From an uncultured Saprospiraceae bacterium (lineage in GTDB: Bacteria > Bacteroidota > Bacteroidia > Chitinophagales > Saprospiraceae): DNA of 30,991 nucleotides. The DNA lies in NCBI GenBank assembly GCA_937127195.1, contig CAKZLT010000687.1, forward strand, positions 1-30,991, written 5' to 3'. Made by a program: the position numbers and the translations under genes. Positions 1 through 30,991 of this stretch are shown here, piece after piece (position 1 is the first letter of the stretch; every line of letters begins with the position of its first letter). Below the pieces are notes generated by a model. It did not search any database. It saw only the letters and a program-made list of their open reading frames with translations, and was not told the origin of the DNA.

Positions 1-458
1 GCTGTTTCGATTAACAGCGGTAGCAGAAACCAGAATCTAGAAACCAGAAACAATCAGATTAAGTAGGTGACATTTTGAATGACCACATAAAATCATATAG
101 AACCATCTAATTTTATATCAAACAAACAATCAGTATTTATAATAGGAGAGCGGAATTGTCAATGAGAATCTTTTTAGGAAGAATAAGAGGAATTAACGCC
201 TTACTTAATCTAATTTATGCGGTTGTTTTAGTTAAGTCAACTTATTTTTTTTATTTTTATATATCAGGCTTGTTTGTAACAAGCAAACACATAGGAGAAA
301 AAATATTTATTATTTTTTTCCTACTCCCTAACCCTTAAGAACCAAATTTAATAACCTTAATAATGGATAGGTTTTATTAAAATAAAATCTATTATAAAAT
401 CAAATGAACAAACAATTTACGCTTGTTTATTGTTAAATTGATTATAGCTTAAATAGCT

Positions 459-470
459 TATATATATATA
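459..470. repeat. (TA)6 dinucleotide microsatellite immediately upstream of the SRAP start codon
   Basis: TATATATATATA at 459-470; ATG at 473. Confidence 0.8.
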
Positions 471-472
471 TT

Positions 473-1153
473 ATGTGTGGAAGATTATCTTTGGCTGTAT
501 CAAAAGAACGAATTCGTAAAAAGTTGAGTATTTCTGTAGAAGATGAAATTATACCCAATTACAATATTGCACCTACGCAAAACACCTACGTTATTACCAA
601 TGAAGCTCCAAAACAGCTTCAGCAGTTAAGATGGGGATTGATTCCTTATTGGGCTAAAAATGAAAAAGTTGGAAGTACCTTAATAAATGCAAGGAGTGAA
701 GGAGTGGCAAGCAAGCCTTCTTTTAGGATGCCAATTCGCAAAAGACGCTGTTTGGTGATAGCAGATGGATTTTATGAATGGCGAAAAGAAGGACGAAACC
801 GAATTCCTTATCGTATTACACACAAGCACGATAGCCTTATTATTATGGCAGGAATATGGGATAAATGGGTTTCTTCTTCCGATGAGGTAATTACTTCTTT
901 TTCTATTTTGACAACTACGCCTAACAAAGAAATGTCTTTTGTGCATGATAGAATGCCTGTTATTATAAATAACAAAGAACAACAGACTAAATGGCTTGAA
1001 GATGTTGATTTACCAAATGTATTAGGATTGTTACAAACATTGAAAGATGATAGTTTAGATGTATTTCCAGTTTCTAAGCGCGTTAACTCCGTTTCTTTCA
1101 ATGAATCTTCTCTTTATAACAAAATATTACTACCTCCAACACTTTTTGATTAA
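473..1153 (+). CDS. yedK: SOS response-associated peptidase (SRAP / YedK / HMCES family), abasic-site DNA cross-linking protein
   Basis: N-terminal MCGR (catalytic Cys2), YNIAPTQ, WGLIPYW, LINARSE, RCLVIADGFYEW and HDRMPVI are the family motifs. Confidence 0.93.
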   Translation: MCGRLSLAVSKERIRKKLSISVEDEIIPNYNIAPTQNTYVITNEAPKQLQQLRWGLIPYWAKNEKVGSTLINARSEGVASKPSFRMPIRKRRCLVIADGFYEWRKEGRNRIPYRITHKHDSLIIMAGIWDKWVSSSDEVITSFSILTTTPNKEMSFVHDRMPVIINNKEQQTKWLEDVDLPNVLGLLQTLKDDSLDVFPVSKRVNSVSFNESSLYNKILLPPTLFD

Positions 1154-1176
1154 ACTTTTAAGCTAATCCGCTTGTT

Positions 1177-1283
1177 TTATCCACCTAAAAATGACTAATA
1201 AAATGTTACAAATTGAAAGTTTTTATTGACTTTTTTGTGACATTCTAGTTATTCACACCAATTATTCTTCAAAATGTTAATAA
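1177..1283. promoter_or_regulatory. Cluster of DnaA-box-like 9-mers (weak oriC candidate)
   Basis: TTATCCACC at 1177-1185 (8/9 to TTATCCACA), TTATTCACA at 1249-1257 (fits TTATNCACA), and TGTTAATAA at 1275-1283 (reverse TTATTAACA, 7/9). Confidence 0.25.
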
Positions 1284-1430
1284 CAAGGCTAAATGAAACA
1301 TTTTTTGTTGTTTAGCGTACTATAAGAGGTTGTTTTGTGTTCATTCCCATTTTATAAAAAAAGAGAGAATACGAAGCAATTTATACTGGTTTTCACAAAA
1401 CAGGGCTTTTTACAATTTAATAAGAAAATC

Positions 1431-4400
1431 ATGTCACAAATGAAAGACAATTATCAACTACTCATACAGAAATTAGATCAGTTCACTAGAAAGTATTATG
1501 TCAATAAATTGATAAGAGGTACTTTATATAGTATTGGTTTGATTCTCGCACTCTTTACATTATTTACAGTACTAGAGTATTATCTCTATTTTTCAACTTC
1601 TACTCGAAAAATAATGTTTTTCTCGTTTGTTGGAGTTAGTGCAGCTTCGGTTATTGGTTGGGTGCTGCTTCCGTTAATGAATTATTTTCGATTGGGAAAA
1701 CTCATTTCTCACGAAAAAGCAGCTTCAATTATTGGACTACATTTCGTAGATGTCAAAGATAAATTATTGAATATACTGCAATTGAAAGAGCAATCAGGGG
1801 CGAGTTCTGATGCTAGTTTGATTAATGCAAGTATTAATCAGAAAATAGGAGATATTGAACCAATACCTTTTAAAGCTGCTATTAACTTAGGTGAAAACCG
1901 AAAAAATCTTCGTTTTGCCCTTCCTCCACTATTATTATTGCTAGGTATCTTATTTTTTAATGGAAAAATTATTGAAAAAGGAACATCTCGTTTGATTCAG
2001 AATAATCAGGAGTTTGAAAGAGAAGCACCTTTTCATTTCAATTTATCAAATAATGATTTATCAGTAGTTCAATTTGAAGATATTGAATTGGAGGTGAAGG
2101 TAGAAGGAGAGGAGTATCCGAATGAAGCTTACATTGATATTGATAACTATAAATATAAACTGACTAAAGTTGATTACAATACTTTCACTTACAATATGAG
2201 AAAAGTGGCAAAAGATGCTAAGTTTTTCTTTACTGCAAGTGGTTTTGATTCAAAGTCTTATGATTTGGATGTAATGAAAAAACCTAGTATTGTAGGTTTT
2301 CAAGTTCGTTTGGATTATCCTGCTTATACTGGTCGAGCGGATGAAATCATTTCTAATATAGGTGATTTGGTTGTGCCAAAAGGAACAAAAGTAACTTGGA
2401 CATTTAATGCACAAAATACAGATGAAGTAGCGGTTGATTTTTCTAATTTAAAAAAAGAAAATACACTCAAAAGAGCAGGTCAGGAACGCTTCACTCTTAC
2501 TAAGCAAGTAATGAATGATGCGACTTATATGGTCTATGTTTCTAATGAAAATTTGCAAAGAGCAGATTCTGTGGGATATAGTTTGAGCGCGATTCCTGAT
2601 GTCAATCCAGCTATTTCGGTAGAACAATTCAAAGATAGCTCTCAGTCAAAGGTTTTATTTTTTGCTGGAGATGCTACGGATGATTATGGATTATCAAAAT
2701 TGGTGTTTAGTTATACATTAGAGCGTGAAAAAGGAGGTAAAGAAACAAATGTTATTCCTATCAAAACAGCAATGGGAAAACAAACTCAATATGATTATAC
2801 TTGGGATTTGGTTGAATTAGGATTGAATCCTGGTGATAAGGTTTCTTACTTTTTTGAGGTGTTTGATAATGATGGTATTAATGGTGCTAAATCTGCTAAA
2901 ACTTCTATGATGACTTATGCAATGCCTAGCATTGATGAGTTTGAAGAAATGGAAGCTGAAAATAATAAAGCAATTAAATCAGATTTGAATAAGGCAATTG
3001 AAGACCATAAACAACTCAAAAAAGATATAAAAGCCTTAACGGATAAGTTACATCAGAAAAAAGATTTGGATTGGCAAGATCGTAAGAAGTTGGAAGACTT
3101 AATGAAACGTAGTCAGGAGATTCAAAAACAAATGGAAGAGGCGAAGAAGAATTTTGATGAGAATAAGAAAAATCAATCAGAATTTGATGAGCCTAATGAA
3201 GAAATAAAAGAGAAGCAAGAGCAGCTTGAAGAGTTATTTGATAAGGCAGTAGATGATGAAATGAAAGAACTCATGGAAAAAATTGAGTCGCTGCTAGAAG
3301 AATTGGATAAGGAAAAGATAATGGAACAGTTGGAAAATTTTGAGATGTCAGAAGAAGAATCTCAAAAGAACTTGGAACGATTGAAAGAATTGCATAAGCA
3401 ATTAGAGTTTGAGCGTGATATGGAGAAAACAACTGAGGACTTAAATAAATTAGCTAAAAAGCAAGAAGAACTTAGTGAAGAAACAAAAGACGAGAAAAAG
3501 TCTGATGAAGAATTGAAAAAAGAGCAAGAAGAGTTGACGAAGGAGTTTGAGAAGTTGGAGGAGAAGATGGAAGACTTAAAAAAGAAAAATGAAGAGTTGA
3601 AATCTCCTACGAAGATGGATGACATGAAAAAGGAGAGTGAAGATGTGAAAAAAGAACAGCAAAAGGCTGAAGAACAACTTCAAAAACAACAAAAAAAGAA
3701 TGCCTCTAAGTCTCAAAAGAAAGCCTCTGATAAAATGAAAAGCATGGCAAATAGCATGAAAATGTCTATGCAATCATCTCAACAGCAACAAAATCAAGAG
3801 GATATTAAAGCTCTTCGTCAGTTATTAGAAAACTTGGTTAATCTTTCTTTTGACCAAGAAAAACTGATGGGAAATGCAAAAAAGACACAAGTAAATACAC
3901 CTACTTATACATCATTAGTACAGGATCAATATAAGTTGAAAGATGATTTTGTCTTGATAGAAGATAGCTTGAATGCTTTGGCTCAGCGTGTTTTTCAGAT
4001 TGAGTCATTTGTCACAGAAAAGGTTTTTGATATTAAAAAGAATGTCAAACAATCTATTGATATGTTAGAAGCACGCAAAAAATCAACTGCGGGCGTTCGT
4101 CAACAAAGAGCAATGACAGGTGTAAATGACTTGGCATTAATGCTTAGTGAAGTAATGGAGCAAATGCAGCAACAAATGGCTAATCAAATGCAAGGTAGTC
4201 AAATGTGCCAAAAACCAGGAGGAGGAAAACCTATGCAAGGTTTAGGAAAGAAGCAACAAGAGCTGAATGAGCAAATGAAAAAAATGCAAGAACAACAGCA
4301 GCAAGGAAGTAGTTCAGGGCAAGGAAAAAAGGGGAAAGGCAAGGGAAAAGGCAAAGGCAAGGGCGGAAAAATGAGTAAAGAATTTGCTAAAGCAGCAGCA

Positions 4401-4796
4401 CAGCAAGCAGCTATCCGTAAAGCGTTGAGAGATTTGCAGAAGCAAAAAATGCAGCAAGGAAAAGGTAGTCGTGAGTTACAAAAACTTATTGACGAAATGG
4501 ATAAAGTTGAAACGGATTTGGTGAATAGAAAAATCACTAATGAAATGATGAAACGCCAGCAAGATATTATTACAAGATTGCTAGAGGCCGAAAAAGCAGA
4601 ACGAGAACAAGAGTATGAAAATCAGCGTAAAGCTGAAGTTGCTCAAAATCAAGAGAAGAAAAGACCAAAAGCATTAGAGGAATATATCAAGAAAAGAGAG
4701 GCAGAAGTAGAATTATACAAATCTGTTTCTCCTGCTTTGAAACCTTATTACAAAACTTTAGTAGAAGAGTATTATAATTCTTTAAAGACAAAGTAA
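1431..4796 (+). CDS. DUF4175-type membrane-anchored protein with Ig-like middle region and very long coiled-coil C-terminal half
   Basis: Three N-terminal hydrophobic helices; beta-rich region with DDYGLSKL and WDL...PGDKVSYFFEVFDND motifs; E/K/Q-rich heptad region. Start moved from TTG 1335 to ATG 1431 (alternative ATG 1440). Confidence 0.8.
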   Translation: MSQMKDNYQLLIQKLDQFTRKYYVNKLIRGTLYSIGLILALFTLFTVLEYYLYFSTSTRKIMFFSFVGVSAASVIGWVLLPLMNYFRLGKLISHEKAASIIGLHFVDVKDKLLNILQLKEQSGASSDASLINASINQKIGDIEPIPFKAAINLGENRKNLRFALPPLLLLLGILFFNGKIIEKGTSRLIQNNQEFEREAPFHFNLSNNDLSVVQFEDIELEVKVEGEEYPNEAYIDIDNYKYKLTKVDYNTFTYNMRKVAKDAKFFFTASGFDSKSYDLDVMKKPSIVGFQVRLDYPAYTGRADEIISNIGDLVVPKGTKVTWTFNAQNTDEVAVDFSNLKKENTLKRAGQERFTLTKQVMNDATYMVYVSNENLQRADSVGYSLSAIPDVNPAISVEQFKDSSQSKVLFFAGDATDDYGLSKLVFSYTLEREKGGKETNVIPIKTAMGKQTQYDYTWDLVELGLNPGDKVSYFFEVFDNDGINGAKSAKTSMMTYAMPSIDEFEEMEAENNKAIKSDLNKAIEDHKQLKKDIKALTDKLHQKKDLDWQDRKKLEDLMKRSQEIQKQMEEAKKNFDENKKNQSEFDEPNEEIKEKQEQLEELFDKAVDDEMKELMEKIESLLEELDKEKIMEQLENFEMSEEESQKNLERLKELHKQLEFERDMEKTTEDLNKLAKKQEELSEETKDEKKSDEELKKEQEELTKEFEKLEEKMEDLKKKNEELKSPTKMDDMKKESEDVKKEQQKAEEQLQKQQKKNASKSQKKASDKMKSMANSMKMSMQSSQQQQNQEDIKALRQLLENLVNLSFDQEKLMGNAKKTQVNTPTYTSLVQDQYKLKDDFVLIEDSLNALAQRVFQIESFVTEKVFDIKKNVKQSIDMLEARKKSTAGVRQQRAMTGVNDLALMLSEVMEQMQQQMANQMQGSQMCQKPGGGKPMQGLGKKQQELNEQMKKMQEQQQQGSSSGQGKKGKGKGKGKGKGGKMSKEFAKAAAQQAAIRKALRDLQKQKMQQGKGSRELQKLIDEMDKVETDLVNRKITNEMMKRQQDIITRLLEAEKAEREQEYENQRKAEVAQNQEKKRPKALEEYIKKREAEVELYKSVSPALKPYYKTLVEEYYNSLKTK

Positions 4797-4810
4797 TAAA
4801 AAGCAATAAT

Positions 4811-4848
4811 AAGAGAGAAAAAGGTGTTTTAAAATTACCTTTTCTCTT
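4811..4848 (+). terminator. Probable intrinsic terminator/hairpin after the DUF4175-type gene
   Basis: AAGAGAGAAAAAGGT...ACCTTTTCTCTT imperfect inverted repeat starting 15 nt after the stop. Confidence 0.5.
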
Positions 4849-4894
4849 CTTCATAAAGAAATTTTATTTTTAAACGACATTAAAACTTGGTTAA

Positions 4895-5299
4895 ATGCAG
4901 GAGACTACATTTGCATTGGAATTAAAATCTCATCCTAAAAATATCTCAGTTATTGAGCCTTACATCAATCAAGTTGTGGAAGCTTATGATGTTGACCATG
5001 AAATGTATGGAAATATTTTGATTTCATTAACGGAAGCTGTGAATAATGCAATTATGCATGGTAATGATGGAGATGAAGAAAAAATGGTAAGGGTAGAACT
5101 GAAAAAAAATACTAAGAATTTAGTGTTTTCTATATCAGATGATGGGGCAGGGTTTAATTATGATGATTTGCCAGATCCAACTGCACCTGAAAATATTTTG
5201 AAACTAGGAGGAAGAGGCATTTTTCTGATGAAACAATTAGCTGATTTAGTGGTTTTTTCTAGTGAAGGAAATACAGTCGAAATTCAATTTAATCTTTAA
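4895..5299 (+). CDS. ATP-binding protein, anti-sigma factor / Ser kinase (RsbW/SpoIIAB-like HATPase_c)
   Basis: N box (LTEAVNNAIMHGN), G1 box (ISDDGAGF), G2 box (GGRGIFLM); 134 aa with no sensor domain. Confidence 0.88.
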   Translation: MQETTFALELKSHPKNISVIEPYINQVVEAYDVDHEMYGNILISLTEAVNNAIMHGNDGDEEKMVRVELKKNTKNLVFSISDDGAGFNYDDLPDPTAPENILKLGGRGIFLMKQLADLVVFSSEGNTVEIQFNL

Positions 5300-5737
5300 A
5301 TGGGAGAGGAGTCAAGAGAACGAGTTCAATTTTATTCAGAAGAAATAGATTTTGAGTTAGAAAATGAAGAAGCTATTATTGATTGGATTCTGAAAGGGAT
5401 TAAAGACGAAGGTAGTTCTTTGAAAAGAGTTACTTATGTTTTTTGTTCGGATGAGTATTTGTATGAAGTGAATATGAAGTATCTTAATCATAATACTTAC
5501 ACGGATATAATTACTTTTCCTATGAATTATAATCCGATTGAGTCAGATATATTTATTAGTATTGATAGAATAAAAGATAATGCTAAGGAATTAAATGTAT
5601 CTTTTAAAGATGAATTGCATCGAGTTATTATTCATGGTGTATTGCATTTGATAGGATATGATGACAAAACAAATGAAGCACAATTATTAATGACTCAAAA
5701 AGAAAATGAGTTTTTAGCTAAAAGATTGTTTTTGTAA
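5300..5737 (+). CDS. ybeY: rRNA maturation endoribonuclease YbeY
   Basis: TDIITF motif and zinc-binding HGVLHLIGYDD; ATG directly follows the upstream TAA. Confidence 0.95.
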   Translation: MGEESRERVQFYSEEIDFELENEEAIIDWILKGIKDEGSSLKRVTYVFCSDEYLYEVNMKYLNHNTYTDIITFPMNYNPIESDIFISIDRIKDNAKELNVSFKDELHRVIIHGVLHLIGYDDKTNEAQLLMTQKENEFLAKRLFL

Positions 5738-5763
5738 TGTTTTTTATGATACGTTATAATTAT

Positions 5764-5805
5764 AAAAAAGGAGTATAATAGTAAAATCTATTATACTCCT
5801 TTTTT
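5764..5805. terminator. Bidirectional intrinsic terminator between convergent ybeY and DUF6702 genes
   Basis: Perfect 18-bp inverted repeat AAAAAAGGAGTATAATAG-taaaat-CTATTATACTCCTTTTTT. Confidence 0.9.
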
Positions 5806-5808
5806 TGA

Positions 5809-5824
5809 TGTTCCCCGTGGAACA
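5809..5824. promoter_or_regulatory. parS-like site 1 (TGTTCCCCGTGGAACA)
   Basis: 15/16 match to the parS variant TGTTCCACGTGGAACA; three identical copies within 1.3 kb. Confidence 0.8.
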
Positions 5825-5837
5825 TTTAATTATATTC

Positions 5838-6347
5838 TTACTTTTTAAAAGATAAAGCTCCTTCATTTTTACTATTTGTTAGAAATAAGCTTTTTTTCAT
5901 TTTTCCAGATTTGACATGAACAATGTTTTTTTGACCATCAAACAAATCAAAAAGAAGCAAGTTTTTAATATTAATACTTTCAAAATCACTAATGTTTGGA
6001 ATTTCAATATAGCAGTATGTATTATTGATTTTAGCTTCTTTTCCTATAAAATCAAAAGTTTGAGCTTGATTATTGACTGATATTTCAATATGATTTTTTA
6101 AATATTTTTGAATATATTTATCTGTATCTGTATGTTCTCTTTTTGTTCCAAGCCTTATTTTTTCATTAGAACTAGATTCTAGTGCGGTTTCAAAATCATC
6201 CGTAAAAAGGCGAATAGTCATCTCTACTGATTGTGATTGAGAATTATATTCTATCTCTGTTACACTCATGTAAAACTTATGCAAATCCTCTTGACTCGTC
6301 GATAAAAGAGAGTTTGTTAGTAATAAAATAGTTAATATTGTATTCAT
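5838..6347 (-). CDS. DUF6702-like secreted protein
   Basis: Signal peptide, then HKFYMSVTEIEYN, IRLFTDDFE and QKNIVH motifs typical of this Bacteroidota family; typical neighbourhood (HupE/UreJ, M1 peptidase). Confidence 0.75.
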   Translation of the reverse strand: MNTILTILLLTNSLLSTSQEDLHKFYMSVTEIEYNSQSQSVEMTIRLFTDDFETALESSSNEKIRLGTKREHTDTDKYIQKYLKNHIEISVNNQAQTFDFIGKEAKINNTYCYIEIPNISDFESINIKNLLLFDLFDGQKNIVHVKSGKMKKSLFLTNSKNEGALSFKK

Positions 6348-6365
6348 TTTTATTGAAATTTAAAA

Positions 6366-6381
6366 TGTTCCCCGTGGAACA
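6366..6381. promoter_or_regulatory. parS-like site 2 (TGTTCCCCGTGGAACA)
   Basis: Identical to site 1; flanks extend the palindrome (AAA...TTT); lies in the divergent DUF6702/hupE intergenic region. Confidence 0.8.
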
Positions 6382-6467
6382 TTTACTTATTATTGTTTTT
6401 TTTTTACTTCCTTATAATAAACGTAAAGTTAGCGATTAGATTTTAGATTTAAGTTAAAAAAAGATTA

Positions 6468-7043
6468 ATGACAGAGTTTGAATTGTATTTGAGACTGGGG
6501 TTAAGTCATATAGCTGATTTAGATGCTTATGATCATATATTATTTATAGTAGCATTATCTGCTATTTATTTGTTCAAAGATTGGCGAAAAGTTCTAGTTT
6601 TAGTAACAGCTTTTACATTAGGGCATTCGCTTACATTAGCTTTGGCAACATTAAAACTGGTGTTTTTTTCGGAAAAACTAATAGAAATACTAATACCAAT
6701 TACAATTATGTTGACTTGTGTATTTAATATTATTACAATAAAAAGAGAAGAGAAAAGACCTCTTTTTAAATATCTATTAGCTTTGTCATTTGGATTAATA
6801 CACGGATTAGGTTTTTCTAGTTATCTTACAAGCCTGTTAGGAAGTGAAGAAAATATATTATTTCCTTTATTTGCTTTTAATATAGGAATAGAATTAGGTC
6901 AATTAATAATTGTAACAATAACAATGATTATATCATTTATAGCTATGAATGTTATCAAATTAAGCAGAGATAAATGGAATTGGATTGTTTCATCAATTGC
7001 ATTGATTATTGCTGCAAATTTGCTAGTAAATTTATTAAGGTAG
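6468..7043 (+). CDS. HupE/UreJ family integral membrane protein
   Basis: G.SHI....DHILF, VTAFTLGHSLTL, FGLIHGLGFS and FNIGIELGQ motifs; about 5-6 TM helices. Confidence 0.88.
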   Translation: MTEFELYLRLGLSHIADLDAYDHILFIVALSAIYLFKDWRKVLVLVTAFTLGHSLTLALATLKLVFFSEKLIEILIPITIMLTCVFNIITIKREEKRPLFKYLLALSFGLIHGLGFSSYLTSLLGSEENILFPLFAFNIGIELGQLIIVTITMIISFIAMNVIKLSRDKWNWIVSSIALIIAANLLVNLLR

Positions 7044-7057
7044 AGTAGGAGGGAGAA

Positions 7058-7073
7058 TGTTCCCCGTGGAACA
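7058..7073. promoter_or_regulatory. parS-like site 3 (TGTTCCCCGTGGAACA)
   Basis: Identical to sites 1 and 2, same orientation; lies between hupE and the M1 peptidase gene. Confidence 0.8.
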
Positions 7074-7117
7074 TTTTGTATTTATAAAATATTATTGATT
7101 AAGTTAAATAAAATTGA

Positions 7118-9430
7118 ATGATGAATTTTACAAAATTAGGATTAGTAGCATTTGCACTAATACTTTCTGTGAATGTATTTTCACAAGAAAAGTTCAAACA
7201 ATTAAAAGAAGAGTTGGCTACGCCTAATGTTTACAGAACAGCATCAGGTGCACCAGGTCATGAATATTGGCAGCAAAAAGCTGATTATAAAATTGACTTA
7301 GAGTTAGATGACGAAAAACAAAAGATTTATGGAGAAGAAACAATTACTTATGTAAATAATTCTCCTGATGCTTTATCTTACTTATGGGTACAATTAGACC
7401 AGAATATGAGAGCTAAAGACTCTCAAACAAAACAAATAAAAGAAAATAAGTTGTCTGATAAAATGTATTCATTTTCATTAGATTCTTATTATAGTGAATT
7501 TGATGGCGGTTTTAAGATTGACCACGTAAAGGATGCTAATGGAAAAGCATTACCACATACTATTAATTACACAATGATGCGTATTGATTTACCTAAGCCA
7601 TTGAAAGCTGGAGGTAAGTTTGTGTTTAGTATCAAATGGTGGTATAATATTAATAATGCCTTAGTTGGTGGCGGACGTTCTGGATATGAGCATTTTGAAG
7701 AAGAAGATAATTATGTTTATAGTATTGCTCAGTTCTATCCTAGAATGGCAGTCTATAATGAAGTAGAAGGATGGCAAAATAAACAATTCTTAGGACGCGG
7801 AGAGTTTGCATTAACTTTTGGTGATTATGAAGTGAATATAACTGTTCCTTCTGATCACATTATTGCATCAACAGGAGAGCTTCAAAACGCAAAAGCAGTT
7901 TTAACTAAAGAACAAAGAGAGCGTTTTGAAAAATCAAAAACAGCTAAAGAACCTGTTGTAATTGTTTCTCAAGATGAAGCAGAAGAAAAAGAAAAAACAA
8001 AATCTGATAAAAAAAGCACTTGGACATTCAAGGCTTCTAATGTTCGTGACTTTGCTTTTGCTTCTTCTCGTAAGTTTATTTGGGATGCAATGGGTGTTAA
8101 ATTTGGAGCTAGAACGGTAATGGCAATGTCTTACTATCCAAAAGAAGGTAACCCGATTTGGGGAAAGTATTCAACAAAAGCAGTAGCACATACCTTAAAA
8201 ACGTATTCAAAATATACTTTTGATTATCCTTATCCAGTAGCTATTTCTAGTCATGCGGTATTTACAGGAATGGAATATCCTATGATTTCATTCAATTTTG
8301 GTCGTCCTGAAGCTGATGGTACATATACACCGCGTACTAAATATGGTATGATTGGAGTTATCATTCACGAAGTTGGACATAATTATTTTCCAATGATTGT
8401 TAACTCTGATGAACGTCAGTGGACTTGGATGGATGAAGGATTGAATTCATTTTTGCAGTATTTGACAGAGCAAGAATGGGAACATAACTACCCTTCTCGT
8501 AGAGGCCCAGCTTATAAAATTACAAGTTATATGGGTGGAGATAAATCAAAAATTTCTCCTATTATGACCAATTCAGAATCTATTTATCAGTTTGGTAATA
8601 ATGCTTATGGCAAACCTGCAACAGCTTTGAACATTTTGCGTGAAACGGTTATGGGGCGTGAGTTATTTGACTTTGCATTTAAGACTTATTCACAACGTTG
8701 GATGTTTAAGCACCCTACTCCTGCGGATTTCTTTAGAACAATGGAAGATGCATCTGGTGTTGATTTGGATTGGTTTTGGAGAGGTTGGTTCTATACAACA
8801 GACCATGTTGATATTGCTGTAACAGGTGTTAAATGGTCTAAATTGGATTCTCAAAATCCTGATGTAGAAAAAGAATTGGCTAGAAAGAAAGATGCTGAAA
8901 AGCCAAGATATATCACAGATGTAATTAATGATAAGTTACTTAAAGGAAAAACGGAATTAGAAAAAGACGCTTCTTTGGTTGACTTCTATAATGAGTATGA
9001 TGAATTTGATGTAACTATCTTGGACAAGAAATCTTATAAGAGATACTATAATACTCTTTCTGATAAAGAGAAAAAATATTTGGAACAGAATGATAATTTC
9101 TATGAAGTTACTTTTGAAAATAAAGGCGGATTAGTAATGCCTATTATTGTTCAATTGAACTTTAAAGATGGGACTACGGAATTGCATCGTATTCCTGTGG
9201 AAATTTGGAGATTTGATAGCGAATCTGTTACCAAAACATTTGTTACTAAAAAAGAGGTAGAAAGTGTATCACTTGACCCTTATGTAGAAACAGCAGATGT
9301 AGAAACAAGTAACAACCATTTTCCACCAAAAGCGGAAATGTCTAAATTTCAGATATATAAGTATAAGAAACGCTCTAGTGAGAATACTATGCAAAAAATG
9401 AAGAGAGCTAAGGAAATGGAGAAAAAATAA
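7118..9430 (+). CDS. M1 family zinc aminopeptidase, exported
   Basis: Signal peptide ending ...VFS-Q; exopeptidase motif GMEYP; HEVGH-X18-E zinc motif (HEVGH at 8366-8380). Confidence 0.92.
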   Translation: MMNFTKLGLVAFALILSVNVFSQEKFKQLKEELATPNVYRTASGAPGHEYWQQKADYKIDLELDDEKQKIYGEETITYVNNSPDALSYLWVQLDQNMRAKDSQTKQIKENKLSDKMYSFSLDSYYSEFDGGFKIDHVKDANGKALPHTINYTMMRIDLPKPLKAGGKFVFSIKWWYNINNALVGGGRSGYEHFEEEDNYVYSIAQFYPRMAVYNEVEGWQNKQFLGRGEFALTFGDYEVNITVPSDHIIASTGELQNAKAVLTKEQRERFEKSKTAKEPVVIVSQDEAEEKEKTKSDKKSTWTFKASNVRDFAFASSRKFIWDAMGVKFGARTVMAMSYYPKEGNPIWGKYSTKAVAHTLKTYSKYTFDYPYPVAISSHAVFTGMEYPMISFNFGRPEADGTYTPRTKYGMIGVIIHEVGHNYFPMIVNSDERQWTWMDEGLNSFLQYLTEQEWEHNYPSRRGPAYKITSYMGGDKSKISPIMTNSESIYQFGNNAYGKPATALNILRETVMGRELFDFAFKTYSQRWMFKHPTPADFFRTMEDASGVDLDWFWRGWFYTTDHVDIAVTGVKWSKLDSQNPDVEKELARKKDAEKPRYITDVINDKLLKGKTELEKDASLVDFYNEYDEFDVTILDKKSYKRYYNTLSDKEKKYLEQNDNFYEVTFENKGGLVMPIIVQLNFKDGTTELHRIPVEIWRFDSESVTKTFVTKKEVESVSLDPYVETADVETSNNHFPPKAEMSKFQIYKYKKRSSENTMQKMKRAKEMEKK

Positions 9431-9460
9431 ATTTTTTTCTTAAAAAGAAAAGAGAAAAAA

Positions 9461-9529
9461 AGACCGCCTTCGGCTAAGAGAAAAGAGATGCTATTAAAAG
9501 TTCTCTTTTCTTTTAGTCGAAGGCGGTCT
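9461..9529. terminator. Long inverted repeat / bidirectional terminator between convergent M1 peptidase and TPR genes
   Basis: AGACCGCCTTCGGCTAA (9461-9477) pairs with TTAGTCGAAGGCGGTCT (9513-9529) at 16/17, plus an inner GAGAAAAGAGA / TCTCTTTTC stem. Confidence 0.8.
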
Positions 9530-9542
9530 CTTTTCTATAAGA

Positions 9543-10955
9543 TTATGGTTTTTTATATTGATTGTAAGCTCTTACAATAGTTTTGCGTTGTATCCAGCAA
9601 GGAACAGTGTAAGTTTGCCCTTCTTTCAGTTTTCGTACATGTAAATCCTCTGATGTAGGCATATATTGAGTATATTTTGAAATTTGAGCTTGTGCCTTTT
9701 TTTGTATAAAAGGGTCAGCATCTATTTCTTTAGCTTTTTTCCACATATCAATCGCTACCCAAGTAACAACTTGACTTTTGAAGCCTGTACCTGTTCCACA
9801 AAGCGGGCCACTAGAAGCGTATAAGTCACCAATCAATAAATATGGCTTTCCCCAATTTGGTCTGTACGCTAATGCTCTTTCTGCATAAGTTCTGGCTTTA
9901 TCATATTTTTTTAAATTAGCAAAACATATTTGAGCAGCCTTAAAACACATTTCTGCTCTTGTTGATAGGTCAACCCCTTCATCTTCTGCTGCACCTTCTA
10001 CAAATAATTCAGCCGAACGCATATAATCTCCATCTTGATATGCCCAGTATGCTTTCTTTGATTTTGGAGCAGCTTCATACTGAGCTAACTTAGCTAATTG
10101 TTTTTCTTTTTCAAAAAGAAGACTATCCTTTTGATGTATTTCAGCTAATATAGGAGAATATTTATCACAGCCACTAGAAACCAATTTATGATATATACTT
10201 CTAAAGAGTTCAGCACTATCAGGATGCGCTTCATACATTGGAAGATAAATATTCGAATAGTATTCGCAATCAAATATTGCAGGTTCTAAATTTTGGTAAA
10301 AAACATCATCAACTTTTTCAAGAAGTTCATTGAACTTCATGATGTCTGTTTCTTTTTTACTATTTTCAATATTATATTGAATGATTTTAGAAAGTGTAGC
10401 GTATAACTCCTGTGCTTCTTTATTTGTTATTTTACCAACTTTGAATTGTTCAACAGTAACATAAGCAAAAGGATAAAGTACAAAACTCTTTACTTTGTTA
10501 CCAGCGAGTTCTATTCCTTTTTTATAATTAGAATAAATCAATTCATAATCTGCATTATGTTTATACATTGTATATGCTTTCCTTGTTAGAATGTCACCTT
10601 TCTTTTTATTGGTTTTGGTAACACAAGTGATTCTTTGGTCAAAAAGAGCATACATAGAATCTTTGAGTGCGACAATTTTATTGGTATCACTCGTTTGTTT
10701 GATGAGGTATTCATATATTTTGACACCATCAATATAATGAGCAGAACTACCCGCAGGCGTATATTTCATGGCTTTACGCCAAAAAGGTAATGCCTTATTT
10801 ATATCTCCTTTTTTGATAGTTTGCCTATAATCATAATGATTACGCTTACCTGCTTCCGTTCCTAAAGGATAATTACTAAAGCCTTCACATTGAGCAAATA
10901 ATGTATTGCCATTTAAAAAGAAAAGCGTAAAAAGAAAAAATGATAAATACTTCAT
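9543..10955 (-). CDS. Exported tetratricopeptide-repeat protein of a conserved Bacteroidota family
   Basis: Signal peptide ending LFA-Q; all-helical TPR-like repeats (e.g. ARTYAERALAYRPNWGKPYLLIGDLYA); C-terminal ...TVPCWIQRKTIVR beta segment. Confidence 0.7.
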   Translation of the reverse strand: MKYLSFFLFTLFFLNGNTLFAQCEGFSNYPLGTEAGKRNHYDYRQTIKKGDINKALPFWRKAMKYTPAGSSAHYIDGVKIYEYLIKQTSDTNKIVALKDSMYALFDQRITCVTKTNKKKGDILTRKAYTMYKHNADYELIYSNYKKGIELAGNKVKSFVLYPFAYVTVEQFKVGKITNKEAQELYATLSKIIQYNIENSKKETDIMKFNELLEKVDDVFYQNLEPAIFDCEYYSNIYLPMYEAHPDSAELFRSIYHKLVSSGCDKYSPILAEIHQKDSLLFEKEKQLAKLAQYEAAPKSKKAYWAYQDGDYMRSAELFVEGAAEDEGVDLSTRAEMCFKAAQICFANLKKYDKARTYAERALAYRPNWGKPYLLIGDLYASSGPLCGTGTGFKSQVVTWVAIDMWKKAKEIDADPFIQKKAQAQISKYTQYMPTSEDLHVRKLKEGQTYTVPCWIQRKTIVRAYNQYKKP

Positions 10956-11227
10956 ACCTTTTAGTTTGATAATTACTGATTTTAAATCATTAACTTGACT
11001 GATAAGTTTCTTGAATATAAATAATTGTGTAAAACGGATAATTATTAGTCTTTAATTATTTTATATATTAATATAACGATTATTATATACTTAACATTTT
11101 GCTACTCGTATTTTCAAGTAAAACAATTGTTAATAATTCAAATTTAACATCAACTAGACAGAAAAGTGTTTAAATTATACCGTTTTTTGCGAAGTTGATT
11201 AACCATTTTTATAAAAATATGAAAAAT

Positions 11228-12301
11228 ATGAAAAAAATAATTCTACTATTATCCATTTTAACAATTTCTCTCAATACAATTATTGGGCAGACTTTTATAG
11301 AGCCTTGCAAATACGGTCAACCATTAATTAATGCCGTTCGCATTGCTTACAAGCCGAATAACACGATGGGTTACAATACTGCGAGAGATACTCTATATTC
11401 TCAGATTGACAATGTTGGAAATGATTTATTTGGAATATATTCCAATTTCAAGGTAACGCTTGACCCTAATGTAGATCCGAGTGTTTCAGCTTTTCAGAAT
11501 GGCTCAGGTATTAATGCTGAACACGTTTACCCTCAATCAAAAGGAGCAGGAAGTGAGCCTATGAGAAGTGATATGCACAACCTCTATCCTTCTAAAGTAA
11601 ACGTGAATAGCGCAAGAGGTAGTTGTAAATTTGGTGAAATTCCAGATGCGAGTACTAGTACTTGGTTTTTTGAAGCAACAGCACAAGGAAATATTCCGTC
11701 TTCTAATATTGATGCGTATAGTGAAAAAAATAATAATACTTGCGTTTTTGAACCACGAGAGAGCAAAAAAGGAGATATTGCAAGAGCAGTTTTTTATTTT
11801 TACGCAATATATCAATCACAAGCGAATAATGAAGACCCAAATTTCTTTGCAAGTCAAAAAGATGACTTATTAGCATGGCATTACGCTGATTTGCCAGACT
11901 CTATTGAATTAGCAAGAAGTGCTCAAATAGCAATGCGTCAAGGTAATGAAAATCCATTTGCATTAGATACTTCTTTGGCGCGTCGTGCTTTCTTTATGGC
12001 AGATGCTTCTTACCCTGCTGGTGATGGTAATTGCTATGATGTGTTGATTTCTAATACTAATGACTTGGCTCAAAATGACTGGATTAAGCTTCGTACGAAT
12101 GTTATTCGAAATGTAATTGAATTGGAAAGTACTAAAAATGAAGGAATTGTTCAGGTATTAGACTTGACAGGTAGAGTATTATTAAATGTAGCTTTAGAAA
12201 ATAATAATCAATTGAATCTTAGTAACTTAAGTGCAGGATTGTATGTTGTTCGAGTATTTAGTGAAGGGCAAAACGCCGTATTTAGAATCTTGAAAGAGTA
12301 G
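11228..12301 (+). CDS. Endonuclease I (EndA/NucM family) extracellular nuclease with T9SS type A sorting domain
   Basis: NAEHVYPQS, SDMHNLYP, NSARG, KGDIARAVFYF and QGNENPF motifs; C-terminal ...LDLTGR...LSNLSAGLYVVRV...ILKE CTD. Start moved from TTG 11195 to ATG 11228 (alternative 11219). Confidence 0.9.
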   Translation: MKKIILLLSILTISLNTIIGQTFIEPCKYGQPLINAVRIAYKPNNTMGYNTARDTLYSQIDNVGNDLFGIYSNFKVTLDPNVDPSVSAFQNGSGINAEHVYPQSKGAGSEPMRSDMHNLYPSKVNVNSARGSCKFGEIPDASTSTWFFEATAQGNIPSSNIDAYSEKNNNTCVFEPRESKKGDIARAVFYFYAIYQSQANNEDPNFFASQKDDLLAWHYADLPDSIELARSAQIAMRQGNENPFALDTSLARRAFFMADASYPAGDGNCYDVLISNTNDLAQNDWIKLRTNVIRNVIELESTKNEGIVQVLDLTGRVLLNVALENNNQLNLSNLSAGLYVVRVFSEGQNAVFRILKE

Positions 12302-12305
12302 AGGA

Positions 12306-12707
12306 GTTTCACGCAGAGTTCGGGGAGAAGGAGAGTTTACAGAGTGTTTTTTGCTTTTATTGGTAGCTTTTTTTGCTATTTTTTTTTATAAAAAAGAACA
12401 AGAAACACTCTGCGCCCTCTGCTTCTCCCCGAACTCTGTGTGAAACAAAAAAAGCCACTCCAAGCAAATACTCGAAGTGACTTAAATGGGTTACCTATTG
12501 CTTCTTTATTTCACGCAAAGTTGACAGGAGAAGCAGAGTTCACAGAGCGTTTATTCCCTTTATTATTTTTTCTTTTTATAAAAAACATTCACAAAAGAAA
12601 ACCTCTCGAAACTCTGCGTCTCTTGCGTCTCAGCGAGAAATAATACGATTAACAAAAGCAAAAAAACTCTCGAAACTCTGCCTCTCCCCAAACTCTGCGT
12701 GAAATAA
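12306..12707. repeat. Cluster of REP-like inverted repeats (five related arms) between convergent genes
   Basis: 12306-12330 pairs with 12422-12446 (24/25); 12506-12522 pairs with 12691-12707 (16/17); a fifth, more diverged minus-oriented arm lies at about 12601-12640. Shared core TTTCACGCAGAGTT. Confidence 0.85.
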
Positions 12708-12711
12708 ACGC

Positions 12712-15700
12712 CTACTCATTTACCACGATACGCTCCAAATTAGTCCAATCTTTCAACTCATCTGTATAGTATAAGTAAGCACTGGAAGCAGGCGCATCAA
12801 ACGAGCCAGCAATATCCGCTTTCAAATCTAAATTGATAATGCGCTCCTCGGAAGGCTTCATTTGACGATAATAAAAGACTAAATTATTACCAATCACTTC
12901 ATAGAAATCAAAAGCTTTTTTATCCAATAACTCCTTCAATTGCCATGGTTGAGCCGTCAAACCAGCAGGTAAACCAACAATTGCCATCGTCATCGGTTGA
13001 CCTTCTGCAGTACTGTTTGTCAAAGTTGTTTTTAGGCGAACCGTTTCACCTACTTTGATTTTCGTTTTAGTAATTTTGGTATTTAACTTCACCACACATT
13101 CTTTTTGAGAATTAGGTAATGCAGTCGAATAATTCATGGCTACCGTATAAGGAAGAGCCGTTTTAGTATTTGAAAATTTAACTTCGATATCATTTTTCTT
13201 AGAAGACATGAAAGACTCTAAACCAGCCAGAACGATAGGCTCTTGATGACCTTTTTCGTAATTGAATGTTTTAGCTTTTTTACCATTAACAAAAACGTCA
13301 ATTGTGCCTGATTCGTCAGTGCGCTTGCTAAATTTGGCGAAAGCCACCAAAGCACGCAACGCCAAAACGGTACTATTGGTAGAGGCATAGCCACCAAAGC
13401 TACTTCTACTTTTCTTAATAAAATCCATGCAGTTCTTCAATTTCGTACGGTCTGGATTTTTACTTTTCATGGTTGCCAATGCCGCCAAAGCCGCTGTTTC
13501 GATGCGTAAAGCATTTCCAGAAGAACCAGGAGCCGATTTGTGACTACTGCCATGTTTCCAAGCACCTTCATCTTCCTGAATTGCCATCAATAAATCTAAG
13601 ATAGCCTGTCCGCGCGTTTCATCTTTTCTATTAAAAAGAATGTTAGCCACCAAACCTAACTGATATGGATTCTTAGTCTTTTTAGCTTCGGCATAAGCAA
13701 AATCAACTTCCGTTTGAATATCCGTGAAATTCGCTTCACTCAATGCCCAAGTAATGTAAATACTCATCGTTTCGTTGTTGGTTAAACCAAACTGATGCAA
13801 GGCACGCGGATTGCGTTTGAACTGCCCCATTCCGTCTCTGCGCTTCATTAGCCATTCAGTTGTACGATTAATCATTGCATCATCAACGCCATCATAAACC
13901 TTCTTCATATCCACGAATTCCATCAAACCGTAAGCGGTTAAACCTTCGTGTCCAGGGTCGCCACCAAACCATTCGAAACCACCTGAAGCAGACTCGTAAC
14001 CTGCCAAACGCTTATAACCAGCAGCAATAAACTGTTTGGCTCTTGCCGAAATATCAGGTTTTGCTTGATTGGTTTCTTGCAAATAATTCAAGACCAAAAT
14101 ATTCGGATAAGTCGAAGATGAAGTTTGCTCAAAACAGCCACTCGGTTGTCTCAACATCGATTCTAGCCCCGAAAGCATATCACTCATCGCTGAAGGATAA
14201 GCAGTTACATAAGCATCTAATGAGCCATCAACCATATTGCTAATATCAAAAGGATAAGATTTACTCATTGCTTCTCCTGACATCGCAACCGATACAGGGA
14301 ATCCTTTTGAAATGACGGTCAAAGACTTTTCTATTTCGTCATTAAAACCACTGCTTTTGAAAGCTATTGATATTTTATCAGCTTTTCCACGCGTTTTTAC
14401 ATCGAAAGCTAAGTATTGTGTTTTGGCTTGTCCTGCTTTTAAGGTTGCGCTAGTAGGTAAATTACCTTTTGGCGAAAGCCCTTTAGGATACTTAATATCT
14501 AAATCACCTTTAATTGTTTTTTTAGTATTATTGACTAAAGTCAAAGGAATTTTTACTACATCTTCCGTGATTACTTCAATCGGTAATTTTGCCGAAAGGC
14601 TAAATGGTAATTGCGTGAAAAATTGCTTTTCTGCGCGTCCAATCATTCCATCAACAGCAAAACCTTCTGCTGTAATTTTGAACGAAGTCACTGCGTCCGA
14701 ATTATAAAATTCTAAGACTGCTTTTCCTTTTCTATCAATTTTGACATTTCCGTTCCAGTAAGTGGTACTTCTAAAATCTGTGCGTTTTTCAATTACTTCA
14801 TCTCTATCATAAGCTGGACCCGAAAACTCTCTGGCTCTATAAAACTTACGATTTCTATTGCTACGAGCTAATTTTTGAATGCGCCTTCTTTTTGGCAAGT
14901 CAAAGTTTCTATTGATAGGAATAGAACGAAGTTCTCTTTCATCATCATGGTTACTATCTCTAGCATTCAATTTGAAACGAACAGGCAGATTATAACGAAC
15001 TCTTACAGGACGACCTCTTTGCTGACCTGGCGTGAATTTTTTAGGAAGTGCATTTAGTGTGTTTAAAGCAGCTAATGCTTCATTTCCAGCACCTCCACCA
15101 ATATCTCTAAGTACCTTTGCATTGACTACTGAACCGTCCGTATCTACGACAAAACTCACTACTACTAAGCCTTCGATATTATTCTCTTTAGCGATATTCG
15201 GATAACGTAAATGCTTATAAACGTGTTTTAAAAGGTTTTCTTCTGTGCATCGTTTGCGTTCTTGATTAGTTGCTAAGTCGCCACAAGTAGGAAATGTTGG
15301 CATTGTCTCGACAATGCTAAAAATTTCTTCAATAGCTTCTTCTTCTATTTCTTCTGCTTCTGCAAATACATCTATTTTGGCATCAGCATTAATATCCATA
15401 TCCTCTAAAAGAACCCTTCTATCTTTTGCAAATCGGTTATCTACCACTTTCTTTTTAGCATCTTCCATGACGGCTAGCCTTTTCATTTCTTTTGCCTTGC
15501 GTACTTCACGTTTTGCTTGCGGTCTTTTTTGACGTTTTTCAGCCTCCATTTTTGCCAAATTCTTTATTTCATTTCTAGCTACTTTTTCTTTTACAGCCAA
15601 AAGAGCAGGTTTCGGCGGACGAGGAGCAATAGCTACATTTTCTACAATTTCTTCTTTATCAAAAGCTACATCATCAAATGCAATATTTTCTTCGGTTTCC

Positions 15701-17727
15701 TCGTCTGGTACTTCTTCAATAGCAGGTGGTTCAGGAATGCCTCTTCGTGCGCGGTCACGTTTTTGCTTAGATACCAATTCTCTATAACGTCTTTGGCGAA
15801 TAGCCAACTCTTCCTGCATATCAATATTATACTTGCTAGAATAGCCATAAGCATAAGTAGTGCGTGTATCATAGCCTTTTTTAGAAATGGTTAATAAAGC
15901 GCGATTATTTAATACATAACCATTAAAAGCATAAAGTCCATTTTTATCGGTTATTGTTGTAAATTTTCCATTTTCTAAAGTGACCTTTGCGCCAGCAATT
16001 GGATTATTAGTGCGTGCTTCATATACCTTTCCTGCAATCTCTGCTCGTTCGTTAGGATAACTAATTCTAGGTTGTTTTCCATTACGAATATCCTCCCAAA
16101 CAAAGCGTCTCCAGCCTGAAGTCATTAACAAATAATCCAAGGCTACGTCTGCTTTTTCTTCTTTTTTATTAAAATAAAAATTCGGCTCTTCTATCTTTCC
16201 ACGCAAATCCGCTTCCATAAGCATCCACGAAAGGATATTACTAGATTTATCATCAGCAAAAGTCAATAATTGGTCATCAACCACACTGACCGATAAGTTA
16301 GCAGGCATTGGCATACCGCGTTCATCAGCTACTTTGATGGTCATTTTTACCTTTTCGCGTGGTAAGTATTTCTCTTTATCCGTTTTGATGGAAATATTGA
16401 GTTGTTTGTCTTTATTCACGAATGCCAAACGTTCGGCTCTTTCAATACCTTTACTATCAAAGAGTGTAAAGTGTGCCACACCAATCGGAAAGTATTTGGT
16501 AGGAACAGTTGTTTTGTTTTCTCCTTTTTTAGCATTGATTTTTGTTGAAAAATGCTTTTGACCGCGTACCATTCCGACTAAATATAATTCTTCGTCATGT
16601 GTTGATTTTATATCCAAATAGACTTGCTTCGCGTCAACGTCTCGAACTTGCAGAACATAACCTGCTGGCATAGCTTCTGGTAATTCAAAGGTGTTTTGAA
16701 CGCCTGCTGGTTTGGTGATTTTGACCGTATAAGTTTCATCTTCTGATGGCGTTATCGAAAATGCGCCCATTCCTTGATGATAAGAACTGAAAGAAGAAAT
16801 GGTTTTTCCTTTACTATTCATCAAAACGCCTTCTATATCCGCGGGTTTGCCGAATTCATTGAGTGCTTTAAATGCAACTTTTGAAGCCAAACCAGTAACT
16901 AAATCTCCACCTTCTGGATATAACCTCATTTGAATGTTATTCAATACTATTGGGACAGAACGAGAAATAGATTCAGTTTGCCCTTGATATCTAATCATAA
17001 TATTGAGTATTCCATCATTGGATTTGAGATTTTTAGGTAGATTAAACTTAACCATTGCCTCGCCTTCATTTCCTGTTGAGCTTTTCCCTTTTTTGATTTC
17101 TTTTCCTTCAATTTTGACTACAAAATTGAAATTGTGATTAGCTAAAGGTTGGTTAGCGTTATCTTCAATAGACAATTCGGCAGCCACTTCATCGCCTGAA
17201 CCATAAGCTTTCTTCATAAAATCAAGCTTCATTTTTAATCGTGGTAAGACGACTTTTTGAACGGTGAGTTCTTTTATAAAAATGGCTGGATTTTTATCAT
17301 TTAATAACCAGTTAGTGAATACTTTGACTTTATAAATACCTCCTACGGCATTTTCATCAATCTTAAAATCGCCTTTTGCAATACCATCTTGAGCAATGAT
17401 TTTATATTCTTTTTCGATTGCACCTTTTGGGTTAATCAATTGAATAGAGACAATATCTGATTTATTTGATGCTTTCAATGATTGCCCTTCACGGATATAA
17501 GCACTGAACCAAATCGTCTCGCCTGGTTTGTAAAGTGTTTTATCAAAATGAGCGTAAACACGGTCTTCAGGAAGACTTTCATTGAAAGCACGGAGGTTTT
17601 TAAGAATATCTTCTAATACGGTATTTACTTGTTGTTTGATGAATCGCTGGGTTTGATTGGGCAATGCTGCAAAAGCAATTGAGCCAATCAAAATGAGACT
17701 AAGGAGGGTGATTGCAATTTTTTTCAT
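12712..17727 (-). CDS. Alpha-2-macroglobulin/complement-like thioester protein with inserted carboxypeptidase-regulatory-like and TonB C-terminal domains
   Basis: Sec signal peptide without lipobox Cys; MG-domain motifs (DKTLYKPGET, TDKEKYLPREKV, VSVVD); thioester GCFEQ at 14139-14125; TED helices (GGFEWF, LTAYGL); C-terminal MAIVGLPAG...YYRQM...ASSAYLYY receptor-binding-like domain; TonB_C at about 15324-14968. Confidence 0.9.
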   Translation of the reverse strand: MKKIAITLLSLILIGSIAFAALPNQTQRFIKQQVNTVLEDILKNLRAFNESLPEDRVYAHFDKTLYKPGETIWFSAYIREGQSLKASNKSDIVSIQLINPKGAIEKEYKIIAQDGIAKGDFKIDENAVGGIYKVKVFTNWLLNDKNPAIFIKELTVQKVVLPRLKMKLDFMKKAYGSGDEVAAELSIEDNANQPLANHNFNFVVKIEGKEIKKGKSSTGNEGEAMVKFNLPKNLKSNDGILNIMIRYQGQTESISRSVPIVLNNIQMRLYPEGGDLVTGLASKVAFKALNEFGKPADIEGVLMNSKGKTISSFSSYHQGMGAFSITPSEDETYTVKITKPAGVQNTFELPEAMPAGYVLQVRDVDAKQVYLDIKSTHDEELYLVGMVRGQKHFSTKINAKKGENKTTVPTKYFPIGVAHFTLFDSKGIERAERLAFVNKDKQLNISIKTDKEKYLPREKVKMTIKVADERGMPMPANLSVSVVDDQLLTFADDKSSNILSWMLMEADLRGKIEEPNFYFNKKEEKADVALDYLLMTSGWRRFVWEDIRNGKQPRISYPNERAEIAGKVYEARTNNPIAGAKVTLENGKFTTITDKNGLYAFNGYVLNNRALLTISKKGYDTRTTYAYGYSSKYNIDMQEELAIRQRRYRELVSKQKRDRARRGIPEPPAIEEVPDEETEENIAFDDVAFDKEEIVENVAIAPRPPKPALLAVKEKVARNEIKNLAKMEAEKRQKRPQAKREVRKAKEMKRLAVMEDAKKKVVDNRFAKDRRVLLEDMDINADAKIDVFAEAEEIEEEAIEEIFSIVETMPTFPTCGDLATNQERKRCTEENLLKHVYKHLRYPNIAKENNIEGLVVVSFVVDTDGSVVNAKVLRDIGGGAGNEALAALNTLNALPKKFTPGQQRGRPVRVRYNLPVRFKLNARDSNHDDERELRSIPINRNFDLPKRRRIQKLARSNRNRKFYRAREFSGPAYDRDEVIEKRTDFRSTTYWNGNVKIDRKGKAVLEFYNSDAVTSFKITAEGFAVDGMIGRAEKQFFTQLPFSLSAKLPIEVITEDVVKIPLTLVNNTKKTIKGDLDIKYPKGLSPKGNLPTSATLKAGQAKTQYLAFDVKTRGKADKISIAFKSSGFNDEIEKSLTVISKGFPVSVAMSGEAMSKSYPFDISNMVDGSLDAYVTAYPSAMSDMLSGLESMLRQPSGCFEQTSSSTYPNILVLNYLQETNQAKPDISARAKQFIAAGYKRLAGYESASGGFEWFGGDPGHEGLTAYGLMEFVDMKKVYDGVDDAMINRTTEWLMKRRDGMGQFKRNPRALHQFGLTNNETMSIYITWALSEANFTDIQTEVDFAYAEAKKTKNPYQLGLVANILFNRKDETRGQAILDLLMAIQEDEGAWKHGSSHKSAPGSSGNALRIETAALAALATMKSKNPDRTKLKNCMDFIKKSRSSFGGYASTNSTVLALRALVAFAKFSKRTDESGTIDVFVNGKKAKTFNYEKGHQEPIVLAGLESFMSSKKNDIEVKFSNTKTALPYTVAMNYSTALPNSQKECVVKLNTKITKTKIKVGETVRLKTTLTNSTAEGQPMTMAIVGLPAGLTAQPWQLKELLDKKAFDFYEVIGNNLVFYYRQMKPSEERIINLDLKADIAGSFDAPASSAYLYYTDELKDWTNLERIVVNE

Positions 17728-17884
17728 ATCTATTTCGATTTAATTTTTTTTATAAAAAAAACAAAGAAATATTGTTCTGGACATGGCGAAACCATATTCA
17801 GTCTTTGTAGAATTTTAAAGTGTTAGTGATAATTAATTTAGAATTTGGAGTATTTACTCATTACTTAGTGAGTTATATTGATAG

Positions 17885-17915
17885 AGATGCGAGTGTTTCG
17901 TTTTTTGGTGTGAAC
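17885..17915 (-). promoter_or_regulatory. Possible ECF-sigma-type promoter for the thioester protein gene
   Basis: Minus strand GTTCACACC-N16-GCATCT, about 160 nt upstream of the ATG; resembles ECF -35/-10 spacing (pattern recall only). Confidence 0.25.
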
Positions 17916-17940
17916 GGGAAAATAAAAAGACCTTTTGAAA

Positions 17941-17990
17941 TTATTACTGGCTATAACTATGTTTTATAATGCAGTTATAGCCAGTAATAA
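17941..17990 (-). terminator. Intrinsic terminator/hairpin downstream of the 18008-18616 gene
   Basis: Perfect 18-bp inverted repeat TTATTACTGGCTATAACT...AGTTATAGCCAGTAATAA. Confidence 0.8.
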
Positions 17991-18007
17991 TCTTCTAATA
18001 CAAAAAA

Positions 18008-18616
18008 CTAAGCCCTTCCAACACATTTTTCATTGTAATCTTCTGTTATTTCTATTTCATCGCCCTTTCCATACATTTTAAGCTTTAGACGTTCATATAC
18101 CTTAGGGCAATCTTCCAAATATTTCATCATTGCTTTCCTAAAGCCCATTCGTTTGGGTAAATAAAGCAAACCTTGTTTTTTTTGAAAAATCATAAATTTG
18201 GATTTATAAGAAAAATCCATATTAACGTGTTGTGTATAATAGAAAGAATATAGCCGAAGATTTCCTTCTACCTCTAACTTTAAGAAGACATAAGTTTTCT
18301 TCTTTTTAAATATCTTTTTTTCAAGATTTAAGTGGTCAATATGAGAAATAAGTCGAGTCATTTCATTGTTATATTGAAAACAAACTTCTTTAGCTTGATG
18401 AGGCTTGAGTTCTCTTTCTATATCATTAGGATCCAAAAAATGAACTCCAAAATGAATTGACCTTATATCAGGAGTATTTGTTTGTGAAATAGGAATATCG
18501 AACTGGACTTTTAGAGTATCATCAGTAAGGTTTATAAAGTAGCCTTGCACGAATCGTGCAAATGTAGAAGTATGGCACAGAAGGGTGAATACTACAATTA
18601 AATAGATTTTTTGCAT
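18008..18616 (-). CDS. Exported hypothetical protein
   Basis: Signal-peptide-like MQKIYLIVVFTLLCHTSTFA, followed by a GYFINLTDDTL...G.LRLY pattern common in Bacteroidota hypotheticals. Start moved from 18688 to ATG 18616. Confidence 0.7.
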   Translation of the reverse strand: MQKIYLIVVFTLLCHTSTFARFVQGYFINLTDDTLKVQFDIPISQTNTPDIRSIHFGVHFLDPNDIERELKPHQAKEVCFQYNNEMTRLISHIDHLNLEKKIFKKKKTYVFLKLEVEGNLRLYSFYYTQHVNMDFSYKSKFMIFQKKQGLLYLPKRMGFRKAMMKYLEDCPKVYERLKLKMYGKGDEIEITEDYNEKCVGRA

Positions 18617-18631
18617 TTGTTTGTTTGTTTG
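18616..18631. repeat. (TTTG)4 / (CAAA)4 tetranucleotide repeat abutting the likely start codon
   Basis: Minus strand reads ...CAAACAAACAAACAA-ATG. Confidence 0.75.
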
Positions 18632-18698
18632 TATTTGTACTTTTATTTGCTTCGGCTGTTTTCTTTTGTTATTTTTTGTTTCTTTCATTAAAAAATAA

Positions 18699-18740
18699 AG
18701 CCATCTACGCTCATCTTGAAGAAGACAAGTGTAAATGGCT
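18699..18740 (-). terminator. Probable intrinsic terminator of ahcY
   Basis: Minus-strand RNA AGCCAUUUACACU...AGCGUAGAUGGCU stem (one G-U pair, one mismatch) followed by UUAUUUUUU. Confidence 0.6.
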
Positions 18741-18805
18741 CGTTTAATTTGTATTGTTTATATGATTAATAGAAACTCTTTTGTTTTCTATTAATTAAAA
18801 AAGTC

Positions 18806-20116
18806 CTAGTAACGGTAATACTCAGGCTTGTAAGGTCCATCAACAGGAACACTAATGTAATCAGATTGATCTTTAGAAAGAGTCTCCAATTCCACGCCAA
18901 TTTTTGCTAAGTGCAAACGTGCTACCTCTTCATCTAAGTGTTTAGGCAAAGTATAAACCTTGTTTTCGTACTTATCAGTATTTTCCCAAAGCTCCAATTG
19001 AGCCAAAACTTGATTAGTGAAAGAGTTAGACATTACGAATGAAGGGTGACCAGTTGCGCAACCCAAATTCACTAAGCGACCTTCTGCCAAAATCAAAATA
19101 TCATTACCGTCAATAGTATATTTATCAACTTGAGGTTTGATTTCTACCTTAGAGTCACCATGCGTATTATTCAACCATGCCATGTCGATTTCATTATCGA
19201 AGTGACCAATATTACAAACGATAGTTTTATCACTCATTACATTGAAGTGCTCTGCTGCCAAAATATCTTTACAACCAGTAGCGGTAACGATAATATTAGC
19301 TCTAGGAGCTGCATCAACCATTTTTTTAACTTCAAATCCGTCCATTGCTGCTTGAAGCGCGCAAATCGGGTCAATCTCAGTAACGATTACTCTTGCTCCT
19401 GCACCTCTCAATGAAGCCGCAGAACCTTTTCCTACATCACCATATCCTGCAACTACTGCTACTTTACCAGCAATCATTACATCTGTTGCACGACGAATTG
19501 CATCTACACAACTTTCTTTACAACCGTACTTGTTATCAAACTTTGACTTCGTAACTGAGTCATTTACATTGATAGCAGGCATTGGCAAAGTTCCTTTTTG
19601 CATACGCTCATACAAACGGTGAACACCAGTTGTCGTTTCTTCACTCAATCCTCTGATATCAGCTACCATTTCAGGATAGTTATCCAAAACCATATTGGTC
19701 AAGTCACCTCCATCATCCAAAATCAAATTCAATGGCGTACGGTCTTCACCAAACCACAAAGTTTGCTCAATTGCCCAAGTGAATTCCTCTTCAGTCATTC
19801 CTTTCCAAGCAAAAACTGGAATACCAGCCGCTGCAATTGCTGCTGCTGCGTGATCTTGAGTAGAAAAGATATTACAAGAAGACCAAGTAACATCTGCACC
19901 CAACTCAACCAATGTTTCTATCAAAACAGCAGTTTGAATTGTCATGTGCAAACAACCTGCAATTCTAGAACCTTTCAAAGGCTTAGATGCACCGTACTTA
20001 TCACGCAATGCCATTAAACCTGGCATTTCAGCTTCCGCTAATTCGATTTCCTTACGACCAAACTCAGCTAAGGAAATATCCTTAACTTTATATTTCAAGC
20101 CTTCTACTGCTCCCAT
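18806..20116 (-). CDS. ahcY: Adenosylhomocysteinase (SAH hydrolase)
   Basis: [38 protein letters not shown]-binding GYGDVGKG and [11 protein letters not shown] motifs. Confidence 0.98.
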
Positions 20117-20157
20117 AATAATTATTTCTTTAAAATAGTTTATTTCTAAAATTGGTG

Positions 20158-20165
20158 CAAAAATA
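20158..20165 (-). promoter_or_regulatory. Bacteroidota sigma-A -7 box (TAnnTTTG) for ahcY
   Basis: Minus strand TATTTTTG about 42 nt upstream of the ATG, with a TTG about 20 nt further upstream (20186-20188). Confidence 0.6.
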
Positions 20166-20262
20166 AGACATTATTTAGTGAATATCAACTTTTTAGGAAA
20201 GGTTGAGGTCTAGGAGATGACGATAAAGGAATTTGACAAGAAAACTTATTTTATAAATGATT

Positions 20263-20309
20263 ATTTGGCTTCGGTATCTAGCTAGAAAAAGGACTTACCG
20301 AAGCCGAAT
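20263..20309. repeat. Inverted repeat in the divergent ahcY/caspase intergenic region
   Basis: ATTTGGCTTCGGTA (20263-20276) pairs with TACCGAAGCCGAAT (20296-20309) at 13/14; the loop contains the palindrome TCTAGCTAGA. Confidence 0.8.
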
Positions 20310-20375
20310 AATATTTGGTTATAAAAAAGCCACTTTTTCAAAAATAAAGTCATTTAACTACAAAGTGCCTTTCCG

Positions 20376-20383
20376 TACTTTTG
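20376..20383 (+). promoter_or_regulatory. Bacteroidota sigma-A -7 box (TAnnTTTG) for the WD40-caspase gene
   Basis: TACTTTTG, with TTTA 19 nt upstream (20353-20356); ATG at 20446. Confidence 0.55.
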
Positions 20384-20445
20384 TTTCGTCTTAATTCATA
20401 GTGGACGAATTTTGATGATAACTTTTTGATATTCAATTATTTTTT

Positions 20446-23400
20446 ATGAAAAAAATAACGAGCCTTTTCTTTCTTTTTTACTCCGTTTTTGCGCTGGCAC
20501 AAATGCCTCAACTCGTCATTCAACGCGGACATACTGCGCCTGTAACGGATGTAGTAGTCAGCCAAAAGCACGAATTGGTTATTACAACAAGTTATGACAA
20601 AACAGTTAAGGTTTGGCAAAAGGAAATCGCTAGAGAACTGCGTGCTTACACTGGTTTAATGAAAGGCTTTTTGCCAATACAATTGGCGATGAGTTTTGAT
20701 AAAAATACGGTTTTAGCTTCCTCAACAGGTGGCGCAATTACTCTTATCGACCTTTCTAAAAATGCAATTCAAACGATTGCCGCACCGCTCGATAAAGGCA
20801 TTATTAAATTACAAGCGCACCCAACTAAAGAACAAATTGTTATTGGTTACGAAGATGGAACATTGATTTTGTTTGATTATAAAAATGAAAAAATACTTCA
20901 AAGTTGGGCAGTAGGGGAGAGTGAAATAACAAAAATTCAATTGACTTCAAAAGGACGTTATCTTTTTACACAATCTAAAAAAGGCGCATTTTTGGCTTAT
21001 GATTTAAAAAAGGAGAAAACAATTGGAAGTTTTGCTCAAAACATAGTTGCTTTTAGTGTGAGCCCTGACAATCAAAAACTCTTGACGGTTGCACAAGATA
21101 GTGTTGTTTCTATTTTTAAAATAAAAAAAACAACCTTAAACGCTGCCAAAAAGATTAATACGTTTTGTCGTCAAACATTCTGGACAGCGACCAATGAAGT
21201 TTTACTCATTAATAAAAAATTTCAACTCGAAAAACTGAATGTAATTACTTTTGAAACCAAAACTGTTTCGTTTTCATTACCACGTTTTTATTGTTTAAAA
21301 ATAGAAAACAACGAATTGTATTACAATCAAGGTCCAACCCTAAAAACAGCTAATATTACTAATTTTGAACCTAAAAATACTTATAAGGGCTTTGTTGGAA
21401 ATGTTTATACGAGTAATATTAATGCGATTACTTTTCAAAAGAATGGTAGAAATATCATTGCTGGTGGTGGCGAAAAAGCCATTCAGTTTTGGGGCGAAAC
21501 CAATTATGAGACCATTCCTGTCGGTTACGAAATCAATAAACTGAAACTCAGCAAGGACGGAAAATGGCTATTGTGTAGCGGAACAGGAAAGCAATTTCAT
21601 TTGATAGATGTCGAAAAACGAGCCATTCAACAGGTTTATAAAGGACATTCTAAAGGCTTAATGGAGGTAGATTTTCTGGGAGAAGACCGAATAGTGAGTG
21701 TTAGTAAAGACAAAACGCTCAAGGTCTGGTCAATGGATTCGGCTTCGATTATCCATGATTTGAAGATGCATAATGCCTATATTTATGCTGTGGCAACAGA
21801 TGGTAACAAGATAGTTTCTGGAGACTCGAAAGGTTTAATTGTGGCTTGGAATGCTACGACGGGCGATACCATTTATACGATTCAAAATGATAAAAGCACC
21901 GTTTATGACTTGACTTTTTCGGAAGATGGAAAGACCGTTTTTGCAACTTTTGATAATGGTGATGTTTGGAGTTGGGATGATTTTCATAAGATTGATTTTC
22001 GTAAGAATTTTTCGGAAACGGTAAAACCTTCTTTTAAAATGTTGGGTGAAAATATTGTAACACTTCAAAAAAATAAAACTTTAACCAATGGCTTGATTTC
22101 GATTCAATCTGATTTTTTTAAAAATAAAAAAGAAGAAAAGAAAGGCTTTTCTATAGAAAACGAAAGCGGAATCAATGACTTTCAATGGAGCGATGACCAA
22201 CAGTTTTTGGCGTCAGCGGATGGAGATAATGCGATTCGATTGTATAATTTTAAGAATAATAAACTACTCGCGACTTGCTACACTTTGGGTAACAAAAATT
22301 GGGCAATCGTTACACCTGATGGGCTTTTTGATGCGTCTGCCAATGGTATGAATTGGCTGCATTACGCGCATTTTAATGAAGCGTTGCCACTTGACCAACT
22401 CAAAGAACGTTATTACGAACCTGACCTTTTACAAAAGCTATTAGGTTATAATGAAGAACCTTTGCGCAATCCTGCGGCGTTTGGTTCGGTAGAGTTATTT
22501 CCAAAAACGAAATGGACACTTTCGGATAATTTTATTGCAAATTTGGAGCTTTTGCCACGAAATGGCGGAATCGGAAAAGTCAGCATTTTTATTAATAAAA
22601 AAGAAATCATCGCGGATGCGAACCCCGAGCGATTGACTAACTTAGAGATTAACCTCAATCCTTATCGAAAATATCTGCTCAACGATACGACGAACCAAAT
22701 TAGCCTTCAAGTTTACAATGAAAAAGGCTGGTTACACAGCGGTTTTTTAACTAAAAACTACAAAAACAAAATCAACGCAAGAGGGACAAACACCGCTACG
22801 AATAAACCGTTAATACTCAAAAAAAGACATAAACCGACTTTTTATGCGTTGATTATCGGAACGTCAGATTATCGTGGTGAAGCATTAGATTTGAGTTTTG
22901 CGGATAAAGACGCGGCAGATATTGCAAATGCTTTAGAATTGGCAGGACAATCGCTTTTTGGCGCAGCAAACACGAAAGTAGAATTATTGAATACGTCGCA
23001 ATCCAAAGAAAAACAGCCTTCTAAAGAAAATATCAAAGCGGCTTTTGAAGTCATTGCTCAAGAAGCGAAGGCAGAAGATGTGTTTGTATTATACCTTTCG
23101 GGGCATGGTGTGAATTATGGTTCTCCGAATAGTCAGTTCTACTATTTGACAAAATCAATCGCTTCTGAAGAATTGGGCGATGATAATATCAGAACGAATT
23201 ACACGATTTCGAGTGAAGAATTTACAGCACAACTCAAAAATATTGCTGCCCAAAAGCAAATTATGATGCTTGATGCTTGTTCGTCTGGTAGCTTAGTTCA
23301 GAATATGTTATCGCAATCACGAAGCCTTTCTTCGAGCCAAAAACGCGCTTTGGACAGAATGAAAGACCGTGCTGGTGTATTCATTTTGGCAGGAAGTGCG

Positions 23401-23991
23401 GCGAATAAAGTGAGTTATGAAGCGTCGCAATTTGGTCAAGGATTGTTGACTTATAGTTTACTTTCGGGTATTCGAGGTGGTGCGCTTCGCGAGAATGAAT
23501 TTGTGGATGTGATGCAATTATTTCAATATGCGGCAGATAAAGTACCCGAATTGGCTGCCGTAATTGGTGGCGTTCAGCGTCCCGTAGTGGCTACTCCAAC
23601 TGGTACAAATAGTTTTGATATTGGTCAAATCACGGATAGCGTTCGATATAAAATACCTTTGGAAGAAGTGAAGCCACTTTTTATAAAAAGCAACTTTCAA
23701 CATGAAAAGGATTACGAAGATTTGATAGATTTGAGTGACGCGCTGGATGAGACTTTTAAGACGATTAGCGACGATTCGGATGCTAGTATTTTATTTTTAA
23801 ATGTAAAAAAATACCCCAAGGCGTATTCTATTAAAGGACGTTATCATAAAAATTCGGATGGAATGCTAGTTTTGAAGGCTAAGTTATTGAAAGATAAAAA
23901 AGCAATTGGTGACTTTGAAATCACAGAAAATACGGAAACTGAGTTGATTGATGGCGTTTTGGAAGCGGTAATGGAGTTGATTAATGAGTGA
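20446..23991 (+). CDS. Exported WD40-repeat protein with C-terminal caspase-family (peptidase C14) domain
   Basis: Signal peptide ending ALA-Q; many GH...WD-like repeats; catalytic dyad YLSGHG (His 23104-23106) and MLDACSSG (Cys 23278-23280); later G.LTY.LL and VQRP motifs. Confidence 0.9.
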   Translation: MKKITSLFFLFYSVFALAQMPQLVIQRGHTAPVTDVVVSQKHELVITTSYDKTVKVWQKEIARELRAYTGLMKGFLPIQLAMSFDKNTVLASSTGGAITLIDLSKNAIQTIAAPLDKGIIKLQAHPTKEQIVIGYEDGTLILFDYKNEKILQSWAVGESEITKIQLTSKGRYLFTQSKKGAFLAYDLKKEKTIGSFAQNIVAFSVSPDNQKLLTVAQDSVVSIFKIKKTTLNAAKKINTFCRQTFWTATNEVLLINKKFQLEKLNVITFETKTVSFSLPRFYCLKIENNELYYNQGPTLKTANITNFEPKNTYKGFVGNVYTSNINAITFQKNGRNIIAGGGEKAIQFWGETNYETIPVGYEINKLKLSKDGKWLLCSGTGKQFHLIDVEKRAIQQVYKGHSKGLMEVDFLGEDRIVSVSKDKTLKVWSMDSASIIHDLKMHNAYIYAVATDGNKIVSGDSKGLIVAWNATTGDTIYTIQNDKSTVYDLTFSEDGKTVFATFDNGDVWSWDDFHKIDFRKNFSETVKPSFKMLGENIVTLQKNKTLTNGLISIQSDFFKNKKEEKKGFSIENESGINDFQWSDDQQFLASADGDNAIRLYNFKNNKLLATCYTLGNKNWAIVTPDGLFDASANGMNWLHYAHFNEALPLDQLKERYYEPDLLQKLLGYNEEPLRNPAAFGSVELFPKTKWTLSDNFIANLELLPRNGGIGKVSIFINKKEIIADANPERLTNLEINLNPYRKYLLNDTTNQISLQVYNEKGWLHSGFLTKNYKNKINARGTNTATNKPLILKKRHKPTFYALIIGTSDYRGEALDLSFADKDAADIANALELAGQSLFGAANTKVELLNTSQSKEKQPSKENIKAAFEVIAQEAKAEDVFVLYLSGHGVNYGSPNSQFYYLTKSIASEELGDDNIRTNYTISSEEFTAQLKNIAAQKQIMMLDACSSGSLVQNMLSQSRSLSSSQKRALDRMKDRAGVFILAGSAANKVSYEASQFGQGLLTYSLLSGIRGGALRENEFVDVMQLFQYAADKVPELAAVIGGVQRPVVATPTGTNSFDIGQITDSVRYKIPLEEVKPLFIKSNFQHEKDYEDLIDLSDALDETFKTISDDSDASILFLNVKKYPKAYSIKGRYHKNSDGMLVLKAKLLKDKKAIGDFEITENTETELIDGVLEAVMELINE

Positions 23992-24007
23992 TTTTTTTGG
24001 ATTCGTT

Positions 24008-24040
24008 AAGCGTCGAACCCCTTTAAGGCGTCTGACGCTT
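24008..24040. terminator. Hairpin between convergent caspase and desaturase genes
   Basis: AAGCGTC...GACGCTT outer stem followed by an AT-rich run. Confidence 0.5.
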
Positions 24041-24155
24041 GAATTTTAAAAAAAAGTATTTTTTTTTATAGTTTATGATGAAAAATAGTCTTTGTAGGCA
24101 CGAGCAGGGGGAATATTCAACCGTGTTTTGATAAAAATATTCAGAGTACTGAACT

Positions 24156-25112
24156 TTAGGAGGACTTCTTTTTTCCTTTAAACAATCTTGAAAAATTCGT
24201 AGTATGAAAATTTAAATGATTTTGATTTTGATGTGTAATTTCTGGTTGAATAGCTTTGTGCAAATCAGGCAAGGCATGAAAAGGTACAGCAGGATAAGCA
24301 TGATGTTCTGCATGATAAGGCATATTCCACATGACAATTCTGACAATTTTAGGAACTTTCATACTTCGTGTTTTATCAAAAATATCGCCTTCATGACTCA
24401 AGCCATTGTGTTCCATGCTGACATAAAAGGCTAATAAACAATGTCCTACAACTTGTCCAAGGATAATTCCAAAAAAACGTTCATCTATCATAAAAGCATA
24501 ATAAAATACAAAAACATATACGCTTAAAAAGAAAATAGACTCAATAAAAATACTTCTTCTTTGAGTTGCCCGAACAAAAGGAAAAAATTGACTAATTAAA
24601 AATTTAGGCATTCCGAAAGCCCCGCAAACTACCATAAACAACTTAAATCCTAATAAAGGAATACCGCTTAACCAACTCAAATACATTCCAAAATTTGAGA
24701 TGACAGAAGGAACAGGACGACCACCTAATGAAATTTCTGGGTCTTTACCAGGAATGTGTGTATATCGATGATGTGTAAAATGTAATGCTCGAAACATACT
24801 TGGCGTATAAACATGAAATAAACCTGCTATAAATGAACTAATTCGATTCAATTTCTTGGATTTAAAAGCTGTTCCATGCCCTGTCTCATGTAATGCTGCA
24901 AACAAACTACAACATATAATAGCATATCCTAATTGTGCCAAAATCAAATAAAACCATGAACTGTTCCAAGTAGTGATAACTAAAACATTCATCGCTATAG
25001 CAGTAATAAACATAAGTGTAAACTTCAGAAATGCAGGTTTATCATTTCGTTGAGTTAATTGCTTTAATTTTTCTTTAGATAATATTGAACTATTATGGAA
25101 TTGCTCTTTCAT
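24156..25112 (-). CDS. Membrane fatty-acid desaturase superfamily di-iron enzyme, MocD (rhizopine oxygenase)-like subgroup
   Basis: His boxes HETGH, HFTHH and HAEHH, plus EHNG and WNMPYHAEHHAYPAVPFHALP. Start moved from TTG 25181 to ATG 25112. Confidence 0.85.
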   Translation of the reverse strand: MKEQFHNSSILSKEKLKQLTQRNDKPAFLKFTLMFITAIAMNVLVITTWNSSWFYLILAQLGYAIICCSLFAALHETGHGTAFKSKKLNRISSFIAGLFHVYTPSMFRALHFTHHRYTHIPGKDPEISLGGRPVPSVISNFGMYLSWLSGIPLLGFKLFMVVCGAFGMPKFLISQFFPFVRATQRRSIFIESIFFLSVYVFVFYYAFMIDERFFGIILGQVVGHCLLAFYVSMEHNGLSHEGDIFDKTRSMKVPKIVRIVMWNMPYHAEHHAYPAVPFHALPDLHKAIQPEITHQNQNHLNFHTTNFSRLFKGKKKSS

Positions 25113-25579
25113 AAAAATATTATTGTTGAATTTATGTACAAAAATAACATTTTCAAAATTATGATATTGAACTAATTTCAAGTATTTTTAATAATGGTAA
25201 AAAAGAGTATTATATTCAAGATAGTTCAAAGCTAAAAGAAGAGATATTTAATATGATTTTGCTAAATATTAAATTGAATGAAGCTGAGATAAATCAGAAG
25301 TGACCTCCCAAATGATAAACTAAACAAGGCTAAAGAGTCAGTGTGTAAAAAAAATAATATGTTTTTTATTGAAAAAATATTACGTTAGCTATTGACTTTT
25401 TCAAAATATAAACATAAATTGTATTCATAATAAACAATTAGTTAATTCTATAAAACAATAAATAAACAATTGCATATTTGGCAAAGAGTGATTTTGTCAA
25501 AACTTAAAGAAATACATTTTAGGATTGTATTTTTAACAAAAATAAAATCATCTCAGATGGATCCACCAAAATATTAAGG

Positions 25580-26100
25580 TATCAAATTTTAGAAAAGGCA
25601 TACAAGTTTGAAGGAATTTGAAATATTAAACTAAAAAAAATTAACATATTAGTATTTGACTAGTTACAAGGAGTAATGGCAGATACATAAAGTATCGATA
25701 GATATTTTATTCTTATTTATCAAACCAGTTTAGTATTTATCTTTTCAACTTGATTTTTTCTTAAAATAATAGATATAAGTATTAAAGAGTTATAATGTAT
25801 TGAACTCAAAAAGAAATTTTCATAGAAGCATTTGACTAGTTACAAGGAGTAATAGCGGATGCATAAAATGTCAAAGTGATGTTTTATAATTATTATTAAC
25901 CATTCCGTTCAGTATTATTTTTAATTACTTGATTTAGTTTTAAGAAACAAAGCGTACAAGTTTTAAAGCGTTGAACTCAAAAAGAAATTTCATATATCAG
26001 CATTTGACTAGTTACAAGGAGTAATGGCGGGTGCGTAAAATGTCAAAGTGATGTTTTATAATTATTATTAACCATTCTGTTCAACAATTGTCTTTATAAC
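25580..26100. repeat. Tandem array of three ~175-bp non-coding units with an invariant 24-nt core
   Basis: ATTTGACTAGTTACAAGGAGTAAT at 25654, 25830 and 26002 (periods 176 and 172); the flanks align along the whole unit but are diverged. Confidence 0.9.
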
Positions 26101-26724
26101 TTGCAGTTAAAAAAATTCATATTAATTTAATTATTGTTCTACTTAAATTTTATAAATTATTCAGAAGTAAGTGTTTATTCATTTTTTAATTTTGAGTAAT
26201 TTAAAATTAGTTTTATTGTAGAAATAGCAAATGATAAATTTGCCAAATAGTTTGGGGTGCAAGTATAAACGGAGTTTTAAATAATTCATGGTCTTGCAAA
26301 AAATGGTCAATAGTTAATAGCATTCTAATAAAATGAATTTATGAGCGTGCATTTGTTGACACATATTATTTAGACAAAACTTTATAAGTTTAAGAAGTCT
26401 AGAGATATTGAACCCAGATATTTGATAGTCGAACATAAAAATTATAGCGTGTATGAATAAATCTCTGTATTGCCTAAAAAGGAAATTTTAGATTTCTTTT
26501 TCAAGATTAGACTATATTAAGTAGTATTTGATTTTATCAAAAGTGATATAATTAATATTTATTTTGAGTATAAGACTTCCTTTAGAATGTTTTAAATTTT
26601 AAAAAGTCTTTCTTACATATCGTATCAAGTTTAAAGTATTATTATTACATATCTGAATTAGGCTTGATGTTTAAGACTTGAAATAATTACGAAAATATAG
26701 TTTAATAATAAAAGTTTAGTGAAG

Positions 26725-26756
26725 TGAGTGTATGATTAAGTTCATACACTCATTTT
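26725..26756 (+). terminator. Orphan intrinsic-terminator-like hairpin
   Basis: Perfect 11-bp stem TGAGTGTATGA-ttaagt-TCATACACTCA followed by TTTT; no annotated gene ends here. Confidence 0.6.
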
Positions 26757-27012
26757 GCGTTTAAGTCTCTTGTTTGCGCGCTTACTTATGCAATTTTATT
26801 TGAAACAACCATCTGCTCGCTGCGTCGGGTTGATGAATCTAGGTACGAACAGAGATAAAAAAGCCACCTTTCAATAGCCAAAAACATGAAAAACGTCAAA
26901 CTCTCTGTATTCTCCAACGTTTAAACTTATAATAAAAACCAGCCTTAGTCGAATTAAATTAACACTTCATTAATATTTGTTGCATATTCGTTTTATAAAA
27001 AATGAAGCAATA

Positions 27013-27909
27013 ATGAACGTATTACAACTAGAGAAAGTCCGTAAAACTTACCAAAATCACGTCGCAGTTGATGAAGTAAGTTTTAGTGTACCAGAAGGCA
27101 GTATATTTGGTTTGTTAGGACCAAATGGTGCTGGTAAAACGTCTTTGATTCGGATTATCACGACGATTACGAGGGCAGATAGTGGCGTTATATATCTGAA
27201 TGGCGACCAACTTAATGGCTCGCATCCGACACAGATCGGTTATATGCCCGAAGAACGCGGCTTATACAAAAAAATGAAAGTGGGCGAACATCTCACTTAC
27301 CTCGCTCGACTCAAAGGACTGAGTAAAAAAGAAGCCAAAACTCAAATAGATTACTGGTTAGAAAAATTTGAAATCCAAGATTGGCAAAAGAAAAAAGTTG
27401 AAGAGCTGTCGAAAGGAATGCAGCAAAAAATCCAATTTATTGCCACAGTCGTGCATCAACCCAAATTACTTATCCTTGATGAGCCATTTTCTGGACTCGA
27501 CCCTATCAATACGAACTTAATCAAAGACGAAATCCGCGAATTGCGAAAAAAAGGCGCAAGTATTATTTTTTCGACGCACCGAATGGAGCAAGTCGAGGAG
27601 ATTTGCGAACGCATTGTATTGATTAATCAGGGTAAAAATGTCTTGGAAGGGAATGTAAAAGATGTTAAAAATCAATTCAAAGAACATCTTTATCGTATCG
27701 AATATGATGGAGAGCTACCTTCAAATATCAATATCGGAGATGGATTAATCAAACAAGAAGAAGAGGCAATTATTGTTAAAATAGATAATGAACGAGACTC
27801 GAATTTGCTGTTGAGTCAGATGCTTCAATCAGGAACACATATTCGGTTGTTTCAAGAAATTCTACCAAGTTTGAATGAAATATTTATTAAACAGGTGGGG
27901 AGCAATTAA
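27013..27909 (+). CDS. ABC-2 type transporter ATP-binding protein (NatA/YhaQ-like)
   Basis: Walker A GPNGAGKT, signature LSKGMQQ, Walker B LILDEPFSGLDP, H-loop STH. Start moved from TTG 26977 to ATG 27013. Confidence 0.93.
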   Translation: MNVLQLEKVRKTYQNHVAVDEVSFSVPEGSIFGLLGPNGAGKTSLIRIITTITRADSGVIYLNGDQLNGSHPTQIGYMPEERGLYKKMKVGEHLTYLARLKGLSKKEAKTQIDYWLEKFEIQDWQKKKVEELSKGMQQKIQFIATVVHQPKLLILDEPFSGLDPINTNLIKDEIRELRKKGASIIFSTHRMEQVEEICERIVLINQGKNVLEGNVKDVKNQFKEHLYRIEYDGELPSNINIGDGLIKQEEEAIIVKIDNERDSNLLLSQMLQSGTHIRLFQEILPSLNEIFIKQVGSN

Positions 27910-28003
27910 TTAATAATTAGAAATTAACAATTAATAATTGCCTTTATTGGTGGTGTTTTTTATAAAAAAAGTGATGATAAAGTAAAAGGACGCTATAAAG
28001 GTG

Positions 28004-28033
28004 TCTCTTTTCTCTAAGCCCAAAGGGCGGTCT
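28004..28033 (+). repeat. Solo arm of the dispersed element also forming the 9461-9529 inverted repeat
   Basis: TCTCTTTTCTCTAAGCCCAAAGGGCGGTCT versus the reverse complement of 9461-9488, TCTCTTTTCTCTTAGCCGAAGGCGGTCT. Confidence 0.65.
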
Positions 28034-28066
28034 CTAATTCTCTTCTCTTCTTTAAAAAAATAGAAA

Positions 28067-29395
28067 ATGAATAATCTTTGGCTCATTATACAACGTGAAT
28101 ATTTGACGAGAGTAAAAAAACGCTCGTTTATTTTGATGACAATTCTAACGCCAATTATCATGGTTGCGTTTATTGTCATCGTTGGATTTATCTTTGCTTA
28201 CCAAGGTGACAAGACACGAATTGCTGTAAAAAACGACTCTGACATCAAGGTCGTGTTACCTTCACAGGGTAGTAAAACGGTTTTTGTTAATAAAAAAGAG
28301 CACCTTGATACGCTCAAAAATAACTATAAAGAATCGGACTTTGATGGTGTATTATATATTCCGCCAGTCTCGAATATGAATAATGATTGGCATGTTCAAT
28401 ATTTTTCGGAGCAGCAACTGTCATTGGTGATTAAGGAAAATATAGAAGGAAAAATTGCTAAACAACTGCGACGCTACAAAATTAAGGCGCTGAATATTAA
28501 TGAAAAGGATTTAGCAAATATCGAAAATACGAATGTCGCGCTGGATGAAACGAACCTTTCTATCAATGAAGCGGGTGAACTTGAAGAAAAAGAAACCAAA
28601 AATAGCGCAGCAATTGCAACAATATTGGGGACAATTATGGGCTTTATGGTTTATATCGTGCTTTTTGTGTACGGAATGATGGTGATGCGTTCGGTAATGG
28701 AAGAAAAAATGACGCGCATTGTGGAAGTGATGATTTCTTCAGTGAAACCTTTTGAACTGATGCTTGGAAAAATCATTGGCGTTGGTGGTGTTGGATTGAC
28801 TCAGTTTTTGATTTGGGGTATTTTGGGAACAGGGCTATTATTTGTTGCTCAATTCTTTATGCCTGAGATTGACCCGAGTCAAATCGACATGGCAAATGCA
28901 CCGAGTGCAACTGATATGGATGATATGCAAGCCAAAGTTTACGAAGTAATGGAGTTGGTGAGCGAACAAAATTGGGGATTAATTTTCTTTAGTTTTATCT
29001 TTTATTTCTTGGGTGGTTACTTCTTGTATGCTTCTTTGTTTGCGGCAGTTGGTTCGGCTATGGGCGATGACTTAGGCGAAGGTCAGTCGTTGACTTTACC
29101 GATTACTATTCCGATTATTTTGGCAATTTATATCATGTTTGCGGTTATCAATAATCCGAATAGTACCTTGGCGACTTGGTCGTCAATATTTCCGCTTTTC
29201 TCGCCAATCGTGATGCCTGCACGGATTCCATTTGAACCTGCATGGTGGGAATTAGGTTTATCGATGATTGTACTTTTGGCTACTTCGATTTTCTTTGTCT
29301 GGCTTTCTGGACGTATTTATCGAGTCGGAATTTTGATGTATGGTAAGAAGGTAAGTTTGAAGGAATTGGGAAAATGGATGTTTTATAAGGATTAG
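28067..29395 (+). CDS. ABC-2 type transporter permease (NatB/YhaP-like)
   Basis: REYLTRVKKRSF N-terminus, one TM helix, a large external loop, VMEEKMTRIVEVMISSV...GKIIG, then multiple TM helices. Confidence 0.92.
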   Translation: MNNLWLIIQREYLTRVKKRSFILMTILTPIIMVAFIVIVGFIFAYQGDKTRIAVKNDSDIKVVLPSQGSKTVFVNKKEHLDTLKNNYKESDFDGVLYIPPVSNMNNDWHVQYFSEQQLSLVIKENIEGKIAKQLRRYKIKALNINEKDLANIENTNVALDETNLSINEAGELEEKETKNSAAIATILGTIMGFMVYIVLFVYGMMVMRSVMEEKMTRIVEVMISSVKPFELMLGKIIGVGGVGLTQFLIWGILGTGLLFVAQFFMPEIDPSQIDMANAPSATDMDDMQAKVYEVMELVSEQNWGLIFFSFIFYFLGGYFLYASLFAAVGSAMGDDLGEGQSLTLPITIPIILAIYIMFAVINNPNSTLATWSSIFPLFSPIVMPARIPFEPAWWELGLSMIVLLATSIFFVWLSGRIYRVGILMYGKKVSLKELGKWMFYKD

Positions 29396-29414
29396 ATTTC
29401 AGTTGGTATCAATG

Positions 29415-29453
29415 AAAAGCCTAAGCAATTTTTTGGGAATTACTTAGGCTTTT
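29415..29453 (+). terminator. Intrinsic terminator of the ABC operon
   Basis: AAAAGCCTAAG...CTTAGGCTTTT perfect 11-bp arms with a T-run, 20 nt after the stop. Confidence 0.8.
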
Positions 29454-29612
29454 TTCTTTCCTTCAAGGAACTTTTTCTATATTAATTATGGTTAGTATAT
29501 AAGTGTGAACTCTCCTAAAATCTCCTTTCAAGATAGCTCACCATTTGAAGTGTTTTTATTTCTTTCCCAAACACTTATTCCAACTTTTTTTATAAAAATT
29601 AAAAACAATAAT

Positions 29613-30887
29613 ATGAAAGTTATAGACTTTAAAACCTATTTAGATAACCCTTTGTATTTGACTAATAGCGAAAAGAAAGAACTCTATGTATATGTAGATT
29701 TGAAAGCCGCGCTAGTAGAAAAAGAAACCGATAGAGTACCTTTAAACATTGCTGTTGTTATTGATAGAAGCGGCTCAATGTCTGGTGAAAAACTAGCTTA
29801 TGTTAAAAAAGCAACTGACTTTGTGATTGATAATTTGAATAGTGATGATTACCTGTCAATTGTTCAATATGACAATAAGGTAGATGTCGTTAGTAAATCA
29901 AAGGCGGTGACTGACAAGAAACGATTGCATAAAAAAGTCGCCGCAATTAAGGCTGGCGGAATGACAAACCTGAGTGGCGGAATGCTAGAAGGTTATACAC
30001 AGGTTGGACGTTCAAAGTCGGATAAATATGTAAATCGGGTATTATTACTTTCGGATGGCTTAGCAAATGAAGGCATCACCGACCCCGAAAAACTGCGCTC
30101 AATTGCCCAAAAACGCTTTCGTGAGCAAAGTATTGGCTTATCGACTTTTGGTGTTGGCTCAGGCTTTAATGAGTTATTGATGACTAACCTAGCAGAGTAT
30201 GGTGGTGCGAATTATTATTTTATTGATATGCCTGACCGTATTCCAGAGATTTTTGCAAAAGAGTTGGAAGGTTTACTTTCGGTTGTTGCGCAGAATGCAA
30301 AGTTGAAAATTGATTTTCCAAGTTCGTATTTGAAATGCACGAAAGTTTTTGGCTATCCTGCTATGATTAACGAAGCTTCGGTAGATGTGAATTTTAACGA
30401 TATATTTTCAGAAGAACAGAAAGCCATTTTATTAAAATTTGAAATCCAACGAAAAATAGATGAACCGTTGAAGTTAAAAATGGATTTATCTTATGATGAT
30501 GTGGCAGAAACATTGGATAAAGTCCATATTTCTGAGACTTTAATGCTAAAGCCTACTTCGGATAAATCTGCGGTTGAGCAATCAATTCACGCTTTAACAT
30601 ATCAAAATATTACGCTTTTTGAAGCAAATGCATCCTATGATCAAGCAATGTTGTTAGCTGACAAAAGAGAATTTGAAGCAGCCAAAAAGCTGGTAACAAA
30701 AGCGATTTTAATGATAGAAAATAGCTTAAAAATGTACCCTGATTCTGCCGAGTTGAGCAAACAATTAGAAGAACTTAAAAGCTATGAGAAGAAACTAGAG
30801 GAAATGAAAAGCTATTCTCGCGGTGAAATGCAAATGGCTCAAAAGTCTTCAAGAATGGCAAATTATAAGTTGCGTAAGAAGAGGTAA
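29613..30887 (+). CDS. von Willebrand factor A domain protein (MIDAS intact) with helical C-terminal extension
   Basis: PLNIAVVIDRSGSM (DxSxS), GGMTNLSGG, VLLLSDGLAN and TFGVGSGFNE motifs. Start moved from GTG 29505 to ATG 29613; no signal peptide. Confidence 0.88.
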   Translation: MKVIDFKTYLDNPLYLTNSEKKELYVYVDLKAALVEKETDRVPLNIAVVIDRSGSMSGEKLAYVKKATDFVIDNLNSDDYLSIVQYDNKVDVVSKSKAVTDKKRLHKKVAAIKAGGMTNLSGGMLEGYTQVGRSKSDKYVNRVLLLSDGLANEGITDPEKLRSIAQKRFREQSIGLSTFGVGSGFNELLMTNLAEYGGANYYFIDMPDRIPEIFAKELEGLLSVVAQNAKLKIDFPSSYLKCTKVFGYPAMINEASVDVNFNDIFSEEQKAILLKFEIQRKIDEPLKLKMDLSYDDVAETLDKVHISETLMLKPTSDKSAVEQSIHALTYQNITLFEANASYDQAMLLADKREFEAAKKLVTKAILMIENSLKMYPDSAELSKQLEELKSYEKKLEEMKSYSRGEMQMAQKSSRMANYKLRKKR

Positions 30888-30991
30888 AGAATCTTAGTTT
30901 TTTATAAAAAAGAATTGCCACCACCGAGGTTTCGCATACGCATCAACACTAAATTGTATAATGTTTAATTAAGTGATTAACAATAAATTAA

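Follow-up and report, generated by a model that had tools for sequence, protein, structure and literature searches.

A bacterial thioester-containing protein carries a histidine, His1311, which by sequence alignment appears to be the homologue of the residue that forms the acyl-imidazole in C3, C4B, TEP1, and A2ML1. Its gene lies at 12712..17727 on the minus strand (as do all of the features given below) of the window, that is, the whole stretch of 30,991 nucleotides analyzed here, which comes from an uncultured Saprospiraceae bacterium. The 1671-amino acid open frame (P0001; an identical protein, P0002, is present in a public collection) belongs to the alpha-2-macroglobulin/complement superfamily, with Pfam matches to MG2, A2M_BRD, A2M, and TED_complement and weak matches to A2M_recep/bMG10. 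The favored reading, which is considered rather probable, is that the protein is an exported, probably periplasmic monomer having an animal TEP-like C-terminal half and a His1311-catalyzed thioester that is used in the manner of A2ML1.

The translation begins with a putative signal peptide at about residues 1-21 (17665..17727), with a putative cleavage site and a putative role in export. No Cys is found within the N-terminal 25 residues, and there is consequently no lipobox; a T9SS tail was likewise not seen in the 1671-residue translation. A signal peptide of this kind suggests that the protein is exported and probably periplasmic, and it is probably monomeric as well. N-terminal macroglobulin (MG) domains typical of the A2MF/TEP superfamily are represented by MG2 (residues 56-138, 17314..17562; PF01835, E 1e-18) and by A2M_BRD (residues 435-488; 24.0 bits against a cut-off of 22.7). 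The bait-region position is then filled by an insert of about 500 amino acids, the first module of which is a CarboxypepD_reg-like domain (residues 564-624, 15856..16038; PF13620, E 1e-10) that sits between A2M_BRD and the A2M (MG7) domain (residues 989-1076, 14500..14763; PF00207, E 5e-10; a beta domain in the AF2 model). The insert also holds a TonB C-terminal domain, TonB_C (residues 839-920, 14968..15213; PF03544, E 9e-16), where relatives have a Plug domain at the bait position. Relatives lacking the insert are about 1450 amino acids long, a length like that of animal TEPs.

The thioester domain (TED), an alpha/alpha toroid, spans residues 1180-1462 (13342..14190; PF07678 TED_complement, E 4e-36). 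Translation and a motif search place the thioester motif GCFEQ at residues 1197-1201 (14125..14139), with Cys1198 at codon 14136-14134 and Gln1201 at codon 14127-14125; thus, the motif is intact, as a preliminary description of this DNA had stated. That description had also located His1311 113 residues past the Cys and 8 past a Phe, and this too is correct: the codon, at 13795..13797, is CAT, its context is ...NPRALHQFG..., and the Phe is that of GQF. It had further proposed that this His occupies the catalytic position of complement and that A2M has Asn there, and both proposals are borne out by alignment. HMMER pairs His1311 with the His of CD109 and with Asn1088 of A2M, which is the first Asn of ...SGSLLNN... 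in chain 6tav_A; sequence alignment pairs it with the His of mosquito TEP1; and state 162 of the family profile, which corresponds to His1311, pairs with residue 1125 of C4A, where the aligned stretch ends. Position 1125, in precursor numbering, we take to be the isotypic residue of C4, which is Asp in C4A. The distance from Cys to His, 113 residues here, is presumably about 116 in C3, and this spacing as well as the ranges superposed by VIA on C3d agree with the placement of the C3 His. The equivalence to C3 itself follows from this spacing together with the reported correspondence of A2M Asn1088 to A2ML1 His1084 and to the His of C3/C4B (PMC7864068). A His is therefore present at the position equivalent to C3 His1104, C4B His1106, and A2ML1 His1084, and TEP1 also has a catalytic His (PMC5489563).

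This match exceeds what would be expected by chance, because the TED_complement match is strong (E 4e-36), the surrounding motif A-L-[H/D]-x-F-G is nearly invariant (A in 117, L in 116, F in 114, and G in 118 of 121 close homologues), and the column itself is His or Asp in 240 of 257 pooled homologues. It could be argued that the His is coincidental and without function, or that the position has been misaligned, given that identity to the animal TEDs is only 20-29% and that loops are the least reliable parts of such alignments. This is highly improbable, however, when four independent reference proteins align at His1311 with no local gaps before that residue, the flanking A-L and F-G hardly vary, and the column is confined to His and Asp across hundreds of sequences.

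A comparison of a modeled TED with known thioester domains had also been suggested in the preliminary description. The AF2 model of the domain (pLDDT 90.9) superposes, using VIA, on CD109, C4Adg, C3d, and TEP1 with Z scores of 30-33 and an rmsd of 2.1-2.5 A over about 270 residues (2.2-2.3 A for C4Adg and C3d). In this model, the motif A-L-H-Q-F-G (residues 1309-1314, 13786..13803), which column statistics delimit around the reactivity-determining position, forms a loop between a beta hairpin and a helix, and the block containing His1311 is less confident (pLDDT 81) than the remaining TED. When residues 985-1671 were modeled with AF2 as well (pLDDT 84.9), the TED was flanked on both sides by beta domains. 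Foldseek matches this second model to native C3, A2ML1, CD109, and TEP1 with a TMq of 0.70-0.76, native A2ML1 being the best structural match of the C-terminal half, but only poorly to C3b (TMq 0.36; 0.36-0.40 for C3b/induced A2M). These models indicate an MG7-CUB-TED-MG8 arrangement in which the TED is packed as in the native state, and thus a C-terminal half built like that of the animal TEPs CD109, A2ML1, A2M, TEP1, and C3/C4. The last of these domains, of the MG8/receptor-binding type, lies at residues 1551-1657 (12757..13077), where Pfam gives weak matches to bMG10/A2M_recep and the model a beta domain. In native-state homologues, an MG8-type domain shields the thioester.

Taken together, these results have led to the following model. 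In the native protein, a thioester formed between Cys1198 and Gln1201 would be buried against MG8, and a cut in the long, charged insert at the bait position would free the TED. His1311, which is expected to lie near the thioester after activation, would then attack it, and the short-lived acyl-imidazole would either pass to the nearest nucleophile, a hydroxyl as well as an amine, or be hydrolyzed. By analogy with A2ML1, the most likely biological use would be covalent trapping of proteases, presumably in the periplasm. Human A2ML1 is a monomeric protease inhibitor whose His extends conjugation to the Ser, Thr, and Tyr hydroxyls of the protease, and in the H1084N mutant glycerol reactivity is abolished (PMC7864068). 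A monomeric trap must bind covalently, and it would consequently gain targets by also reacting with such hydroxyls. A2ML1 shares with the bacterial protein the monomer-type TEP architecture, a TED having both the thioester and the His (His1084), and a TED profile match of E 4e-38. It differs in that it is an epidermal protein of animals, its motif is GCGEQ instead of GCFEQ, and its bait region is short and simple, in place of the 500-amino acid insert with CarboxypepD_reg and TonB_C; TED identity is about 23-26%. The best single-sequence match is human CD109 (E 5e-28), whose His falls on His1311 but which, unlike the probably periplasmic bacterial protein, is GPI-anchored.

The preliminary description had gone further and inferred that the protein tags carbohydrate surfaces in the style of complement rather than acting only as a protease trap. 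The part of this claim concerning the position of the His stands; the carbohydrate-tagging step does not follow from it, since the inhibitor A2ML1 has the same His. As an alternative to the protease trap, the protein might be an opsonin whose His-catalyzed thioester, once activated, serves chiefly to couple it to the carbohydrate hydroxyls of a surface, thereby marking or immobilizing it, with no protease inhibition; the surface could be that of prey or competitor cells, the bacterium's own peptidoglycan or polysaccharide, or phage. In favor of this reading, the family has its main occurrence in Saprospiraceae, Chitinophagales, Myxococcota, and Planctomycetota, groups that attack other cells or polymers, and what fills the bait position is not a simple protease bait but binding modules, namely TonB_C in this protein and Plug in relatives. 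Furthermore, His is found at the same position in C3, C4B, and TEP1, which deposit on surfaces by this chemistry (PMC7864068, PMC5489563). Yet A2ML1 shows that a protease inhibitor can perfectly well have this His, and the acyl-imidazole lasts less than 1 second in water (PMC7864068), so that a target surface would have to be within reach at cleavage. With neither a T9SS tail nor a lipobox, the protein is probably periplasmic, where no obvious foreign glycan surface is present. TEP1 is a hemolymph opsonin that works with LRIM1/APL1C (PMC5489563), and no such partners are seen here. Similarly, complement C3, C4, and C5 have anaphylatoxin and C345C/netrin domains, whereas Pfam finds no ANATO or NTR/C345C match in the 1671 residues; the position of the cleavage site is taken by CarboxypepD_reg and TonB_C, and the C-terminal end is the MG8-type domain. 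Finally, the A2M N1088H mutant gained almost no hydroxyl reactivity (PMC7864068), and thus the His, although necessary in C3, C4B, and A2ML1, is not sufficient in every scaffold, a point that counts against the favored reading as well. An opsonin is therefore considered quite unlikely.

The gene neighborhood also bears on this point, as no convertase-type partner was found. The adjoining genes are a 226-amino acid ORF without a Pfam family, ahcY, and endonuclease I. When six neighbors from the window, including a WD40-caspase and the 226-amino acid ORF, were sought by tblastn in the 6-kb flanks of 80 related loci, none gave a match. Thus, in none of the 80 relatives was the WD40-caspase found in the 6 kb around the gene, which argues against an opsonin and weakens the idea of a caspase as convertase for the family, although the caspase could still have that role in this genome. 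Neither tblastn nor the clustering of flanking ORFs revealed a conserved partner gene among the 80 loci; the clustering yielded only clade-local synteny, in which 33 closely related loci share a 141-amino acid ORF that belongs to no Pfam family.

Within the bacterial family, GCFEQ is invariant (257/257 pooled homologues), and the His1311 column contains Asp in 133, His in 107, and another residue in 17. When 80 species-representative genomes are considered, His predominates (63, with Asp in 16), and the 72-leaf clade that holds this gene has His in 67. According to the preliminary description, a His both common and already described in bacterial macroglobulins would not be new; it is indeed common among the bacterial homologues, but literature searches found no publication that deals with this bacterial family or with the His/Asp site in it. 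The column alternates between the two residues by which C4B, which is hydroxyl-reactive, and C4A, which is amine-reactive, differ, and by analogy with C4A, family members with Asp are predicted to prefer amines. The His and Asp codons are one base apart. On the tree there are 11 changes between the two residues, 9 of which are left once branches with support below 90 are collapsed. Among the 10 family carriers in 41 relatives screened, no genome was seen to combine a His copy with an Asp copy, a result suggesting that the alternation occurs between lineages and does not represent isotypes within one genome. The paralogues in these 10 genomes have His at the site or vary in the loop, with Asn, Tyr, Phe, Arg, or a gap.

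Alternatively, the His or Asp could have mainly a structural or regulatory role, tuning formation of the thioester, its stability, or the TED-MG8 lock while leaving the choice of nucleophile unaffected, and the protein would then be an ordinary amine-reactive trap. Such a role was reportedly assigned to Asn1065 of A2M by Suda, Dolmer and Gettins in 1997. Both His and Asp can form hydrogen bonds, and GCFEQ is retained in other paralogues whose residue is Asn, Tyr, Phe, or Arg or whose loop is shortened. In addition, C3 presumably carries a Glu two residues past its catalytic His, and according to the column statistics of the close homologues this position is a conserved Phe here, so that the Glu is absent; this difference also counts against the favored reading. 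The A2M N1088H protein, moreover, was expressed mainly in a collapsed, thioester-less form, indicating that the position affects thioester integrity (PMC7864068). Against this role, all but 17 of the 257 homologues (240) are limited to His and Asp, the residues that define the hydroxyl/amine switch of C4B and C4A, and these residues, whose codons differ by a single base, have been exchanged recurrently. Furthermore, a natural His, as in C3, C4B, and A2ML1, confers hydroxyl reactivity in every such protein tested (PMC7864068). A mainly structural role is thus thought unlikely, and a catalytic His1311 is preferred.

In the publications consulted, two types of bacterial macroglobulin are recognized (PMC4498604, PMC5764988). 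Type I (ECAM/YfhM of E. coli and SaA2M of Salmonella) comprises exported, covalent protease traps with a CxEQ thioester and MG domains (PMC4498604, PMC5764988), and the present protein, also bacterial and putatively exported, has the same thioester signature and MG domains. Nonetheless, by profile comparison its TED is far nearer to animal proteins: the family TED profile matches human A2M at E 1.3e-42, but SaA2M at only 1.6e-4 and YfhM at 3.6e-4. Furthermore, YfhM is a lipoprotein with the lipobox motif LAGC, whereas the signal peptide here has no Cys; its motif is CLEQ rather than CFEQ; and its gene is abutted by pbpC (PBP1c), a neighbor that is absent beside this gene. The two also differ at the loop of His1311, which hhalign shows to be covered by a 7-residue deletion in YfhM, leaving no equivalent residue; ECAM is among the inhibitors that lack the His (PMC7864068). 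Type II (MagD/YfaS) has no thioester motif and is encoded in the six-gene mag operon (PMC5764988); here the thioester motif is present, and there is no mag-like operon in the window. Thus, the bacterial family with the animal-like TED constitutes a third group, a very large one (1523 clusters at E <= 1e-30), whose members carry either a C4B-type His or a C4A-type Asp, with repeated exchange of the two.

These findings raise the possibility, advanced tentatively, that bacteria have a large and ancient family of their own whose thioester proteins resemble those of animals and in which a one-base switch between His and Asp sets the nucleophile preference at the same site as in C4B and C4A. If so, forms with His would react with hydroxyls and could tag glycans or other hydroxyl-rich targets, and forms with Asp would react with amines. 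The His-catalyzed thioester lies at the chemical heart of complement opsonization and has so far been treated as an animal feature (C3, C4B, insect TEPs, CD109, and A2ML1); on this hypothesis, the "complement-type" catalytic His would predate animal complement or have arisen independently of it, and animal TEPs might descend from the bacterial family. Animal TEPs have been traced to a CD109-like protein in early animals (PMC9156758), and the hypothesis of Budd et al., as it is summarized in PMC13069473, postulates transfer from animals to bacteria. With the bacterial family, the origin of the animal thioester proteins becomes an issue again. In addition, it provides natural His/Asp pairs with which the tuning of thioester chemistry can be studied and a sharp biochemical prediction, namely that incorporation of glycerol versus glycine depends on residue 1311.

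Two further patterns were considered as functional links and rejected. TonB_C occurs in 35 of 222 full-length homologues (25/91 of the His type, 5/117 of the Asp type, and 5/14 of the others), but its excess in His-type proteins is confounded by phylogeny. Similarly, several columns that co-vary with the site (1315, 1316, 1321, 1400, and others) track the main clades. A look-up in the ESM Atlas returned TED-family clusters only.

On the minus strand of the window, an open frame of 5016 bases (12712-17727) translates into P0001, a 1671-aa thioester protein of the alpha-2-macroglobulin (A2M)/complement type. Its thioester motif, GCFEQ, was located by script at residues 1197-1201 and supplies the thioester Cys1198 (codon 14136-14134) and Gln1201 (codon 14127-14125). 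His1311 (codon 13797-13795, CAT) lies within ...NPRALHQFG..., 113 residues downstream of the Cys and 8 past the Phe of GQF; all of the coordinates in the preliminary description of this gene were correct. The domain order, as assigned by Pfam, is MG2 (residues 56-138, E 1e-18), the end of A2M_BRD (435-488, 24.0 bits with a cut-off of 22.7), CarboxypepD_reg (564-624, E 1e-10), TonB_C (839-920, E 9e-16), A2M, which is macroglobulin domain MG7 (989-1076, E 5e-10), TED_complement, the thioester domain or TED (1180-1462, E 4e-36), and a weak match to bMG10/A2M_recep (1551-1657). The place of the bait region is taken by the ~500 residues between A2M_BRD and A2M. The insert found there (window 14881-16045, residues ~560-950) holds CarboxypepD_reg, a long low-complexity stretch of alternating acidic and basic residues, and the complete TonB_C; in relatives, the same site carries TonB_C, the Plug domain of TonB-dependent receptors, PF15976, or no added module. 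Because the translation begins with a signal peptide that has no Cys and ends in an MG8-type domain rather than a type IX secretion system (T9SS) sorting domain, the protein appears to be exported and is probably periplasmic.

Modeled with AlphaFold, residues 985-1671 (pLDDT 84.9) form beta domains, a helical TED, and further beta domains, corresponding to MG7-CUB-TED-CUB-MG8. In Foldseek, this model matches native C3, A2ML1, CD109, egg A2M, and TEP1 with TMq values of 0.70-0.76, but C3b and induced A2M with values of only 0.36-0.40. Consequently, the predicted arrangement of the C-terminal half is the native one, in which the thioester is shielded.

Several comparisons give good support to the earlier proposal that His1311 occupies the catalytic position of C3 and C4B. 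When the single sequence of P0001 is compared with PDB sequences by HMMER, CD109 (5e-28) ranks first, followed by human A2M (1e-23), A2ML1, TEP1, C4, and C3, with E. coli YfhM at just 3e-3. These alignments match His1311 to the CD109 His (...GRVIH...) and, in A2M, to the leading Asn of ...SGSLLNN..., which is Asn1088 of 6tav_A when counted from the start of the row. This Asn is equivalent to His1084 of A2ML1 and to the His that conveys hydroxyl reactivity in C3 and C4B (Harwood et al., PMC7864068). Furthermore, a short loop query places His1311 opposite the His present in either TEP1 allele (...VWH or ...EYH, then ...QGGL); the catalytic His of TEP1 has been described (PMC5489563). A profile, A1, was built from 71 TEDs of the bacterial homologues of P0001 (the GCFEQ family), and its match state 162 corresponds to His1311. 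An hmmsearch of A1 with full-length C4A pairs states 38 to 162 with residues 999-1125. In the C4A precursor, residue 1125 is the isotypic Asp, numbered Asp1106 in the mature protein and replaced by His in C4B. In the AlphaFold model of the TED (pLDDT 90.9), residue 162 sits in a loop preceded by a short beta hairpin and followed by a helix, and the model superposes on CD109 (Z 32.7, 2.1 A over 276 residues), C4Adg (Z 30.6, 2.2 A over 271), C3d (Z about 30, 2.3 A over about 270), and TEP1r (Z 30.0, 2.5 A over 271).

From the position of this His, it had also been suggested that the protein tags carbohydrate surfaces rather than acting only as a trap. This contrast finds only partial support: the placement of the His stands, but glycan tagging does not follow from it, since A2ML1, a protease inhibitor, uses the same His. 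Complement-style tagging by P0001 seems quite improbable. Monomeric macroglobulins require covalent binding for inhibition, and A2ML1 uses its His to reach proteases that have no accessible lysines (PMC7864068). For these reasons, the most economical reading, and one that we consider reasonably probable, is that P0001 would be a periplasmic covalent trap with a broadened range of nucleophiles. By analogy with C3, C4B, and A2ML1, a cut in the exposed, highly charged insert would release the TED, and His1311 would then attack the thioester. The resulting acyl-imidazole would hand Gln1201 over to a hydroxyl or amine in its vicinity or lose it to water within about a second. What the sequence and the models show for P0001 is that the motif is intact, that the fold is correct, that the predicted arrangement resembles the native one, and that His1311 aligns with the catalytic His. 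A structural or stabilizing role for the position, which the behavior of the A2M N1088H variant supports (PMC7864068), is unlikely.

The His is a feature of the GCFEQ family and not a peculiarity of this gene. The family is large, with more than 4400 matches among 8000 candidates scored in a 90%-identity collection, and with 5210 clusters at E <= 1e-3, or 1523 at E <= 1e-30, in a 50%-identity library. Among 257 pooled members, GCFEQ is invariant, and the column of His1311 holds Asp in 133, His in 107, and neither of these in 17, mostly with altered loops; its neighbors, A-L preceding and F-G following, are nearly invariant. In 80 species-representative genomes, mostly Saprospiraceae, Chitinophagales, and other Bacteroidia, with some Myxococcota, Planctomycetota, Burkholderiales, and Acanthopleuribacteraceae, the column holds His in 63, Asp in 16, and Pro in 1, so that the His is common among bacterial homologues. 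The single Pro belongs to a groundwater MAG (L079:3818-4774) in which a stop codon replaces the thioester Cys (G*FEQ); this member may represent a pseudogene, an error of sequencing, or codon recoding.

The column is thus under strong family-level constraint to His or Asp, whose codons (CAY and GAY) differ by a single base. On a FastTree phylogeny of the TED from which the trait columns had been taken out, there are at least 11 changes between His and Asp, and 10, 9, and 7 remain if every branch supported at less than 80, 90, and 95, respectively, is collapsed; the clade containing P0001 (72 leaves, support 94) has His in 67. This recurrent alternation says more than the single residue does and, as far as the open-access literature could be searched, is new. 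Among 41 related genomes, 10 carry the family in 1-3 copies each, the P0001 orthologue has His every time, and no genome was seen to hold His and Asp copies together. The assembly containing the window (88.6% complete, 3.5% contamination) has two more GCFEQ paralogues, C516:134-1054 (-) and C269:2047-3018 (+), which carry His in one case and Asn in the other. The same assembly also has, at the end of a contig (C712:4314-4532), part of a macroglobulin that is more distantly related and reads GCIEQ.

[quoted passage not shown] P0001 has the thioester motif, but neither a lipobox nor a neighboring pbpC, and the TED profile of its family matches human A2M at 1e-42 versus only about 1e-4 for Salmonella and E. 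coli A2M. Judged by these sequence features, P0001 is placed in a third, animal-like group of bacterial macroglobulins; no description of the GCFEQ group or its His/Asp site was found in the open-access literature. When YfhM of E. coli K-12 (yfhM, L101:7327-12288, minus strand) is aligned to the family profile (94% probability), a 7-residue deletion falls exactly over the ...FKRNPRALH... loop that carries the site in the GCFEQ family and in animal TEPs, and therefore this studied type I protein has no residue equivalent to His1311. In published phylogenies, the A2M family originates in early animals from a CD109-like ancestor (PMC9156758). The closest relatives of the bacterial family, which has ~1500 clusters at 50% identity and occurs in mostly free-living lineages of environmental MAGs, are CD109/A2M, which raises the question of the direction of descent between the animal and bacterial families.

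Among the genes surrounding that of P0001, one at 20446-23991 (+) encodes an exported protein of 1181 aa that combines two WD40 propellers with a Peptidase_C14 (caspase) domain. A tblastn search of 80 related loci detected none of its homologues up to 6 kb from the thioester gene, and it is therefore not a conserved partner of the GCFEQ family. Directly upstream of the thioester gene (18008-18688, minus strand) is a 226-aa ORF with a lysine-rich N-terminus and then a hydrophobic segment; Pfam assigns it to no family, and related loci have no homologue of it beside the thioester gene. Convergent with the thioester gene is an endonuclease I homologue (11195-12301, plus strand) with a T9SS C-terminal sorting domain, showing that type IX secretion signals, of which the thioester protein has none, are in use in this organism. 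Finally, the thioester gene is closely followed, at L045:7653-8078 (+) and 32 other loci, by an ORF of ~141 aa that matches no Pfam family. These 33 of the 80 loci all belong to one Bacteroidia clade with an ...AYHDFGRI loop, and the ORF may be a clade-specific partner or mere shared synteny.

Follow-up and report, generated by a model that had tools for sequence, protein, structure and literature searches.

A TonB C-terminal domain at the predicted bait position of a Bacteroidota A2M-superfamily protein

Within a 30,991-nt stretch of DNA from an uncultured Saprospiraceae bacterium (the window), an A2M-superfamily gene on the minus strand (12712..17727; translation and Pfam) was found to encode, as a single ORF of 1671 aa, a protein (P0001) whose putative protease bait carries a complete TonB C-terminal domain (TonB_C). 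The predicted product is a soluble, Sec-exported thioester protein of the A2M/complement superfamily, and its family is large and present in Bacteroidota and allied phyla.

Protein layout and the bait segment

The Pfam domains of P0001 run in the order MG2, A2M_BRD, CarboxypepD_reg, TonB_C, A2M and TED, with MG2 (67.8 bits), A2M_BRD (24 bits) and A2M (39.6 bits) each scoring above its cut-off; all features described here lie on the minus strand. The thioester domain TED (residues 1180-1462, 13342..14190; Pfam, 125 bits, 4.4e-36) includes a GCFEQ (CxEQ) motif at residues 1197-1201 (14125-14139). Read from the translation, an AFA-A type signal peptide covers residues 1-21 (17665..17727), is the only hydrophobic N-terminal stretch and contains no Cys, hence no lipobox; Pfam revealed no T9SS C-terminal tail, Por_Secre_tail being without a match. 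The sequence-only reading had reasoned that a protein without a membrane anchor was unlikely to be an energy transducer, and the signal peptide result agrees: with its TonB_C embedded in a protein predicted to be secreted and unanchored, P0001 cannot serve as a TonB energy transducer.

The insert is flanked in the Pfam layout by A2M_BRD (residues 435-488) and by the A2M (MG) domain (residues 989-1076, 14500..14763), where the conserved core resumes in alignment with the C3 alpha' chain. Across 121 relatives, alignment occupancy falls at residue 640 and recovers at residue 960, delimiting a hypervariable bait segment (residues 640-959, 14851..15810) whose C-terminal limit coincides in alignment with the ANA/bait boundary of C3, A2ML1 and TEP1. 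Residues 976-1469 align with residues 10-540 of the C3b alpha' chain, residue 969 aligns with A2ML1 residue 700, and residue 976 with TEP1 residue 599. By these alignments, TonB_C sits at the exact bait/anaphylatoxin position, where the earlier reading had placed it. No ANA match was returned by Pfam for P0001, and neither a TonB box nor an LDEVVV-type motif, plug or barrel is recognisable in the protein itself.

The bait begins with a basic helix (residues 641-662, 15742..15807; AF2, pLDDT about 85) that contains RQRRYR (15781-15798) and KRDRARR (15742-15762), followed by a TonB-derived acidic linker motif with the core PPAIEEVPDEE (residues 665-700, 15628..15735), which is predicted to be disordered (pLDDT <50) and forms a candidate cleavable stretch. 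A long Lys/Glu/Arg-rich helix comes next (residues 711-773, 15409..15597; AF2, pLDDT 62-87); this region is common to relatives without TonB_C, with similar segments in P0013-P0016. The complete TonB_C (residues 802-921, 14965..15324; Pfam, TIGR01352, AF2, Foldseek) is preceded by a TonB-type acidic run (781-803). After it lies a disordered basic linker (residues 922-986, 14770..14964; pLDDT 34-48) with a conserved RSIPINRNF and KRRR (14881-14892), forming a second candidate cleavable stretch; the tail after TonB_C is common to P0001 and its relatives P0138 and P0017.

The alternating basic and acidic blocks described earlier for the insert are real, and the three Arg clusters map where they had been reported. 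Their proposed role as polybasic sites bracketing the insert did not hold up, as their number does not exceed the expectation from composition-matched shuffles: three runs of at least three K/R were observed as compared to 2.1 expected (P 0.35), and two windows with at least five K/R in seven as compared to 0.7 expected (P 0.14). The bracketing is conserved only in the closest relative, and the clusters were rejected as specific processing signals.

At the N-terminal edge of the bait lies a SusC-NTE-like CarboxypepD_reg domain (AF2 domain residues 563-637, 15817..16041; pLDDT >90). Pfam matched it to CarboxypepD_reg at residues 564-624 (E 1.4e-10) and to CarbopepD_reg_2 (PF13715; E 6e-9, 36.2 bits versus a cut-off of 32.2), and its best PDB match is the SusCdex NTE (9hfj; 35% identity, TM 0.84, rmsd 1.5). 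The earlier reading located this domain correctly, but its assignment to the insert failed: the domain is conserved in the alignment, is found in nearly all of the more than 1400 family members, and is a family-wide framework domain at the bait edge.

The gene neighbours are endonuclease I, a 226-aa ORF (18008-18688) and ahcY. A conserved TonB, ExbBD or transporter neighbour was not found, and no plug-less barrel gene adjoins either the P0001 gene or its paralogue. The 226-aa ORF was rejected as a conserved upstream partner, sharing only 18-24% identity with the ~230-aa genes found upstream of the two A2M genes on the contig of P0017.

TonB origin and distribution of the insert

The TonB_C match covers residues 839-920 and profile positions 2-79 of 79 (Pfam PF03544; E 8.6e-16, 58.6 bits versus a cut-off of 24.6), and TIGR01352 scores 42 bits versus a cut-off of 27.1, so that the earlier claim of a full TonB_C stands. 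Compared across the genome, the P0001 domain scores highest, at 61.3 bits versus 60.4 for true TonBs. Its fold was predicted confidently (AF2, pLDDT about 80-88) and matches the H. pylori TonB-CTD structures 6sly and 5lw8 (Foldseek, TM 0.55-0.62). The YP motif is retained, and the last strand is almost the same as that of a true TonB encoded on contig C660 of the same genome, to which the P0001 domain is 63% identical over 118 aa.

In this TonB, TM helices and a polyproline stretch are combined with the acidic motif seen in P0001 and with a C-terminal TonB_C. Its linker is 64% identical to that of P0001 over 36 aa and 68% identical to that of the relative P0014 over 41 aa (E 1e-4), and the acidic linker motif occurs in just five ORFs genome-wide, including both closest true TonBs and the P0001 gene. 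The fusion preserves both the acidic run before the domain and the linker motif, and the bait segment has acquired the periplasmic part of a resident-type TonB, namely the acidic linker motif that follows the polyproline stretch plus a complete TonB_C, without the membrane anchor. The linker motif was also considered as an ExbD-binding D-box and rejected on position: a D-box immediately follows the membrane anchor, and the motif here comes only after the polyproline stretch.

Of the 121 closest family members, 8 have TonB_C at this same site, as do no fewer than 17 additional 50%-identity clusters. The fusion is present in at least 25 distinct proteins and in about 15 species genomes, among them that of the cultured Rapidithrix thailandica, so the earlier expectation that similar fusions exist in databases proved correct. 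An assembly artefact is unlikely, since the fusion is carried by an independent cluster of six member sequences that are 99-100% identical (local alignment) and by several relatives from other samples. The fusion is rare and patchy, with differing TonB_C types, with at least two origins, as required by the starred branches of the domain tree, and with repeated loss; the framework tree requires at least six gains or losses of TonB_C. In the closest relatives (73-83% core identity) TonB_C is absent, although the TonB linker motif or the domain's initial residues are still there, and the domain is dispensable over short time scales. Between P0001 and P0138, TonB_C is 68% identical as compared to 91-93% for the core, and the NTE likewise evolves faster than the core. 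Recurrence at the same position argues for usefulness.

Parts from the transporter side of the TonB system were found in other baits of the family. In a paralogous gene of the same genome, the bait carries an NTE, a TonB-box-like strand and a half plug, and this part is 50% identical to the N-terminus of a resident transporter. A second NTE, an LDEVVVTG-type TonB box and fragments of a plug occur in the baits of other members, PF07715 proteins are present among the homologues, and the bait of the relative P0046 holds a TonB box and TonB_C together. P0001 and the SusC-front-end baits (NTE, TonB box, plug) of Bacteroidota A2M proteins share the A2M family or kind, the insertion site and the source system, whereas the P0001 bait represents the TonB side, with both sides present in some relatives, and is a much rarer variant. 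No paper on SusC-front-end parts in A2M baits was found in the literature.

Proposed docking and alternative explanations

Given an intact TonB_C, docking, one of the two functions suggested by the earlier reading, is the simplest interpretation. TonB_C binds its targets via strand addition (PMC12204202), and binding of the TonB CTD to the NTE-plus-plug part of an Oar-type transporter has been reported (PMC6434023). The domain would bind TonB boxes through beta-strand addition, its docking partners being either TonB-dependent transporters or the front-ends of transporters that paralogous traps carry in their baits. The bait itself would thereby tether the trap to the import machinery on the periplasmic side, and protease cleavage within the exposed flanking stretches (roughly residues 664-710 and 922-986) would set off ordinary thioester capture. 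We infer TonB-box binding, the cleavage sites and the trapping by P0001, together with a periplasmic location, which is proposed because the protein has a signal peptide, no lipobox and no T9SS tail. As a whole, this explanation, in which the bait derives from TonB, TonB_C acts as a passive docking module and cleavage of the flanks leads to thioester capture, is offered tentatively, at slightly less than an even chance. Two structure predictions tell neither for nor against such contacts: TonB_C (795-925) modelled with a 61-aa TonB-box-like fragment of the paralogue bait scored 0.30 against a mark of 0.34, and in an AF2 model of P0046 residues 617-990, inspected for an internal cis-clasp and built from a shallow nine-row alignment, the TonB box formed no strand (pLDDT about 44), which lends no support to a clasp.

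Weighing against docking are the loss of TonB_C from the closest relatives, its fast evolution relative to the core, the lack of a conserved TonB, ExbBD or transporter neighbour and the absence of a recognisable TonB box from P0001. A constitutive docking domain could also be costly, since in E. coli the Ton system is inhibited by TonB fragments that are soluble in the periplasm (cited in 10.1101/2020.01.05.895219). The same inhibition, together with the disordered stretches predicted by AF2 on either side of TonB_C, would suit a release model, the C3a analogy of the earlier reading, in which TonB_C is cleaved off at either end and, now soluble, occupies TonB boxes and stops TonB-dependent import during protease attack. 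We consider such a released blocker very improbable, as two cleavages would be required, P0021 and P0022 have only about 10 residues between TonB_C and the conserved core, conservation of the C-terminal basic site extends only to the nearest relative, and no receptor-like logic is evident.

The bait may instead work as an integrated decoy that mimics the parts of the TonB-transporter link that are exposed in the periplasm and vulnerable to proteases, with TonB linker and CTD imitated in P0001 and NTE, TonB box and plug in the paralogue, so that proteases that sever the coupling cut the mimic and are trapped, and binding to TonB boxes is unnecessary. The baits of the family are repeatedly made from TonB-system parts rather than from random genes, and several paralogues with differing baits occur per genome or in tandem. 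The linker motif is kept in nine bait regions without TonB_C, which would fit a bait function of the sequence itself, and the half plug of the paralogue has kept its similarity to the resident transporter, although it cannot fold alone. The faster evolution of the NTE and TonB_C also resembles that of arms-race baits. We nevertheless regard the decoy as an unlikely account, since proteases cut a compact, folded domain such as TonB_C poorly and the donor families are abundant (37 Plug and 16 TonB_C matches in the genome), such that over-representation may be a supply effect; we also know of no protease in these organisms that targets TonB or transporter N-termini. In an extended form to which we give a similarly small probability, parts of the TonB link would serve as integrated decoys or sensors, with P0001 displaying the TonB side and the paralogue the transporter side, jointly guarding both ends against periplasmic proteases or TonB-box-bearing invaders; the two baits might also bind each other, giving a two-part trap.

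It is also conceivable, but again rather improbable in our estimation, that TonB_C is a tolerated passenger, captured with other abundant, periplasm-compatible fragments via illegitimate recombination at an insertion-tolerant bait site and adding only length and an exposed linker. The patchy distribution and repeated loss, the little-conserved baits of 98-330 aa across relatives, the reordering of TonB-derived pieces between close relatives and the faster evolution of TonB_C as compared to the core are all consistent with this. Against it, TonB_C is undegraded, with the top score in the genome and all 25 embedded copies passing a TonB_C profile, and it has been maintained, with a shared junction tail, since P0001 and P0017 (59% overall identity) diverged. 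An old TonB_C clade restricted to A2M proteins has been retained in the domain tree, and the insertions are in frame and at the same site every time.

Relation to known systems and significance

Human A2M, A2ML1 and CD109, insect TEP1 and C3/C4 share the MG scaffold and CxEQ thioester domain with P0001 and have a cleavable or inserted element at the same A2M_BRD-A2M (MG) position; of all solved structures, such eukaryote-type thioester proteins are also the closest to it in sequence (E 1e-29 to 1e-11). C3 and C4 offer a precedent for a folded domain, ANA, at the bait site. Unlike these proteins, P0001 is bacterial and monomer-sized, has a SusC-NTE-like domain ahead of the bait and carries TonB_C rather than ANA as the inserted fold. 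In C3, moreover, ANA is freed by one convertase cut next to a processing site, whereas release of TonB_C from P0001 would need two cuts. The bacterial type I A2Ms, such as ECAM/YfhM of E. coli and SaA2M of Salmonella, are likewise periplasmic thioester protease traps of Gram-negatives, but only their TED matches P0001, and weakly (E about 3e-5); P0001 lacks the lipoprotein anchor and a pbpC neighbour, and the MG count and bait differ.

The TonBs of E. coli, H. pylori and contig C660 have a C-terminal domain of the same family and fold, but P0001 lacks their N-terminal membrane helix, polyproline rod and motor coupling, and its domain is embedded in another protein. Apart from energy transduction, TonB_C also serves as a periplasmic module in M56/BlaR1-like peptidases, in VIT-VWA proteins and at the N-terminus of MxcH-type transporters, where it is terminal or in tandem and not in a protease-trap bait. 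In contrast to SusC, the NTE-like domain of P0001 is not followed by a TonB box, plug and barrel. A search of the literature on A2M with TonB or bait region yielded no paper on a TonB_C-in-bait design.

The specificity of A2M-type traps is thought to be due to a short, disordered bait, while the bait here has been assembled, several times over, from recognisable modules of one machine, the TonB-transporter link. If TonB_C docks, it would provide a lipid-free means of placing a protease trap beneath the outer membrane and could replace the lipoprotein anchor of ECAM-type proteins. Should the bait act as a decoy, it would parallel, in bacteria, the integrated decoys of plant immune receptors. 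Rapidithrix thailandica JCM 23209 is a cultured carrier open to experiments, and on either reading, defence against proteases in the periplasm becomes linked, in a way that can be tested, to the nutrient import of Bacteroidota.

A TonB module inside a thioester-trap bait

A single ORF on the minus strand (window 12712-17727) encodes P0001, a 1671-aa A2M-superfamily protein with Pfam matches to MG2 (residues 56-138), A2M_BRD (435-488), CarboxypepD_reg/CarbopepD_reg_2 (564-624), TonB_C (839-920; E 8.6e-16, 58.6 bits against a cut-off of 24.6), A2M (989-1076) and TED (1180-1462), and weak receptor-binding/MG10 matches at the C-terminus. NCBIfam adds a 42-bit tonB_Cterm match, and the thioester motif GCFEQ occupies residues 1197-1201. 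P0001 begins with an ordinary signal peptide that lacks a lipobox cysteine, and it has no T9SS tail, so the protein is probably soluble and periplasmic. Its gene neighbors an M1 peptidase, a TPR protein, a T9SS-tailed endonuclease I, a 226-aa ORF, ahcY and a WD40-caspase gene; no pbpC, TonB, ExbBD or transporter gene was found among these window neighbors. The M1-family peptidase (7118-9430, plus strand) and the endonuclease I with its sorting tail (11195-12301, plus strand), both downstream of the A2M gene, are ordinary secreted hydrolases. The WD40-caspase gene (20446-23991, plus strand), divergent from the A2M gene with ahcY between them, encodes 1181 aa with a pair of WD40 propellers plus a C14 caspase domain.

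Among solved structures, P0001 is far nearer to CD109, A2M, A2ML1, TEP1, C4 and C3 (E 1e-29 to 1e-11) than to ECAM/YfhM, which matches much more weakly (about 3e-5). When aligned, C3b alpha' chain residues 10-540 correspond to P0001 residues 976-1469, A2ML1 700 to residue 969 and TEP1 599 to residue 976; the segment before about residue 965 therefore ends at the anaphylatoxin/bait end of those proteins, in agreement with the bait position that the sequence-only reading had given the TonB_C. A word-index search yielded over 1400 relatives, 1450-1750 aa long, and in an alignment of the best 120 with P0001 all columns are occupied through residue 639 and then from residue 960 onward. Residues 640-959 are hypervariable, this segment measuring 98-330 aa across the 121 members.

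The AF2 model of the segment contains a basic helix (residues 641-662), a disordered acidic stretch (672-710), a charged Lys/Glu/Arg helix of ~63 residues (711-773; window 15409-15597, minus strand), a second helix (781-803), the TonB_C fold (821-918; pLDDT about 80-88) and a disordered basic stretch (923-986). The 711-773 helix, which may be a spacer, also occurs in relatives without TonB_C. By Foldseek, the model also matches the H. pylori TonB-CTD. An intact TonB_C and TonB linker lie within the bait of this thioester trap, and the claim of a complete domain holds by both Pfam score and predicted fold. While every coordinate of the sequence-only reading was exact, including those of its polybasic sites, such clusters are at chance level for a segment with 20-24% Lys+Arg.

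That reading had also counted the CarboxypepD_reg domain as part of the insert, which is not the case. The domain is present in nearly all of the >1400 relatives, lies in conserved columns of the alignment and is the most confident part of the AF2 model of residues 430-1100 (pLDDT >90). Its best PDB match is the N-terminal extension (NTE) of a SusC dextran transporter (9hfj; 35% identity, TM 0.84, rmsd 1.5 Å), with carboxypeptidase transthyretin-like domains ranking behind; the domain is thus a SusC-NTE-like, family-wide framework domain at the bait edge. Overall, the main point, a TonB_C in the bait, stood, and three details were corrected.

Origin and spread of the insert

The source genome, a MAG of 769 contigs, has 16 TonB_C matches, the highest-scoring being that of P0001. 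Contig C660 encodes a true TonB with membrane helices, a polyproline stretch, an acidic linker and a Pfam-confirmed C-terminal TonB_C, to which the insert is 63% identical over 118 aa. An acidic run precedes TonB_C in both proteins, and the motif following the polyproline stretch reads PPVIEEVPDEE in the C660 TonB and PPAIEEVPDEE in P0001 (64% identity over 36 aa); across the six-frame genome the motif pattern occurs in five ORFs, including the P0001 gene and the two closest TonBs. The likeness of domain, acidic run and linker indicates that the bait acquired a TonB's periplasmic portion but not the membrane anchor, making energy transduction, which the sequence-only reading had called unlikely, impossible.

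TonB_C sits in the bait of 8 of the 121 close family members, at the same site each time. Searching 1.84 billion representatives with a profile of TonB_C plus the next MG domain brought in at least 17 more 50%-identity clusters, each with a single contiguous match and CxEQ downstream. Of 401 genomes sampled phylum-wide one had the fusion, and of 401 sampled order-wide two had it; a species-genome scan gave ~15 fused loci, in Saprospiraceae, Lewinellaceae, Cytophagales and Flammeovirgaceae, Bacteroidales and Bacteroidia MAGs, and one Chitinivibrionales MAG. Similar fusions, whose presence in databases had been thought possible, do exist, including one in the cultured Rapidithrix thailandica JCM 23209, its architecture confirmed with Pfam.

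On a core tree built with bait columns removed, the trait changes at least six times. P0001 and its relatives P0138 and P0017 share the junction tail RSIPINRNF, indicating one ancestral insertion. Nested among them, P0013-P0016 and P0019 have no TonB_C and keep the TonB linker motif, P0014 additionally keeping the first residues of TonB_C; by their sequences, these absences are losses. In the TonB_C tree, P0001, P0017 and P0138 group with the source genome's own TonBs (support 95) and a divergent A2M-only set forms a separate clade (support 100), implying at least two origins. The contig of P0017 carries two tandem A2M paralogues (L031:2489-12869), the first with the linker motif and no TonB_C, and a group II intron-type reverse transcriptase gene directly downstream.

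Other TonB-system parts in baits

In some other members the bait includes a second CarbopepD_reg_2 of full length (77-95 bits), in some directly followed by an LDEVVVTG-type TonB box, or weak plug matches; TonB box and TonB_C occur together in several. In the source genome, a paralogous A2M gene on contig C516 (L033:2-4708, minus strand) has a bait that combines a pair of NTE-type domains with a TonB-box-like strand and the N-half of a plug, the last scoring above the Pfam cut-off (34-38 bits). Over 137 aa, this part shares 50% identity with the N-terminus of a transporter encoded on C352 of the source genome. One trap gene therefore carries the TonB side and a second the transporter side. A single in-frame stop near L033:4064 breaks the C516 frame, so that this gene is a pseudogene unless the stop is a MAG error. 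C269 carries at least one more paralogue fragment, and C726 has a short C-terminal match. A literature search found no paper on TonB-system parts in A2M baits.

TonB_C also occurs in P0005-P0011, ~940-aa proteins with VIT and von Willebrand A domains, another eukaryote-like extracellular architecture, resembling inter-alpha-trypsin inhibitor heavy chains; their TonB_C is ~42% identical to that of P0001. Many of P0132-P0280 have 3-7 tandem TonB_C domains, some also an M56 peptidase and a T9SS tail.

Possible roles of the insert

TonB binds TonB boxes through its TonB_C by strand addition (PMC12204202), and for an Oar-type transporter the portion made up of NTE and plug has been found to bind the TonB CTD (PMC6434023). 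By analogy, the TonB_C of the trap may be a docking module that would bind TonB boxes in the same way, placing the trap beneath the outer membrane, suspended by cleavable linkers. We rank this reading first, tentatively. Against it, TonB_C is frequently lost and evolves faster than the core (68% versus 91-93% identity between P0001 and P0138; the NTE likewise, 44-48% versus about 80-89%), and soluble periplasmic TonB fragments are known to be inhibitory in E. coli (cited in 10.1101/2020.01.05.895219).

Two alternatives rank next, each unlikely and neither ahead of the other. The bait might imitate TonB-system parts as an integrated decoy, in keeping with a linker motif retained where TonB_C is gone and a half plug that is conserved yet unable to fold alone. 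Alternatively, the TonB piece could be a passenger tolerated without a specific role; its patchy distribution would fit, whereas its undegraded state and the recurrence of the fusion argue otherwise. Release of TonB_C from the bait to block TonB boxes comes last and is highly improbable, as it requires two cuts and is a poor fit for proteins whose TonB_C adjoins the core. The TonB_C-in-bait architecture itself is a rare variant of a widespread, unpublished design.
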